In this document: positions 1 to 64,000 of the stretch, one piece after another | How the letters are laid out: each line of letters opens with the position of its first letter | Position numbering within the stretch: position 1 is the first letter of the stretch | Assembly (NCBI GenBank): GCA_045616445.1 | Contig: JAZLGR010000017.1 | Location: 2,202-66,201, forward strand | From: Candidatus Fimousia sp. | GTDB lineage: Bacteria; Bacillota; Clostridia; Lachnospirales; Lachnospiraceae | Direction of reading: 5' to 3' | DNA: 64,000 bases | The notes under the pieces: generated by a model | What the model saw: the letters and a program-made list of their open reading frames with translations, nothing else | What the model was told of the DNA's origin: nothing | The model's database searches: none | Made by a program: the position numbers and the translations under genes

Positions 1-1391
1 TCCTTCAAAATCTCTGCACCAATATATCGTTCTCTGTCACTAAACTGGATGTCCTTCAGATAGGAAACCAGCTTTTTGATATTCATCTCACAGATTTCTG
101 TGATATTCTTCTCTCCGATGGTTACCGCAAGGGAGGTTTTCTTCAGTCGCTGTCCGTTACATGCCTTACATGGAGTGACTGACATGAAGGTTTCATATTC
201 TGCCTTCATACGTTCAGAGGATTCCTTGTAGCGGCGATAAGCATTCTCAATTAACCCTTCAAATGCTACATTATACACCCCTTCTCCTCGCTGACCGATA
301 TGATGCACCTTCACTTCATGGCCATTGGTACCATAGATGAGTATGGATCGCTGTTCTTCGGTCAGATCCTTAAATGGGGTGTCTAAACTGAAGCTGTATT
401 CATCTGCCAATGCTTTCAGCACACTGTAGGAAAATCCCTTCTTGGTTTTTACAGACTGCCATCCCAGCAGGGTGATGGCGCCCTCTGCAATGCTTAAATT
501 CCAGTCCGGAATCATCATCTCAATATCAAATTCCATCTTCTCGCCAAGTCCGGAGCACTCTGGACAGGCGCCAAATGGATTGTTAAAGGAGAAGCTTCGT
601 GGCTCAATCTCTTCCATACTGACACCGCAGTCTGGACAGGAAAAGCTGGTGCTGTAGGACAATTCTTCTCCGCCGATGATATCCAGTACAAGGAGGCCAT
701 CGGAAAGATCCATAACTGTCTCAATGGAATCGGTGAGTCGCTTCTCGATGCCTTCGCGGACCACAAGACGGTCCACAACGACTTCTATATTATGTTTCTT
801 GTTTTTATCTAAGTTAATATCCTCTGATAAATCGTAGATATTGCCATCCACACGGACACGGACATACCCACTCTTCTTCATCTGGGCAAGAAGCTTGGTA
901 TGCTGACCCTTACGCCCACGGACGATTGGCGCAAGGAGCTGGAATCTGGTACGTTCCGGCAGGCAGAGCACCGCATCCACAATCTGATCCACGGTCTGAC
1001 GGCTGATGACACGTCCGCAGTCCGGACAGTGTGGCACTCCGATGCGGGCATATAACAGTCGCAGATAATCATAAATCTCTGTTACAGTACCCACTGTGGA
1101 TCTTGGATTTCGATTGGTCGTCTTCTGGTCAATGGAGATTGCCGGAGAAAGTCCGGAGATATGCTCCACTTCCGGTTTTTCCATCTGCCCTAAGAACTGT
1201 CTCGCATAGGAAGAGAGAGATTCCATATATCGTCTCTGCCCCTCTGCATAGATGGTATCAAAGGCCAGGGAAGACTTGCCAGATCCGCTTAGGCCTGTCA
1301 TAACCACGAATTCATTCCTTGGGATTTCAATATCAATATTCTTCAGATTGTGCTCTCTGGCACCGGTAATCTTAATGATATCTTTTTTCAT
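1..1391 (-). CDS. uvrA: excinuclease ABC subunit UvrA, N-terminal ~463 codons (gene runs off left edge)
   Basis: Open to the window edge, so absent from the ORF track. Reverse translation from ATG 1391 reads MKKDIIKITGAREHNLKNIDIEIPRNEFVVMTGLSGSGKSSLAFDTIYAEGQRRYMES, the canonical UvrA N-terminus with a Walker A. It lies 43 nt downstream of uvrB. Confidence 0.93.
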   Translation of the reverse strand, partial: MKKDIIKITGAREHNLKNIDIEIPRNEFVVMTGLSGSGKSSLAFDTIYAEGQRRYMESLSSYARQFLGQMEKPEVEHISGLSPAISIDQKTTNRNPRSTVGTVTEIYDYLRLLYARIGVPHCPDCGRVISRQTVDQIVDAVLCLPERTRFQLLAPIVRGRKGQHTKLLAQMKKSGYVRVRVDGNIYDLSEDINLDKNKKHNIEVVVDRLVVREGIEKRLTDSIETVMDLSDGLLVLDIIGGEELSYSTSFSCPDCGVSMEEIEPRSFSFNNPFGACPECSGLGEKMEFDIEMMIPDWNLSIAEGAITLLGWQSVKTKKGFSYSVLKALADEYSFSLDTPFKDLTEEQRSILIYGTNGHEVKVHHIGQRGEGVYNVAFEGLIENAYRRYKESSERMKAEYETFMSVTPCKACNGQRLKKTSLAVTIGEKNITEICEMNIKKLVSYLKDIQFSDRERYIGAEILK

Positions 1392-1433
1392 GTTACTTCC
1401 TTTATCTTTATCTATATTTCTATCTCAAATATG

Positions 1434-3419
1434 CTAATTCAAATCATAGTCGCGCAGCGCAACCTTATATTCCTTCAGCTGATCACGATACATCGCAGCA
1501 TGCTCAAAATCAAGCTCGGATGCTGCCTGGTTCATCTTCTTGGTCAGCTTCTTGATCATATCGTTGAGTTCTTTCTTATTCATGGATTCCGGATCCTTTG
1601 TATCTTTCTTCGCAACCACATCCTCTGTGATGGAAATCAGGTCACGGATATCCTTCTTGATGGTCTGTGGGATGATTCCGTGTTCCTTATTATAACGGTC
1701 CTGAATCTCTCTTCTTCGTTCTGTCTCTGTAATGGCACGATACATGGAATCTGTCATGTGATCTGCATACATGATAACGCGTCCTTCAGCATTACGGGCA
1801 GCTCGCCCAATGGTCTGAACAAGGGAGGTCTCTGAACGGAGGAACCCTTCCTTGTCCGCATCTAAGATGGCAACCAGGGTAATCTCCGGAATATCCAGTC
1901 CCTCTCTTAAGAGGTTGATGCCCACCAGCACGTCAAATACACCCATACGCAAGTCACGTACAATCTCAATTCGCTCCAATGTGTCGATATCGGAGTGGAG
2001 ATACTTCACTTTGATATCCACTTCACGCATATAGTCGGTCAGATCCTCTGCCATACGCTTTGTCAGAGTGGTTACTAATACTTTGTTGCCCTTGGCAACT
2101 TCTATATTCACTTCAGAAATCAGGTCATCGATCTGTCCATCCACCGGACGCACTTCCACCTTCGGATCCAGTAATCCAGTTGGGCGGATGATCTGTTCGG
2201 CACGAAGGAGCTCATGCTCATCCTCGTACACGTTCGGTGTGGCAGATACGAATAGCATCTGATCGATCTTAGTTTCAAATTCTTCAAAATTCAGTGGACG
2301 GTTATCCAGTGCCGATGGCAGACGGAATCCATAATCCACCAATGTCTGCTTACGGGAGCGATCCCCCGCATACATACCACGCACCTGTGGCATGGTAATA
2401 TGAGATTCATCGATGATCATGAGAAAATCATCCCCGAAGAAGTCCATCAGGGTATTCGGCGTTGCTCCCGACTCTAAGCCTGCCAAGTGTCGGGAATAAT
2501 TCTCAATACCGGAACAGAATCCGGTCTCCTTCATCATCTCAATATCAAAGTTGGTTCGCTCAGCCACTCGCTGCGCTTCTAATAGCTGATCATTCTCCTT
2601 AAAGTATGCCACACGTTCCACCAGCTCTGCCTGAATGCCCTCGATGGCGTGGTTCATCTGTTCTTCCGGAACTGCATAGTGGGATGCAGGGAAGATGGCT
2701 ACAAAGCTTAAGGCGCGCTTAATCTCGCCTGTTAAGATATCGAATTCCACAATTCGGTCAATCTCATCCCCGAAGAATTCCACACGCACTGCGTCCTCAA
2801 AGGTGGAAATCGGCACAATCTCTAACACATCGCCCTTCACGCGGAAGGTTCCACGCTTAAAATCCAGCTCATTACGGATATACTGAATATTGATCAGCTG
2901 ATCAATAACCTCATCACGGTCCTTGACCATGCCCACACGAAGGGAAAGCATCATCTCTTCGTAGTTTTCACGGGCACCAATACCGTAGATGCAGGAAACA
3001 GAGGAAATGACGATGACATCACGGCGCTCGATCAGTGCTGCTGTGGCACTATGGCGCATCTTATCGATCTCATCATTGACAGAGGAGTCCTTCTCAATAT
3101 AAGTATCTGTGGAAGGAACATACGCCTCCGGCTGATAATAATCATAGTAGGATACAAAGTACTCCACCGCGTTCTCCGGGAAGAATTCCTTGAATTCACT
3201 GTATAACTGGGCTGCCAGTGTCTTATTGTGAGCCAGCACCAGGGTCGGTTTATTCAATTGTTCGATAATATTGGCCATGGTAAAGGTCTTACCAGAGCCT
3301 GTAACACCAAGCAGTGTCTCAAACTGATTCCCTTCGCGAAACCCATCCACCAGCTCTTTGATGGCCTGTGGCTGATCTCCAGTTGGCTGATATTCGGAAT
3401 GTAATACAAAATGATCCAT
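1434..3419 (-). CDS. uvrB: excinuclease ABC subunit UvrB
   Basis: Walker [10 protein letters not shown], helicase core and C-terminal UVR motif ([14 protein letters not shown]). Start moved from track 3440 to ATG 3419 ([12 protein letters not shown]) because GAGGAGG lies 7 nt upstream. Confidence 0.93.
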
Positions 3420-3492
3420 CTCTGTTCCTCCTCTGTTCATTCGTCTATTGTATAGTATAGCAAATAGATTTTATAATGTACAGATATATTTA

Positions 3493-3506
3493 CAAACAAA
3501 CGTTCG
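3493..3506 (-). promoter_or_regulatory. candidate LexA (Cheo/DinR) box upstream of uvrB
   Basis: The minus strand reads CGAACGTTTGTTTG, against the Firmicute consensus CGAAC-N4-GTTCG. One half-site has a mismatch. It lies about 75-87 nt upstream of the uvrB start. Confidence 0.5.
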
Positions 3507-3516
3507 AGTGCTTTTG

Positions 3517-4455
3517 TCAGATCATACCCCAGCTGGACAGGGTAAATACCATCAGAAAGATGGTCAGCACGCAGAAAACGGAGGTTGTCGCCACAATTTC
3601 TCCAGCCAGTTCTCCATTACCTCCCATCGCCTGCGCCATAGGACCGGAAGCCACTGCGGTTGGTGAAGCAAAAATTGCAAGAATAGCAACCAAAGCGTCC
3701 CCGCGATAACCCAGCACAATAGACAGGCCCAGCATAGTAACTGGGAAGAGAATCAATCGTCCCACATTGACTGCCAGAAGCTTCTTCAGATGTCGCACCA
3801 TGCTTCCGAAGGAGAGCATGCCACCTAAGCTTACCAGGGCAAGGGGTGTTGCGATATTACCCAGATTCGTAAGTGGTTTTGCCAGAAGCTCCGGAACGGG
3901 AATATGGAAAAATGCAAAGATAATACCCAGTACGCCCGCCTCAACCAGTGGGTTTTTGGCGATGTTTATAAGGATGGTGGAGACATTTACCTTGCCGCCA
4001 CGATTGGTTTCAAAGAGAATCACGGACAAAATATTAAACAGTGGCACGACCAGGGAAGCCATAGCGGAGACAAATGCTACGCCGCTCTCGCCACACAGTG
4101 CCATACCGATAGTTGTCCCGAAAAGTACAAAGTTACTTCGATAGATGCCCTGGACCATGGTTGCGCTGTCCGCCCGGTTCGCCACAAATCTGCGGCACAG
4201 CACCCAGGTGATGATGAATAAAACCAGCACGCTGATGCTGACGTAGGTGAAAAACACAGGCTTCACCGTCTCTCCAAGGTCTGCATCGTAGACATTAAAA
4301 AACAGGGTCAGTGGGATAAAGATGCGGAAGATCATGGTGTTCATCGCCTTAAAATGATCTACCGTCAGAATATCAAGTTTACGAATCAGTCCTCCGACTG
4401 CCATATACACAACAAATGGTACTACAACCGATGCTGCAAGAAAAAAACTTTCCAT
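3517..4455 (-). CDS. AEC family (auxin-efflux-carrier / malate-permease-like) transporter
   Basis: 312-aa polytopic membrane protein with about 10 hydrophobic segments and an AEC-like N-terminus. Paralogous in style to 14041..14985. Confidence 0.75.
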   Translation of the reverse strand: MESFFLAASVVVPFVVYMAVGGLIRKLDILTVDHFKAMNTMIFRIFIPLTLFFNVYDADLGETVKPVFFTYVSISVLVLFIITWVLCRRFVANRADSATMVQGIYRSNFVLFGTTIGMALCGESGVAFVSAMASLVVPLFNILSVILFETNRGGKVNVSTILINIAKNPLVEAGVLGIIFAFFHIPVPELLAKPLTNLGNIATPLALVSLGGMLSFGSMVRHLKKLLAVNVGRLILFPVTMLGLSIVLGYRGDALVAILAIFASPTAVASGPMAQAMGGNGELAGEIVATTSVFCVLTIFLMVFTLSSWGMI

Positions 4456-4524
4456 AGGATACCTCTTTTATATACATTTACACATTACCTAATCATAATA
4501 ATACAAAAATATAATAATGAACAG

Positions 4525-4561
4525 AAGAAAAAGGCTTACCATCATTACAATAGTAAGCCTT
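4525..4561 (-). terminator. intrinsic terminator after the S41 protease gene
   Basis: AAGGCTTAC/GTAAGCCTT stem followed by a U-run on the minus strand. Confidence 0.7.
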
Positions 4562-4574
4562 CCTGTCTCAAACA

Positions 4575-5756
4575 TTATTTTTTATTCAATTCTTCAATTG
4601 CCCGCTGGAGCTGATTGTCTTCATCCTTCTCAATCTTCACTTTCTTCTGAAGATTTTTGTCTAATTTTACCTCCACATCCGGTTTGATTCCCTTCTTGTG
4701 GATACTGCGTCCCTTCGGCGTATAATAATCAGAGATGGTAAGCTTCAGTGCGGAGCCATCGCCCATGGCCATAATATTCTGGACGATTCCTTTACCAAAA
4801 CTGGTTGTTCCAACGATGGTTCCATAGCCATAATCCTGAATTGCCCCTGTCACGATTTCTGACGCGCTGGCACTGTATTCATTGATCAGTACGACCAGTG
4901 GAACACCAAGCTCATCATCGGAAATCGCCTGGAATTCTTCCTTGGTGCCATCCTTGGTCTTTGTGGAGACGATCAGACCCGTTGGTAAAATCTTATCTGA
5001 AATACTGACTGCAGCAGAGAGCAGTCCACCCGGATTGTTTCGAAGATCCAGTACCATCTTCTCCATCCCCTGTTCACGAAGCGCTTCTAATGCTTTGTCA
5101 AACTGGTTTACGGTAACTTCGTCAAATTCGTTGATCTGAACATATCCAACCTTGCCCTTTAACATCTCGAATTCCACTGTTGGACTTTCAACCTGCTTAC
5201 GGGTAATGGTAAATGTCTTACTTTTTTTATCTCGAATAAAGTTCAGTGTTACGCTGGTGCCTTCCGGTCCTTTGATCTTGGTTACGACACTGGACAGTTC
5301 ATCTGTCGCTCCCACCTCATAATCATCGACCTTCTCCAGAATATCTCCGGTCTTTAACCCAGCTTCCTCCGCAGGACTTCCCTTGATGGTTCGAACAACT
5401 GAGATATAGCCATCGGCATCCTGCTGCAGAACAGCTCCAATCCCGGAAAATACCCCCTGGGTTTCTTCTTTCAGTGCAGTATATTCCTCTTTGGTATAGT
5501 AACAGGAATAATTTTCCTTCAGCCCTGCTACCATACCCTTGTAAATATACTCCTGCATCTGTTCCTCATCCACATCATAGAGATAGTACTTATCGATGGC
5601 TCTCTTGATCTGCATCATCTTAAAATTGCTGGCCAGTCCATTGCCGGCATTAAAGGCAAATGTCTTAAGCAGCATTCCCTCTCCAACACAAATCAGGATC
5701 AGAATGAGAATCAGCGCATCCTTTACGATATTCTTAACAGTTTTCTTGTTTCTCAT
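4575..5756 (-). CDS. S41 family C-terminal processing peptidase
   Basis: N-terminal membrane anchor, PDZ-like block GSPAEEAGLKTGDILEKVDD, and S41 catalytic blocks NEYSASASEI and TSFGKGIVQ. Confidence 0.88.
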   Translation of the reverse strand: MRNKKTVKNIVKDALILILILICVGEGMLLKTFAFNAGNGLASNFKMMQIKRAIDKYYLYDVDEEQMQEYIYKGMVAGLKENYSCYYTKEEYTALKEETQGVFSGIGAVLQQDADGYISVVRTIKGSPAEEAGLKTGDILEKVDDYEVGATDELSSVVTKIKGPEGTSVTLNFIRDKKSKTFTITRKQVESPTVEFEMLKGKVGYVQINEFDEVTVNQFDKALEALREQGMEKMVLDLRNNPGGLLSAAVSISDKILPTGLIVSTKTKDGTKEEFQAISDDELGVPLVVLINEYSASASEIVTGAIQDYGYGTIVGTTSFGKGIVQNIMAMGDGSALKLTISDYYTPKGRSIHKKGIKPDVEVKLDKNLQKKVKIEKDEDNQLQRAIEELNKK

Positions 5757-5761
5757 AGTTA

Positions 5762-6850
5762 CTAATATTCAATACTTTCCATGTACTTCATGTACTTCAC
5801 AACCATCAATGCAATCTTGAAGGTGATCGCATCTTCAAAGATACGAAGATCTAAATTGGTCTGCTTCTGAAGCTTATCAAGACGGTACACCAATGTATTA
5901 CGGTGAATGTATAACTGTCTGGATGTTTCAGAAACATTCAGGTTATTTTCAAAGAATTTATTAATGGTTGTCAGAGTTTCTTCATCGAAGTTATCTGGTG
6001 AGTTGCCATCGAAGATTTCCTTGATGAACATCTTACAAAGTGGTAATGGAAGCTGATAGATCAGACGACCAATTCCCAAATTGCTGTATGCCACGATGCT
6101 GTCTTCTGCATAGAAAATCTTACCTACAGAGAGCGCCATCTTCGCTTCCTTGAAGGAGCGGGACACTTCCTTGATTTCGTTGACAACGGTACCAAATGCG
6201 ATGTTTGTTTCCGGATATCCGGCACTTGTCAGTGTGTCTAAAATTACATCTGCAGTTTTGTAGAAATCATCATAGGTTTCTCCTTCCTTGACTTCACGAA
6301 CGAGAATGATATTCTTCTCATCAACTGCTGTAATAAAGTTCTTTGTCTTAGTTGCAAAAATGCTACGAACCTTCTCTAAGGCATTGCTTTCCTTGTCGCG
6401 CTTGGTTTCAATAATGTACACCAGTCGTTTCACATCGGTATCAATGTGAAGCTTCTTTGCACGGTTATAAATATCTACTAATAAAAGATTGTCCAGGAGC
6501 AGATTCTTGATAAAATTATCTTTATCAAATCGTTCTTTATAGGCAACCAGTAACCCCTGAATCTGGAATGCCGCCATCTTTCCAACCATGTAGATATCAT
6601 CTGTTTCGCCCTTAACCAGAACAATATATTCTAACTGATTGCCATCAAAAACCTTGAAGAACTGGTAACCCTGCATCATCTGGCTTTCAGCTAAGGACTG
6701 CGCAAAAACCTGTACTGACTCAAGATATCCACTCACATCTGAGATGGTGGAAGCCAATACTTTACCTTCTGTATCCATAACACATAAATCAGTTCGGGAA
6801 ATTGATTTAATTCCGTCTACTGTGTCCTGTAAAATCTGATTTGAGATCAT
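5762..6850 (-). CDS. CdaR/PucR family transcriptional regulator
   Basis: C-terminal PucR-type HTH SETSRQLYIHRNTLVYRLDKLQKQT. Start moved to ATG 6850 (MISNQ), which sits behind AAAGGAAAGGG; the track start is 6877. Confidence 0.8.
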   Translation of the reverse strand: MISNQILQDTVDGIKSISRTDLCVMDTEGKVLASTISDVSGYLESVQVFAQSLAESQMMQGYQFFKVFDGNQLEYIVLVKGETDDIYMVGKMAAFQIQGLLVAYKERFDKDNFIKNLLLDNLLLVDIYNRAKKLHIDTDVKRLVYIIETKRDKESNALEKVRSIFATKTKNFITAVDEKNIILVREVKEGETYDDFYKTADVILDTLTSAGYPETNIAFGTVVNEIKEVSRSFKEAKMALSVGKIFYAEDSIVAYSNLGIGRLIYQLPLPLCKMFIKEIFDGNSPDNFDEETLTTINKFFENNLNVSETSRQLYIHRNTLVYRLDKLQKQTNLDLRIFEDAITFKIALMVVKYMKYMESIEY

Positions 6851-6901
6851 ATTGCTACACCCTTTCCTTTCTTTCATTTATACTATACAGCAATTTTAAC
6901 G

Positions 6902-6940
6902 AAAAAAAAAGAGAAGAATGCAATTTTCTTCTCTTTTTTA
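6902..6940 (-). terminator. intrinsic terminator (A/T-flanked, potentially bidirectional)
   Basis: AAGAGAAGAA/TTCTTCTCTT 10-bp stem with a 7-nt loop and flanking A- and T-runs. Confidence 0.7.
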
Positions 6941-7028
6941 TACAATTTTTAATATCTTTTTTTGTATATTCTAGCCAAAATATAAAGTCATTTGTCAATT
7001 TGCCATTTTTCTTTTTCGTGATTTTTTA

Positions 7029-7742
7029 TTATTCAGATACTTCCTGTTCAAATTGCTGCCAGAATTCTGTCGAAATTCTCTCAGAACCAATCTGGAGACG
7101 CTTCTTAATCCACTTTACAATGGCAGAATCGTCCTTTTCATCCATCACGCCTTCGAAAATATGGGAAGAGATTCGCTCGGAACTGATGAAGAGCTTGGTT
7201 CCCAGATTCTCCATATGATTCAGCAGAAGTTTCATCTGCTTTTCAAGTGGAACTGCTGGAAGCACCAGATCCGGAAGATATCCGTTAATCTTATTCACCA
7301 GGGCTTCTAATCCCTCTTCGCTGTCTTTATCATAGGCAAGACTTCGAATATCTATGCCATCATAGTCATACTGAAGATATGCATGGGCTTTCTCACACTG
7401 TTCTTCTGTCTCACAAAGTACGCACACCATCTTCTTATTCTTAGCCATGGACTGCAGAAGTGCATCTAAATAGTCTTCCATATATCTGCCTTCCTGATTC
7501 ATGGCAATGGCTTTCTCAATATCATGATCTCCTGGTAATACCAGGTCTGCGCTTTTTACGAATTTCTGTGTTTCTTCTGATTTCTTGCTTTCTAATGCCA
7601 GCTTTGCTCCCGCCAGCAAAACAAAGTTAAAATAATCGTTATTCACATAACTTTGGGATATTTCAACTGCACGTGAAACAGAAACAGCATCTACGGTCAT
7701 CCCTAATACGGGCACCAATTCATAGTTGTTCTGATTTTCCAT
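7029..7742 (-). CDS. WecB/TagA/CpsF-like protein, apparently degenerate
   Basis: Follows the family template (VPVLGMTVDAVS..., PDLVLPAVPLEKQ in place of the usual PD-IL-VGLG-PKQE) but with substitutions at conserved positions. ATG 7742 is preferred over the track TTG 7766. Confidence 0.5.
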   Translation of the reverse strand: MENQNNYELVPVLGMTVDAVSVSRAVEISQSYVNNDYFNFVLLAGAKLALESKKSEETQKFVKSADLVLPGDHDIEKAIAMNQEGRYMEDYLDALLQSMAKNKKMVCVLCETEEQCEKAHAYLQYDYDGIDIRSLAYDKDSEEGLEALVNKINGYLPDLVLPAVPLEKQMKLLLNHMENLGTKLFISSERISSHIFEGVMDEKDDSAIVKWIKKRLQIGSERISTEFWQQFEQEVSE

Positions 7743-7787
7743 AGTGTATTTGAGCTCCTTTGTCAAGTAAACACAGATGCTATCGGA

Positions 7788-8714
7788 TTAATCTTCTTCT
7801 GCTTCCGTAGAACCTGTACCAGTCATGCTGCTTACAGACTTACCAACTGTATTGCCTTCTACAATATCATTGATGAGGTCTTTTGCTGCATCGATGTCTG
7901 CTTCAAATGCACTTCCATTGAGTGTACCTTCTAAACTAACCACATAGATATCTTCTGGTTTTAATTCAGAAGCGATGTCTACATACATGGAGATATCACT
8001 GTATTCAAGATCAGAGGATCCGTTCTTGTAGATTGTCTTTACATATTCAGCAAGTTTTTCCTTGTCTGTATCTTTGAAGATAGATGCCACATAACCAGCG
8101 ATGAAGTTTTCTGCACCTTCGATAAATGCTGTATCTGTAGATTCATCATACATTCCCTTACCGGATAATACACCCCAGGACTGGTTACCGTTCATAGTTG
8201 TTTCTCCAGCTTCCATATTAACCTTCATCTGGTTCATATCACGGAAGGATACTGGGTAAGGAAGAGTCGCTGTGAAGGAGTTACCTTCGTTGATCAGGTT
8301 AACAAATGCTTCCTGGTCAAAATCTTCGTAACCGGAAATTGTTACATTGTATGCGTTCTGGATGTTGTTGACAACCTTCTTCATACTTTCGCCGTTGCCT
8401 TCTGCATCATATTCAAAAAGGTCAGAATCCGGTCTCATACATATGATTGTCATCTTCTTATTCTTTGTGTCAAACACTCGGAGTGCAACGAAATCACCAA
8501 CACGGATACAGGTTACATACTGATCCTTAATGGATGCTGCTAATTCCTCTGCTTCTTTTTTTGCTGCTGCTTCTTTTTCAGCCTTGAATTTATGAGTGAA
8601 AAATGTCTTGGATCCAAAGTAGGATGCGCCCCCTGCGATGACGATTACTAAAAGGGCTGCAATGATACGGATCAATGGATTTTTCTTCTTTGCTTTGTTT
8701 TCTGGTTTGCTCAA
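7788..8714 (-). CDS. membrane-anchored extracytoplasmic protein, weakly LytR/CpsA/Psr (LCP)-like
   Basis: Lys-rich N-terminus plus a single TM (LIRIIAALLVIVIAGGASYF). The AAAGGAG SD sits 9 nt before TTG 8714. The LCP-like order of blocks is only loosely recognisable. Confidence 0.4.
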   Translation of the reverse strand: MSKPENKAKKKNPLIRIIAALLVIVIAGGASYFGSKTFFTHKFKAEKEAAAKKEAEELAASIKDQYVTCIRVGDFVALRVFDTKNKKMTIICMRPDSDLFEYDAEGNGESMKKVVNNIQNAYNVTISGYEDFDQEAFVNLINEGNSFTATLPYPVSFRDMNQMKVNMEAGETTMNGNQSWGVLSGKGMYDESTDTAFIEGAENFIAGYVASIFKDTDKEKLAEYVKTIYKNGSSDLEYSDISMYVDIASELKPEDIYVVSLEGTLNGSAFEADIDAAKDLINDIVEGNTVGKSVSSMTGTGSTEAEED

Positions 8715-8810
8715 GATTAAAATCTCCTTTCATTACATAGTTATTAACTATAACATTATAGCAAAACTTCTTGTCTATTTCAACCTTCCGCTTCCTCTAA
8801 ACCTTCCATG

Positions 8811-10289
8811 TTACTTGCATAAATCATATTTTTCTACGTCGATCACGCAGTTTCCGCGTGCCATGAATGTAATATCTCCTGCATCCACTGGAGTGTAGAT
8901 CTTACTTGTACAAGCCTGCGCACCACCATTTGCAAAGATTTCGATGCCATTCTTGTCAACTAAGATACGTAAATCAAGGGCACCGCCTTTGTCTTCCACA
9001 TAGAATTTTCTTGTTGTTACATAGTCGTAACGGCTTACACCGTAGGTACGGTCGAACTTAACAATATTGTCTTCCGGAACGAATACGATTTCTGCATACT
9101 GACCGTCTGTTTTTGCAAGTTTTAAGGAGAATCTTCTGAAGGAGCCATCTTCTTCTGGTCTGATGGAGACATTCAGATCGATAGTACGGCCTTCGATGCC
9201 TTCTAAGGACATTTCCTCAGATACCTTCACGTCTTTGTATGCAACGTGGTTGCTTCTATAGTTTTCGATTTCTCTTACCGGCCACTGGTAGAGACGATTG
9301 TTCTTGATGGAAAGCTCACGTGGAAGGGTCATGGAGCCGAATGTCTTTGTGTCGGCGCCCTTCACATGAACATCATTCCAGTTCTGCATCCATGCAACCA
9401 TGATTCTTCTGCCGTCTGCTGCTTCTAATGTCTGCTGAGCATAGAAGTCACAGCCATAGTCTACTGCCTGTACGTGATCTTTTACAAATGTCTTGCTCTC
9501 GATATCGTAACGGCCGATGAAGAAGAAGTTGCCGTAGCCTGCGTGGAATTCAAGCCCTTCTGGTAATGTTTCGTGGGCACAGAAGGTAAGACATTCTGTA
9601 CCTGCTAATGGGAAGAAGTCCGGACATTCCCACATGGTACCGTAACGGCCTTCACAGGAGATGATTCTGGATTCAAATACCCAGTTTTCTAAGTCTGTAG
9701 AGGAGAATAATACGGCACTGCCGGTTCCATCTTCTACTCGTGCAACTGCAAGCACATAGTAGTAATCCCCACTCTTAAATACCTTAGGATCACGGAAATC
9801 GATGTCGCTGATTCCTTCTGGAAGCTTGTCCGCACCGATGATTGGGTTCACAGACATTTTTTCGTAGTTGATACCGTCACCGATAGCTGCACACTGGTGC
9901 TGGTATCCGTGAAGATCTGCAGGCATATTCTCACGGCCATATACGCCAGTGTATACGAGAAGCTGTCTGCCGTCTTCTAATTCTAAAGCGGTTCCGGAGA
10001 ATACACCACGGTCATCTGCCGGTGTATCCGGAGCTAAGGCACAAGGAAGATATTCCCATGTAACGAAGTCTTTTGTTTTTGCGTGGCCCCAGTGCATTGG
10101 ACCCCAGGAAATGTCATATGGATAGTACTGGTAGAATAAGTGATATTCACCCTTATACATGGAAAATCCATTTGGATCGTTCATCCAGCCGATTGCTGGT
10201 GTTAAGTGGAATGCCGGTCTTTCTGCGTCTGCACTCGCCTTAAGTTCTGCTTCGTATGCTCTTGCGTTTTCTAATGTCATTGCTCTCAT
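8811..10289 (-). CDS. GH32 sucrose-6-phosphate hydrolase / beta-fructofuranosidase
   Basis: GH32 signature blocks WMNDPNG, FRDPKVF and WECPDFF. It lies 20 nt downstream of a LacI-type regulator. Confidence 0.9.
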   Translation of the reverse strand: MRAMTLENARAYEAELKASADAERPAFHLTPAIGWMNDPNGFSMYKGEYHLFYQYYPYDISWGPMHWGHAKTKDFVTWEYLPCALAPDTPADDRGVFSGTALELEDGRQLLVYTGVYGRENMPADLHGYQHQCAAIGDGINYEKMSVNPIIGADKLPEGISDIDFRDPKVFKSGDYYYVLAVARVEDGTGSAVLFSSTDLENWVFESRIISCEGRYGTMWECPDFFPLAGTECLTFCAHETLPEGLEFHAGYGNFFFIGRYDIESKTFVKDHVQAVDYGCDFYAQQTLEAADGRRIMVAWMQNWNDVHVKGADTKTFGSMTLPRELSIKNNRLYQWPVREIENYRSNHVAYKDVKVSEEMSLEGIEGRTIDLNVSIRPEEDGSFRRFSLKLAKTDGQYAEIVFVPEDNIVKFDRTYGVSRYDYVTTRKFYVEDKGGALDLRILVDKNGIEIFANGGAQACTSKIYTPVDAGDITFMARGNCVIDVEKYDLCK

Positions 10290-10309
10290 GGTTTTTTATC
10301 TCCTCGTGG

Positions 10310-11338
10310 TTATTTATTCGTTAAATGTGTATATCGATCAATTACCTGCACTGGCAGGGTAATGCGTTTTTTCTTGATAGGTTTCTGATTGATCTGTTTT
10401 AACAGAAGCTTGACTGCTTCCTCTGCGATCTTTTCGATTGGCTGTTTGATGGTGCTGATTTCCGGATAGAATAAGTTCACCGCGTCGGTGCCGTCGTAGG
10501 CTACGATTTTGATGTCCTCCGGAATCCGCCTGCCCATGCTTCTTGCGACGATTGCATACTGGATGGCTGCATAATCTGTCGCCATAATTCCGTCGATGTC
10601 AGGATGCTTGGCAAATACTTCCCTGGCCTGCTCCCTGTACTTCTCAGCATCAACGATTCCTAAGCTCAGTCGTTCATGATACTTGATCTTGGCTTTTTTT
10701 ACTGCTTTTTCAAATGCGATGTGTCGCTCCACAAATGGGAACAGCTTGGTGGAGATTTCCTTCTCTTTCTCCCTGTACTTAATCTCCTGGGTCACCGTAT
10801 CCCTGACCTGGAAAATGTGTCTGCAGCCGGCTTGAACGAGCATCTCTGCTGCCTTTTTCCCGCCCTTTTTGTGGTTGGCACATACCATTGGAATATCGTC
10901 AGATAAAATACTGTCGATGGATACCACCGGTCTTGTGATCTCCGCATAGCTTCCCTGTTTGAGCAAGTTGGATGTGGTGATGACCCCGTCCACTAAGTTA
11001 CGGTTTACCATATCTAAGAATGCTTCCTCATTGGTCTGTTCCCCATCGCTACAGCAAAGCATGGTCTTATAGCCTTCCTTGCGGAGCAGATATTCAATTT
11101 CCTTTAACAATGCTGCGAAGAACAGATCAGAAACATCTGGCACGATGACTGCCACGGAATTGGTTCTGTTCTGCTGCAGATTTCTTGCAAGCTCGTTGGG
11201 TACGTAATGGAGCTCTTCAATGACCGCCTGTACCTTCGCTCTGGTCTCTTCCGACACATATCCGGTGCCGTTAATTACTCGTGATGCCGTTGCAATACCA
11301 ACGCCTGCTCGCTTTGCAACATCAGTAATACTCGCCAT
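10310..11338 (-). CDS. LacI family transcriptional regulator (ScrR-like)
   Basis: N-terminal HTH MASITDVAKRAGVGIATASRVING plus a periplasmic-binding-protein-like core. Upstream of the GH32 gene. Confidence 0.88.
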   Translation of the reverse strand: MASITDVAKRAGVGIATASRVINGTGYVSEETRAKVQAVIEELHYVPNELARNLQQNRTNSVAVIVPDVSDLFFAALLKEIEYLLRKEGYKTMLCCSDGEQTNEEAFLDMVNRNLVDGVITTSNLLKQGSYAEITRPVVSIDSILSDDIPMVCANHKKGGKKAAEMLVQAGCRHIFQVRDTVTQEIKYREKEKEISTKLFPFVERHIAFEKAVKKAKIKYHERLSLGIVDAEKYREQAREVFAKHPDIDGIMATDYAAIQYAIVARSMGRRIPEDIKIVAYDGTDAVNLFYPEISTIKQPIEKIAEEAVKLLLKQINQKPIKKKRITLPVQVIDRYTHLTNK

Positions 11339-11399
11339 TTTATAACCTCTGTTTATACATTATAACCTTGCTATCTTTAACCCCTGATTGTCCTCTTCT

Positions 11400-11415
11400 A
11401 TGGAAAGGTTTCCAT
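11400..11415. promoter_or_regulatory. candidate LacI-family operator 1 (ATGGAAAGGTTTCCAT)
   Basis: 16-bp near-palindrome upstream of the LacI-type regulator/GH32 operon. Confidence 0.5.
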
Positions 11416-11433
11416 AAGAGGGCAATAAAAAAT

Positions 11434-11449
11434 ATGGAAACCTTTCCAT
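11434..11449. promoter_or_regulatory. candidate LacI-family operator 2 (ATGGAAACCTTTCCAT)
   Basis: Exact reverse complement of operator 1, with centres 34 bp apart. Confidence 0.5.
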
Positions 11450-11513
11450 AAACAAAAACTATCTTATAACGTAGAATTTTATCTGTCAATATAATTTTAT
11501 TAAAATATTGTAT

Positions 11514-11545
11514 AGAAAAAGGAACAGACTTTTTTAATCTGTTCC
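11514..11545 (-). terminator. intrinsic terminator after the DUF1934 gene
   Basis: GGAACAGA/TCTGTTCC stem followed by UUUUUCU on the minus strand. Confidence 0.7.
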
Positions 11546-11553
11546 TTCTATAT

Positions 11554-11976
11554 CTACTGTTTTGCCTTGACCTCCACCTTGATCGTGCAGTCGGAGACGA
11601 ATCTGCCGTCCACCGCAAGGCTATAATCGATGGCGAGATCCATCTTGTCAATGGTCTCCGTAAAATCGATTTTGGTTGTGGTCACGCCCATCAGCATGCT
11701 GCCAAATGGCGTATTATAATAGGATAAGTTTTCCTTGTGTTTTTCAAAGACCATATGGCTGCTGCCCAATCCCTTGCGGATGACATCCACCTGGTCTCCG
11801 GCAATCTTCACCGTATTCTTGGTCACTTCCCCGTCTTCGTCATATTCGTCGTAGATCAGGTAATGCTTATTGTTTCGAAAATGATAGGTGCCCGGCACCA
11901 TAATAACGATGGGATCCTTGCCACCATCGGTTTCATACTGCACACCGGATACCGTAATCAATACGTCTTTTGTCAT
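11554..11976 (-). CDS. DUF1934 (YwiB-like) beta-barrel protein
   Basis: 140 aa. The pattern VLITVSGVQYETDG...VPGTYHFRNNKHYLIYDEY matches my recollection of the DUF1934 family. Confidence 0.65.
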   Translation of the reverse strand: MTKDVLITVSGVQYETDGGKDPIVIMVPGTYHFRNNKHYLIYDEYDEDGEVTKNTVKIAGDQVDVIRKGLGSSHMVFEKHKENLSYYNTPFGSMLMGVTTTKIDFTETIDKMDLAIDYSLAVDGRFVSDCTIKVEVKAKQ

Positions 11977-11993
11977 AAATTCTCTATTCCTAA

Positions 11994-12797
11994 CTAATAT
12001 TTTTCAATGTCGATGTTATGCACTTTCCTCACGGAATGACTGAGCACATTGTTCGCAAAGGATGCGAAGGTGTCATTCACGTCGCTGGCATAATATTCAT
12101 ATACAGGCTGCTCCTTGGACTGTCTCAGCATATCGTGGGATTCCAAGAGCGCCTTCAGGCTTTTGGCTGTCTCAAAGGCCGGATTGACCAGCTTCACATG
12201 CTGTCCCACAAATCGCTTGATCGGACTGTATAACAGTGGATAGTGGGTACATCCAAGAACGATGGTATCAATCTCATATTGATGGAATTCACTTAAGTAG
12301 CGGCGAATCATATCATCCGTCACCCGGTCCTCGATCATCCCCTCCTCAACGAGAGGCACAAACAGTGGACAGGCTTTGGTGAATACTACGTTGTCCGGAT
12401 TCAGCTCGTGAAGATACTCTTCATAGATGCGACTCTTCACCGTTGCTCTTGTGCAAATGACTCCGATTCGGTTGGTCTTTGTGGCAAGGGCTGCAGTGAC
12501 TGCCCCCGGTTCTACCACACCGATGATCGGAATGTCAAATTCCTTCTGAAGTACGTCTAATGCCAGTGCACTTGCTGTGTTACAGGCAATTACGATGGCC
12601 TTCACATTCTTGGTCTTTAAGAAACGGCAGATTTGTTCGGAAAATCGAATGATTGCCTCTTTGGATTTGGTTCCGTAAGGAACTCTGGCTGTATCACCAA
12701 AATATATTAAATTCTCATATGGAAGCTGTCTGATGATTTCCCGGGTAACAGTAAGGCCTCCTACCCCTGAATCAAAAATTCCAATCGGTGCATCCAT
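11994..12797 (-). CDS. murI: glutamate racemase
   Basis: PIGIFDSGVGGLTV, active-site blocks ACNTAS and GCTHYP. Confidence 0.93.
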   Translation of the reverse strand: MDAPIGIFDSGVGGLTVTREIIRQLPYENLIYFGDTARVPYGTKSKEAIIRFSEQICRFLKTKNVKAIVIACNTASALALDVLQKEFDIPIIGVVEPGAVTAALATKTNRIGVICTRATVKSRIYEEYLHELNPDNVVFTKACPLFVPLVEEGMIEDRVTDDMIRRYLSEFHQYEIDTIVLGCTHYPLLYSPIKRFVGQHVKLVNPAFETAKSLKALLESHDMLRQSKEQPVYEYYASDVNDTFASFANNVLSHSVRKVHNIDIEKY

Positions 12798-12809
12798 AGT
12801 AACTCTCCT

Positions 12810-13859
12810 TTAAAATCTTTCGTATGCAAGATCAATGAGCTTCTGTACCAGCTCGTCGGTTTCAATACCACGTGCTCTCCATAACATTGGATACATACTG
12901 ATTGCTGTAAAGCCTGGTAAAGTATTGATTTCGTTGAAGATTACTTTGCCTTCCTCTGTTACGAAGAAATCCACACGGGAGAGGCCGAAGCCGTCTACTG
13001 CCTTAAAGATACGCTTTGCGTAGCTTCTGATACGGTCTGCTGCGTGAGGTGGAAGTACAGGATCTGTGATTGTCTTGGATTCTGCATTGTTATACTTCGC
13101 ATCAAAATCATAGAATTCTGCTGCAGATACGATTTCGCCAACGCCGGAAGCTTCCACGTCCTTGCCGCCTAAAACTGCACATTCGATTTCGCGGCCAACG
13201 ATGGTTTCTTCTACTAAGATCTTTCTGTCATGCTTTGCAGCAACCAACAGAGCATTGATCAGTTCTTCGCGGTTGTGGGCTTTATTCACCCCCTGAGAAG
13301 AGCCTGCACAGGATGGCTTAACGAATACCGGATAATCTAACTGGTCTTCAATCAGTTCGATGGTATCGTCCATATCATCTAACATGGCAAGACGTACATC
13401 CACAAAATCTGCCTGATAGATGCCGATCTTATCTACAACTACTTTTGTATATACTTTATCCATGGAAATGGCAGATGCTAAGACGCCACATCCAACGTAA
13501 GGAATCTGTGCCAGTTCTAAAAGGCCCTGAACAGTTCCATCTTCTCCATTCAGTCCATGAAGAACAGGGAATACCACATCGATCTTTTCTGTGCGGTAAC
13601 CATCTCCCTCAAAGATCACAAGTTCTTTCTTTAATGTATCAGGAGAGATCATGGCGCGAACCTGGGAGTTTCTCCAGCTTCCATCTGCGATATCGTCGAT
13701 ACTGTCTACGTAGAGCCAGCTGCCTTCCCTGGTGATCCCTACTAATATCGTATTATATAATGCTTCATTTATATTTTTAATCACGGTCTGTGCGGAGATG
13801 CAGGATACATCATGTTCAGAGGAACGTCCACCAAATAATACAACTATATTCTTTTTCAT
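12810..13859 (-). CDS. ddl: D-alanine--D-alanine ligase
   Basis: MKKNIVVLFGGRSSEHDVS, ATP-grasp body, C-terminal NEINTLPGFT. Start set at ATG 13859 (GAGGT 7 nt upstream) rather than track 13898. Confidence 0.92.
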   Translation of the reverse strand: MKKNIVVLFGGRSSEHDVSCISAQTVIKNINEALYNTILVGITREGSWLYVDSIDDIADGSWRNSQVRAMISPDTLKKELVIFEGDGYRTEKIDVVFPVLHGLNGEDGTVQGLLELAQIPYVGCGVLASAISMDKVYTKVVVDKIGIYQADFVDVRLAMLDDMDDTIELIEDQLDYPVFVKPSCAGSSQGVNKAHNREELINALLVAAKHDRKILVEETIVGREIECAVLGGKDVEASGVGEIVSAAEFYDFDAKYNNAESKTITDPVLPPHAADRIRSYAKRIFKAVDGFGLSRVDFFVTEEGKVIFNEINTLPGFTAISMYPMLWRARGIETDELVQKLIDLAYERF

Positions 13860-14040
13860 TCTAATTACCTCATTCTGGAAATAGCGATTTCTACCCATTG
13901 TTCTATTCTACTCAATTTTACCCCATGCCTTATGTTTTTTCAAGATTGTTATATATGTGACACATTGCAATGATATTTCAAAAGGAGTAAGATAGTTTTT
14001 AGATAAAATATGATAGAAATCACAATTTGGAGGATATACT

Positions 14041-14985
14041 ATGGAAAATCTTATGTTTAGTCTGAACGCCACCATGCCCCTCTTTCTTCTGATGGTATGT
14101 GGCGGCGTATTTAAAAAGATTGGATGGATCGACGATATATTTGCAACGAAGATGAATGGCTTTGTATTCAAGGTGGCACTGCCGGTTATGGTCTTCCACG
14201 ACCTGGCAACGGTGGATTTCTTCGAGGCCTGGGATACGACCTTTGTCCTCTTCTGCTTCTTCGTCACCGCCATCAGCATTCTCATCTCTGCAACGGTCTC
14301 CCTCTTCTTTGACAAATCCATCCGCGGAGAGTTCATTCAGGGCTCCTACCGTAGCAGCGCAGCCCTTCTTGGCATTGCATTTATTCAGAATATCTATGGT
14401 ACCTCCGGGATGGGCCCCCTCATGATCATCGGAAGCGTACCTCTCTATAATATTGTAGCAGTTCTTGTCCTCACCCTCTTTAAGCCGGGCAATGACGGCA
14501 AATTAGATGCCAAACTGGTGAAGAAAACCATCATCGGCATCCTGAAGAATCCGATCATCATCGGTATCGTCATTGGGTTCTTATGGTGCGCATTGAAGAT
14601 TCCAATGCCAGTCATCTTAGAAAAGACAACCAGCAAGCTTGGCGCCGTTGCTTCCCCACTCGGTCTCATGGCCATGGGTGCATCCTTTGATATCCGTCAG
14701 GCTACCGGAAAGATTGGACCGGCACTTACTGCCAGCGCCTTAAAGCTTGTGGGCTTTTGCGCAGCATTTCTTCCAATTGCAGCCAAACTTGGCTTTTACG
14801 ATGAGAAGATGATTGCCATTTTAGTTATGCTTGGCTCCTGCTCCACCGTGGCAGGCTATGTCATGGCAAAGAACATGGGACACGAGGGAGTCGTTTCTGC
14901 AAGCTGTGTCATGCTGACCACCATGCTCTCTGCATTTACCTTAACCTTCTGGCTCTTTGTCCTTCGCAGCTTTGGTCTTGTATAA
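14041..14985 (+). CDS. AEC family transporter
   Basis: 314-aa polytopic membrane protein. GGAGG SD lies before ATG 14041. Same family look as 3517..4455. Confidence 0.75.
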   Translation: MENLMFSLNATMPLFLLMVCGGVFKKIGWIDDIFATKMNGFVFKVALPVMVFHDLATVDFFEAWDTTFVLFCFFVTAISILISATVSLFFDKSIRGEFIQGSYRSSAALLGIAFIQNIYGTSGMGPLMIIGSVPLYNIVAVLVLTLFKPGNDGKLDAKLVKKTIIGILKNPIIIGIVIGFLWCALKIPMPVILEKTTSKLGAVASPLGLMAMGASFDIRQATGKIGPALTASALKLVGFCAAFLPIAAKLGFYDEKMIAILVMLGSCSTVAGYVMAKNMGHEGVVSASCVMLTTMLSAFTLTFWLFVLRSFGLV

Positions 14986-15082
14986 CAAATTATTATAAGT
15001 ATAAATTATTTGACATCCAAACAATATATTGCTATTTTATATTTGAGTAATAAAAAATCGTTTATATTGAGAGGAACAAAAC

Positions 15083-16294
15083 ATGAATATCGTTAAGAAA
15101 ATCTACTGCCGTGTCTTCCAGACCGGATTAAGAATTGCACTTCCATTTCTTCCATATAGAAAGCCAAGAATCTTAAAGAGCGTGGATGATATCCCGGGAG
15201 TATTATTAAAGAAAAAACTCGATACCGTACTGATCGTTACAGACCCTGGCATCTCTGGTCTTGGACTAACCTTACACTTACAGGATGTCCTGACAGAAGC
15301 CGGTATCAATTATATCTTATATGATGAAACTGCAGCCAATCCAACCACAGACAACGTGGATGAAACCATGGCACTTTACCTTGAGAATGGCTGTAAAGCC
15401 ATCATTGGTTTCGGCGGTGGCTCTTCCATGGACTGTGCCAAGGCAACCGGTGCCAAAATCGCAAAGCCAAAACAGCCTCTTTCCAAGATGGAAGGTATCT
15501 TAAAGGTACATAAGAAGATTCCGCCACTTTTCGCAATCCCAACAACTGCTGGTACCGGAAGTGAAGCAACTCTTGCTGCAGTCATTGTAGATTCTGAAAC
15601 AAGACATAAGTATGCCATCAACGACTTCCCACTGATTCCACGTTACGCAGTATTAGATCCGAAGGTAACCACATCCCTTCCACCATTCATCACTGCAACA
15701 ACTGGTATGGATGCCCTTACCCATGCGGTAGAAGCCTACATTGGCCGTTCCACCACACCGGGAACCAGAGCTGATGCGTTGATTGCGACGGAACTCATTT
15801 TCAAAAATCTGGACACCGCTTACTATAACGGCGAAGACCTTCAGGCAAGAAAGCAGATGCTTCACGCTGCTTACTACGCAGGCTGTTCCTTTACAAAATC
15901 CTACGTTGGTTATGTCCATGCCATCGCACATTCCGTTGGCGGACAGTACAATGTACCTCACGGCCTTGCCAATGCCATCATTCTTCCAATGTTATTAGAA
16001 GCTTATGGCCCAGCCATCCATGAAAAATTAAAACGTCTGGCAATCGCAGCTGACGTGGCAACAGAAGACACAGATGCCGAAACAGCAGCAGAAGCATTTA
16101 TCCAGGCAATCAAGGACATGAAGAGACGCTACGGAATCGGCGATACCATCCCGGAAATCGTAAAAGACGACATTCCGAAGCTTGCAAAATACGCAGACAA
16201 AGAAGCAAACCCTCTCTATCCGGTTCCAGTGCTGATGAATGCCGGCGAACTGGCACATTTTTATGAACAGCTTCTTGAGGAGGAAGAAGAATAA
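15083..16294 (+). CDS. iron-containing (group III) alcohol dehydrogenase
   Basis: GFGGGSSMDCAK glycine motif and His-rich metal site (HAIAHSVGGQYNVPHG). Confidence 0.88.
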   Translation: MNIVKKIYCRVFQTGLRIALPFLPYRKPRILKSVDDIPGVLLKKKLDTVLIVTDPGISGLGLTLHLQDVLTEAGINYILYDETAANPTTDNVDETMALYLENGCKAIIGFGGGSSMDCAKATGAKIAKPKQPLSKMEGILKVHKKIPPLFAIPTTAGTGSEATLAAVIVDSETRHKYAINDFPLIPRYAVLDPKVTTSLPPFITATTGMDALTHAVEAYIGRSTTPGTRADALIATELIFKNLDTAYYNGEDLQARKQMLHAAYYAGCSFTKSYVGYVHAIAHSVGGQYNVPHGLANAIILPMLLEAYGPAIHEKLKRLAIAADVATEDTDAETAAEAFIQAIKDMKRRYGIGDTIPEIVKDDIPKLAKYADKEANPLYPVPVLMNAGELAHFYEQLLEEEEE

Positions 16295-17673
16295 TGACAG
16301 GTGAAGAAATCAGAGCAATCGTAGCGCGTCAGAGAGCGTATTTCTACGAAGGCCATACCTTAGATATTGAAGAACGAATCAAATCCCTTGGTCGCTTAAA
16401 AAAGGCCATGCAGAAATATGAAAAGGAAATCGGTGAAGCCATCCAGGCCGATTTAGGCAAAAGTGCATTTGAAAGCTATATGTGCGAGACCGGGATTACC
16501 TTATCCGAAATTTCCTACATGGAAAAGCACACAAGAAAATTCGCAAAGGAAAAACGAGTGAAGACTCCGCTGGCACAGTATGTGTCCCGCAGCTATAAGC
16601 TTCCATCTCCACACGGCGTAGTGCTCATCATGAGCCCATGGAACTATCCGGTACTCCTTTCCTTAGAACCACTGGTGGATGCAGTGGCTGCCGGCAACAC
16701 CGTTGTGTTAAAGCCAAGTGCTTACTCTCCTAATACCAGCGCCATCATTGAACGCATCGTGCAGGAATCCTTCCCACCGGAACACGTAACTGTAGTAACA
16801 GGTGGCCGCGAAGAGAACACTGCTCTCTTAGAAGAGAAATTCGACTATATCTTCTTTACCGGAAGTCAGGCAGTCGGCAAGATTGTTATGGAAAAAGCAT
16901 CCAGATATCTGACACCGGTTACCTTAGAGCTTGGCGGAAAGAGCCCATGTATTGTGGATAAAACTGCCAATATCAAGCTTGCTGCAAAGCGTATCGTATG
17001 GGGCAAATACTTAAACTGTGGTCAGACCTGCGTGGCACCGGACTACATCTACTGTGACGGTGAGATCAAGGACGAATTGATCGAAGAGATCATCAAGCAG
17101 ATCCGCAAGCAGTTTGGCAAGGATCCATTACAGAATAAAAACTATGGAAAAATCATCAATGACAAGCATTTCAACCGTATTGTGGGACTGATTGATCCAG
17201 AGAAAGTCGTTGTAGGCGGACGAATCAATGAAACTACATGCCAGATTGCGCCAACTGTGATGAATAATGTAACATTTGACGATGCAATCATGCAGGAAGA
17301 GATCTTCGGACCGGTTCTTCCAATCCTTACCTACACTGATATCGTGGATGCTGTTGGCAAGATCAATTCCATGGCTCATCCACTGGCATTGTATATCTTC
17401 AGCTCTGACAAGACCATCATCGATTATGTGACCAATTCTGTCGGATTTGGCGGTGGCTGTGTGAATGATACCATCATCCACCTGGCAACCTCTGAAATGG
17501 GCTTCGGTGGATTCGGTGAAAGCGGCATGGGTTCCTATCATGGCAAAGACGGTTTCGATACCTTCTCCCATTATAAGAGCATTGTAGATAAGAAAACCTG
17601 GCTGGATCTTCCAATGCGATATCAGCCATTCAGAAAGATCAATGAGATGCTGATTCATTTCTTCCTGAAATAG
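16294..17673 (+). CDS. aldehyde dehydrogenase (class 3-like, NAD(P)+)
   Basis: ELGGKSP and catalytic-Cys block NCGQTCVAPDY. The start overlaps the ADH stop (TAATG). Confidence 0.88.
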   Translation: MTGEEIRAIVARQRAYFYEGHTLDIEERIKSLGRLKKAMQKYEKEIGEAIQADLGKSAFESYMCETGITLSEISYMEKHTRKFAKEKRVKTPLAQYVSRSYKLPSPHGVVLIMSPWNYPVLLSLEPLVDAVAAGNTVVLKPSAYSPNTSAIIERIVQESFPPEHVTVVTGGREENTALLEEKFDYIFFTGSQAVGKIVMEKASRYLTPVTLELGGKSPCIVDKTANIKLAAKRIVWGKYLNCGQTCVAPDYIYCDGEIKDELIEEIIKQIRKQFGKDPLQNKNYGKIINDKHFNRIVGLIDPEKVVVGGRINETTCQIAPTVMNNVTFDDAIMQEEIFGPVLPILTYTDIVDAVGKINSMAHPLALYIFSSDKTIIDYVTNSVGFGGGCVNDTIIHLATSEMGFGGFGESGMGSYHGKDGFDTFSHYKSIVDKKTWLDLPMRYQPFRKINEMLIHFFLK

Positions 17674-17715
17674 TGGTTTTAGAATAGATATTCCGAAATA
17701 GAATGACAGAGCACA

Positions 17716-17750
17716 AAATCCCCGGAAATTGATTTCCCGGGGATTTATTA
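17716..17750. terminator. bidirectional terminator between the ALDH and GntR genes
   Basis: AAATCCCCGG/CCGGGGATTT 10-bp stem between convergent genes. Confidence 0.75.
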
Positions 17751-17757
17751 TTGCACA

Positions 17758-18432
17758 TTATTTTTTATTGATATTCTTGATTACTGTAATTTCCTGATTG
17801 TAGATATGGCCCTTCATGAGTTTTCTTGCCCGTTCGCCATCACCATCGAAGATGGCATCGGTAATCTGGCGATGTTCCTTTACCAGTGTCTGATGGTAAG
17901 CAACATCCTTAACATATTCCAGACGGTAGCGGTAGATCAGCTCTCTTAAGTTGTTTACAATGACAGTCAGTCTAGGGTTATCTACGATATCGAAGATGAC
18001 ATCGTGGAAATCCATATCCTTATCTGCGATTTCTGCAAAATCTCCAGATTCTACTGCTTTTTCAAAGGAGAGAAGCGCATCGCGAAGATCCTTTCTTCCA
18101 TCCTCTGTAATGCGAGAAGATGCAAGGGATGCGCCAAGCTCTTCCAATGCACATCTTACATCCAGTACATCGCGAAGATCCTTTTCTGTAATTCTGGCTA
18201 CTTCTGCACCTTTACGAGGAATCATCACAACAAGTCCTTCTAATTCCAGCTTACGGATGGCTTCTCTGACTGGTGTACGGCTAACGCCGAGACGTTCTGC
18301 CAGCGCAATCTCCATGAGACGTTCACCAGGTGCGAATTCACCTGTAATAATTGCTTTTCTTAAAATATTAAATACTACATCACGAAGTGGTAAATATTCG
18401 TTGATATTCACCTTCAGTTTATCGCTACTCAT
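17758..18432 (-). CDS. GntR family (FadR/FCD subfamily) transcriptional regulator
   Basis: wHTH LAERLGVSRTPVREAIRKLELEGLV plus a helical FCD-like C-terminal domain. Confidence 0.88.
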   Translation of the reverse strand: MSSDKLKVNINEYLPLRDVVFNILRKAIITGEFAPGERLMEIALAERLGVSRTPVREAIRKLELEGLVVMIPRKGAEVARITEKDLRDVLDVRCALEELGASLASSRITEDGRKDLRDALLSFEKAVESGDFAEIADKDMDFHDVIFDIVDNPRLTVIVNNLRELIYRYRLEYVKDVAYHQTLVKEHRQITDAIFDGDGERARKLMKGHIYNQEITVIKNINKK

Positions 18433-18435
18433 CTT

Positions 18436-19317
18436 TTATACTCCCTGTTTTTTCACGTTAAATGGTTTTACCACATATGCCTGCTTGATGAAGTCAAACT
18501 TGCGCATGCCTTCTAAAGCCTTCTTTGCTGTTTCTTTACTATCATAAATACCAAAAATAGTTGGGCCGCTGCCACTCATCAGAGAATTGATCGCGCCTGC
18601 ATCTCTCATATACTGCTTGATCTCCTCGATCATTGGATAATCCTTGCAGGTTACGGTTTCGAGCACATTCTCAAGGCGGTCACAGATGCCCTGTAAATCC
18701 TGATTCTTCAGTGCATCCACGATACCGTCGATATCTGGATGTTCTTCTAATTCATTGGCTCTTAAATTCTGGTATACATACTTTGTAGATACGCTGATTC
18801 CTGGTTTTGCCAGTAGGATATAGCAGTCTGGCATTGGTGGAAGTGGCGTTAAGATCTCGCCGATTCCTTCAGATAAGCAGGTTCCTCTCATCACACAGTA
18901 AGGAACGTCTGCGCCTAAAGTAACACCATAGTCCATCAACTGCTGTTTGGTTAATTTCAGATTAAATAAGCGGTTCATGCCAACCAAAGTTGCTGCGCAG
19001 TCTGTACTTCCTCCAGCCATGCCTGCTGCAACCGGAATCTTCTTCTCCAAAGAGATCTCAACCCCTTCTTTGATGTTATATTCCTTCTTTAAAAGCTCTG
19101 CCGCTTTGTAGATTAAATTGTTCTTGTTTGTAGGAAGGAAAGACAGATTCACAGATAAACGAATCTCATCTTCCGGAATTACCTTCATTGTGATCAGGTC
19201 ATAAAGTTCCACAGTCTGCATGATCATGCGAAGCTCGTGATATCCATCTTCGCGTTTTCTGACTACATCCAGACCAAGGTTAATCTTGCCATAAGCACGT
19301 AACTGTAACTCTTTCAT
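18436..19317 (-). CDS. ispE: 4-(cytidine 5'-diphospho)-2-C-methyl-D-erythritol kinase
   Basis: GHMP kinase motif KKIPVAAGMAGGSTDCAA and N-terminal AYGKINLGLDV. Confidence 0.92.
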   Translation of the reverse strand: MKELQLRAYGKINLGLDVVRKREDGYHELRMIMQTVELYDLITMKVIPEDEIRLSVNLSFLPTNKNNLIYKAAELLKKEYNIKEGVEISLEKKIPVAAGMAGGSTDCAATLVGMNRLFNLKLTKQQLMDYGVTLGADVPYCVMRGTCLSEGIGEILTPLPPMPDCYILLAKPGISVSTKYVYQNLRANELEEHPDIDGIVDALKNQDLQGICDRLENVLETVTCKDYPMIEEIKQYMRDAGAINSLMSGSGPTIFGIYDSKETAKKALEGMRKFDFIKQAYVVKPFNVKKQGV

Positions 19318-19463
19318 AACTTCTCCTTATTGGTTTAACCCGTTTTTGTCTTTTTATTAGTATTTTACTTTGTCTTATTATAAAAATTGTATTTTTATCC
19401 GTACAATATTCTGTATACATTGTAGCAAAGATTACCAAATTTTTCAATTAAAAAGTACACAAC

Positions 19464-19497
19464 GAAAAAAGAGCTCCGCAGATATTCTGCGAAGCTC
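19464..19497 (-). terminator. intrinsic terminator after ftsH
   Basis: GAGCUUCGCAG/CUGCGGAGCUC stem followed by U6 on the minus strand. Confidence 0.8.
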
Positions 19498-19511
19498 ATA
19501 ACTTTAATCTA

Positions 19512-21488
19512 TTATTCTTCTGTTGGCTGATCTGTAGGTTCTTCCACTACAGGTTCTTCTACTGCCTGTTCCACAACCTCTACTGCTTCCACTTCAGCTA
19601 CAACCTGAGCTGCTTCTGCCTGGGCTGCCAGGACGCGGTCGCCTTCCACCTCTTTTAAGATCTTCATGAATTCCTTACCGGTGATGGTTTCCTTCTCAAG
19701 AAGGAATTCTGCCACACGGTCTAAGATATCCATGTTGTTCATAATCAGAGTGACTGCCTTCTGATATGCGTCATTGACAATCTGCATAACTTCTTTGTCG
19801 ATTTCTGCTTCTGTCACTTCAGAACATTCTAATACACGGCGTCCATCTAAGTACTGGCCCGCGATTCGTTCTAATCCAACTACACCGAAGGTATCAGACA
19901 TACCATACTGGGTAACCATAGCTCTTGCGATGGCTGTTGCACGCTCGATATCATTGGATGCACCGGTTGTCACAGAATGGAACTTGATCTGTTCTGCAGC
20001 ACGTCCACCGTAGAAGGATACCAGATCTGCCAGCATCTCGTCTTTGGTCTTTAAGTACTTCTCTTCTTCCGGTGTCTGCATGGTGTAGCCAAGGGCTCCC
20101 ATGGTTCTTGGTACGATGGTAATCTTCTGAACCGGTTCGGAATTCTTCTGAAGGGCCATAACGAGGGCATGTCCGACTTCGTGGTATGCAACCACGCGTT
20201 TTTCCTGCTCGCTCATGATACGGTCTTTCTTTTCCTTACCTGCGATAACTACTTCAACCGCTTCAAATAAATCCTTCTGAGATACCGCCTTACGGCCTTC
20301 CTTAACGGCTAAGAGGGCAGCTTCATTGACCATATTGGCAAGGTCTGCACCTACTGCACCGGAGGTTGCAAGGGCAATTTCTTTGAGATCTACGGTTTCA
20401 TCCATATGTACATCCTTGGAATGTACTTTTAAGATTTCAATACGTCCCTTTAAGTCAGGGCGTTCTACAACGACACGACGGTCGAATCGGCCTGGTCGTA
20501 ATAATGCTTTATCCAGTACTTCCGGACGGTTGGTTGCAGCCAGGATGATGATACCCTTAGAGCTGTCAAATCCATCCATCTCAGCAAGTAATGCATTCAG
20601 TGTCTGTTCACGTTCGTCATTGCCACCGCCAAAACGAGTGTCTCGACTCTTACCGATGGCATCGATTTCGTCAATGAAGATGATACATGGTGCCACATCC
20701 TGTGCCTGTTTGAACAAATCACGTACACGGGATGCACCTACACCAACGAACATTTCTACAAAGTCAGAACCGGAAAGGAAGAAGAATGGTACGCCTGCTT
20801 CCCCGGCAAGTGCTTTCGCCATTAATGTTTTACCAGTTCCCGGAGGTCCCACCATCAGTGCACCCTTTGGAAGTCTGGCACCGATTTCCACGTAGCGTTC
20901 CGGATTGTTCAGGAAGTCTACCATCTCCATTAAGGATTCCTTGGATTCTTCCTGTCCTGCCACATCTGCGAAGGTTACGCCGGTTTCCTTTTCCATATAG
21001 AGCTTGGCATTGCTCTTGCCAACGCCCATGATACCGCCGCCACCTTTGCCGCCAACGTTACGCATCATCAGGAAGAAGAAGCCGTAGATCAATACGAATG
21101 GAAGTACCCAGGAAAGGATGACGGATGTAATCATCGCGGAAGCATCCTCTGGCTTCACATTGAATTTGGCTCCGGATTTCACCAGTCTTTCAACCACATT
21201 ATAATCACTGGCGAATGGAATGACGCGGTAGGTTGTCTTGGAGATTGGATTCTCCTGTTTCTTTGGTGTGACGATAAATCTGCCGTTTTCCGAAACAACG
21301 GACTCGATTTCATGATTTTCCATCATTGTAACAAATTTATCGTAAGTTATTTCTGTCTGAGTTCCCTTACTGTAACGGCTCATCAGCATATTCACAAAGG
21401 CTGTAAAAATCAGCGCAATGATTAAAACCACAACAATCGGTTTGATCTTTTTCATGTCGGGTTTGTTCTTTTTATCTTTATTATCCAA
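19512..21488 (-). CDS. ftsH: ATP-dependent zinc metalloprotease FtsH
   Basis: AAA Walker [12 protein letters not shown] region, HEVGHAL zinc site. TTG start 7 nt after GGAGGG. Acidic C-terminal tail. Confidence 0.95.
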
Positions 21489-21598
21489 ATGTTTACCCTC
21501 CTATATATACTCGCACAAAGGTACAAATGTAATTATATGAGTTTCCCATCTTAAAATCAATAAAACATTTCTAAAATATATATGAAAAATCGCCAATT

Positions 21599-23737
21599 TT
21601 AAAGGTTTTTCATAGATAATGCGATTCTTTTTTTCTTCACATCCACGCTTAATACCTTCACTTCCACCACATCTCCGATGGAAACAACATCCAGCGGATG
21701 CTTCACATAACGGTCAGCCAGCTGAGAGATGTGTACCAGCCCATCCTGGTGTACGCCGATGTCCACAAATGCCCCGAAATCGATGACATTCCTCACCGTT
21801 CCGGTTAAGATCATGCCTTCCTTCAGGTCTTCCATGGTCATGACATCCTTGCGAAGCAGCGGTTTTGGCATATCGCTTCGTGGGTCTCTGCCTGGCTTTT
21901 CCAGTTCGCTGAGCATATCGGCCAATGTCTCTGCCCCGATTCCAAGCTTTTCGGCCATGGCTTTTTTGTCTCTCACTTTTTTAGAGATACCAGCAAAGCC
22001 CTGTTCGGACAGTGCTTTTTGATCATATCCAAGCTCTTTTAACAGTTCTTCTGCTGCCTTATAGGATTCCGGATGAACTGCAGTGGCATCAAGTGGCTGT
22101 TTGCCGCCTCGAATTCGTAAAAATCCTGCGCACTGTTCAAAGGCCTTAGGGCCAAGCTTGGCAACCTTAAGGAGTTCCCGGCGAGTTTTGAAGGAACCCT
22201 GCTCTTCGCGGTAGAGAATAATATTCTTGGCAATGGTCTTGTTGATGCCAGATACGTACTCTAAAAGGGAAGCAGATGCAGTGTTGAGATCCACACCTAC
22301 ACGGTTTACAGTGTCTTCCACCACACCTGACAAGGCACCTTCTAACTTCTTCTGGTTCATATCATGCTGATACTGGCCCACGCCGATGGCTTTTGGCTCA
22401 ATCTTTACAAGCTCAGCCAGCGGATCCTGGACACGTCTTGCGATGGAGGCAGCGCTTCTCTGGCCCACATCAAAGTTCGGAAATTCTTCCTGGGCAAGCT
22501 TGCTTGCGGAACAGACAGACGCGCCAGCTTCATTGGTAATGATATAAGAAACGGGAATCTTGGCTTCAGAAAGCATCTCGGCAACAATAGCCTCAGATTC
22601 ACGGGAAGCCGTACCATTGCCGATGGAAATCAGGGTGATTCCATACTTTTTGATCATGGCTTTCACTGTCTTTTTCGCCTGTTCCACTTTATTCTGTGGC
22701 GCAGTTGGATAAACCACAACAGTATCTAATACTTTTCCTGTGGTGTCCACAACGGCCAGCTTACAGCCGGTACGGAGAGCCGGGTCCCAGCCAAGAACCA
22801 CATGTCCTGTAATCGGTGGCTGTAACAGAAGCTGTTCCAAGTTCTTTCCAAACACCCTGATGGCCTCATCCTCTGCTTTTTCTGTCAGTTCAGAGCGGAT
22901 CTCGCGTTCCACTGCAGGAAAGATCAGTCTCTTATAGGCATCCTCACAGGCTGCTGCCAGATACCCTTCCGTAGATGCATTGTTGCCACGAATGATCTTG
23001 CGTTTTAAGTAGGAAAGAATCTTTTCTTCTTCCACAGAAACCTTCACTGTAAGGATTTTCTCTTTTTCGCCACGGTTTAAGGCAAGAATACGATATCCGG
23101 GAATTTTGTTGATTCTCTCCTGGAAGTCATAGTACATCTCGTATACAGAATCCTCTGTGCCTGATTTCTTCTCAGATAGGATCAGGCCGTTTCGGAAAGT
23201 GAAATCACGGATATAGCGACGGTACTCTGCCTCGTCAGCCACATTCTCCGCGATAATATCAGATGCACCTGCGATGGCTTCAGCTACGGTTTTCACTTCA
23301 TCGGAAAGGTAGGCTTTCGCTTCCTCCTCCATGGATTTCTTCGTCATCTGCAGTGTCATAATGTTGGCCAGGCCCTCTAATCCCTTTTCGCGGGCAATCA
23401 TGGCTCTGGTTCTTCTTTTTTGTTTGTAAGGGCGGTATAAGTCTTCTAAGACAACCATGGTATCTGCTGCCTCAATCTGCTTCTTTAAATCTGCACTTAA
23501 TTTGCCCTGGGATTCGATGGATTTTAAGACTGTTTCCTTACGGGACTCCAGATTGCGGTAGTAAGTCAGACGTTCATCCAGATTTCGAAGCACCTCATCA
23601 TTCAATGACCCTGTTACTTCTTTTCGATAACGGGCAATGAATGGAATGGTGCAGCCCTCATCCATCAGTTTAATGGCAGCTTCAATCTGAGAGACTCTGA
23701 CGCCCAGCTCTTCGCTTAATTTTTGATTGATATCCAT
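21599..23737 (-). CDS. tex: Tex-like transcription accessory protein (S1 RNA-binding domain)
   Basis: 712 aa. N-terminal IPFIARYRKE motif, YqgF-like and HhH regions, and a C-terminal S1 domain (GTVRNVIDFGAFVDIG). Confidence 0.9.
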   Translation of the reverse strand: MDINQKLSEELGVRVSQIEAAIKLMDEGCTIPFIARYRKEVTGSLNDEVLRNLDERLTYYRNLESRKETVLKSIESQGKLSADLKKQIEAADTMVVLEDLYRPYKQKRRTRAMIAREKGLEGLANIMTLQMTKKSMEEEAKAYLSDEVKTVAEAIAGASDIIAENVADEAEYRRYIRDFTFRNGLILSEKKSGTEDSVYEMYYDFQERINKIPGYRILALNRGEKEKILTVKVSVEEEKILSYLKRKIIRGNNASTEGYLAAACEDAYKRLIFPAVEREIRSELTEKAEDEAIRVFGKNLEQLLLQPPITGHVVLGWDPALRTGCKLAVVDTTGKVLDTVVVYPTAPQNKVEQAKKTVKAMIKKYGITLISIGNGTASRESEAIVAEMLSEAKIPVSYIITNEAGASVCSASKLAQEEFPNFDVGQRSAASIARRVQDPLAELVKIEPKAIGVGQYQHDMNQKKLEGALSGVVEDTVNRVGVDLNTASASLLEYVSGINKTIAKNIILYREEQGSFKTRRELLKVAKLGPKAFEQCAGFLRIRGGKQPLDATAVHPESYKAAEELLKELGYDQKALSEQGFAGISKKVRDKKAMAEKLGIGAETLADMLSELEKPGRDPRSDMPKPLLRKDVMTMEDLKEGMILTGTVRNVIDFGAFVDIGVHQDGLVHISQLADRYVKHPLDVVSIGDVVEVKVLSVDVKKKRIALSMKNL

Positions 23738-23785
23738 AATTTATATCTTCCTTTATCCTTATTTTCTTTTTCACGATGAAACAAT

Positions 23786-23814
23786 GAAAAACCGGCCAGA
23801 ACAGCCGGTTTTTC
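23786..23814 (-). terminator. intrinsic terminator after the dCMP deaminase gene
   Basis: AAAAACCGGC...GCCGGTTTTT hairpin. Confidence 0.7.
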
Positions 23815-23820
23815 TCATAT

Positions 23821-24309
23821 TTAAAGTTTTAAAAATATCTCTTTTTCTTCTTCATGATACTGACGGTAGGTTACCCCTGCCATATCGAACATCATCTTGG
23901 AAGCTTTGGTGCCTGGAGTGTCTGCATATTTGTCAGAGAAGTAAACCACTTCTTTGATGCCCTTCTGGATGATGGCTTTCGCACATTCATTGCAAGGGAA
24001 TAAGGTTACGTAGCAGATGGAATCACGAAGACTTCCGCCACTGTAATTTAAGATTGCATTGAACTCTGCATGGCACACAAACATATACTTTGTTTCTAAT
24101 GGATCATCGCCCTCACGGCCCCATGGCATATCGTCGTCGTCACAGCCAATTGGCATGCCATTATAACCCATAGATAAGATCTTATGATCTCTGTTTACGA
24201 TACATGCACCGACCTGTGTGCTTGGATCCTTGCTTCGCATGGCAGCAAGCTGTGCCACACCCATGAAATACTGATCCCATGTAATATAATCTTCTCGTTT
24301 ACCAGCCAT
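23821..24309 (-). CDS. deoxycytidylate (dCMP) deaminase
   Basis: HAEFNAI and PCNECAK zinc motifs. Start moved to ATG 24309 (MAGKRED), 8 nt after GGTGGAGG. Confidence 0.88.
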   Translation of the reverse strand: MAGKREDYITWDQYFMGVAQLAAMRSKDPSTQVGACIVNRDHKILSMGYNGMPIGCDDDDMPWGREGDDPLETKYMFVCHAEFNAILNYSGGSLRDSICYVTLFPCNECAKAIIQKGIKEVVYFSDKYADTPGTKASKMMFDMAGVTYRQYHEEEKEIFLKL

Positions 24310-24330
24310 CAAAATGACCTCCACCAGAAA

Positions 24331-25842
24331 TTATTCTTCAACAGCTGCTTCTTCTGCATCAATGCCTAATGCAGCTAATCTTGCAGCTTCTTTTTCAATT
24401 AATACATTGTATAATTCTTCGTAACGAACTTTGGATGCATTCCAGGAGAAGTCTTTGTTCATGCCACGTTCTACTAATTCGTTCCAGCCCTTCTTATAGC
24501 GGTAGAATAAGTCTTTTGCAGCGTTCACAGCATCTAACATTTCGTTCGCATCGTAGTTTGTGAAGGAGAAACCGTCACCCTTCTTGTTTTCTGGTCCGTA
24601 AGGGATGATTGTATCTGCTAAACCACCAGTTTTACGTACGATTGGAGCTGTACCGTAACGGAAGGAGATTAACTGAGTTAATCCACAAGGTTCGAAACGG
24701 GATGGCATTAAGAATGCATCTGCTGCAGCATATAACTTACGAGCTAATTTATCAGAGTAGAGGATATTGGCAGAAACATTCTCTGGATACATCTTCTGGT
24801 AATGTAAGAACATTGCTTCGTACTGTTCGGAGCCTGTACCTACAATAACGAACTGTGTATTTTCATCAACGATGCCGTCCATAACTTCTTCGATTAAGTC
24901 AAGACCCTTCTGGTCTGTGAGACGGGATACCAAACCGATCATGAACTTGCTCTTATCTTCTGGAAGACCTAATTCCTTCTGTAAAGCAAGCTTGTTCTTT
25001 AACATCTCTTTACGGAAGTTATCTTTGCTAAATGGATTGAAGATTGCAGGGTCATTCATTGGATCGTAGGAATCATAGTCGATACCATTCACGATACCGG
25101 ATAATTCATGTGCTCTTGCATTCAGGATACCCTGAAGACCTTCGCCATATTCAAATGTCTTGATTTCTTCTGCGTATGTATCGGAAACAGTTGTGATTAA
25201 ATCAGCGTATACAAGGCCACCCTTTAACATGTTACCATTGTTATAGAATTCTAACTTGTCACTTGTGAACATGTCATTGCCTAAGCCTGTGATTGCTTTC
25301 ATAGTAGGCACATCATAGATACCCTGGAATCTTAAGTTATGGATTGTCATGATTGTCTTGATTCCGTGGTAGAATGGGTTAGCCTGGAATTCATTATTCA
25401 GATATACAGGGATTAAACCTGTCTGCCAGTCGTGGCAGTGGATTACATCTGGTTTGAAATCAATGATTGGAAGGATAGATAATACTGCTTTAGAGAAGAA
25501 GCAGAACTTTTCGATATCCCATTTCATATCGGATGTATAAGGTGTGGAACCGCCAAAGTACATTAAGTTGTCGATGAAGTAGTACTTGATGCCGTCCATC
25601 TCATATTCCATGATACCAACATGAACATTGGAATTCACGCTGCCCTGGCTGGTAAAGAAATGTGTTACGTATTTGAATTCTTTGCGGTATTTTTCAGGAA
25701 TACATTCATAGTTAGGGATTACAACACGAACATCCCATTCATTCTGATCAAATTCCTTTGGTAATGCACCACAAACGTCTGCAAGTCCACCTGTCTTGAT
25801 AAAAGGCACGCATTCAGATGCAGCAAATAAAATCTTTTTCAT
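24331..25842 (-). CDS. glgA: glycogen synthase (ADP-glucose type)
   Basis: N-terminal MKKILFAASECVPFIKTGGLADV, a GT5 hallmark. Confidence 0.93.
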   Translation of the reverse strand: MKKILFAASECVPFIKTGGLADVCGALPKEFDQNEWDVRVVIPNYECIPEKYRKEFKYVTHFFTSQGSVNSNVHVGIMEYEMDGIKYYFIDNLMYFGGSTPYTSDMKWDIEKFCFFSKAVLSILPIIDFKPDVIHCHDWQTGLIPVYLNNEFQANPFYHGIKTIMTIHNLRFQGIYDVPTMKAITGLGNDMFTSDKLEFYNNGNMLKGGLVYADLITTVSDTYAEEIKTFEYGEGLQGILNARAHELSGIVNGIDYDSYDPMNDPAIFNPFSKDNFRKEMLKNKLALQKELGLPEDKSKFMIGLVSRLTDQKGLDLIEEVMDGIVDENTQFVIVGTGSEQYEAMFLHYQKMYPENVSANILYSDKLARKLYAAADAFLMPSRFEPCGLTQLISFRYGTAPIVRKTGGLADTIIPYGPENKKGDGFSFTNYDANEMLDAVNAAKDLFYRYKKGWNELVERGMNKDFSWNASKVRYEELYNVLIEKEAARLAALGIDAEEAAVEE

Positions 25843-25921
25843 TTATAATCTCCTCCTGAGCATTTTATAAACTGTGTATATATATTTCGTCCTAATCATA
25901 ATAATTATATCAAAACGCCCA

Positions 25922-26437
25922 CTATTTGTAAAATTCTTTCGCTTCCTCCACATACAAATCAGCATTCCACTGATTGTGTGTGACAGCCTCTTCCAGAAGG
26001 GCTTTTACTGGTTTTGCAGGTCGGCCAAATGCCATCATGCCGTCTGGAATCACAGTGCCTCCTGTGACTAAGGATCCTGCTCCAATGAGGCAGTTTTTCC
26101 CGATTTTAGCCCCATTTAAGACGATGCTTCCCATGCCGATGATGGTATTATCTCCCACCTCACAGCTGTGAAGCAGTGCCATATGTCCTACCGTCACCCC
26201 TTCTCCAAGCACCATAGGTTCGCCCGGATCCACGTGAAGGACGCATCCATCCTGAATGTTAGTGCGATTGCCGATGGTGATGCTGTATCCATCTTCCTGT
26301 TCCTTGTGGGCCAATCCTCGTACAACAGCGTGATACCACACGCTTGCCTCTTCACCCACATATACGTCGCCTACCACGTCTGCGTCATGTGCAATTTTCG
26401 CGCTTCCTGCAATGACTGCCTTTGCTAATTCACTCAT
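25922..26437 (-). CDS. gamma-carbonic-anhydrase-like / hexapeptide-repeat protein
   Basis: Left-handed beta-helix hexapeptide repeats with a His triad pattern (VLHVD..., VGHMALLHSC). Confidence 0.8.
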   Translation of the reverse strand: MSELAKAVIAGSAKIAHDADVVGDVYVGEEASVWYHAVVRGLAHKEQEDGYSITIGNRTNIQDGCVLHVDPGEPMVLGEGVTVGHMALLHSCEVGDNTIIGMGSIVLNGAKIGKNCLIGAGSLVTGGTVIPDGMMAFGRPAKPVKALLEEAVTHNQWNADLYVEEAKEFYK

Positions 26438-27134
26438 CTAACAATCCCCTTTCCCGAATCTCCTGTGCAAATGTCTCTGCCGTCCGTTCCAGAAACTGGC
26501 AAAGACGTTCTTTGGAGAAGACTCTGATGTCATCTTCCTTGCTGCGGTCGCAGCGACCCATGATCCAGCGAAGCTCTTTTAACACCACTGCCAGGTCTTC
26601 CTTGTTGACTTCCCCAATGGGGCAATCCGGAATCTCCCAATAGTTCTTCTCTAAATCCACATCATATTCCTCCACGAAGAAATTATTGAGCTTGGAATAG
26701 TCTCCATAATAATATTCTCCGGAGAAGAAGGTGTCGCGGTCGATGCGCAGCCCGTTCTTCTTGATTTCTGCCTTTGTAATGTTCTCTTTTTTGGTCTGTG
26801 GCACGCCTGCATCATCATAGAATGCCACCATGTCGAGCCAGTAGTCATGGACAAACCGCTCATCTAAAAACAGATGAGCATAGTACCCAAGCACCACCGG
26901 ATTCTTCAGTTGGTCTTCGTAGCGTTCCAGAAACAGATCAAGATCCGGCGCGATGGCCATATCCTCCAACGTATCCGGATTCCAGAAGTGGCTGGTTACC
27001 TTGGCTCTCTTCTTTTTTGTGTCGGGAAGCAGATTCCCCGCCATAAATTGTACTTTCCAGTCCTCATCCGCATCTGGACAAAGACGATCTATAATCAGAT
27101 TAGCCTCTGACATATGCATAATATATCCCGGCAT
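26430..27134 (-). CDS. hypothetical protein (His/Asp-rich, possible metal-dependent hydrolase)
   Basis: 234-aa ORF with AAAGGGG SD 8 nt before ATG 27134. It overlaps the downstream gene by 8 nt. I do not recognise a family. Confidence 0.6.
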   Translation of the reverse strand: MPGYIMHMSEANLIIDRLCPDADEDWKVQFMAGNLLPDTKKKRAKVTSHFWNPDTLEDMAIAPDLDLFLERYEDQLKNPVVLGYYAHLFLDERFVHDYWLDMVAFYDDAGVPQTKKENITKAEIKKNGLRIDRDTFFSGEYYYGDYSKLNNFFVEEYDVDLEKNYWEIPDCPIGEVNKEDLAVVLKELRWIMGRCDRSKEDDIRVFSKERLCQFLERTAETFAQEIRERGLLDE

Positions 27135-27185
27135 AATTTATTCCCCTTTTATCACTAAATGTACCATATTTGATAAGAATATCTA

Positions 27186-27836
27186 TTATAAAATATCTGT
27201 AAGCTCCCTAAGATTTGTGATCACATGGGTGAGCATCGGTTCCAAATCCTTAGTTGGCTGGGTCTGATCCGGTACCATCACTACCTTCGTGCCGGCACGA
27301 TAAGCCGCCAGGATGCCATTGGGTGCATCCTCCACTGCCATAGCCTCTGATGGATCCACGCCAAGCCTTTCGCAGGCATAGAGATAGACATCCGGGCATG
27401 GTTTTCCGTGTGCTAGCTCCGTTGCACAGATGATCATATTTTCATCAAAACACTCCCATATTCCTGCTTTGCTAAGATAAGACTTTGTTCTTTCAAAATC
27501 CCCTGCTGTTGCGATTCCGATTTTATACCCTTTGCCTTTTAAATAAGCGATGGTTTCTTCCACCCCCGGTTTCGCTTCAATTCCATGTTCTTCTATATAA
27601 ATATCCATAAGTTTTTTTCTCGTGGCACGAATTTCATCCAATGGAAAGCTTTCTCCAAAGATTTCTTCCATCTGCTCCTTTGCAAATGCTCTTGCAAGGG
27701 AGCGAAGCATCAATGCATGCTCTTTCTGAAACTCTGTTACCCCACACATATGGGCCGCTTCCTGCCACGCTGGAACAAATATTTTTTCTGTATCTAAGAT
27801 GGTTCCATCCATATCAAAAATAACTGCTTTGATCAT
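27186..27836 (-). CDS. HAD family hydrolase (beta-phosphoglucomutase-like subfamily IA)
   Basis: Motif I VIFDMDGTILDTE and C-terminal AVEDAPNGILAA. Confidence 0.85.
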   Translation of the reverse strand: MIKAVIFDMDGTILDTEKIFVPAWQEAAHMCGVTEFQKEHALMLRSLARAFAKEQMEEIFGESFPLDEIRATRKKLMDIYIEEHGIEAKPGVEETIAYLKGKGYKIGIATAGDFERTKSYLSKAGIWECFDENMIICATELAHGKPCPDVYLYACERLGVDPSEAMAVEDAPNGILAAYRAGTKVVMVPDQTQPTKDLEPMLTHVITNLRELTDIL

Positions 27837-28256
27837 TGTTTACCTTCCTTTTTTTAAGTATATGCTACCCATTATAGCTTGAAATTGGCATTTCGTGAAG
27901 TTATATAGGTATTCCCTATTGCCAGCCATATGTTTTCTGTATTATCCTATAACTACAAATCATGTTACCATATATCTACACAAGAGCGAAACACAGATAC
28001 ATGGAGGCGAGAGGCATGATTACATTTTTAGCAGGGAATATTACAGAAAATGAATGGACGCCATCTCTATTCAGACATCACAGTCTGTGACAGCATCGGC
28101 CACGAATCCATCGCAATTCCGGATTATTCCTATGTGATTGCGAAGGATGGTGTGGAATCTGTGAGAGGTCCATGGGGATATTATCAGGAGGGATTCTTCT
28201 GCGATCCATATACTGGTCCACAGGTAGCAGCCGCTTAAGAAAGAAAAGAGACGAAT

Positions 28257-29168
28257 ATGACATTTCAACAGTTGAATTATGCGATTACCATCGCAGAAAA
28301 AGGCTCCATGAACGAAGCCTCAAGAAAGTTATATATTTCCCAGCCAACCCTTTCAGAAAGCATCAGGGAGCTGGAATCCGAAATTGGCATTCAGTTATTC
28401 ATCCGCTCCAACCGCGGTGTCACCGTCACACCGGAAGGCGAGGAATTCCTGGCAAATGCCCGACAGCTTGCCAGCCAGTTTCGAAATTTGGAAGAGCTTT
28501 ATATAGAAAAAAAGAAAAAACAGATCTTCAGTGTGTCCATGCAGCATTACACCTTTGCCGTGAAGGCATTCATCGACACAGTGAAGTCTTTTGGCATTGA
28601 CAGTTTTGATTTTTCCGTCCAGGAAACAACGACCTACGATGTCATCATGAACGTGAAAAATCTCCGCAGTGAGTTAGGGGTCATCTACCTCAACGAATTC
28701 AACAAAAGCGGGCTGTTAAAGCTCCTTTCCCAGCATGGGTTAGAATTCATCCCCCTCTTTACCTGCGATATCTACGTCTATCTCTGGTCCGGTCATCCGT
28801 TAGCAAAGAAAGACAGCATCACTTTAGCTGATTTAGAGGCTTACCCTTGTCTCTCCTTTGATCAGGGCCGCAACGCCACCCCGTTCTTAGCAGAAGAGAT
28901 GTTAAGTGAGATGGAACACACCCGTCTCATTCGTGCCAACGACCGTGCAACCATGTTAAATCTGATGCACGGACTCAATGCATATACCTTATGCTCCGGT
29001 ATCATCTGCGAGGACTTAAACGGCGACAACTATTTGGCCATTCCTCTTGCAGAGAATGAATCCATGACCATTGGCTATATCAAGCGCCGCGGGGTGAAAT
29101 TAAGTAAAATCGGACAGGTATATGTGGACGAATTAAAGGAATATGAACATAAGGTAATCCGCGCTTAG
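28257..29168 (+). CDS. LysR family transcriptional regulator
   Basis: N-terminal HTH MTFQQLNYAITIAEKGSMNEASRKLYISQPTLSESIRELE. Confidence 0.9.
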   Translation: MTFQQLNYAITIAEKGSMNEASRKLYISQPTLSESIRELESEIGIQLFIRSNRGVTVTPEGEEFLANARQLASQFRNLEELYIEKKKKQIFSVSMQHYTFAVKAFIDTVKSFGIDSFDFSVQETTTYDVIMNVKNLRSELGVIYLNEFNKSGLLKLLSQHGLEFIPLFTCDIYVYLWSGHPLAKKDSITLADLEAYPCLSFDQGRNATPFLAEEMLSEMEHTRLIRANDRATMLNLMHGLNAYTLCSGIICEDLNGDNYLAIPLAENESMTIGYIKRRGVKLSKIGQVYVDELKEYEHKVIRA

Positions 29169-29189
29169 GCGCCCTGGAATTATGGTACC

Positions 29190-30221
29190 TTATCGTTTTT
29201 TCAGGAATCGATCCTTCAGTTTCATATATCTTACTTTGATAAAATTCCATTTATTTTCCATCTCTTGAGGCTTGATTCCATATTCCTCTAAGAGAGACTG
29301 ATCTTCCATCATGGCAAAGCAGTCATAGGCTTTATAGACCTTTCCGGCCATCATGTAGGCCTGGCCTTCCATGAACAGATAGAGATCATAATCACTTTTT
29401 TCATAGGCGGTGTGAAGATGTGCCGCACCGTCCTCCATATGACCTTTACTCACCAGTAACAGTCCCTTTAAGGCAATCAGATCAGAGGCTTCCGGCTCTA
29501 ATTTCAGTGCCTTATTGATCTGTTTTAATCCTTCTTTGACAAATCCTAAATGGTAGCAGGCCAGGGCCTGATAGTAATATCCATCTGGATTTTTCATTTC
29601 TCTGGCACTCAGCCTTTTGGCATAGGCTTCCAATGTCTTCAGATCGCGGATATCCTGACATTCTCCCTCCACCACAAGGCTGGCCCATCTCTCACAGGCC
29701 TCTCTGCAGGCTTTCTTATCCCGCAGCACTTTGGCAACAGTGTGGACACCGGCATTGTGATATCGCATCATCTGATTTTGTCCGGAATAGCCCTTCATAT
29801 ATCGATCAAGCACCCCATATCTGGCATCTTCCTCTTCAATTACCTCATACATCTGCTCTCCTGCAAACCAGTGCAGGGTCAGATTTTGTGCTTCTTCCGG
29901 CACCCAGACAGCATCGGAAGCATAGGCTTTTGCATTCCCCTCCAAGAACAGGGATGGAGTGTGCATCTTCGCGGACACCTCGGCTTTCTGATACCAGCCA
30001 ATCACCGTTGCAAGCTCATTAGCCACAAAGGCAAATGCTACCGGCACGTCTAACAGCGCCTCCGTATTCACAGCTGCCTCATAAAAGCTTGTCATATCGA
30101 TGACTGTCTCATCGGGATTGGTTCTGGATCTGGTGCAGGCATAGCAATAGCCGTTGTAGTCGAAAAATTCATTGAATGCCAGACTGTGTTCATCTTCTAT
30201 TTTAATCAGCAGAATTGCCAT
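29190..30221 (-). CDS. hypothetical protein with C-terminal TPR-like repeats
   Basis: 343 aa. The N-terminal ~200 aa are unrecognised. The C-terminal part has TPR-like helices (YYYQALACYHLGFVKEGLKQINKALKLEPEASD...). AAAGGAG SD before ATG 30221. Confidence 0.6.
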   Translation of the reverse strand: MAILLIKIEDEHSLAFNEFFDYNGYCYACTRSRTNPDETVIDMTSFYEAAVNTEALLDVPVAFAFVANELATVIGWYQKAEVSAKMHTPSLFLEGNAKAYASDAVWVPEEAQNLTLHWFAGEQMYEVIEEEDARYGVLDRYMKGYSGQNQMMRYHNAGVHTVAKVLRDKKACREACERWASLVVEGECQDIRDLKTLEAYAKRLSAREMKNPDGYYYQALACYHLGFVKEGLKQINKALKLEPEASDLIALKGLLLVSKGHMEDGAAHLHTAYEKSDYDLYLFMEGQAYMMAGKVYKAYDCFAMMEDQSLLEEYGIKPQEMENKWNFIKVRYMKLKDRFLKKR

Positions 30222-30233
30222 AAGAATCTCCTT

Positions 30234-30268
30234 TAAGAAAAAAACGCACTGGAAAAATCCCAGTGCGT
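30234..30268 (-). terminator. intrinsic terminator after rplL
   Basis: ACGCACTGG/CCAGTGCGT stem followed by U8 on the minus strand. Confidence 0.85.
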
Positions 30269-30302
30269 TTGATTGTTAAGAGTAAAGAATTGAAAATTAC
30301 AA

Positions 30303-30662
30303 TTATTTAACTGTAACTTTAGCTCCAACGTCTTCAAGTTTTTTCTTGATTTCTTCAGCTTCTTCTTTAGATACAGCTTCTTTGATAACTTTTGGAGCAC
30401 CATCAACAACAGCTTTAGCTTCTTTTAAGCCTAAACCTGTGATTGCACGTACTTCTTTGATAACTTTAACTTTAGCGCCGCCTACTTCTGTTAATTCAAC
30501 GTCGAATTCTGTTTTTTCTTCAGCTGCTTCTGCAGGACCTGCTGCTACTACAACACCTGCTGCTGCGGATACGCCAAATTCTTCTTCACATGCTTTAACT
30601 AATTCGTTTAATTCTAATACTGTTAAACCTTTAATAACTTCAATGATTTCCTGAATTGTCAT
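30303..30662 (-). CDS. rplL: 50S ribosomal protein L7/L12
   Basis: Characteristic Ala-rich hinge and C-terminal domain [25 protein letters not shown]. Confidence 0.97.
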
Positions 30663-30738
30663 TGTTATTTTCCTCCATAAAATAAATATTTGTTTTTGTT
30701 TGAATCAAAACTGATTCGGATAAATTTTGAATTAAAAA

Positions 30739-31242
30739 TTATTCAGCTGCTTCTTCTCCACCTTCTGGATCTGCAATCTGTTTGATTACACGAGCGAAGT
30801 TTGTGATTGGAGACTGTAAGCTTCCAAGTAATTTGGAAAGTAATTCTTCTCTTCCAGGGATTGTTGCGATAACCTGGATACCATCTTTGTCGTAGTATGT
30901 ACCTTCAACTACGCCAGATTTTAATTCGAAAGGTTTTACTGTCTTTGCATATTTTGCTGCAATTCGAGCTGGAGCTGTTGCATCTTCTTTAGCGATTGCG
31001 ATAGCTGTTGGACCTTCTAAATCAGCTGTTAATGGTTCGAATTCTGTTCCCTGAACTGCAAAACGGATCATAGTATTCTTATATACTTTGTATACGATAC
31101 CAGCTTCACGAAATTCTTTACGTAATTTAGTATCGTCTTCTACTGTAATACCACGGTACTGGATTAATACAGCGGAAGCAGCTCCGTCTAAAAGTCCTTT
31201 GATTTCTTCAACGATAGGCTGTTTTAATTCTACTTTTGCCAT
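30739..31242 (-). CDS. rplJ: 50S ribosomal protein L10
   Basis: 167 aa immediately upstream of rplL, with a structured leader in front. Confidence 0.95.
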   Translation of the reverse strand: MAKVELKQPIVEEIKGLLDGAASAVLIQYRGITVEDDTKLRKEFREAGIVYKVYKNTMIRFAVQGTEFEPLTADLEGPTAIAIAKEDATAPARIAAKYAKTVKPFELKSGVVEGTYYDKDGIQVIATIPGREELLSKLLGSLQSPITNFARVIKQIADPEGGEEAAE

Positions 31243-31410
31243 TAATGGTGCACCTCCTTGTAAATTTTTGAGTATGCCGCCTGCTTTGGATAATAAAAAA
31301 ACTCCCTGCTAAACCTAGACAGAGAGTGACATTAATCATCTTAAAACTTAATATCCTCGGTAGGTTGATCTACGTTACGCTTACGCACCTACTGTCTTCG
31401 GCAGTCTTAC
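31243..31410 (-). promoter_or_regulatory. ribosomal protein L10 leader (autoregulatory 5' UTR of rplJL) with attenuator hairpin
   Basis: About 165-nt structured leader between a TTGACA-17-TAATCT promoter and rplJ. It has stems such as TAGGT...ACCTA, and a CUCUCUG...CAGGGAG hairpin followed by U8 at 31294..31326. Confidence 0.6.
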
Positions 31411-31416
31411 CAAACA

Positions 31417-31445
31417 AGATTAACATTCATTCAATATATTGTCAA
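31417..31445 (-). promoter_or_regulatory. rplJL promoter
   Basis: The minus strand reads TTGACA, a 17-nt spacer, then TAATCT with an extended TG. Confidence 0.55.
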
Positions 31446-31499
31446 GCATTTTTTATTATTTTTTCAACAAATAATCTTGTCCTGCTATGAAAAGAAAAA

Positions 31500-31534
31500 C
31501 GAAAAAAGGACCGCTACATGCCCTGTAGCGGTCC
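31500..31534 (-). terminator. intrinsic terminator after rplA
   Basis: GGACCGCTACA/TGTAGCGGTCC 11-bp stem followed by U6. Confidence 0.85.
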
Positions 31535-31565
31535 AACGTTTATCATACTTTTATTAAGCTAATAA

Positions 31566-32258
31566 TTAACCTAATTTAGCTGTATTTAATTTGATACCAG
31601 GGCCCATTGTAGAAGAGATTGTTACACTTCTTAAGTACTGGCCTTTTGCAGCTGCTGGTCTAGCTTTAATAATTGCATTAATTAAAGTCTGGAAGTTGTC
31701 ATTTAATTTATCTTCTGTGAAAGAAGCTTTACCAATTGGCACGTGGATAATGTTTGTTTTGTCAAGTCTGTATTCGATCTTACCAGCTTTGATATCTTTG
31801 ATTGCTTTTGTAACATCCATTGTTACTGTACCAGCTTTAGGGTTTGGCATTAAGCCTTTAGGTCCGAGGATACGTCCTAAACGACCAACGATACCCATCA
31901 TATCTGGTGTAGCTACAACTACGTCAAAGTCTAACCATCCATCTTTCTGGATTCTTGGTAATAATTCTTCAGCTCCTACGTAATCTGCGCCAGCTGCTTC
32001 AGCTTCATCAGCTTTAGGTCCTTTAGCGAATACTAAAACTTTAACAGTTTTACCAGTACCGTGTGGTAATACAACAGCACCACGAACCTGCTGGTCTGCA
32101 TGACGTCCATCAACGCCTAAGCGGATGTGAGCTTCGATTGTTTCATCAAATTTTGCACTTGCTGCTTTTTTTACTAAATCAATTGCATCTGCAACTTCAT
32201 AAGTAGTTGTTCTATCAACTAATTTGAGTGCTTCAGCATATCTTTTACCTTTTTTCAT
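31566..32258 (-). CDS. rplA: 50S ribosomal protein L1
   Basis: MKKGKRY...[14 protein letters not shown]...VVLPHGTGK, the canonical L1 sequence. Confidence 0.97.
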
Positions 32259-32273
32259 TTTAAAATTCCTCCT

Positions 32274-32302
32274 GTGGTATTATCGGGAGCGACCCTCCCA
32301 CC
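32274..32302 (-). promoter_or_regulatory. hairpin GTGGGAGGGT...ATACCAC abutting the rplA SD (candidate L1 binding site)
   Basis: The minus strand reads GGTGGGAGGGTCGCTCCCGATAATACCACAGGAGG. It has a GTGG/CCAC outer stem and a GGGAG/CTCCC inner stem, and a twin sits at 32777..32805. Confidence 0.45.
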
Positions 32303-32328
32303 ATTTATCTGCTATTCAATATCTCTAA

Positions 32329-32754
32329 TTATTCTTCTACTGTAACGCCCATGCTTCGTGCTGTACCAGCGATCATGCTCATAGCAGCTTCTAAGCTTCC
32401 TGCGTTTAAGTCTGGCATTTTTAATTCAGCGATTTTCTGAATGTCTGCCTTAGAAATAGTAGCAACTTTTACTCTGTTTGGTGTACCAGATCCGGACTGG
32501 ATGTTACAAGCTTTTTTGATTAATACTGGAGCTGGTGGAGTTTTTGTAATAAAGCTGAAAGATCTGTCAGCGTAAACTGTGATTACAACTGGGATGATCA
32601 TTCCTGCCTGATCAGCTGTTCTAGCATTAAAATCTTTTGTAAACTGAACGATGTTTACACCGTGCTGTCCGAGTGCTGGACCTACCGGTGGAGCTGGTGT
32701 TGCCTTGCCTGCTGGAATCTGTAATTTAATATAACCTGTTACTTTCTTCGCCAT
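32329..32754 (-). CDS. rplK: 50S ribosomal protein L11
   Basis: [35 protein letters not shown], the canonical L11 sequence. Confidence 0.97.
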
Positions 32755-32776
32755 GATAGCGCACCTCCTGATTATT

Positions 32777-32805
32777 GTGGTATAGCGGGGATTCTACCCT
32801 CCCAC
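32777..32805 (-). promoter_or_regulatory. hairpin GTGGGAGGGT...ATACCAC just upstream of the rplK SD (candidate L1 binding site)
   Basis: The minus strand reads GTGGGAGGGTAGAATCCCCGCTATACCACAATAATCAGGAGG. It shares 10-nt and 8-nt identical flanks with the rplA copy. Confidence 0.45.
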
Positions 32806-32846
32806 TGCCTGCATACGTTCACGCTTTTCGTCTGCAGACAATTCTA

Positions 32847-33368
32847 TTAGTTACTTTTCTTAATATCTAAGAATCCAATTTCAACAGAAGTAGCTCTTCC
32901 AAACATTTCAACTTCGATTTCGATTGTCTGTTTATGTTTGTTGATGCTCTTAACTGTACTTACTGCACCTTCCATAGGACCGGAGATTACAGTGATTTCA
33001 TCACCGACTTCCACGTCAATGGTAACTTCCTGTTCATTGCTGATGCCCAGGGAGCGCATCTCTGCTTCTGTTAAAGGTACTGGTTTTGATCCTGGACCTA
33101 CGAATCCTGTTACTCCTCGTGTGTTACGAACAACATACCATGTATCGTCGTCCATAATCATGTTGATGAGCACATATCCAGGAAACAGTTTTCTGGTGAC
33201 CTGTTTTTTGACGCCATTCTTGATTTCTGTTGCTTCCTCAAGTGGAACACGAACTTCCAGGATTTTGTCCTGTAATTTTCTGTTTTCAATTGCCTTTTCA
33301 AGATTGGCCTTCACTTTATTTTCATAACTTGAATAAGTATGAACTACATACCAATTTGTTTCTGCCAT
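32847..33368 (-). CDS. nusG: transcription termination/antitermination factor NusG
   Basis: NGN domain WYVVHTYSSYENKV and a C-terminal KOW domain. Positioned between secE and rplK. Confidence 0.95.
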   Translation of the reverse strand: MAETNWYVVHTYSSYENKVKANLEKAIENRKLQDKILEVRVPLEEATEIKNGVKKQVTRKLFPGYVLINMIMDDDTWYVVRNTRGVTGFVGPGSKPVPLTEAEMRSLGISNEQEVTIDVEVGDEITVISGPMEGAVSTVKSINKHKQTIEIEVEMFGRATSVEIGFLDIKKSN

Positions 33369-33385
33369 TTGATCACCTTTGCCTT

Positions 33386-33613
33386 CTAACCAATGAGTAA
33401 TTTAATGCCATACTGAAGTACCATATCAAATAAAGCAATAATTACTCCAAGACATATTGTTGAAGTTACAACTGTAATTGTGTCTTTGTAGATCTTCTCT
33501 TGTGTTGGCCAAATAATCTTGTGAAATTCAGCTTTTACGCCCTTACACCATTTTGTAATGCGTGTGCCAATTCCAGGATTCTTAGCATTCTTTGTTTTCT
33601 TAGGTTCTGCCAT
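33386..33613 (-). CDS. secE: preprotein translocase subunit SecE
   Basis: 75 aa with a single C-terminal TM. Conserved position upstream of nusG. Confidence 0.88.
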   Translation of the reverse strand: MAEPKKTKNAKNPGIGTRITKWCKGVKAEFHKIIWPTQEKIYKDTITVVTSTICLGVIIALFDMVLQYGIKLLIG

Positions 33614-33641
33614 TTCTTCACCTCATTAACAAAAAAGAGAA

Positions 33642-33791
33642 TTACTTTGTTTCTTTGTGCATTGTATGTTTTTTGCAAAATCTACAATATTTCTTTGTTT
33701 CCATTCTTTCAGAATGTACACGCTTGTCCTTTTTAGTAGTATAGTTACGCTGTTTACATTCTGTACATGCCAATGTGATTCTTGTACGCAC
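33642..33791 (-). CDS. rpmG: 50S ribosomal protein L33
   Basis: Not in the ORF track (49 aa, GTG start). My translation is [49 protein letters not shown], with GGAGGTGGAAGTT upstream. Confidence 0.9.
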
Positions 33792-33883
33792 AACTTCCAC
33801 CTCCATTTACTTAAATTTAAATTTCTGGTCTTATTTTTGGGCATAAAAAAAAGACCTCTTCCATGCTAAAATATAGCTATAAT

Positions 33884-33913
33884 AATATAGCATACATGAA
33901 ACAATAGAGTCAA
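33884..33913 (-). promoter_or_regulatory. promoter of the rpmG-secE-nusG unit
   Basis: The minus strand reads TTGACT, an 18-nt spacer, then TGCTATATT (extended -10). Confidence 0.45.
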
Positions 33914-34002
33914 CTCATTTCGAAAAGTTTTTTTAATAGAACAATTCGATGGAGTTCTTCCCACAGATTCGGTCTTTTTCTACTTAAATATCATATTCTC
34001 CT

Positions 34003-34644
34003 CTAATACTCTTTTTCTTTCATAATCCTCAGGCTCCAGGCATATCCTGCTGCCATGATCGCCAGTCCAACGATGGTAAATGTTACTGCCATAACCGGGC
34101 CGGATACCTGATCAAGCTTCTGTGCAAATGTCGGTGCGCCTTTCATCATTTTACCAAAAAGCATGCCAACTGCAAAGACCAATCCTGCTAATACCACCAA
34201 GATGGTACGGCTTCTCTCTGTGCCAAACTTGATTTCAATCGGAAGCATAGCACCAAAGATTGCCATAAACAGTGGCAGCTGGGAATAAAGCTCCGCTGGC
34301 TCACTGATGAGCGGTGACATTTGCCCTCTGATGATGGCAATTCCACAGGAGATGATGATGGAGCAAATCCAGCCGATCACAACTGCTGCTTCAACGAACA
34401 GATATTTCTCCTTCACATAGTCCTTCTTTGTAATCGGAAGAGTCAGCAGAAATGGCATACAATTATCAAAATCATCATAGCTTAATGTTCCAATGGCGAA
34501 GATACCAAGGAGCATGGTACCATAACCAGATAAAAAGACGGCGTCCATGGAAGCACCCATGATCAGCATGATCACAATAAAAATAAGAAATGTCTGTTTT
34601 CTTGATGTAATCAACCGAATATCTTTGGTCAGTAATCCTTTCAT
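34003..34644 (-). CDS. ABC-2 type transporter permease
   Basis: 213 aa with six hydrophobic segments. It starts 1 nt after the upstream ATPase gene. Confidence 0.7.
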   Translation of the reverse strand: MKGLLTKDIRLITSRKQTFLIFIVIMLIMGASMDAVFLSGYGTMLLGIFAIGTLSYDDFDNCMPFLLTLPITKKDYVKEKYLFVEAAVVIGWICSIIISCGIAIIRGQMSPLISEPAELYSQLPLFMAIFGAMLPIEIKFGTERSRTILVVLAGLVFAVGMLFGKMMKGAPTFAQKLDQVSGPVMAVTFTIVGLAIMAAGYAWSLRIMKEKEY

Positions 34645-34645
34645 A

Positions 34646-35491
34646 TTATTTCCCTCCTGTCATCATCAGAATCAGGTCGTCAATGCCGCTCTTCTCAATG
34701 ACGATACCTGGATAATTGTCCTTGTAATACTGCATCTCATTGGTCAGGCAGGTATAACCATATGGTTCTTTCTTCATCTTTAAGATGTATCTGTCATCTA
34801 AGCTGCGGTACATCTCTTCATCCACCTTCAGGATACCGTACTGAGAGAGAATCACGTCGGTTTCTTCCTTCAGGATCACTGTACCCTTGTGGAGCAGGTA
34901 GATCTCATCACAGATGCCTTCTAAATCTGTTGCGATATGGGAAGTAATCAGGATGCTTCTGTCCTCATTCTCTTCCATATAATCTCTCAAAATATCTAAA
35001 ATCTCGATTCTTGCCTCCACATCAAGGCCTGCAGTCGGTTCATCCATAATAAGCAGGTCTGCATCGTGGCTCAATGCCACTAATACGCGAAGCTTTGCTT
35101 TCATACCTGTGGAAAATTCCTTGATCTTTTTACGTTCCGGAAGGCCATGCTCCCTGCAGGTTCTGATAAAATCCTGTTCGCTGCAGTCTTGATAAAGCTT
35201 ATCTAAAATCTTTGCTACATCTGTCACTGTCAGATAAGTACTAAATCCGGAATCAGAAAGTGCCACACCGACTCTTTCCTTATCTGCACCTGTCAGGTCC
35301 TCCACTGCCTTGCCAAACACGGTAACGTTCCCTGCGTCAGGATTGATCAGGCCTAAGATTGCCTTAATCGTAGTACTCTTACCTGCACCATTCTTCCCTA
35401 CCAGGCCAACGATCTGTCCATCCGGGATTTCCATAGATATATTCAGTTGATAGTCTCCATAGTGTTTTACCACTTTATTTACAGATACCAT
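34646..35491 (-). CDS. ABC transporter ATP-binding protein
   Basis: Walker A GKNGAGKST, signature FSTGMKAKL, Walker B LLIMDEPTAGLD. Confidence 0.9.
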   Translation of the reverse strand: MVSVNKVVKHYGDYQLNISMEIPDGQIVGLVGKNGAGKSTTIKAILGLINPDAGNVTVFGKAVEDLTGADKERVGVALSDSGFSTYLTVTDVAKILDKLYQDCSEQDFIRTCREHGLPERKKIKEFSTGMKAKLRVLVALSHDADLLIMDEPTAGLDVEARIEILDILRDYMEENEDRSILITSHIATDLEGICDEIYLLHKGTVILKEETDVILSQYGILKVDEEMYRSLDDRYILKMKKEPYGYTCLTNEMQYYKDNYPGIVIEKSGIDDLILMMTGGK

Positions 35492-35493
35492 AA

Positions 35494-35865
35494 CTATTCC
35501 TCCAATAAAATGTCCACGATCTCGCGAATCTCCTCATCGGTCATACCAGCTTCTCTGGCTTTGTCAATCGCCTTCGCGAAATCATCCTCCACTGCCTTAC
35601 GTCTTGCTTCTGCGGCGTAGGCACGGTCTGTTGGTAATACAAATGTCCCTTTCCCATGAACAGTTTTGACAAATCCTTCTTCGTCTAACTTGTCATAGGC
35701 TTTCTTAACAGTGAGCGCGCTGATGCGAAGCTCCTTTGACAATGCTCGTACGGAAGGTAATGCTTCATTCTCCTGTAAGCTTCCTTCAATGATGTCTTTC
35801 TTAATCTGGTCCACCAACTGTTCATAAATTGGAATCATGGATGAGTTATTTATTATAATATGCAT
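35494..35865 (-). CDS. GntR family transcriptional regulator, YtrA subfamily
   Basis: 123 aa with wHTH LPSVRALSKELRISALTVKKAYDKLDEEGFV and a short C-terminus typical of YtrA. First gene of a regulator-ABC operon. Confidence 0.85.
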   Translation of the reverse strand: MHIIINNSSMIPIYEQLVDQIKKDIIEGSLQENEALPSVRALSKELRISALTVKKAYDKLDEEGFVKTVHGKGTFVLPTDRAYAAEARRKAVEDDFAKAIDKAREAGMTDEEIREIVDILLEE

Positions 35866-35892
35866 ATTCTTTCACTCCTTATCGTTATAAAC

Positions 35893-35940
35893 AGTATATA
35901 ACAGTATATAACTGTTGTCAACTGTTATATACTGTTATAT
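35893..35940 (-). promoter_or_regulatory. promoter of the ytrA-like operon embedded in a 21-3-21 bp palindromic operator
   Basis: Arms 35896..35916 and 35920..35940 (ATATAACAGTATATAACTGTT / AACTGTTATATACTGTTATAT) have 1 mismatch. On the minus strand TTGACA sits at the dyad, followed by 17 nt and TATACT. Confidence 0.6.
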
Positions 35941-36056
35941 GCCAATTTTTTGTTTTCACTATCCATAAATGACGAAAAGATGTTACAATAGCTTCAGGTG
36001 AACACGATTCACACCTATTGCAGATTTATATGAAGTTATATAGAAAGGGGTATACT

Positions 36057-37163
36057 ATGGATTCTATTTTTGTTAGTCCAGGAAGATATATTCAAGGAAA
36101 AAATACATTAAAAAATCTTGGTTTTTATGCGGAAAAGCTTGGGAAAAAACCATTTATTTTAGTCAGCGAAGGTGGCATGAAGCGAATTGGCGACATGCTC
36201 CTTGATTCCTGTAAGGAAAAGGGGCTTGACGCCACAGCAGAGATATTTGCCGGAGAAAGCACAAGAAATGAAGTATTACGATTAGCAGCACTGATGGAAG
36301 AGATGGAAAGTGACCTTGTCATCGGTGTCGGCGGCGGAAAGGTAACCGATACTGCGAAAATGGCAGCGGTTGAGAGAAATCTTCCAGTCATCATCTGTCC
36401 AACCATCGCAGCAACCGACGGTCCAACTGCAGGACGTGCCGTACTCTATTCTGAAGAACATGTCTCTCTTCAGACACTGCAGCTACCAGCCAGCCCAAAT
36501 GTGGTTCTGGTGGATACAGAAGTCATCGCGAAGGCACCTGCAAGATTATTAGTTTCCGGAATGGGTGACGCACTTGCTACCTATTTTGAGACAAGCACCT
36601 GCGTGGTAACCAACCACCCGGCACCAAATGGCGGACTTTCTACATTAGCCGGCCGCGCACTGGCAAAAGCATGCTTTGACACCTTAATGTCCGACGGTGT
36701 ACAGGCATCCATTGACATGCAGGATCATATCTGCAGTGAAGCAGTGGAACACATCATCGAAACCAACACCTTATTATCCGGTCTTGGATTTGAGAGCGGT
36801 GGTCTTGGTGCTGCCCACGCCATCAACAAAGGCCTTACTTATGTAAGAGAATGTGACGCCCTCTATCATGGCGAAAAGGTTGCTTATGGTACACTTGCTC
36901 AGATTCTCATCGAGGAACAGGATGAAGCTTTGATTGATCAGGTATTTACCTTCTGTGCGAAAGTTGGTCTTCCAGTTTGCTTTGCAGATCTTGGAATCGA
37001 AGGCATTGAAGAAGAAAAGCTCTGGAAGGCTGCAGAAGTGGCTGCCGATCCGAAGGGTCATGCCAAGAACGAACCTGTGAAGGTAACAAAAGAGATGGTA
37101 TTCGACGCATTTGCTCGTGTTGATGCAAGAGGCCGTGAAACAAAGAAAAAATTAGGATTATAG
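36057..37163 (+). CDS. gldA: glycerol dehydrogenase
   Basis: GVGGGKVTDTAK and a metal-binding His pattern (AAHAINKG, YHGEKVAYG). Start set at ATG 36057 behind AAAGGGG; the track start is 36018. Confidence 0.85.
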   Translation: MDSIFVSPGRYIQGKNTLKNLGFYAEKLGKKPFILVSEGGMKRIGDMLLDSCKEKGLDATAEIFAGESTRNEVLRLAALMEEMESDLVIGVGGGKVTDTAKMAAVERNLPVIICPTIAATDGPTAGRAVLYSEEHVSLQTLQLPASPNVVLVDTEVIAKAPARLLVSGMGDALATYFETSTCVVTNHPAPNGGLSTLAGRALAKACFDTLMSDGVQASIDMQDHICSEAVEHIIETNTLLSGLGFESGGLGAAHAINKGLTYVRECDALYHGEKVAYGTLAQILIEEQDEALIDQVFTFCAKVGLPVCFADLGIEGIEEEKLWKAAEVAADPKGHAKNEPVKVTKEMVFDAFARVDARGRETKKKLGL

Positions 37164-37175
37164 ATGATAATAGAT

Positions 37176-37213
37176 CAAAAAAGAAGCTGGGCGTCTCGTC
37201 CAGCTTCTTTCTA
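37176..37213. terminator. bidirectional terminator between gldA and the CHAP gene
   Basis: AAGAAGCTGG/CCAGCTTCTT stem between convergent genes. Confidence 0.75.
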
Positions 37214-37232
37214 TTCTTACGTTTGTTTTTAT

Positions 37233-37862
37233 TTAAGTTAATGGTTTGCCTGTACTATCCTTGTACACTCTGAAAAACTTAACATTGTGACCATATTTAT
37301 TAGGTTGAATGGTTCGATTCTTTGCTGCGTAGGTTTTGCTACCGTCGTTCCACTTCCAGTTCTGTTCAATCAGAACAACTTTATAAGTGCCATTGGCCAG
37401 TTCTGTTGATTTCTTTACGATTGCCCAATGTCCGTTTCCTTTGCTATTGGTCTGATAGTAGATATCCCCAACTCTTGGACTCTTGATCTTCTTTGCGGTA
37501 TAACCGTTTCCAGCATTCGGTGTCGCCCCAGTAACTAAATTACTGATGGTTACTGAATAATTAGCCTTGTAAAAATTCTTCACATACTGTGCACAGCAGT
37601 AAGTACCTGTGTTGGTATTACCTGTTCCCGGACGATATTTCGCCTTTACCCCTTTATAGGTATCTACTACCTGAGGATCCTCGGTAATTCTCACCTTTGT
37701 GTAGCTCTGTCCTGCTGCTGCATCGTGTACTTCTGCTTCTGCCGCTGCTCCAATGACCTCTGCGTAGGTACTCACTCCTGAATAAGAGATACCTGTCAGC
37801 ATCAATGCAAAAATGAATAGATAGGCAACTGCTTTTTTTGTGATAGACTTGATTTTTTTCAT
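37233..37862 (-). CDS. secreted CHAP-domain protein (putative peptidoglycan amidase/endopeptidase)
   Basis: Signal peptide, Cys block GTYCCAQYVKNFY and His block GNGHWAIV. Start ATG 37862, 7 nt after GGAGG. Confidence 0.7.
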   Translation of the reverse strand: MKKIKSITKKAVAYLFIFALMLTGISYSGVSTYAEVIGAAAEAEVHDAAAGQSYTKVRITEDPQVVDTYKGVKAKYRPGTGNTNTGTYCCAQYVKNFYKANYSVTISNLVTGATPNAGNGYTAKKIKSPRVGDIYYQTNSKGNGHWAIVKKSTELANGTYKVVLIEQNWKWNDGSKTYAAKNRTIQPNKYGHNVKFFRVYKDSTGKPLT

Positions 37863-38031
37863 GTTCATTCCTCCTGTAAGTGCTTTTGTTTTACTTGTTG
37901 ACTTTATTATAGAGGAGAAACTGAACGCAAAATCAATTCTGTCATATCCACAAAACTGCTTGTTAGATTTAACGTGATTTACGTTTTATTTTACTGAAAT
38001 ATGCCAAATATGACACTTGGCACTCCAAAAA

Positions 38032-40164
38032 TTACATGGATTTTCTTTCTGCAATTTCTGCCATCTTGGCATCATTGAGTCTGGTATCACCTTTTACTCT
38101 GGAATAGGAAAGATATCCATTCATACGGTCGATCTTGGTCAGGTTTTTGCTGCCACACTTTGGACATACATCCATATTCAGCTCTTCGTGACCACAGTCA
38201 TCACAGTAAGCAAGGGATAAGTTCACACCTTCATAGAATCCCTTATCCATTGCACGACGAACCAGGGAGCGGATTGCTTCTTTATTATAGTCGATTGGAT
38301 ACTTCACATACTGGATTTTGCCGCCATTGCTCAGATCCCAGAATCGGCCTTCTAAATCCTGCTTCTGGATTGGAGAAATATCTTCTGTTACGTGACAATG
38401 GAAGCTATTGCTTACATATTCACGGTCAGATACATTCTCAATCACGCCATACTTCTTGCGGAACTGCTTCACCTGTAAACCACAGAGGTTTTCAGCAGGT
38501 GTTCCATAGATTGCATATAGATGTCCGTCTTCTTCCTTAAATCTGGTGATTTCTTTATTGATATATTCGAGAACCTCAATGGCAAACTGTCCATCTTCCA
38601 CAAGAGATTTCTTGTTGTGAAGCTGCTGAAGTTCATTGAGCGCAGTAATACCAAAGGATGCTGTTGCAGATTTTAATAACGGTTTGATCTTATCATGGAT
38701 ACCAAGGTTGCCACCTAAGAATCCGCCTTCGCAATACGCAAGTGGATTGGTGGATGCTTTCATCTCGCCAAGATAATCATAGGTACGGATATGAAGCTGA
38801 CGGCCAAGATTTAAATAGTAATCAAGCACTTCATAGAAATCCTTGCTTTCCTGTCTTGCCTTCGCATAGATCATAGGCAGATGTAAGCTGACTACCCCAA
38901 TGTTAAATCTTCCGACAAATACCGGTTTATCCTGATCATCTGCCGGATGGATGCCTCCTCGTTCATACCAAGGAGATAAGAATGCACGACATCCCATCGG
39001 ACTTACGATTTCGCCATACTGCTTATACATGGAAGCCACATAACCTTCTCCAGTCAGACTTAACCAGTCTGGATACATAGTCTTACTGGAGCACTCGATA
39101 CCTGCTTCGAATACATCTTCTAATTCCTTGCCAGGTCCGTGTAAGTTTTCATCATATAAGAATACTAATTTAGGGAATAATACCGGCTTTTTATGTCCTT
39201 CTCTTCCCTGTCCATTCTTGCGAACTTCCAGCATGATCTTGGTTGCCATCTTTTCAAATGGTTTTGTACCGTTACCAGCAGTCATTGTGATAAATGGATA
39301 ATCACCACGGCTGGAGGATACGGAGTTAAACTTATATTCTAATCCCTGGAAGCCCTGACGGAATTCGCGTTCCACATCTTTCATGGTTTCTTCTTTCGCG
39401 CGTTCGTCGCTTAATCCAAGGTCTGTATAACGCTTGTACATCTTCTCATAGGATTTTTCTGCATATGGGCATAAGATCTTTTCGATGTTTGGTACCGTAA
39501 ACCCGCCATACTGCTGGCTGGCTGCGCTAAGAACGATATCCCCGATTACATCAAAGGCAACATCTAAAGTCTTTGGCTCATTATACCAGAGGTTCCCCAT
39601 CTCAAATCCACCGTTCAATACATTCCCTACGTCGAAGAGACAGCAGTTCATGGTATCACGTCTTGCAGACATATCATGTACATAGATATATCCGTCACGG
39701 CATGCCTGTAACTCTTCTGTTGTCATAAAGAACTTCTGATACAGGGACTTGTTCAGTTCGTTGAATACCAGGCTTCGCTTTGTAGAAACAAGGGCACTGT
39801 CTGTGTTACTGTTCTCCTTGTCACCGATGTACATGATGGACTGGCTCTTCTTATATACATCATCTAACATAGCTACGAAGTCCTGCTTATAGTTACGGTA
39901 ATCACGGTAACTCTTTGCAACTTCCGGTCTGGTGTTCTCTAAGGCACCTTCTACGATATTATGCATCTCTAAGATATGGATTTCTTCTTTATCAAGCTCC
40001 ATGGCCTTCTTCTGTACGAATTCACAGATGAAATCTATATCTTCCGGTGTGAATGCCACCATGGCACGGTATGCAGATTTGTTGATTGCAACGATTACCT
40101 TCTGCACGTTGAATGCTTCTTTGGTACCATCTTTTTTGACTACTTTGATTTTCTCTAATTCCAT
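38032..40164 (-). CDS. nrdD: anaerobic ribonucleoside-triphosphate reductase
   Basis: N-terminal ATP-cone, C-terminal Zn ribbon CDDCGHE...CPKCGS and the glycyl-radical end RVKGDTRLNDA. Confidence 0.94.
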   Translation of the reverse strand: MELEKIKVVKKDGTKEAFNVQKVIVAINKSAYRAMVAFTPEDIDFICEFVQKKAMELDKEEIHILEMHNIVEGALENTRPEVAKSYRDYRNYKQDFVAMLDDVYKKSQSIMYIGDKENSNTDSALVSTKRSLVFNELNKSLYQKFFMTTEELQACRDGYIYVHDMSARRDTMNCCLFDVGNVLNGGFEMGNLWYNEPKTLDVAFDVIGDIVLSAASQQYGGFTVPNIEKILCPYAEKSYEKMYKRYTDLGLSDERAKEETMKDVEREFRQGFQGLEYKFNSVSSSRGDYPFITMTAGNGTKPFEKMATKIMLEVRKNGQGREGHKKPVLFPKLVFLYDENLHGPGKELEDVFEAGIECSSKTMYPDWLSLTGEGYVASMYKQYGEIVSPMGCRAFLSPWYERGGIHPADDQDKPVFVGRFNIGVVSLHLPMIYAKARQESKDFYEVLDYYLNLGRQLHIRTYDYLGEMKASTNPLAYCEGGFLGGNLGIHDKIKPLLKSATASFGITALNELQQLHNKKSLVEDGQFAIEVLEYINKEITRFKEEDGHLYAIYGTPAENLCGLQVKQFRKKYGVIENVSDREYVSNSFHCHVTEDISPIQKQDLEGRFWDLSNGGKIQYVKYPIDYNKEAIRSLVRRAMDKGFYEGVNLSLAYCDDCGHEELNMDVCPKCGSKNLTKIDRMNGYLSYSRVKGDTRLNDAKMAEIAERKSM

Positions 40165-40207
40165 TATTTGTCACCCCTTCATGTCTTTCACATATTGTTA
40201 TGGTAAT

Positions 40208-40223
40208 TCACAATATATTGTGA
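40208..40223. promoter_or_regulatory. NrdR box 1 (TCACAATATATTGTGA)
   Basis: Matches the NrdR consensus acaCwAtATaTwGtgt. Lies 44 nt upstream of the nrdD start. Confidence 0.65.
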
Positions 40224-40239
40224 AAAACAAATCTATAAA

Positions 40240-40255
40240 CTACATTATGTTGTGT
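40240..40255. promoter_or_regulatory. NrdR box 2 (CTACATTATGTTGTGT)
   Basis: A weaker match, 32 bp from box 1 (the usual tandem phasing). It overlaps a TTGAAC-16-TATAGA promoter for nrdD. Confidence 0.55.
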
Positions 40256-40391
40256 TCAAAATGATTATACACTATAATAGCATTAATTGATGGACACTTC
40301 AAGGATTGACTTTATTTTTCTATATTTTATACTATGTATAGACATACAATGCACACATTGTTTATATGAATATAGAAAAAGGGGTGTTACC

Positions 40392-40883
40392 ATGAATTAT
40401 CATAATATCACAAAAGATGATATGTTAAACGGCGACGGTCTCCGTGTTGTATTATGGACGGCCGGCTGTACTCATAAATGCAAAAACTGTCAGAATCCAA
40501 TTACCTGGGATATTAAAGGCGGGCTCCCATTTGACGAAGCTGCGAAGGAAGAAATCTTCACAGAGCTTGCCAAGGACTATGTGTCTGGATTAACTCTCTC
40601 CGGCGGTGATCCGCTCCATCCAGCAAACTGCCAGGCAGTAACAGATCTTTCTGCTCAGGTAAAAGAGTTATTCCCTTCAAAGACAATCTGGCTTTACACT
40701 GGATTTGACTGGGATGAGATCAGCACACTTCCGATCCTGTCCTACGTTGACGTCGTTGTTGATGGCAATTATATCGATGAACTCTCCGACACCAAGCTTC
40801 ACTGGCGCGGCAGCTCCAATCAGCACGTCATCGATGTGAAAAAATCCTTAGAAGAAGGTACTATTGTACTTCACTGTCAGTAG
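40392..40883 (+). CDS. nrdG: anaerobic ribonucleotide reductase activating protein (radical SAM)
   Basis: MNYHNITKDDMLNGDGLRVVLWTAGCTHKCKNCQNP. Start ATG 40392 behind AAAAGGGGTG; the track start 40287 lies in the promoter region. Confidence 0.9.
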   Translation: MNYHNITKDDMLNGDGLRVVLWTAGCTHKCKNCQNPITWDIKGGLPFDEAAKEEIFTELAKDYVSGLTLSGGDPLHPANCQAVTDLSAQVKELFPSKTIWLYTGFDWDEISTLPILSYVDVVVDGNYIDELSDTKLHWRGSSNQHVIDVKKSLEEGTIVLHCQ

Positions 40884-41265
40884 GCGTATAATCAGCACTC
40901 CCAAAAGGGAGTGCTTCTTTTTTTATCTCTACACTGATGCTCTGCTTCTTCTGATCCGGGCTTCTGTAACACTGCGTCACCTTCACCTGAAACATCCCCA
41001 ACAGACGGCTGGTCAAACCATATTCCGCTTTCAGGTCTCCCTCTGATGAAATCTCTTCCGATAACATCCATTCGAAATAGTCTCTCATCTCCCGATTGCT
41101 CATAAATCCATAGTTCTGATTCATGCAAAGGGTCTGGTCCACACAGTGGGAAACCACCTCATAGAGGTCAACCTCCCTCACCATGCGGGCAGACAGATTC
41201 ATATTGATATAAGCTCCGTAGATGATCAGCAGTAGAAAAGAAAATCCTAATACCAGTTGTTTCAA
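40861..41265 (-). CDS. Tad-locus protein, N-terminally membrane-anchored (TadE/TadG-like role inferred)
   Basis: 134 aa with N-terminal hydrophobic segment LVLGFSFLLLIIYGAYI. Last gene of the tightly packed operon. Its 3' end overlaps nrdG by 23 nt. Confidence 0.55.
   Translation of the reverse strand: MKQLVLGFSFLLLIIYGAYINMNLSARMVREVDLYEVVSHCVDQTLCMNQNYGFMSNREMRDYFEWMLSEEISSEGDLKAEYGLTSRLLGMFQVKVTQCYRSPDQKKQSISVEIKKEALPFGSADYTPTDSEVQ
40894..40925 (+). terminator. intrinsic terminator of nrdG (lies inside the last Tad-locus ORF)
   Basis: AGCACTCCC/GGGAGTGCT stem with an AAAA loop, followed by TCTTTTTTTT. Confidence 0.8.
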
Positions 41266-41275
41266 GTCTTATCTC

Positions 41276-41434
41276 TTATCCCGCTGCACCGGACTGGGCA
41301 AAGAACACTGACATAATATTCGTCAGCGCATCCTGCAGCTGCGGCGCAAAGGACTTAGATGCAAAGGCACAAATTGCCAGAACAATAATAACCGTTACAA
41401 CAACCGATCCATATTCCGCTACAAATTCTCTCAA
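41276..41434 (-). CDS. Flp-like mini-pilin 3 (52 aa)
   Basis: Absent from the track. The TTG start is 1 nt after the stop of the upstream gene, with AAAGGGG 7 nt upstream. Translation: MREFVAEYGSVVVTVIIVLAICAFASKSFAPQLQDALTNIMSVFFAQSGAAG. Confidence 0.6.
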   Translation of the reverse strand: MREFVAEYGSVVVTVIIVLAICAFASKSFAPQLQDALTNIMSVFFAQSGAAG

Positions 41435-41435
41435 A

Positions 41436-41798
41436 TTATATCCCCTTTCTTAATACTGAATATCCCACAACAGAATATTCTTTCGTTTCTTTCAAAAATG
41501 GCAGTGTGACGTGGTAAGTCAGGATCACCTGTGCCATGGGCTTCCCATCCCTCTCAAACCGTTTGGTAGAAAGTCCATAGTGGGCCCGTCTGGCTTCCTC
41601 TTCAAATTTCCTGCAGTTTTCCTCGGCATAATCCGAGTGTTCTAGCATGGACACCACCCTGTGGTGATACTGCTTAGCTGTCCCGACTGTCACAGCCGCA
41701 GCATAGACGGAAAATACCAGATTGACCCCGGCCACGATCAGTATCAGGCTGACTGCCATCTCTATCCCAATTCTCATACTCCTTCTCCCTGGATGCAT
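41436..41798 (-). CDS. Tad-locus protein, N-terminally membrane-anchored (pseudopilin/TadE-like role inferred)
   Basis: 120-aa ORF with hydrophobic segment IEMAVSLILIVAGVNLVFSVYAAAV. An alternative and better SD-supported start is ATG 41777 (MRIGIEM). Confidence 0.55.
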   Translation of the reverse strand: MHPGRRSMRIGIEMAVSLILIVAGVNLVFSVYAAAVTVGTAKQYHHRVVSMLEHSDYAEENCRKFEEEARRAHYGLSTKRFERDGKPMAQVILTYHVTLPFLKETKEYSVVGYSVLRKGI

Positions 41799-41808
41799 CC
41801 TTCTATTC

Positions 41809-42123
41809 TTAGTGCGTATATCCGGAGATTCCCTGCTTCATGACAAATCCAATCACAGGCAGGCTGACACGGTAACGAAGACTGACGAATGCGTCATCTC
41901 CCTCCTTCGCCACATAGATCTCATAGCCCTCCTTTATGCCTCTTTCGCAGACTTTGTCGATGACGTTCTCCCCGCAGTTCCCTTCTTCTAGTGTTTCGAT
42001 CACTTCCCGGTAGGTATGCCATGCGCGGTAGGTATCCACGCATATGCCATTCATCCCCACCATCAGGGTAAACAGGAATAACAGCAGAGAAAAGCCCGTC
42101 AGCACCGAGATCGGCAGCTTCAT
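41809..42123 (-). CDS. Tad-locus protein, N-terminally membrane-anchored
   Basis: 104 aa with N-terminal LPISVLTGFSLLLFLFTLMVGM. The ATG is 3 nt after the stop of mini-pilin 2. Confidence 0.55.
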   Translation of the reverse strand: MKLPISVLTGFSLLLFLFTLMVGMNGICVDTYRAWHTYREVIETLEEGNCGENVIDKVCERGIKEGYEIYVAKEGDDAFVSLRYRVSLPVIGFVMKQGISGYTH

Positions 42124-42126
42124 CTG

Positions 42127-42267
42127 TTATAACCCGCACAGTCCGGCGATAAAGTACTTCTCTACCACGCCAAAAATCGACATCAGCCTGTAGATTCCGC
42201 CAATTATGCCAGTTCCAATCAGAACTGCTGCCACGTATGCACCATATTCATCCAGTAACATCTTCAA
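42127..42267 (-). CDS. Flp-like mini-pilin 2 (46 aa from TTG 42267; 44 aa from ATG 42261)
   Basis: Absent from the track. GGAG lies 8 nt before the TTG. Translation: MKMLLDEYGAYVAAVLIGTGIIGGIYRLMSIFGVVEKYFIAGLCGL. Confidence 0.6.
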   Translation of the reverse strand: MKMLLDEYGAYVAAVLIGTGIIGGIYRLMSIFGVVEKYFIAGLCGL

Positions 42268-42287
42268 ATTCTCATCTCCAAAAAAAA

Positions 42288-42392
42288 TCAAAACAACGAC
42301 AATCCGGCCAGTACACGGTATCCTTCCACAATGGCCAGTGCGACGATAAAGAAAAAGATCGTCTCTCCATACATCTCAAAAAATGTCTTCAT
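42288..42392 (-). CDS. Flp-like mini-pilin 1 (34 aa)
   Basis: Absent from the track. The ATG overlaps the stop of the platform gene (ATGA). Translation: MKTFFEMYGETIFFFIVALAIVEGYRVLAGLSLF. Confidence 0.55.
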   Translation of the reverse strand: MKTFFEMYGETIFFFIVALAIVEGYRVLAGLSLF

Positions 42393-43738
42393 AAATTACT
42401 CCACAACTGAAACATCACGACAAATAGTACCGACATATCCATCATAATCTTGGCAGTGCCCAAAAACATGGGCATAAAAAAGAGAAATCCATAGGTTCCC
42501 AGCTCATCATCATTCTCCAGGCGTTCTGCCCGGTCTGTGAGAATGATATTGCGCTGCATGATTGCGCCCAGCTGAGTCTGGGCATCTTCTGTCCCCGTGT
42601 TGGTATAAGCATAGATCATCTTCATGGTGGAATGTACCTCCGGCACCGAAAGCTCCTTTAAAAAGTGATTATATGGCTTTATGGATACCGGATCCTCCAT
42701 AATCTCTTCTAACAGCCGGTTCATATCCACCTTCATCACCTCCGGCGTATCCGGAAGTGCTTCCAACAGACAGCGGTAAACATTATCTGAAGATAAGCGC
42801 AGGGTCATGGTACGGAGCCATCTTGGAAACTGCTTCTCCACTTCCCGCTCCAGGCGCTTCTTCGCCCTTGGATACTGGAGTGGATTGGCTCTCACATGAT
42901 TCCAGTCTTTCGCCATCTCTTCCTTCTTCATCGCCTTTGTTACGCCAAACCAGCTACCTCGCAGCTTCACCTGAGTGATGATATATAATGAATAGAATAA
43001 GAGGTATAAAAGGGTAGATGCCAACTGATATGGTGTACCCGCGAGGGGTGCACGCATAGCATCATTCTGGGTCAGCACGCGAAACAGGATGGTACAAAGG
43101 CCAAGAACAGCAAACATACTCAGTTCAATCTTCTTCTGCATCTGTCTGCGTTCCTTCTGGAAGAGATAAACCCTCTCCTTATAAAGCTTCAGATCTTCGA
43201 TCAGGGTGAATAACGCCCCCTGATACCGTCCGCCGAAGGCCTCCACACGGATAAAGAAATCATGCATGATCTTAAGCCGCTCACAGGGATATCTCTTCTC
43301 AAATCTGCGAAACACCCTCTCATAGGACAGGTCTTCCTCAGCGAATACTGCGTCGATCATTCCACTAATCTCCTCATGCAGCTGCCCTTCTGTGGCTTCA
43401 CAAACCTCCTCCAGGGCAGAAATAATCTTCGGATGCTTGCTAAATGCATACATCATCTGCTCCATATACTCTGTAACCATTGAAAAAAGGGATTGTTCGA
43501 ACAAATATCGAAACTGTTGAATAATAATGAAGGGAGTCATGATTACAATCGCACCGAGCAGGATGAAGATTCCTCCCATGGCCAGATAATTCAGCTTGCC
43601 AAGAAGTATGACCAACAGCATGGAGAGTATCAGCCGAAGCAGATAGCTCTTCAGGGAATAATGGAACCCATATTCCTCGATTCTTGTCGCTAAATGCTTA
43701 AAACGAATAGAACGGAATATAGATACCATGCTTCTCAA
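42389..43738 (-). CDS. two-domain GspF/PilC/TadB-TadC-like pilus platform membrane protein
   Basis: 449 aa with two successive units, each a cytoplasmic helical bundle plus TM helices. The second unit starts near QFPRWLRTMTLRLSSDNVYRCLLEALPDTPE, which fits the T2SSF template. It overlaps the ATPase gene by 41 nt. Confidence 0.7.
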   Translation of the reverse strand: MRSMVSIFRSIRFKHLATRIEEYGFHYSLKSYLLRLILSMLLVILLGKLNYLAMGGIFILLGAIVIMTPFIIIQQFRYLFEQSLFSMVTEYMEQMMYAFSKHPKIISALEEVCEATEGQLHEEISGMIDAVFAEEDLSYERVFRRFEKRYPCERLKIMHDFFIRVEAFGGRYQGALFTLIEDLKLYKERVYLFQKERRQMQKKIELSMFAVLGLCTILFRVLTQNDAMRAPLAGTPYQLASTLLYLLFYSLYIITQVKLRGSWFGVTKAMKKEEMAKDWNHVRANPLQYPRAKKRLEREVEKQFPRWLRTMTLRLSSDNVYRCLLEALPDTPEVMKVDMNRLLEEIMEDPVSIKPYNHFLKELSVPEVHSTMKMIYAYTNTGTEDAQTQLGAIMQRNIILTDRAERLENDDELGTYGFLFFMPMFLGTAKIMMDMSVLFVVMFQLWSNL

Positions 43739-44657
43739 ATTTCTCCCGGAGATTCTCTGGAAGATTGATCAGATTCATCTCATCTTCGTCGCACAAGATA
43801 CGTACCTGGCCTGTCACCTTGTCAAATGCACCGATCTGGGCGATAAACCGACTATGATCCCGCCTCTGACAGACCATAATGGCTATGTCAAGAAAGCCAA
43901 ATACGTCTCTTCGAATTCGCTCTGCAGTCAGACTGTCTGCTACCATATTGACAATACGGTCCGGTATCTTGCGCACATCATCGGTATGGACGGTAGTAAT
44001 ACAGTAATGTCCCGTGGTCAGGGATTCCATCAGATGTCTCACTTCATCTCCCCTCGCTTCCGAGAGTAGAATCCAGTCCGGCATCTGTCTCAAACTGGCC
44101 TTGATCGCCTGGGTATAGGTAAAATGATTCTCATCTACCTTCAGTTCCACACTGTCCCTGTCTGGATGAATGCTGCTAAAATGGATCTCTAAATTATCTT
44201 CAATGGTAATGACACGGTCACGCTCCGGAATATAATTGGTCAGAAATTTCAGTAACTCTGTCTTACCGCTTCCTGTCTGTCCGCAGATGACGATATTCAT
44301 ATGTGCCATGACGCACTGCTTCAGAAAATCCAGTTCCTGCTGGCTGCAATAGCACTGTGATATTAAGTTTTCTTCTTTTAGTCGTTGAATTGGTGGTGAT
44401 TTTCGAATAGAAATAGATCTACCACTCCTTGCATAGGCCTCATGAATGATAGAAATCCTCAAGCCGTTAGCCTCCGCCTCCAAGAGTGGCATATGCTTGT
44501 TGAAATTAAGACTGACAACATTGCTTACGTGGGAAGTAAACTGATTGATAAATGCTGTCTCTAAGAAAATGTCAGGAGAATATCTCCCCTTCGTCAGATG
44601 TTCGATCCAGAGCCTCCGCCCATTCCAGTTAATGTCGGTGATTTCCTCGTCCATCAC
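43698..44657 (-). CDS. CpaF/TadA/VirB11-type secretion ATPase (short form); coding region probably extends to about 44708
   Basis: Walker A GQTGSGKT, Asp box VITIEDNLE, Walker B DWILLSEARG, His box ITTVHTDD. The in-frame upstream sequence YLSEEQFGPLYPFV looks like the conserved GPL-x-P-L motif, but no ATG/GTG/TTG is available there. Confidence 0.8.
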   Translation of the reverse strand: MMDEEITDINWNGRRLWIEHLTKGRYSPDIFLETAFINQFTSHVSNVVSLNFNKHMPLLEAEANGLRISIIHEAYARSGRSISIRKSPPIQRLKEENLISQCYCSQQELDFLKQCVMAHMNIVICGQTGSGKTELLKFLTNYIPERDRVITIEDNLEIHFSSIHPDRDSVELKVDENHFTYTQAIKASLRQMPDWILLSEARGDEVRHLMESLTTGHYCITTVHTDDVRKIPDRIVNMVADSLTAERIRRDVFGFLDIAIMVCQRRDHSRFIAQIGAFDKVTGQVRILCDEDEMNLINLPENLREKFEKHGIYIPFYSF

Positions 44658-44740
44658 AAAGGGATAAAGGGGACCAAACTGTTCCTCCGATAAATAGTAA
44701 TTTGTTATATAACCTTCCTCCTTTCTCTTGATATGGTACT

Positions 44741-44769
44741 ATTATACCTATATTGGTAATTACTGTCAA
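44741..44769 (-). promoter_or_regulatory. consensus sigma-A type promoter of the Tad-like operon
   Basis: The minus strand reads TTGACA (44769..44764), an exact 17-nt spacer and TATAAT (44746..44741). GGAGG SD lies at 44721..44717. Confidence 0.7.
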
Positions 44770-44772
44770 TTA

Positions 44773-44814
44773 TAAAAAAGAAAAAATTGCACACCCTAAG
44801 GCAGAGTGTGCAAT
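44773..44814 (-). terminator. intrinsic terminator after the aminotransferase gene
   Basis: ATTGCACAC/GTGTGCAAT stem followed by a long U-run. It ends 4 nt upstream of the Tad promoter -35. Confidence 0.8.
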
Positions 44815-44844
44815 CCTACTTCTATTTCTATTTTATCCTCTTAA

Positions 44845-46029
44845 TTACTGCAACTTTTCAAGTGCGATTCTCATACGCTTTAATCCCTCTTCCAGATTTT
44901 CCATGGAGTTTGGATAAGCAATACGAATCGTATTCGGTGCCCAGAAGGCTTTGCCAGGCATGAGAGCGATTTTGGCTTCATTTAACAAATAGTTAGAGAA
45001 GTCAACGGAGTCTTTGATGATCATGCCGTCTGCTTCTTTGCCATAGTAGCTGGATACATCAGCCATAACATAGAAGGCGCCGCCTGGTTTGACACAGGAA
45101 ATACCTGGAATCTGGCTTAAGGTTTCATATACATAATCACGACGACGTTCGAATTCTTCGTGCATTTCTGCGATAAATTCTTTGCCGCTTCGTAATGCTT
45201 CCACTGCTGCCCACTGTACAAATGTGGTGGAGTTGGAAGTCATATGGCTCTGCAGTGCAGCAATTCCTTTGGCAACAGGTTTTGGTGCTGCAGTATAGCC
45301 TACACGCCATCCAGTCATCGCGTGGGATTTGGATAATCCATTTACCACGATGCTGTGTTCATAGATGTCATCGCCTAAGGATGCCACGCAGACATGGACA
45401 TTGCCATCGTAGATCAGTGTTTCGTATACTTCGTCAGCAATCACATAAAAATCATGTTCCACAGCAAGATTGCCAAGACGAAGAAGGGACTCTCTGGTGT
45501 AGCATGCGCCGGTTGGGTTGTTCGGTGTATCGATGATGATTCCCTTGGTTTTATCTGTCAGAACGCCTTCGATCAGATCAAGATCCAGCTGGAAATATTC
45601 ATCGGTATCTACCAATACAGGAGTGCCACCTGCTAATTTGATCATCTCCACGTAGCTTACCCAGCATGGAGTAGGCACGATGATCTCATCTCCCGGGTCA
45701 CAGATTGCCATGAGGGAATTAAAAACCGCCTGTTTTGCCCCTGTGGAGATACAAATCTGATCCGGGTCATAGTGGACCTGGTTGTCTCTTAACAGCTTTT
45801 CACAAATCGCTTCCTTCAATGTGGCAACACCGGTTACTGGTGCGTACTTTGTCTTACCTTCATCGAGCGCTTTCTTACATGCCTCTCTGACAATCTCCGG
45901 AGTAATAAAATCCGGTTCTCCTACGTTAAAGGAGATAATATCTTCTCCCGCTTCGCGAAGCTTGGCAACACGGTCAAACAATGCGTTGGTTGCGGATGGT
46001 TCCATATTTAAAATTCTCTGTGATAACAT
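44845..46029 (-). CDS. pyridoxal-phosphate-dependent aminotransferase (aspartate aminotransferase-like, class I)
   Basis: Class I fold motifs NPTG and SKSHAMTGWRVGY (PLP lysine). Start ATG 46029, 8 nt after AAGGAG; the track GTG is at 46038. Confidence 0.88.
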   Translation of the reverse strand: MLSQRILNMEPSATNALFDRVAKLREAGEDIISFNVGEPDFITPEIVREACKKALDEGKTKYAPVTGVATLKEAICEKLLRDNQVHYDPDQICISTGAKQAVFNSLMAICDPGDEIIVPTPCWVSYVEMIKLAGGTPVLVDTDEYFQLDLDLIEGVLTDKTKGIIIDTPNNPTGACYTRESLLRLGNLAVEHDFYVIADEVYETLIYDGNVHVCVASLGDDIYEHSIVVNGLSKSHAMTGWRVGYTAAPKPVAKGIAALQSHMTSNSTTFVQWAAVEALRSGKEFIAEMHEEFERRRDYVYETLSQIPGISCVKPGGAFYVMADVSSYYGKEADGMIIKDSVDFSNYLLNEAKIALMPGKAFWAPNTIRIAYPNSMENLEEGLKRMRIALEKLQ

Positions 46030-46161
46030 TCCTATCACTCCTTATCTGTTTATTCTAATTCTACGCATCTCTAAAATGAAATATGGAATATTATACCACA
46101 AAAGTTTATTATTATACCACTTTCTTTTATAATAAAAAGACTTATTATAATGAATCAGGGC

Positions 46162-46190
46162 AAAAAAAGAGACTGTCAAAAGACAGTCCC
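46162..46190 (-). terminator. intrinsic terminator after the 95-aa gene
   Basis: GGGACUGUC/GACAGUCUC stem with a UUUU loop, followed by U7. Confidence 0.75.
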
Positions 46191-46209
46191 TTCGTTCGTT
46201 CCGTTCAAA

Positions 46210-46497
46210 TTATTGCTGATATTTGTAGAGATAGCAGCCTGTTAAGTTGCGAAGCTTTGTAGTTCCGCTGATGATAGCAGCTTTGCCAACAGTTGGTGCA
46301 TCCACTTTCTTCAGATACTGTGCTGTAACCTTGCACTTTTCAAGGTCTGCTCTGATTTCGCAGATTTCAAAGACATGATCACCAGAATTATAGTTTTTAC
46401 CGTCTACAGTAAGTAAATCGCCGCAAGCAAGTTCTTCATTGGTATAAAATTCAATGAATACGCCGTCTTTGTTCTCATGTGCTTTTTTAACTGTCAT
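46210..46497 (-). CDS. hypothetical protein (95 aa)
   Basis: GGAGG lies 8 nt before ATG 46497, and the gene has its own terminator downstream. No family recognised. Confidence 0.55.
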   Translation of the reverse strand: MTVKKAHENKDGVFIEFYTNEELACGDLLTVDGKNYNSGDHVFEICEIRADLEKCKVTAQYLKKVDAPTVGKAAIISGTTKLRNLTGCYLYKYQQ

Positions 46498-46628
46498 AAT
46501 TCCATCCTCCGATCTTATTTATTTCTTCTTTCCGAATTCTTTTGATGTAGCTATATTTTACCATAATTTTCTACAATAAACTATATTTTTTTATTACATT
46601 TTTTACTTCCTTTTTAGATAAATGTAAC

Positions 46629-46674
46629 AAAAAAACTGCCATAAGTGAGATTTTGACATCTTACTCATGGCAGT
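46629..46674 (-). terminator. intrinsic terminator after the TagH-like gene
   Basis: 15-bp imperfect stem ACTGCCATGAGTAAG.../...CTCACTTATGGCAGT followed by U6. Confidence 0.7.
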
Positions 46675-46679
46675 GCGTT

Positions 46680-47489
46680 TTAGTTGAATATTTTTTCAAA
46701 TAAGGAGCGGTTGTCCTCTTTTAATGTTCTGCGTTCGAACTTTCTGTCCTGCAGCAGTTTCTTTCTTTTCTTGGACAGATTGTTAAGTCCTTCCACGTAA
46801 GTGGAGTAGCAGTCTGCCACACGTTCGATTGGACCATACATCTGAAGCTCGCCGCCTTCTAACCAGATTGCGGTGTCACAGAAGTTACGAACCTGATTTA
46901 AGGAGTGGGAAATGAATACGATGGTTTTTCCTTCTTCCTTTAATGCGGTCATTCTCTGCATACATTTCTTTGCAAATGCTCTGTCCCCAACGGATAATGC
47001 TTCATCGACGATCAGAATATCCGGATCTAAACATAAGTTAATGGAGAATCCAAGTCTGGATTTCATACCGGAAGAATACTTCTTAACCGGCTGGTATAAG
47101 AAATCGCCGATTTCTGCGAATTCAATTACACCTTCGGTAATCTTGTCGATTTCGTGCTTACGGAGCCCAAGAAGTGCTCCCTTTAATTCGATATTTTCAA
47201 GACCGGTGAGCTGCATATCGAGACCAGTGTTGATGGCGATGAGCGCCTGTTCCCCATTGACATACATCTGACCTTCATTGGCTTCAGAAATACCTGCAAG
47301 AACAGTGGACATGGTAGATTTACCAGATCCGTTGGTTCCTAAAATACCAACTACTTCGCCCTTTGGAATCTCAAAGCTCACGTCGTGTAATGCATAAAAA
47401 CGTTTCTTGGTTTTTTTCTTGCCCTTTTTGGACTTTAATGTATAGATTTTGGATACATGGTCAAACTTAATAGCGTAATCTTCTGCCAT
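46680..47489 (-). CDS. polysaccharide/teichoic-acid export ABC transporter ATP-binding protein (TagH-like)
   Basis: Walker A GTNGSGKST, signature YSSGMKSRL, Walker B ILIVDEALSVGD. Follows an ABC-2 permease. Confidence 0.85.
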   Translation of the reverse strand: MAEDYAIKFDHVSKIYTLKSKKGKKKTKKRFYALHDVSFEIPKGEVVGILGTNGSGKSTMSTVLAGISEANEGQMYVNGEQALIAINTGLDMQLTGLENIELKGALLGLRKHEIDKITEGVIEFAEIGDFLYQPVKKYSSGMKSRLGFSINLCLDPDILIVDEALSVGDRAFAKKCMQRMTALKEEGKTIVFISHSLNQVRNFCDTAIWLEGGELQMYGPIERVADCYSTYVEGLNNLSKKRKKLLQDRKFERRTLKEDNRSLFEKIFN

Positions 47490-47500
47490 AGCCTTACCTC

Positions 47501-48310
47501 CTAAATCAAGTCAATGATCATCTTCTTGAATCGGTTCATGAGACAGCTTCCTGACACGAAAAGAACAAGTGTGATCACGATATATGCAATAAACTGGTGT
47601 CTGTAAGCCCAGAGGCCCTTGTGATACAGGAACGCATCACGGTATCCGCTTACAATATAGAAAATAGGGTTCGCCTTCATAACGAGTGTAACAGCTGGCC
47701 ATTCTTTAACACGATCGATGGACCATAAGATTGGTGTCATGTATAATAACAGTCTCATACATGCAAGAATCATCTTACGAACATCTCGTGCTAACATATT
47801 CAGTACAGATGTCAGCATACTTAAGGATGTTGCAAAGATAAATGCCAGTGGCAGATACCAGAGAAGCTCCAGCCAGTAGATACATGGGCGGGCACCCTTG
47901 GCAATTTCTACAACAATTACAATCAGCAGAATACATACATGATTGAATAACTCCTGCAGACAGACTGTCGCAGGCAGGATACTTACCGGGAACTTCATCT
48001 TCGTAACAACATTCTTCCTTGTGTAGATTGCGTTACATCCCTTTGTGATACATGGATTGATATAGAACCATACACACATACCGGCAATCATCCATTCGAT
48101 ATAACCAAATCCGTCAACGCCCTTACGGTTGAAGAGCAGACCGAATACAAACCAATATGTCAAAATCTGAATCAACGGATGTGCAAAGTTCCAGAACACA
48201 CCCAGGTTGGATTCTCTCATATCACTGAGCAAATCATATTTTGCGATGGAATAAATACGATAAAGATTGTTAAAATTCTCATCCAAAACATACTTTACGC
48301 TCTTAATCAT
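47501..48310 (-). CDS. ABC-2 type polysaccharide/teichoic-acid export permease (TagG-like)
   Basis: Six-TM ABC-2 permease. Start ATG 48310 (MIKSVKY), 8 nt after GGAGG; the track GTG is at 48361. Confidence 0.8.
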   Translation of the reverse strand: MIKSVKYVLDENFNNLYRIYSIAKYDLLSDMRESNLGVFWNFAHPLIQILTYWFVFGLLFNRKGVDGFGYIEWMIAGMCVWFYINPCITKGCNAIYTRKNVVTKMKFPVSILPATVCLQELFNHVCILLIVIVVEIAKGARPCIYWLELLWYLPLAFIFATSLSMLTSVLNMLARDVRKMILACMRLLLYMTPILWSIDRVKEWPAVTLVMKANPIFYIVSGYRDAFLYHKGLWAYRHQFIAYIVITLVLFVSGSCLMNRFKKMIIDLI

Positions 48311-48465
48311 AGTTTTGTCCTCCAATGTAGAATCTATATATAGTTTTCCCTGTGTTTGCACACTATAGTACGTTAATTATAATCAAAATGTATTCATTTG
48401 TCAAAAAAAGTAGTATACTAATAGGTAATGATTGAGACAATTATAATAGAAAGAAGGGAATATTT

Positions 48466-49275
48466 ATGAATACAGCATTAACAATCGCAGGCAGCGATTC
48501 CAGCGGAGGCGCAGGCATCCAGGCCGATATGAAAACCATGATCACCAATGGCGTTTATGCCATGAGTGCCATCACTGCATTAACTGCACAGAACACAACT
48601 GGCGTTACCGGCATTATGGAAGTAACACCAGAATTCCTAGAACAGCAGATTGATGCCATCTTCACGGACATTTATCCAGATGCAGTTAAGATTGGTATGG
48701 TTTCCTCCAGCGACTTAATCAAGATGATTGCAAAGAAATTACAGGCTTACGAAGCAAAGAACATCGTAGTAGACCCTGTTATGGTGGCAACCAGCGGTTC
48801 CAAGTTAATCAGCGACGACGCCATCTCCACCTTAAAGGAATATCTTCTTCCTATGGCAACTGTGCTTACTCCGAACATTCCGGAAGCAGAAGTACTTGCT
48901 GACATGGAAGTAAAATCAGCAGACGATATGATCGAAGCTGCAAAGAAGATTTCTGACACCTACCACTGTGCCGTACTTTGCAAGGGCGGCCATCAGCTTA
49001 ATGATGCCAACGATCTCCTCTACCGTGACGGCGATTACAAGTGGTTCAACGGCAAGCGCATCGACAATCCGAATACCCATGGAACAGGCTGTACCTTATC
49101 CTCTGCCATTGCTTCCAACTTAGCTAAGGGATTCGATCTTGACACTTCCGTAGAACGTGCCAAAGCATATATCTCCTCTGCCCTTGCAGCAATGCTTGAT
49201 CTTGGTCAGGGAAGCGGTCCTATGAATCATGGATTTGATGTGTCCGGAGAATTCGCAAAACATCCTGAGATGTAG
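48466..49275 (+). CDS. thiD: hydroxymethylpyrimidine/phosphomethylpyrimidine kinase
   Basis: ALTIAGSDSSGGAGIQADMKT and DPVMVATSG blocks, with C-terminal HGTGCTLSSAIA. Confidence 0.92.
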   Translation: MNTALTIAGSDSSGGAGIQADMKTMITNGVYAMSAITALTAQNTTGVTGIMEVTPEFLEQQIDAIFTDIYPDAVKIGMVSSSDLIKMIAKKLQAYEAKNIVVDPVMVATSGSKLISDDAISTLKEYLLPMATVLTPNIPEAEVLADMEVKSADDMIEAAKKISDTYHCAVLCKGGHQLNDANDLLYRDGDYKWFNGKRIDNPNTHGTGCTLSSAIASNLAKGFDLDTSVERAKAYISSALAAMLDLGQGSGPMNHGFDVSGEFAKHPEM

Positions 49276-49321
49276 GCCGGCTACAGGAATGGATAACAGA
49301 TACATTTGACAAAAAAACAGC

Positions 49322-49350
49322 AAAAAAGTGTGCCGAGGCACACTTTTTTT
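49322..49350. terminator. bidirectional terminator between thiD and glgB
   Basis: AAAAAAGTGTGCC GA GGCACACTTTTTT. Confidence 0.85.
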
Positions 49351-49375
49351 ATTACAATCAACCCGAAGGCTGAAT

Positions 49376-51232
49376 CTATTCATATTTAAAGATCACAGCT
49401 TCATATGGTTCTAACGCGCAGCTGATGGAGATATCCCTGCCATCGGCTTCGATTTCTTCCACGATAGAGACAGTCTCCCCATCCACAATCTTTAAGCTGT
49501 TGAAGATCATGGTGTAGGTCTTGTCGGCCCGTACCCCGACCCGGTAATCCGGATGGGCTTCATCCAGGAAATTGAATACGCAGAGGAAGTTCTCTGACCC
49601 ATCCCTGGAATGGCGTTCGAAGGAGAATACACCGTGCTCATTGTCATCTGCATTGACCCAGTCAAAACCGGACCAGTCAAGGTCATTGTCATATAACACC
49701 GGGTGATCCAGATAAAAATGAATCAGTTCCTTCATATAAGAACGCATATATTTGTGAATGTTCTTGCGAAGACAAGGCCAGTCCAAATCTCTGCTGACAG
49801 ACCAGTTCTGCTCCTGTCCAAAATCCTGTCCCATAAAGAGAAGCTTCTTGCCCGGATGGCACATCTGATACATATAGATGCCCCGCAGCTGGTTCATGCG
49901 CGCTTCTGGCTCGCCACGGAGTCTGCCGTACATGGACGGATTGGCATGGCCGAAATTGTCATGGGAGAAAATCAGCATATGGGCCTCATCGAAGGCATAC
50001 ATCATGCTGTAATTGACTTTATTGTGAAACCGTTTCTCCTTACGAAGCTCGGTGCTCTTCGACAGATATTCTAAGAAATCATGCTCCCAGCCCATATTCC
50101 ACTTGAAGGTAAAGCCCAGACCGTTCTCATCTGTCATGCCTGGATGGGCGGTGGATTCTTCCGCCACGGTAAATGCACCGCTGCAAAGCTCCTTCACTGC
50201 ACCATTCATCTTCGTCAAAAACTCTATAGCATCATAATTGTGATTATCCTGATCCTTCATCGGCTGACGTCCAAAATCCAGATGGATCATGGAGTCTACC
50301 GCATCCACGCGAAGGCCGTCCATATGGAACACCTTCAGCCAGTAAATCGCATTGGCGATGAGGTAGCTCTGCACCTCACCCTTGCTGTAGTCATACACCT
50401 TGGTTCCCCAGATCGGATGATCATCTCTGTCTGCCGGTTCGAACATGTAGCTGCCATCAAAGCGCTTCAATCCATGTCGATCCTTTGAAAAATGTGCCGG
50501 CACCCAGTCAAAGATCACACCCACACCGCGACGGTGCAGATAGTTCACCAGATACATCAGATCACGTGGTTTTCCATAACGGGAATTAACTGCATATGGA
50601 TTGGTCACCTGGTATCCCCAGGAAAAATCATTCTGATAATCTGCAATCCCAATGAGCTCCACATGGGTATAGCCCATGGTTGTCACATAATCCGCCAGTC
50701 TCTTTACGTAATCTCGATAATTATAAAATCCTTCCGGATTTCGTTCTCTATTGCCTTTATGTCGCAGCCAGGATCCTAAGTGTACTTCATAGATAAACAT
50801 CGGTTTTCGGCGAACATCTCCTTCTTCCCGCTGTTTCATCCATTCTTCGTCACTCCAGCGATATGGCTTGACATAATCAATGATGGAAGCTGTTCCAGGT
50901 CGTCTCTCCATGCTGAAACAAAAAGGATCCGCCTTGTATTCTTCCCTGCCTTCTTTGGTGAGAATCTGATATTTGAACATCTGTCCTTCCTTGGCCTGAG
51001 GAATACGAATCTCCCAGAATCCGGTTCCTTCCACCTTTTCCATTACATTCTCATCGGGATTCCAGCCATTGAACTCCCCGATGACACTTACCTGCTTTGC
51101 TTCCGGAGCCCAGACACCAAACTGGGTTCCCACATATCCGTTCTTTGTATATGGATGAGTTCCCAGCTTTTCATATATCTGATAATGTTTGCCTTCGCAA
51201 AACATCTTCCAGTCTTTTTTGTTTAAATTCAT
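49376..51232 (-). CDS. glgB: 1,4-alpha-glucan branching enzyme
   Basis: GH13 branching-enzyme blocks DWVPAHF, GLRVDAV and EESTA. Confidence 0.92.
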   Translation of the reverse strand: MNLNKKDWKMFCEGKHYQIYEKLGTHPYTKNGYVGTQFGVWAPEAKQVSVIGEFNGWNPDENVMEKVEGTGFWEIRIPQAKEGQMFKYQILTKEGREEYKADPFCFSMERRPGTASIIDYVKPYRWSDEEWMKQREEGDVRRKPMFIYEVHLGSWLRHKGNRERNPEGFYNYRDYVKRLADYVTTMGYTHVELIGIADYQNDFSWGYQVTNPYAVNSRYGKPRDLMYLVNYLHRRGVGVIFDWVPAHFSKDRHGLKRFDGSYMFEPADRDDHPIWGTKVYDYSKGEVQSYLIANAIYWLKVFHMDGLRVDAVDSMIHLDFGRQPMKDQDNHNYDAIEFLTKMNGAVKELCSGAFTVAEESTAHPGMTDENGLGFTFKWNMGWEHDFLEYLSKSTELRKEKRFHNKVNYSMMYAFDEAHMLIFSHDNFGHANPSMYGRLRGEPEARMNQLRGIYMYQMCHPGKKLLFMGQDFGQEQNWSVSRDLDWPCLRKNIHKYMRSYMKELIHFYLDHPVLYDNDLDWSGFDWVNADDNEHGVFSFERHSRDGSENFLCVFNFLDEAHPDYRVGVRADKTYTMIFNSLKIVDGETVSIVEEIEADGRDISISCALEPYEAVIFKYE

Positions 51233-51418
51233 CCATCTTCTCCTGTGTGATTCTACGATCTGAAATGTTACATTTCTAATGTTACACGTCTATAATAATA
51301 TTATTATAAAACATTCAGACAATACCTTCAACATAATCGCTCAATTCAGACAAATGTTCCATTCCCATCACAAAACTCCCGGAGGGTTTTATGGTATGGA
51401 AACGAAGTTTCTTATGAC

Positions 51419-51453
51419 GCAAAAAATCCCAGGTGACTTTCTGCCACCTGGAA
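51419..51453 (-). terminator. intrinsic terminator after trpS
   Basis: UUCCAGGUG/CACCUGGGA stem followed by U6. Confidence 0.8.
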
Positions 51454-51487
51454 TCTGACTGTTCATGATGAAATCGTAATTCTACAA

Positions 51488-52594
<1,107 letters not shown>

Positions 52595-52679
52595 CTATCC
52601 TATATATTATATGATCTGTAATTATCTTCAGTAGTTATAATCGGTAAATATTATAGCACACGTTTCCCACATTGAAAAG

Positions 52680-53321
52680 TTAAATGTTTTTTGCGCAGAT
52701 ATCATTGAGGCAGCAGCGGTCGCAGTATGGCTTTGTTCTGGCCGTGCAAATGTCTCTGCCATGGTATACCAGTCTGTGGCAAAAATCGGAGCCCTTCTCA
52801 GGCGGTACGATCTTCCATAATGCCATCTCTACTTTCTTCGGATCCTTGATGCCGTCCACTAAACCGATGCGGTTGGTAAGGCGAATACAGTGGGTATCTG
52901 TTACGATGGCAGGCTCCCCGAATACGTCTCCCATAATTAAATTGGCACTTTTTCTTCCCACTCCCGGAAGCTTCATCAGATCGTTAAAGTTGTCTGGCAC
53001 CTTGCTGCCGAATTCATCCCGAAGCATGCGCATACATTTGCTGATGTCTCGTGCCTTGCTACGGCCAAGACCGCATGGACGGACGATGGCTTCGATCTCG
53101 TTCACATCTGCTTCTGCCAAGGCATCTACCGTTGGGAATTTTTCATATAAATAAGGAACAATCTTGTTCACCCGCTCGTCGGTGCACTGGGCTGCAAGGC
53201 GGACACTGATGAGTAATTTCCAGGCATCATCATAGTCTAAGGTGCAGTCTGCCAGTGGATATTCCTGTTCTAATCGGTTGATCACTTCTATGGTTAATTC
53301 TTTTAATTTCTTTTCTGTCAT
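52680..53321 (-). CDS. nth: endonuclease III
   Basis: HhH-GPD block LPGVGRKSANLIM and the 4Fe-4S cluster motif C-x6-C-x2-C-x5-C at the C-terminus. Confidence 0.92.
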   Translation of the reverse strand: MTEKKLKELTIEVINRLEQEYPLADCTLDYDDAWKLLISVRLAAQCTDERVNKIVPYLYEKFPTVDALAEADVNEIEAIVRPCGLGRSKARDISKCMRMLRDEFGSKVPDNFNDLMKLPGVGRKSANLIMGDVFGEPAIVTDTHCIRLTNRIGLVDGIKDPKKVEMALWKIVPPEKGSDFCHRLVYHGRDICTARTKPYCDRCCLNDICAKNI

Positions 53322-53391
53322 GAATTTCTTCTCCTTCTGTTCATATGGGTATTATAGCACACTATTTATACATTTGTTTCCCCTATTAGTA

Positions 53392-53420
53392 TTGCAATAA
53401 GAGGTTTAAAATTATATAAT
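53392..53420 (+). promoter_or_regulatory. promoter of the amino-acid ABC transporter operon
   Basis: TTGCAA, a 17-nt spacer, then TATAAT. Confidence 0.55.
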
Positions 53421-53524
53421 ATTTTTGTTATTTCATGCACTTTAGTCTGCTAATTTGCTAATGAATTAGCAGACCACAATGCGCAATCAAAACTATTTTT
53501 CATAATGAAAGAGAGGATAAAGTA

Positions 53525-55075
53525 ATGAAGAAAAACTTGAAAAAACTGGTGCTTCTTCTCGCTATGCTTTCCCTTGTAACCGGCCTTTTATTCGGCTGTG
53601 GCAGCAAGAAGGAATCTGGCGAAGCGTCCTCCAGCAATGTGGTTAAGGAAGACGGCGAAACATTCATCGTAGGTTTCGATGCTGAATTCCCTCCATATGG
53701 CTACAAGGATGATTCTGGCGAATATGTAGGCTTCGACCTTGATTTAGCAGAAGAAGTATGTAAGAGAAATGGCTGGACATTACAGAAACAGCCAATTGAC
53801 TGGGATTCCAAGGATATGGAATTAAAGACAGGCGCCATCGACTGTATCTGGAATGGTTTTACCATCAATGGTCGTGAAAGTGGTTATACCTGGTCTAAAG
53901 CTTACATTGACAACTCCCAGGTTGTGATCATCAAGAATGGTTCCGGTATTGAAAAATTAGAAGACTTAGCTGGCAAAGTAGTTGTTGTTCAGGCTGACTC
54001 TTCCGCACTTGCTGCATTTACCGGTGGTGATGCAACTGAAGAAAATATTAAATTAGCAGAAAGCTTTGCTGATCTTCAGCAGGTTTCCGATTACAACAGT
54101 GCATTCCTTAACTTAGAAGCAGGCTCTGTTGATGCAATCTGTATGGACTACGGTGTAGCTGCATACCAGATTGAAGCACGCGGCGACGTATTTGCCATGT
54201 TAGATGAACGTGTTTCCTCCGAACAGTATGGTATCGGTTTCAAATTAGGAAATACAAAGATTCGTGATCAGGTGCAGACAGCACTCGATGAGATGAACGA
54301 AGACGGCACATTAATGAAGATCGCCAAAGAATGGGGACTTGACGAAAGCATTTGCCTTGGTGATAAAGGTACAGACGCTGCTTACTTACAGGATGCAGAA
54401 GCAGCTGATGATTCTAATTTAGTAGCTACATTAATCCATGTGATCGGCCAGTTATCTTCTGGTATGGTTGCTACCTTAATCATCTTCCTTTGCACATTGG
54501 TTTGCTCCATGCCTCTTGGTCTTTTGGTATGTACCATCAGAAAATCCAGATTTGGTATTTTACAGGCAATTGCAAAACTTTACATCTCCATCATGCGTGG
54601 TACTCCACTCATGCTTCAGTTATTAGTTGTATTCTTCGGACCTTACTACATTTTCGGTATTTCCGTACCTGCAAGTTTCCGTTTCTACGCAGTAATCATC
54701 GGTTTCTCCATGAACTATGCTGCATACTTTGCTGAAATCTTCCGTGCAGGTATCGAAGGTATCCCTCGTGGACAGTACGAAGCTGCTGACGTTCTTGGTT
54801 ATACAAAGGGTCAGACATTCTGGAAGATCATCTTCCCACAGATGGTAAAACGTGTACTTCCACCTGTAACTAACGAAATCATCACATTAGTAAAAGATAC
54901 ATCCTTAGCATTCGCCCTTGCTTACACAGAAATGTTCACATTAGCAAAACAGGTAGCTGCTGCTCAGGCAAGCATCATGCCATTATTCGTTGCTGGTATC
55001 TTCTACTACTTATTCAACTTCTTAGTAGCCTTCTTAATGGGTCGCTTAGAAGCGAAATTATCTTACTATGAATAA
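53525..55075 (+). CDS. amino-acid ABC transporter, fused substrate-binding lipoprotein and permease
   Basis: Lipobox LLFGCGS, a family-3 SBP domain, then a polar-amino-acid permease domain with an EAA-like loop ([24 protein letters not shown]). Confidence 0.88.
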
Positions 55076-55092
55076 TCAGGGAGGCGAATAGA

Positions 55093-55848
55093 ATGAAATT
55101 ATTAGAAATCAATCATTTAAAGAAAAGCTTCGGAGATTTGAACGTATTAAGAGATATTTCCATGAGCGTATCCGAAGGTGAAGTAGTTGCCATTTTAGGA
55201 CCTTCCGGTTCCGGTAAGTCCACATTCCTGCGCTGTGCAACCATGCTTGAAACAATGGATGCAGGTTCCATGGCATACGTTGGCGACTATGCAGTAAAAG
55301 ACGTGGACGGCAAAGCTGTTTACGCTGACAAAGCAACATTACAGAAATTAAAGAATACATTCGGTTTGGTATTCCAGAACTTCAATTTATTCCCTCATTA
55401 CTCTGTTATGAAGAACATCTGCGACGCTCCAATCAGCGTTCAGAAACGTAACAAAGCGGAAGTGGAAGCAGAAGCAAAAGAATTAATCAAAAAAGTAGGT
55501 CTCGAAGGCAAGGAAGATTACTATCCATGCCAGTTATCCGGTGGTCAGCAGCAGCGAGTTGCAATCGCTCGTGCCCTTGCTATGAACCCTAAGATGATCT
55601 TCTTCGATGAACCAACATCCGCATTGGACCCTGAAATCACTGCAGAAGTATTAAAAGTACTTCGCCAGTTAGCAGAAGAAAAGATGACTATGATCATCGT
55701 AACACACGAAATCGACTTCGCACGTAAGGTTGCAGACAGAGTCGTATTCATGGATCAGGGACTGATTGTTGAAGAAGGAAGACCTGAGGATATTATTGAT
55801 AATCCTTCTAACGAAAGAACAAGAGCGTTCTTACAGAAGATGAAATAG
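55093..55848 (+). CDS. amino-acid ABC transporter ATP-binding protein
   Basis: Walker [10 protein letters not shown], signature [15 protein letters not shown], Walker [13 protein letters not shown]. Confidence 0.92.
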
Positions 55849-55854
55849 GTATTT

Positions 55855-55912
55855 AAAAAAGGTGTATGTCAGTTGTGTACATAAAAGTACACTCCTGTCA
55901 TACACCTTTATT
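55855..55912. terminator. long bidirectional hairpin terminator at the right-hand border of the ABC operon / left border of the AT-rich island
   Basis: AAAGGTGTATGTCAG...CTGTCATACACCTTT plus an inner GTGTAC/GTACAC stem, with A-run and T-run flanks. Confidence 0.75.
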
Positions 55913-55936
55913 ATTTTAATCTTTTGTAATTATGCT

Positions 55937-64000: not shown

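Follow-up and report, generated by a model that had tools for sequence, protein, structure and literature searches.

Eight tightly packed minus-strand genes from a gut Lachnospiraceae chromosome (positions 40861-44769 of the 64-kb stretch analyzed) probably, though by no means certainly, represent an undescribed branch of the Tad-like type IV filament superfamily, found in Lachnospiraceae, in a chromosomal and minimal form that would need no prepilin peptidase. Such a peptidase is usually reckoned a core part of the Tad/Flp pilus machine; if the proposal is right, a surface fibre may be built without it, because the subunits carry no leader. The first-pass annotation had suggested a filament or secretion module of Gram-positive bacteria, distinct and little described, that shows kinship with Tad/Flp without following the TadZABC-Flp-TadEFG layout, and each element of this suggestion survived testing. 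No description of the family was found in the literature.

Operon layout and predicted assembly machinery

All eight ORFs were confirmed at the places previously assigned to them. The sigma-70-type promoter (TTGACA-17 nt-TATAAT; 44741..44769, minus strand) matches the consensus at 12 of 12 positions, as had been claimed, and is the sole such match between 40600 and 45000; TTGACA and TATAAT-like hexamers are kept in the orthologous loci L004, L001, and L010. A terminator-like hairpin at 44817-44783 belongs to the upstream aminotransferase gene. With the earlier start codons, the intercistronic distances of -41, -4 (ATGA), 20, 3, 10, 1, and 10 nt were reproduced, and one of them becomes 31 nt when the start of the 113-aa gene is moved to ATG 41777. 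The GC content of the operon is 0.46-0.47, compared to about 0.43 for the 64-kb window, i.e., the whole stretch of DNA analyzed. The flanking genes named before, nrdG (nrdG/nrdD in our analysis) and an aminotransferase gene, were found, with synteny retained in relatives, and the 3' end of the last operon gene overlaps that of the convergent nrdG by 23 nt. A ribosomal L10 leader is located about 9.5 kb from the operon 3' end within the same window.

The secretion ATPase (43698..44708, minus strand) matched Pfam T2SSE (E 4.9e-31) and was the only protein of the operon matching any curated family. Its four motifs (GQTGSGKT, ITIEDNLE, DWILLSEARG, and TTVHT) are present exactly as first quoted. 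The best NCBIfam matches were VirB11, TadA-like, and TrbB, every one below its cut-off, with VirB11 on top (136 bits) vs. 75 bits for ComGA. CpaF was the best solved relative (88 bits; residues 4-286 aligned with 158-447 of 501), VirB11 reaching 80 bits. By these sequence comparisons, the enzyme is assigned to the CpaF/VirB11 clade and not to the PilB/ComGA clade. The description of the ATPase as short holds insofar as the N-terminal region of CpaF is lacking; however, the protein is less short than claimed, because it probably has 336 aa, starting from a non-canonical ATA at 44708, and not the 319 aa counted from GTG 44657. A conserved EEQFGPLYPF stretch is encoded in frame upstream of the 319-aa start, and the conserved start position offers no ATG, GTG, or TTG. 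The ATA codon is placed 8 nt past AAGGAGG, roughly where more distant loci carry an ATG. Since ATA or ATT was found there in seven out of seven loci of the clade, full-length ones included, this start appears to be a feature and not a lesion. The dN/dS value for the ATPase against L004 was 0.10.

The 449-aa polytopic membrane protein (42389..43738, minus strand) had no Pfam or NCBIfam match of its own, but 23 out of 77 members of its family matched Pfam T2SSF (best E 1.8e-7). Its N-terminal and C-terminal halves aligned with each other (hhalign, E 1.7e-4), indicating internal duplication. The N half corresponds to plasmid protein h1 and the C half to h2 (P 92-95%); furthermore, the C half matched TadB/TadC (P 77%, E 2e-5). 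The AF2 model was all-helical (pLDDT 82), Foldseek returned no significant match, and dN/dS was 0.09. Judged from these alignments, the protein is the equivalent of TadB plus TadC, a fused, internally duplicated platform of remote T2SSF type. The claim of a single two-domain platform protein can thus be retained, with two repeats and T2SSF similarity that is remote only.

Mini-proteins and pilin-shaped proteins

The three mini-proteins (34, 46, and 52 aa) form one family, the fixed N-terminus of which reads M1-x-x-[FIVL]-x-x-E7-[YHF]8-G9, with a hydrophobic stretch of about 20 residues behind it. This corresponds to the "EYG" start of mature Flp, without a leader, without Gly at -1, and with an acidic tip. 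The leaderless, pilin-like class 1 (34 aa, MKTFFEMYGE...; 42288..42392, minus strand) overlaps the platform stop codon with its start (ATGA), is preceded by an in-frame TAA two codons upstream, has orthologues in L004, L001, and L012, and shows homology to the other two classes (hhalign, P 95-97%). Class 2 (MKMLLDEYG...GLCGL; 42127..42267, minus strand), likewise leaderless and pilin-like, is present as annotated, but its length was corrected to 46 aa, starting from TTG 42267, exactly 6 codons ahead of Glu7; it carries a Cys near the C-terminus, and Cys occurs within the last four residues in 18 of 36 class-2 members. The most Flp-like protein and candidate major subunit is class 3 (52 aa, MREFVAEYGSVVV...; 41276..41434, minus strand), with TTG 6 codons ahead of Glu7, an in-frame stop 11 codons upstream, and 85% identity to its L004 orthologue. 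In distant loci it is encoded upstream of the ATPase, as flp is, and a source gives one cluster representative (Muricomes) the name 'Flp pilus assembly pilin Flp'.

Of 139 motif instances collected from about 88 loci (duplicates among them), 134 had a start codon at a distance of exactly 6 codons from the Glu, and in 12 of the 134 an in-frame stop directly preceded this start; sequences with these starts are also recorded in NCBI. Every one of 95 unique short sequences had Gly at position 9, and 85 had Glu at position 7. The would-be -1 residue, at position 2, is one of K, E, D, and R; Gly does not occur there. The initial impression of Flp-like, near-leaderless subunits is therefore borne out by the EYG motif and by the start-codon positions. 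Lacking a leader and Gly at -1, the mini-proteins would neither permit nor require processing by an A24 prepilin peptidase. Weak Pfam matches were to the pilin families Flp1_like, Arch_flagellin, Flp_Fap, and DUF4244, and profile comparison with two canonical Flp sequences gave no match. The N-terminal stretch of nine residues carries an acidic net charge (mean -1.6; -1 or lower in 94%), with positive residues located behind the hydrophobic helix. Prepilin leaders are basic and are generally held to orient pilins in the membrane; the acidic N-terminus, being the opposite, suggests that the topology of the mini-proteins may differ from that of true pilins.

The three remaining products, annotated before as anchored proteins, do possess N-terminal anchors, but are described more precisely as pilin-shaped, two of them being paralogous and one featuring an invariant Glu6. 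The 104-aa protein (41809..42123, minus strand) consists of an N-terminal hydrophobic helix and a small alpha/beta domain without a conserved Glu. It had no match in Pfam, NCBIfam, PHROG, or PADLOC and is a paralogue of the 113-aa protein (hhalign against the 113-aa family, P 99.5%, E 4.7e-23). The latter (41436..41777, minus strand) had been counted as 120 aa; the ORF does extend to 41798, but 113 aa from ATG 41777, as in the orthologues, is more likely. Its Glu6 is invariant across 13 sequences, its AF2 model (pLDDT 88) comprises a helix (2-47), a short helix, and a three-stranded sheet, Foldseek found nothing significant, and dN/dS was 0.08. The last gene (40861..41265, minus strand) encodes the N-terminally anchored 134-aa protein, recognized by its ORF and by orthologues of 120-141 aa at the same position in L001, L004, L010, L012, L020, and L007; it matched an approximately 125-aa plasmid-module protein weakly (hhalign, P 25%).

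Family context and competing explanations

At 50% identity, the platform family falls into 884 clusters. It is common in gut Clostridia; nearly all members detected in the genome scan were from Lachnospiraceae, whose genomes frequently contained several loci. The ATPase was encoded directly upstream of the platform in 78 out of 80 loci. Most loci add a pilin-like protein of about 160 aa, in which the mini-protein N-terminal module is fused to a globular domain of about 130 aa, as in true pilins, and a surface protein of 800-1600 aa with a signal-peptide-like N-terminus and weakly matching repeats of adhesin type (Flg_new, Chlam_PMP, and LRR_5). In 48 of 64 loci, the 6 kb downstream contain an ORF of 650 aa or more. 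Neither gene is present here. The approximately 160-aa and 870-aa genes occur in the sister loci L010 and L012, are absent from the window and from L004/L009, and the giant gene is also absent from L001, L011, and L014. Compared by gene content, the locus represents a much larger family in reduced form. Against a relative of 73-79% identity with retained synteny, dN/dS ranged between 0.08 and 0.26, with 0.08-0.10 for the ATPase, the platform, mini-protein 1, and the 113-aa protein, and two species have the full set of eight undisrupted ORFs.

The reported lack of an A24 peptidase, a TadZ-type ParA, and a sortase in the window agreed with our motif scan and, for A24 and TadZ, with phmmer searches, in which proteobacterial A24 (TadV), TadZ, CpaB, TadE, and TadF queries found no homologue there. 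None of A24, TadZ, CpaB, or TadE/F was detected within ±10 kb of about 88 related loci, and no canonical tadV-tadZ-flp set adjoins the locus in relatives whose contigs reach 10 kb to either side. Other P-loop proteins in the window were only ABC ATPases and FtsH-like and UvrA/B-like ORFs; there was no VirB4, no VirD4, and no further protein with a coupling-type Walker A motif.

In the proposed filament system, a hexameric CpaF/VirB11-type ATPase at the cytoplasmic face would power the single fused two-repeat platform, which would pull small single-helix subunits from the membrane and stack them into a thin Flp-like fibre or a short pseudopilus. The subunits would be made in mature form (M1-x-x-Φ-x-x-E7-Y8-G9), the peptidase step being dispensable, with the 52-aa class as the likely major subunit and the 34-aa and 46-aa classes and the 104-, 113-, and 134-aa proteins as minor, priming, or tip subunits. 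Display or export of an adhesin is the probable task of the machine, since most relatives encode the giant surface protein along with the approximately 160-aa subunit. Having lost both, the present copy may form a bare fibre only; with these genes missing and the ATPase lacking a canonical start, it may be weakly expressed.

The alternative deserving most attention, although unlikely, is a piston-like pseudopilus or secretion-display machine (T2SS- or Com-like) pushing the giant surface protein through the thick wall. In this window, where the cargo gene is gone, the machine would be orphaned or serve cargo encoded elsewhere. The frequent large downstream ORFs with their secretion-type N-termini and adhesin-type repeats fit this view, as do the related plasmid modules, which lie next to very large surface proteins (proteins with thioester domains in L089, L092, and L093; a 1416-aa cell-surface protein in pAW63). 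However, purifying selection on the machine is seen in the window and its nearest relative although neither has the giant gene, which L001, L011, and L014 also lack. At the sequence level, a short pseudopilus and a long pilus look alike. A reading of the locus as a remnant, decaying or already silent, suggested by the genes lost relative to L010 and L012 and by the missing canonical ATPase start, is improbable, given the intact ORFs, the purifying selection (dN/dS about 0.1), the perfect promoter, and the ATA/ATT start conserved even in full-length loci.

Still less probable is an ordinary Tad/Flp system with tadV and tadZ elsewhere in the genome and normally processed mini-proteins. The view is limited to 64 kb, a peptidase could be encoded outside it, and some filament systems (MSH) without their own peptidase borrow one (PMC6668835); but the mini-proteins, starting 6 codons before Glu7 with a charged residue at the would-be -1, offer nothing to cleave, the ±10 kb surroundings of the related loci hold no A24 or TadZ gene, and the platform is far from TadB/TadC. 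At a similarly low level, marginally lower, we rate mini-proteins that are N-out accessory subunits or peptides of an ATPase-driven membrane complex with another function. Their acidic N-termini with positive residues behind the helix, a homology to Flp below statistical support, and a 34-aa class barely exceeding one membrane span would suit this role; against it stand the E-[YHF]-G motif with its hydrophobic stretch, equal to the mature Flp N-terminus, the fusion of this module to globular domains, and partners (T2SSE ATPase and T2SSF-like platform) known as a pair from filament systems. DNA transfer by a conjugative type IV secretion system is very improbable indeed: VirB11 was the top NCBIfam match, and the module is homologous to VirB11-like plasmid clusters, but no coupling-type protein is encoded in the window, and the locus is embedded among housekeeping genes, the ribosomal L10 leader nearby, in synteny conserved across species.

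Comparison with known systems

Imam et al. (2011) described clostridial tad-like loci 'without any prepilin' (PMC3244431). Compared by description, these share Tad-clade ATPases, occurrence in Clostridia including Lachnospiraceae, and the lack of a recognizable prepilin signal with the leaderless system proposed here, but were described with tadC, tadV, tadZ, and rcpC homologues, none of which is present in our locus. The Com pseudopilus and monoderm type IV filaments (ComGA-ComGB-ComGC...) are similarly compact and work without a secretin in a single-membrane bacterium, as the present locus presumably does, with one ATPase, one two-repeat platform, and, as proposed here, one major and several minor subunits; however, Com pilins carry class III leaders cleaved by ComC, and the ATPase here falls into a different clade.

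VirB11-like clusters located in tra regions of conjugative plasmids from Gram-positive bacteria (pAW63/pXO2/pBT9727 type; Listeria, Bacillus velezensis, and Paraclostridium) encode ATPases of about 30-32% identity (tblastn, best E 2e-43), followed by two membrane proteins equivalent to the platform halves, and also contain anchored proteins of about 120 and 125 aa, adjacent huge surface proteins, and mini-proteins of 47-50 aa with short N-termini. In contrast, their platform is split, their ATPases are longer (405-444 aa), their mini-protein motif is MSFEMNADRS..G, they accompany VirB4/VirD4 conjugation genes, and small-protein cross-matches are weak (P about 25%). The pAW63 paper lists the neighbours of the VirB11-like gene only as 'conserved hypothetical' (PMC1196294).

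From the Tad/Flp (type IVc) systems of Caulobacter (CpaF-CpaG/H-PilA) and Aggregatibacter (TadA-TadB/C-Flp1), the locus departs in having no leader and no Gly at -1 (Glu at 7 from Met1 vs. 5 after cleavage), no TadV, TadZ, or CpaB and apparently no RcpA or TadD/G, a fused TadB and TadC too diverged for Pfam detection, an ATPase without the first approximately 150 residues of CpaF, and three distinct mini-subunit classes. Nevertheless, it shares with them an ATPase with CpaF as its best solved relative, a remotely T2SSF-like platform, small pilin-shaped accessory proteins paralleling TadE/TadF, tiny family subunits (34-66 aa) with Glu-Tyr-Gly ahead of a hydrophobic helix, and, in distant family loci, a Flp-like gene upstream of the ATPase.

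Organization and occurrence of the operon

Eight open reading frames were identified on the minus strand between position 44657 (or 44708) and position 40861, encoding, in this order, a 319-aa ATPase, a 449-aa polytopic platform protein, small proteins of 34 and 46 aa, a 104-aa and a 113- or 120-aa protein, a 52-aa small protein and a 134-aa protein. The reading of the first-pass annotation, namely that this is a Gram-positive filament or secretion module, is supported; the operon is real, intact and conserved, and its role in filament formation is predicted. The proposed promoter (44769-44741, TTGACA-17-TATAAT) agreed with the consensus at 12 out of 12 positions, and a terminator-like hairpin closing the aminotransferase gene lies upstream of it. 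Using the starts originally assigned, the distances between the cistrons were reproduced as -41, -4, 20, 3, 10, 1, and 10 nt. The GC content of the operon (0.46-0.47) is near the window average, and the flanking genes are indeed nrdG/nrdD on one side and the aminotransferase gene on the other, a synteny kept in relatives with platform proteins of 50-73% identity. The sixth gene, previously described as encoding 120 aa, exists, but most likely encodes 113 aa starting from the ATG at 41777, which matches the length of its orthologues.

In the interval 40861-40915, the 3' ends of the convergent nrdG and 134-aa genes share 23 nt, and the terminator-like hairpin of nrdG (40894-40915) falls within the region encoding the C-terminal tail of the 134-aa protein. 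Elsewhere in the window, a ribosomal protein L10 leader (31286-31419, minus strand; Rfam RF00557, 71.7 bits) marks the window as core chromosome. The stretch from 56001 to 58000 stands out by its GC content of 0.30-0.31, compared to approximately 0.43, and by a GC skew that is strongly negative; it may have been acquired horizontally.

To survey the family, one genome per species was scanned with a profile derived from a 15-sequence alignment of the platform protein. In total, 80 loci were found, almost all of them in Lachnospiraceae (Roseburia, Lachnospira/Eubacterium, Anaerostipes, Muricomes, and Faecalicatena), with several genomes holding two or three. In 78 of these loci, the platform gene is immediately preceded by an ATPase homologue, and 48 of the 64 loci having enough flanking sequence contain a large ORF (650 aa or more) no further than 6 kb downstream. 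The usual gene order comprises a small Flp-like gene, the ATPase, the platform, a ~111-aa protein, two small proteins, a ~160-aa and a ~200-aa protein, a giant protein, and a ~122-aa protein; the giant proteins feature signal-peptide-like N-termini and only faint adhesin-type repeats. Within the clade linked to nrdD, the ~160-aa gene and a ~870-aa gene are both present in two loci (L010 and L012), and the giant gene is missing from three (L001, L011, and L014). Both the ~160-aa and the giant gene are absent from the window and from two relatives (L004 and L009), where 3 nt remain between the neighboring genes, and the window therefore holds a minimal form of the locus. Two or three paralogous copies were also observed within single Roseburia genomes, a separate large protein being encoded downstream of each (L055 and L083 on contig JAETOE010000006.1, together with L066; L056/L057; L063/L072). 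A contig labelled 'Thermoguttaceae bacterium LCP21S3_D1' shows the same locus architecture as Roseburia amylophila (L023 compared to L024), and is probably a mislabelled or contaminated assembly.

The possibility that the locus is a decayed remnant was also considered. All ORFs are intact in two species, and the dN/dS values against L004, a relative with 73-79% identity, are low (ATPase 0.10, platform 0.09, first and second small protein 0.10 and 0.26, 113-aa protein 0.08), these being rough values since dS is saturated. Judged from the sequences, the operon is not decaying. Seven of the eight proteins lack a Pfam family, and the NCBI names of the components looked up were all 'hypothetical protein', except for one record labelled N-acetyltransferase.

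The ATPase and the platform protein

All four nucleotide-binding motifs previously quoted for the ATPase were found in the ORF, and its assignment to the Pfam family T2SSE was confirmed (E 4.9e-31). The top NCBIfam models were VirB11, TadA-like conjugal ATPase, TrbB, and FlaI, all scoring far under their curated cut-offs (136 against 250 for VirB11), with PilB and GspE scoring much lower still. The closest solved structure is Caulobacter CpaF (88 bits, residues 4-286 against 158-447 of 501), followed by VirB11/HP0525 (80 bits), indicating a motor of the CpaF/VirB11 clade devoid of the N-terminal ~150 residues of CpaF. Homologues of approximately 50% identity are plentiful in Lachnospiraceae and are named only 'CpaF/VirB11 family' or 'ATPase, T2SS/T4P/T4SS family'.

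The ATPase had been described as short, which holds with respect to CpaF; however, its length is most likely 336 aa instead of 319 aa. The in-frame codons 5' of the GTG/ATG start encode a conserved (K/E)EQFGP(L)(Y/F)P, and an in-frame ATA at 44708 stands 8 nt after a strong AAGGAGG (44706-44726, minus strand). Each of the seven nrdD-linked loci has either ATA or ATT at this position, and a normal ATG occupies about the same place in more distant loci. Taken together, the conserved upstream stretch, the AAGGAGG, and the conserved ATA/ATT point to a conserved non-canonical start, which suggests that initiation of the ATPase is deliberately weak or regulated. The lengths assigned by gene callers to the closest homologues vary widely (318 to 398 aa). 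Furthermore, a seven-codon out-of-frame mini-ORF (44654-44677, minus strand; TTG GTC CCC TTT ATC CCT TTG TGA) comes after a second GGAGGAA, its stop overlapping the annotated ATG of the ATPase (TGATG); as it lies within the probable true coding region of the ATPase, it may be a chance occurrence or a coupling device.

The platform protein did not match any Pfam or NCBIfam model at E up to 1, and a word-index search retrieved only 18 homologues, none of them named. A profile search of 1.84 billion representatives yielded 884 clusters at 50% identity, 389 of these at E up to 1e-30 and mostly of ~500 aa in length. The earlier comparison with GspF/TadBC-like proteins was borne out in part: the window protein itself remained unmatched to Pfam T2SSF, but 23 out of 77 diverse family members scanned singly against Pfam were assigned to this family, by far the commonest (best E 1.8e-7). 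An AF2 model (pLDDT 82) is all-helical, and membrane helices alternate in it with two cytoplasmic domains that are also helical. When this model was compared with the PDB by Foldseek, nothing reached E ≤0.001 and the 50 best-ranked matches included no GspF/PilC chain; searching the PDB with a profile of the platform alignment returned chance matches only.

Profile comparisons by hhalign were more informative. The N-terminal and C-terminal halves aligned with each other (E 1.7e-4, 97 columns), and the C-terminal half matched canonical TadB/TadC proteins, represented by Sodalis and Burkholderia plasmid sequences (P 77%, E 2e-5), with a weak match for the N-terminal half (P 14%). The two halves also corresponded, respectively, to the first and second of the membrane proteins whose genes follow those of VirB11-like ATPases on plasmids of Paraclostridium, Listeria, and Bacillus (P 92-95%, E 3e-8 to 6e-7). 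We read the platform as a probable fused TadB-TadC-type protein, remotely T2SSF-like, combining in one chain what is otherwise divided into two. Near its N-terminus, the platform has a conserved cytoplasmic motif, I..YG(Y/F).YS (residues 17-28, about 43655-43690), in which all sequences of the 15-sequence alignment share I20, Y23, G24, and Y27. The motif forms a beta-hairpin in the model and can also be recognized in the first of the plasmid membrane proteins (..AYG..); it may represent an ATPase-docking element.

Leaderless mini-proteins and pilin-like accessory proteins

About 88 related loci were scanned for [E/Q/M]-[Y/H/F]-G preceding a hydrophobic stretch, yielding 139 instances, in 134 of which a start codon stands exactly six codons before the Glu. 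An in-frame stop directly precedes the start in 12 instances and lies within a few codons of it in many more, showing at the sequence level that the mini-proteins start leaderless. For 95 unique short sequences, the consensus reads M1-[K/E/D/R]-x-[F/I/V/L]-[I/L/M]-x-E7-[Y/H/F]8-G9, followed by ~20 hydrophobic residues. This is the N-terminus of mature Flp (xxxxEYG...) with two additional residues, and with neither a leader nor a Gly at -1. NCBI records with these starts exist, each named 'hypothetical protein'; one cluster, with a representative from Muricomes, was called 'Flp pilus assembly pilin Flp' by a source.

Three length classes were distinguished (~34 aa, ~46 aa, and 52-66 aa), one of each being present in the window. 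The classes are mutually homologous (hhalign P 95-97%), the longest featuring an amphipathic tail like that of Flp. Among 36 unique class-2 (~46-aa) sequences from loci L001-L088, 18 carry a Cys within the last four residues (...C, ...CG, ...CGG), and the window copy (42127-42267) ends in ...GLCGL, which hints at a disulfide or other modification. The N-terminal module also heads globular-domain proteins of ~130-170 aa in most loci. The expected affiliation with Pfam Flp_Fap was seen only faintly, in a few weak matches to Flp1_like (best E 0.0044), Arch_flagellin, Flp_Fap, and DUF4244, and hhalign comparison of each class with a thin, two-sequence Flp profile gave no match. Based on motif, size, and partners, we infer that the mini-proteins are pilins. 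Residues 1-9 carry a mean net charge of -1.6, and these acidic N-termini raise a real question as to how the mini-proteins reach pilin topology. Lys2 was considered as a conserved charge partner of the Glu and rejected, as position 2 varies between K, E, D, and R.

The 104-aa and 113-aa proteins are paralogues (hhalign P 99.5%), and the N-terminus of the 113-aa class reads M-[K/R]-x-x-[I/V]-E6 with an invariant Glu. An AF2 model of the 113-aa protein built on 12 sequences (pLDDT 88) comprises an N-terminal helix of 46 residues, a second, short helix, and a sheet of three strands, a predicted fold of general small-pilin shape. Foldseek found nothing significant for this model, the pseudopilin EpsI appearing at rank 49 (probability 0.07), and the word-index search returned two homologues only. 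None of the operon proteins matched Pfam TadE, and phmmer searches with TadE and TadF queries gave nothing relevant in the window or in the ~88 loci, flanks of up to 10 kb included. The position of the 134-aa protein is kept across the family, and its match to the ~125-aa protein encoded in the plasmid modules is weak.

The reported absence of an A24 peptidase, a ParA-type TadZ, and a sortase from the window was reproduced by a motif scan (GxGDxK in a membrane ORF, KGGxGK[ST] as ParA-type Walker A, and a sortase motif). Moreover, in the window and the ~88 loci, flanks of up to 10 kb included, phmmer detected no match to two TadV queries and no locus-linked match to TadZ or CpaB. An Rce1-like CPBP intramembrane protease was considered as a stand-in maturase. 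Its gene is part of the operon in the Hungatella hathewayi locus alone (L007/L008, 13303-13977); it is therefore not a core component, and the candidate was rejected. The Hungatella operon directly adjoins prophage tail genes, and similar CPBP proteases were found ~9 kb away in L022, L027, and L080.

Proposed function and comparison with known systems

Beyond gene content, homology, and conservation, we infer the steps of a mechanism, taking Tad, Com, and archaeal filaments as analogues. The ATPase hexamer would turn or pump the platform, which in turn would raise single-helix subunits from the membrane into a helical polymer, where the conserved Glu (position 7, or 6 in the 113-aa class) may neutralize the N-terminus of a neighboring subunit in the hydrophobic core. 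The pilin-shaped accessory proteins may prime or cap the fiber. Since the subunits would be made in mature form, neither a peptidase nor a TadZ-type localizer would be required. In full-size loci, the fiber probably carries or exports the giant surface protein; the window copy would make the fiber alone.

Other systems combining an ATPase with small membrane proteins were weighed against this filament reading. A conjugative type IV secretion system would account for the VirB11-like features of the motor; however, such systems have VirB4, VirD4, and a relaxase beside VirB11, and no further secretion-type P-loop ORFs occur in the window. This reading was rejected given the housekeeping flanks, syntenic across species, and the pairing of a T2SSE ATPase with a T2SSF-like protein, a partnership that also led to rejection of the mini-proteins as leaderless bacteriocins. 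The SpoIIIA sporulation channel is likewise encoded by an operon of eight genes, whose products include an ATPase and small membrane proteins, but the present ATPase is T2SSE/CpaF-like, and none of the eight proteins matched the SpoIIIAA-AH families of Pfam and NCBIfam at E up to 1. A phage or anti-phage defence module was rejected as well: PHROG and PADLOC gave only weak P-loop matches, for the ATPase, and three relatives were found in 2.9 million viral contigs (IMG/VR), these probably being host flanks.

The operon represents a large family, almost entirely from Lachnospiraceae in the genome scan, often multi-copy and usually located beside giant surface proteins, and is thus plausible as a colonization or aggregation factor. 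We propose tentatively, at somewhat below even chances, that the loci on Lachnospiraceae chromosomes and, distantly, in Gram-positive tra regions constitute a separate filament class with unprocessed acidic-tipped mini-pilins, which would be the first in the type IV superfamily to do without a prepilin peptidase, presenting giant adhesins for gut colonization or mating-pair formation. The prepilin peptidase is usually regarded as one of four components that all type IV filament systems have at their core. If the proposal is correct, subunits translated in mature form would break this rule and would provide a natural experiment on the purpose of leader cleavage, be it membrane orientation, N-terminal charge, or methylation.

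The type IV filament core, as commonly listed, comprises a pilin with a hydrophobic N-terminal helix and a conserved Glu, an extension ATPase, a polytopic platform, and a prepilin peptidase. In the operon, the ATPase is present, the platform is a remote match, and Glu-containing pilin-like subunits are recognizable by motif, whereas the peptidase and its substrate site were not found in the window or the ~88 loci. The operon is best classed as a putative kind of type IV filament, with leaderless subunits as its distinguishing property.

In Tad/Flp (type IVc) systems, TadB and TadC carry the Pfam T2SSF domain, and the Flp prepilin leader ends in Gly at a G/XXXXEY processing site. The operon shares the TadA/CpaF-type T2SSE ATPase with these systems, and its mini-proteins have the EYG motif, but lack leader and processing site, with K, E, D, or R at position 2. 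Counterparts of TadV/CpaA, TadZ/CpaE, and CpaB/RcpC were not found in the window or the ~88 loci, and among the TadE/TadF/TadG pseudopilins, TadE and TadF gave no sequence match; the 113-aa protein has a pilin-like long N-terminal helix, a sheet, and the invariant Glu6, and the 104-aa protein is its paralogue. By sequence comparison, the operon would work like Tad, yet it fails the defining Tad tests, namely a processed Flp prepilin, TadV, and TadZ. Clostridial tad-like loci lacking recognizable prepilins were described by Imam et al. 2011 (PMC3244431) with tadV, tadZ, and rcpC, and Denise et al. 2019 (PMC6668835) reported Tad systems in Clostridia, detected with their own protein profiles; no description of the present family was found in literature searches.

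The nearest recognizable relatives, as far as sequence similarity indicates, are VirB11-like clusters located in tra regions on plasmids of Gram-positive bacteria (L089 from Paraclostridium, L092 from Listeria, and L093 from Bacillus velezensis; pAW63 CDS 17-26). These modules comprise a VirB11-like ATPase, two anchored proteins (~125 and ~120 aa), a pair of membrane proteins corresponding to the platform halves, and mini-proteins of 47-50 aa, and they adjoin thioester-domain or giant surface proteins and VirD4. Except for the ATPase, all proteins of the modules bear the annotation hypothetical in these PLSDB records, and the pAW63 cluster was listed as VirB11 with 'conserved hypothetical' neighbors beside a 1416-aa surface protein (PMC1196294). 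The plasmid link suggests a possible role for the unexplained genes of such pAW63/pXO2-type VirB11-like clusters in Gram-positive conjugation.

Follow-up and report, generated by a model that had tools for sequence, protein, structure and literature searches.

A Tad-like operon of gut Lachnospiraceae with candidate pilins that appear to be made without a leader

What defines the prepilins of type IV filaments is a class III signal peptide, whose short leader 'invariably ends with Gly or Ala' and has to be cut off by a prepilin peptidase before the subunits can assemble (PMC10191384). The leader is hydrophilic and precedes about 20 apolar residues, often with Glu5. The prepilin peptidase has been reconstructed as part of the ancestral machine, and its gene often lies apart from the filament locus and is shared between systems (PMC6668835). 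When searching the literature on leaderless pilins, peptidase-independent pili and Tad systems in Lachnospiraceae and Clostridia, we found no description of a system that dispenses with this step. Here we describe an operon of Candidatus Fimousia sp., a monoderm gut member of the Lachnospiraceae. To the reading that it specifies a type IV filament of a Tad-like (type IVc-like) kind, with pilins synthesised in an essentially mature form, we give a probability of roughly 60%.

The operon lies on the minus strand of the window (the whole 64,000-nucleotide stretch that was analysed), from about 44769 to 40861, and encodes an ATPase, a candidate platform protein and six small proteins that combine an M-[KR] start with a membrane helix. 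Pfam and NCBIfam scans of these eight proteins gave matches for the ATPase only. The putative promoter (44769..44741, minus strand) consists of TTGACA and TATAAT separated by a 17-nt spacer, a pattern match only, with 12 of 12 consensus positions. It is located just downstream of a terminator-like hairpin (44817..44783) of the upstream aminotransferase gene. In the clade of the window the operon has a chromosomal location, with conserved synteny from an aminotransferase gene on one side to nrdG on the other.

The first gene encodes a secretion ATPase of the CpaF/TadA/VirB11 family (44708..43698, minus strand; Pfam T2SSE, E 4.9e-31). The listed reading frame (44657..43698) begins with GTG and encodes 319 aa. 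Because the frame continues upstream of this GTG and there encodes the conserved N-terminal residues SEEQFGPLYPF, the true start is probably an ATA codon at 44708, 8 nt after GGAGG; this codon and its Shine-Dalgarno site are conserved in the orthologous locus L001. The best PDB matches were CpaF (8rkd, E 9e-24), followed by VirB11 and FlaI, whereas the match to TIGR03819 (TadA family; 1.7e-29) was below the cut-off of the model. NCBI names the orthologues 'CpaF/VirB11 family protein'. As judged from these sequence comparisons, the ATPase is related to CpaF, the motor of the Tad pilus.

The second gene (43738..42389, minus strand) encodes a polytopic membrane protein of 449 aa, the candidate platform, for which no Pfam, NCBIfam or PDB sequence match was obtained. 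Its full-length homologue in L009 (36% identity) scores 26.9 bits against Pfam T2SSF, above the gathering cut-off of 25.2, and T2SSF is matched by 3 of the 16 members of this platform family. The AF2 model of the 449-aa protein (pLDDT 78, pTM 0.71) consists of helices throughout, namely transmembrane (TM) helices and two helical bundles on the cytoplasmic side. A Foldseek search of the PDB with this model gave nothing significant, all-helical queries being unspecific and full-length platform structures few, and hhalign of the N-terminal against the C-terminal half detected no internal repeat. The link of the family to T2SSF via L009 suggests that the 449-aa protein is a very divergent T2SSF-type platform.

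A sequence-only reading of this DNA had claimed three mini-ORFs for near-leaderless pilins in the operon, and we found all three where it placed them, each with a Shine-Dalgarno site. Mini-ORF A (42392..42288, minus strand; 34 aa, MKTFFEMYGETIFFFIVALAIVEGYRVLAGLSLF) encodes MKTFFEMYG and a TM helix. Its ATG start overlaps (ATGA) the stop codon of the gene for the 449-aa protein and is preceded by GGAG 6 nt upstream. Mini-ORF B (42267..42127, minus strand; 46 aa, MKMLLDEYGAYV...) starts with TTG, 8 nt after GGAG, and encodes MKMLLDEYG, a TM helix and a short C-terminal helix that ends in Cys-Gly. Mini-ORF D (41434..41276, minus strand; 52 aa, MREFVAEYGSVVV...) starts with TTG as well, 1 nt past the preceding stop codon and 7 nt after AAAGGGG. 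Its product has the N-terminus MREFVAEYGSVVVTVIIVLA..., ends in SG and is the most conserved of the pilin-like set. The start positions given earlier were thus correct, but two of the three start codons in the window are TTG and not ATG. Both are ATG at the same codon in L001, and the start of B is also ATG in L002, L003 and L005-L008. Moreover, a Shine-Dalgarno site was present 5-9 nt upstream in all 33 orthologous genes of the window and eight genome loci, and in most of these 33 an in-frame stop was found 0-6 codons upstream with no alternative start codon. Taken across orthologues, these data confirm the start codons of the mini-ORFs.

In A, B and D alike, Tyr-Gly occupies residues 8-9, as had been noticed, and is followed by 12-17 apolar residues. 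A stricter form of the motif had no match in 100 first-order Markov randomisations of the window. Conservation of the frames, which had been proposed as a check, was borne out: the three mini-ORFs are kept in every related locus that was examined (17 loci), with pN far below pS (0.31 vs 0.77 for family A, 0.43 vs 0.74 for B and 0.22 vs 0.72 for D). Synonymous sites are saturated in all three families, non-synonymous sites are not, and by this measure the mini-ORFs are under purifying selection. Mini-ORF A is kept in L001-L010, L013 and L022-L025, while family D is present in two to three tandem copies, or as a gene upstream of the ATPase gene, in L009, L010, L013 and L022-L024. The mini-ORFs had been called unannotated. 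The small proteins of the window indeed carry no family annotation, but some orthologues have public 'hypothetical protein' entries, so the frames are not universally uncalled. Upstream-extended frames, seen in L002, L003 and L006 (family A) and in a few others, were discarded, as they overlap the platform gene, have no Shine-Dalgarno site and are not conserved.

The remaining three small proteins are candidate minor pilins. The 104-aa protein (42123..41809, minus strand; MKLPISVLTG...) has a TM helix and an alpha/beta head, gave no Pfam match and aligns as a paralogue of the 113-aa family. The 113-aa protein (41777..41436, minus strand; MRIGIEMAV..., with Glu6) is TadE-like in its N-terminal pattern. 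With a two-paralogue alignment as input, its AF2 model (pLDDT 82) has a 46-residue N-terminal helix (2-47), a helix at 52-64 and a three-stranded antiparallel sheet, a predicted lollipop-like architecture. Foldseek found no PDB match for it at E<0.01, helix-on-sheet queries being unspecific. The 134-aa protein (41265..40861, minus strand; MKQLVLGFSFLLLIIYG...) is encoded by the last gene of the operon and has an N-terminal TM segment and a globular domain. It is kept at the same position in eight of eight genome loci and in L009, L010 and L022-L024, and had no family match in Pfam or NCBIfam. These companions begin with M-[KR]-x3-E or with M-[KR] and a TM helix. In related loci, the N-terminal pilin module also occurs as part of larger proteins, joined to Ig-like, LRR or other domains, as in family C (~160 aa), the 374-aa protein of L022 and the 298-aa protein P0182; family C is not represented in the window. 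Just downstream, related loci also encode very large surface proteins.

We examined whether a leader exists anywhere in the family. Relatives of the ATPase at E<=1e-20 form about 1,600 clusters, and all sampled loci were taken from the 120 closest. Met1, Glu6/7 and Gly9 are the constant features throughout the family: Tyr-Gly at residues 8-9 is kept in the window and the eight closest loci, and even the farthest relatives still have Glu7 and Gly9. Gly9 is replaced by Ala in one sequence only and is followed by about 15-20 apolar residues. The Lys/Arg reported at position 2 holds for the window and most relatives, but gives way to G, N, T, H, Q or E in some. A word-indexed search for close relatives returned 33 matches; the 28 sequences that were read start with M-x-x-F-x-x-[EDN]-Y-G, except for P0031, which is one miscalled upstream extension. 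In an exhaustive HMM search of 1.84 billion protein representatives, the first position of the 52-aa pilin profile fell on residue 1 of each of the 31 true homologues, and no leader was found in any of them. Orthologues with longer, Gly-containing leaders, which the sequence-only reading had named as evidence against itself, therefore did not turn up in this search. The register is also unchanged in the more distant loci L009-L013 and L022-L025, including one with a platform of only 28% identity. Two residues precede the mature-like N-terminus, and the position directly before it is K, R, G, N or T. Of the parts of a class III signal peptide, the window pilins have the apolar helix and Glu6/7 and no leader; they fall under the formal definition only if M-K-x4-E-Y-G itself is counted as the leader. 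A phage-borne system was considered because prophage tail genes neighbour L011/L012. Viral contigs, when scanned, yielded one locus only, and we therefore do not regard the system as a phage feature.

When the profile of family D was aligned with eight annotated canonical Flp pilins, hhalign gave an E value of 2.8e-5 and a probability of 74%. The alignment pairs E7-Y8-G9 of D with E19-Y20-G21 of Flp, which is E5-Y6-G7 of the mature pilin, and it extends through the C-terminal part. It scores 27.4, whereas 200 column shuffles averaged 8.9 and never exceeded 16.6 (z ~9). These profile data indicate a remote homology between family D and mature Flp, with the two EYG motifs in register. Together with the absence of a leader in the homologues, this supports the earlier impression of already-mature Flp pilins. 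The Flp_Fap search that had been suggested alongside came out negative, as none of the 45 pilin-like proteins matched at E<=10. Pfam scans of the same 45 proteins gave no match to Flp_Fap (PF04964), TadE, N_methyl or Class_IIIsignal, and NCBIfam pilin models matched none of the pilin-like operon proteins. One of the 45, a D-family orthologue, matched Flp1_like (PF16982) over 44 of 49 positions (E 0.0044), with 16.9 bits below the gathering threshold of 33.5. Solved structures gave only chance matches to the D-family profile, and likewise to that of the platform. On its sequence, D is thus a Flp-like candidate major pilin, and A appears to be a leaderless pilin-like protein with little beyond the alpha1-N segment.

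Pfam Peptidase_A24 was not detected among the called genes of eight related loci, and no GxGDxK-type ORF was present in 283 kb (the 64-kb window and the loci). The missing peptidase gene had been taken to fit mature pilins. It is indeed missing from all loci examined, but this carries little weight on its own, given how often a prepilin peptidase serves several systems from a gene outside the locus (PMC6668835). The proteins might accordingly be ordinary prepilins with a nine-residue class III leader, M-K-x-F-L-E-E-Y-G, that is cut after Gly9 by a ComC- or TadV-like peptidase encoded elsewhere, a reading that we consider unlikely. Most Firmicutes carry ComC. Mature pilins would then begin at the apolar helix, without Glu5. 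Since M-K-x-F-L-E-E-Y-G plus about 20 apolar residues fits the formal class III definition (PMC10191384), such cleavage is possible, and the near-invariance of Gly9 and the apolar residues after it are in line with it. F4-L5-E-E-x-G is also loosely similar to F-L-[RK]-D-E-S-G, with which canonical Flp leaders end. Peptidases are shared across systems, and all MSH loci are without one (PMC6668835). However, the profile alignment places the EYG of D on that of mature Flp and not on the leader, and runs on into the C-terminal part. In addition, residues 1-9 are better conserved than any other part of the D family across clusters with <50% mutual identity. The 104-, 113- and 134-aa families have the M-[KR] start and Glu6 in common with it but offer no counterpart of Gly9 behind a hydrophilic stretch, so that no single cleavage rule can fit all the proteins. 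The putative leader would moreover be net neutral or acidic, as in L025 (MEEFLSEHG), and no A24 peptidase gene accompanies it in any locus examined. Such a charge also speaks against our own reading, since the positive-inside rule would not favour the N-in orientation for an N-terminus of this kind.

For the leaderless filament that we favour, we infer the following topology, assembly and function. A single sigma-70 promoter would drive the genes for the ATPase, the platform, A, B, the 104-aa and 113-aa proteins, D and the 134-aa protein. The pilin-like proteins would insert with the N-terminus inside, leaving only Met-Lys/Arg on the cytoplasmic side. As there would be no leader to remove, a prepilin peptidase step would be unnecessary. 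The CpaF-like hexameric ATPase would extract and polymerise the subunits via the T2SSF-like platform. The bulk of the fibre would be the 52-aa Flp-like protein D, whereas A, B and the three proteins with alpha/beta heads would act as minor or priming pilins. Glu6/7 would take the role of the canonical Glu5 and neutralise the N-terminal amine (or Lys2) in the fibre core. Because modules in related loci carry Ig-like and LRR fusions and large surface proteins are encoded downstream, adhesion, presumably in the gut, is the probable function.

A further reading, which we regard as improbable, is that no filament is formed: the small proteins would be accessory membrane subunits of a CpaF/VirB11-type machine for secretion or conjugative transfer, or the copy in the window would be decaying. 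VirB11 is almost as good a match to the ATPase as CpaF, and the L022 locus lies directly downstream of genes for a TraG/VirD4 coupling protein and a DUF3801 protein, which suggests a conjugative element. In the window, the ATPase has no canonical start at the orthologous position and the platform has no detectable T2SSF match. On the other hand, an ATPase, a T2SSF-type platform and several proteins with an N-terminal Glu-bearing helix are the defining gene set of type IV filaments, and D is related to Flp. This reading is also at odds with purifying selection on all small frames, with the consensus promoter and with the probable ATA start, which is conserved together with its Shine-Dalgarno site in L001. 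The chromosomal, syntenic position of the window clade between the aminotransferase gene and nrdG likewise argues against it.

Very improbable, in our view, is that another enzyme replaces the prepilin peptidase, namely a CPBP/Rce1-like intramembrane protease, encoded in the operon of some relatives and possibly elsewhere in this genome, that trims the N-terminal M-K or the C-terminal tail. An Rce1-like gene (PF02517) stands between pilin-like genes in L007, L008, L009 and L011/L012, so some processing may occur there, and the D tails in these loci are longer and apolar (SGANSSFIFLG, SGAIGSLIM) compared to those of the window clade (SGAAG, SGAIHK). However, the operons of the window, its six closest loci, L010, L013, L022 and L024 have no such gene, and L013 and L022 have long C-terminal tails without it. 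CPBP genes are also commonly immunity genes or encode unrelated membrane proteins, and we found no link to pilins in the literature. Finally, a spoIIIA operon was considered, as it too combines an ATPase with small membrane proteins, and was dismissed because its gene order is different and no operon protein matched an NCBIfam spoIIIA model.

If the operon does encode a leaderless filament, leader cleavage is not mechanistically required for pilin extraction and polymerisation, and the system offers a natural test of the purpose of the leader and of N-terminal methylation. The chances seem to us evenly balanced that a whole clade in gut Lachnospiraceae and Clostridia has mature-form pilins and has done away with both the class III signal peptide and the prepilin peptidase, in which case the superfamily would have its first member that works independently of this enzyme. 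Less likely extensions are that the operon-encoded CPBP/Rce1-like protease of Anaerostipes-type loci took over a new, possibly C-terminal, pilin maturation, and that some copies on conjugative elements are mating pili of Gram-positive bacteria. The carriers are abundant gut commensals, including Anaerostipes, Ca. Fimousia, Robinsoniella and Ruminococcus-like Lachnospiraceae. PilFind, SignalP SPIII, the MacSyFinder TFF models and Pfam would all miss this widespread candidate pilus family, whose loci now appear as 'hypothetical proteins' beside a 'CpaF/VirB11 family' ATPase.

Among known systems, Tad/Flp (type IVc) is the closest. No solved protein is closer to the ATPase than CpaF, and the pilins of about 50 aa share E-Y-G at the start of the apolar helix and an amphipathic C-terminal part. 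In many relatives a pilin gene lies upstream of the ATPase gene, as canonical flp does, and several pseudopilin-like genes follow the platform gene. In contrast to Tad, the pilins described here have no leader and no Gly at -1, with Met and one residue before the mature-like N-terminus, and no locus carries a TadV/A24 gene. A single platform of 449-550 aa, barely recognisable as T2SSF, stands in place of the TadB and TadC pair; TadZ/CpaE, RcpC/CpaB and a secretin are absent, and the Flp_Fap and TadE models of Pfam match none of the pilin-like proteins. The 104-, 113- and 134-aa proteins are analogous to TadE/TadF only in position and architecture. The Flp1_like pilins of Firmicutes and Archaea and the archaeal class III pilins are likewise small monoderm pilins with a minimal ATPase and platform, but the match to Flp1_like is sub-threshold and the window proteins have no [KR]-G/A cleavage site. 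MSH pili (PMC6668835) also have a type IV filament locus without a peptidase gene; their pilins keep a normal leader and borrow the peptidase of another system, whereas here the leader itself is absent. The known modular pilins of monoderms, for example PilB and PilC of Streptococcus sanguinis (PMC10191384), carry cleavable leaders, unlike the proteins described here, but share with related loci the fusion of the N-terminal module to extra domains, which by analogy suggests the display of adhesins on the fibre.

The three mini-ORFs A, B and D, first spotted by hand translation, are real genes. A word-indexed search of 5.8 billion proteins gave 18 relatives of the membrane protein encoded beside them ('platform'), all from Lachnospiraceae, and a scan with one genome per species yielded eight loci, belonging to Lachnospiraceae MAGs, Ca. 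Fimousia, Anaerostipes sp. 992a and A. hominis. A, B and D were present in unchanged order in all eight. A Shine-Dalgarno sequence precedes the start by 5-9 nt in every orthologue, and the related locus L001 carries ATG at the same codon where B and D of the window start with TTG. Synonymous sites were saturated (pS 0.72-0.77 across A, B and D), with non-synonymous differences far below this level (pN 0.22 for D, 0.31 for A and 0.43 for B), showing that the reading frames are conserved and under constraint. In most orthologues, an in-frame stop lies 0-6 codons upstream of the start with no alternative start, so that an N-terminal extension is physically impossible in those loci. Randomised windows contained no motif matches. 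One further match of the motif scan, at position 52705 of the window (plus strand), where an ORF starts with MRQQRSQYGFVLAVQMSLPWY, is followed by a weakly apolar segment in an unrelated ORF context and is probably a chance match.

The genes belong to a compact minus-strand transcription unit, flanked by an aminotransferase gene (46038..44845) on one side and by the convergent nrdG/nrdD genes on the other, in which neighbouring genes overlap or are separated by few bases. The aminotransferase gene has a terminator-like hairpin (44817..44783), after which comes the putative operon promoter, a pattern match to the perfect sigma-70 consensus (TTGACA-17-TATAAT; 44769..44741, minus strand). The minus strand then encodes a secretion ATPase (319 aa, listed as 44657..43698), the platform (449 aa, 43738..42389), A (34 aa, 42392..42288), B (46 aa, 42267..42127), a 104-aa protein (42123..41809), a 113-aa protein (41777..41436), D (52 aa, 41434..41276) and, as the last gene, a 134-aa protein (41265..40861). 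The signals described in the sequence-only reading were all found in place: the ATGA overlap of the platform gene with A, the GGAG of B and the AAAGGGG of D (8 and 7 nt upstream of the respective starts) and the 1-nt gap between D and the preceding stop. The 3′ end of the 134-aa gene shares 23 nt with that of nrdG (40287..40883), and a palindromic terminator-like hairpin (40894-40915) sits within its ORF.

In direct family scans of the pilin-like proteins, the NCBIfam pilin, TadE and Flp_Fap models, the last of which the sequence-only reading had proposed as a check, gave no match, and formal Flp/Tad family membership therefore fails. When a 30-sequence D alignment was compared by hhalign with eight genes annotated 'Flp family type IVb pilin' (plasmid records), the two families aligned with 74% probability (E 2.8e-5) over 35 columns, reaching into the amphipathic C-terminal part. 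The score of 27.4 stands against 14.9 for the reversed alignment and, when the columns of the Flp alignment were shuffled 200 times, a mean of 8.9 (sd 2.0) and a maximum of 16.6. Independently, one D orthologue matched Pfam Flp1_like over 44 of 49 positions, below threshold (E 0.0044). The hhalign support for a relationship between D and Flp is significant but modest, as is expected with 50-residue, largely apolar proteins. The alignment pairs E7-Y8-G9 of D with E19-Y20-G21 of Flp, which are E5-Y6-G7 of mature Flp (cleavage G↓ATAIEYG). In this register Met1 and residue 2 of D represent the last two positions of the Flp leader and residue 3 is +1, in agreement with the earlier proposal that A, B and D are near-leaderless and resemble already-mature Flp pilins.

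A word-indexed search with the D profile gave 33 hits. The 28 inspected as sequences begin with M-[KRG]-x-F-x-x-[EDN]-Y-G, except P0031, a database homologue with a miscalled upstream extension. An exhaustive HMMER search of 1.84 billion cluster representatives returned 33 proteins at E ≤ 1e-3, two of which were discarded as repetitive, unrelated proteins. In all 31 remaining matches profile position 1 is residue 1 of the protein, and leader-bearing orthologues, which would speak against the near-leaderless register, were absent from these homologues. Position 2 is K in most and also R, G, N or T, with H, Q or E in families A-C of distant loci; the M-[KR] start noted at first is thus common, but a positive charge is not essential. 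Constant across the relatives are Met1, a Glu at position 6 or 7 and Gly9.

Alternatively, the first nine residues could be a leader that is cleaved after Gly9 by a peptidase encoded elsewhere. Such an N-terminus fits the formal SPIII definition (PMC10191384), and prepilin peptidases can be common to several systems (PMC6668835). However, the EYG of D aligns with that of mature Flp, residues 1-9 are the most conserved segment, the putative leader is acidic or neutral, and the 104-, 113- and 134-aa companions have no comparable site. We consider this alternative unlikely and favour pilins that are made without a leader.

All six proteins encoded 3′ of the platform gene in the window begin with M-[KR], and a membrane helix follows immediately. 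Position 6 is Glu in the 113-aa family (MRIGIEMAV in the window, MKLGIETMI, MRLAVETFV; MKGTIEFFL in the related locus L022), which is paralogous to the 104-aa protein. The model of the 113-aa protein (pLDDT 82) combines an N-terminal helix of 46 residues with a second helix and a sheet of three strands, a predicted lollipop-like architecture, and gave no significant Foldseek match. A further family, C (~160 aa), in which the MKxxxxEYG plus helix module is joined to a domain with weak Ig-like matches, was found in six of the eight genome loci and several other loci. Longer versions of the module are a 374-aa protein with LRR repeats in L022 and the 298-aa database homologue P0182.

The ATPase carries a T2SSE domain. 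Among solved structures it came closest to CpaF, the motor of the Tad pilus (9e-24), with VirB11 and archaeal FlaI next. With the L001 orthologue as query, 1,606 clusters were found at E ≤ 1e-20, many of them ~50% identical (Robinsoniella, Ruminococcus sp. OA3, Clostridium sp. and a cluster labelled Hungatella hathewayi by NCBI). At the orthologous start the window has no ATG, GTG or TTG (44657-44724, minus strand), and codons for the conserved N-terminal residues SEEQFGPLYPF lie in frame before the first canonical start (GTG, 44657). At this 5′ end the window has TTA where L001 has TTG, and in both an in-frame ATA (44708 in the window) lies 8 nt after GGAGG. Translation probably begins at this conserved, non-canonical ATA; otherwise the window ATPase would be N-terminally truncated. 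The window platform had no match in Pfam, NCBIfam or PDB. Its AF2 model, in which TM helices alternate with two cytoplasmic helical bundles, is confident (pLDDT 78, pTM 0.71), and Foldseek gave nothing significant. The L009 platform (36% identical, full length) passes the Pfam T2SSF gathering threshold (26.9 vs 25.2 bits), and T2SSF was matched by three of 16 family members, suggesting a transitive T2SSF affiliation of the window platform. We regard it as improbable that the operon is decaying or serves a purpose other than filament assembly.

The sampled ATPase neighbourhoods L010-L013 and L022-L025 all contain genes for the ATPase, for a platform of 450-550 aa and for three to six pilin-like proteins with M-x-x-[FILM]-x-x-[EQT]-[YHAL]-G at the N-terminus. 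The D-type gene often lies 5′ of the ATPase gene, like flp in tad loci, or occurs in two to three tandem copies; near-identical copies are found in L009 (three, 7601-8284) and L010 (two, 7371-7801). L009 has no ATPase gene beside its platform gene. Called genes of the sampled loci gave no Peptidase_A24 match, and a GxGDxK motif scan of the window and all loci (283 kb) gave no prepilin peptidase candidate. A CPBP/Rce1-like intramembrane protease gene (PF02517) lies between pilin-like genes only in Anaerostipes-type loci and L009, not in the window clade (L007 8237-8926; L008 8235-8909; L009 5625-6248; L011/L012 11303-11977); its product possibly acts in pilin processing or immunity, but this distribution makes it very doubtful that such a protease processes the proteins described here. 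In loci with this gene the C-terminal tail of D is longer and apolar (SGANSSFIFLG, SGAIGSLIM vs SGAAG or SGAIHK), a correlation that is not strict, as long tails also occur in L013 and L022, which lack the gene.

In L022 (2029-5888), genes for a DUF3801 protein and a coupling protein of TraG/VirD4 type (T4SS-DNA_transf, TraG-D_C) directly precede the pilus operon. This Robinsoniella-type copy is apparently part of a conjugative element, which makes a Gram-positive pilus with a role in mating conceivable. Upstream of the pilin gene, L013 (7197-7631) and L022 (5950-6432) encode a protein of 144-160 aa whose N-terminus is coiled-coil-like and whose C-terminus resembles sigma-70 region 4/ArpU; it has no equivalent in the window and may be a dedicated transcriptional activator. 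The Anaerostipes-type operon of L011/L012 adjoins siphovirus tail genes (1-4927; PhageMin_Tail, Sipho_tail, Sipho_Gp37); since a scan of 2.9 million viral contigs gave a single related locus, L025, this adjacency looks incidental. Many relatives encode very large predicted surface proteins (872 to >2500 aa; LRR_5, RicinB_lectin_2/Flg_new or no domain) at the operon end or a few kb past it (L002 9336-11963; L004 9310-11928; L009 12148-17003; L011 13287-17047; L013 12352-15969; L022 11998-15056); these may be adhesins that the system secretes or displays. In the window nrdG comes next instead.

We propose that the subunits would insert N-in/C-out with essentially no cytoplasmic leader, would not need a prepilin peptidase and would be polymerised by the CpaF-like ATPase and the platform. 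D would be the major subunit, because it is the most conserved, has a flp-like position and occurs in tandem copies, with A, B and the 104-, 113- and 134-aa proteins as minor or priming pilins and Glu6/7 in place of Glu5. The adhesin-like fusions, together with the large surface proteins that several relatives encode downstream, make adhesion the likeliest function. The canonical Flp sequence is ...R-F-L-R-D-E-S-G↓A-T-A-I-E-Y-G-L-I. Speculatively, in-frame loss of R-D-E-S-G-A-T-A would leave ...F-L-I-E-Y-G-L-I, close to M-K-x-F-L-E-E-Y-G-L-I.

Neither leaderless type IV pilins nor loci of this type are described in the literature searched, and truly unprocessed N-termini would surprise specialists. 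Tad/Flp systems differ in having a leader with Gly at -1, Flp_Fap or TadE matches, TadZ, a peptidase gene in the locus and a TadB and TadC pair, where the locus described here has a single platform gene. The system described here would work in the manner of Tad/Flp pili, to which it is distantly related.
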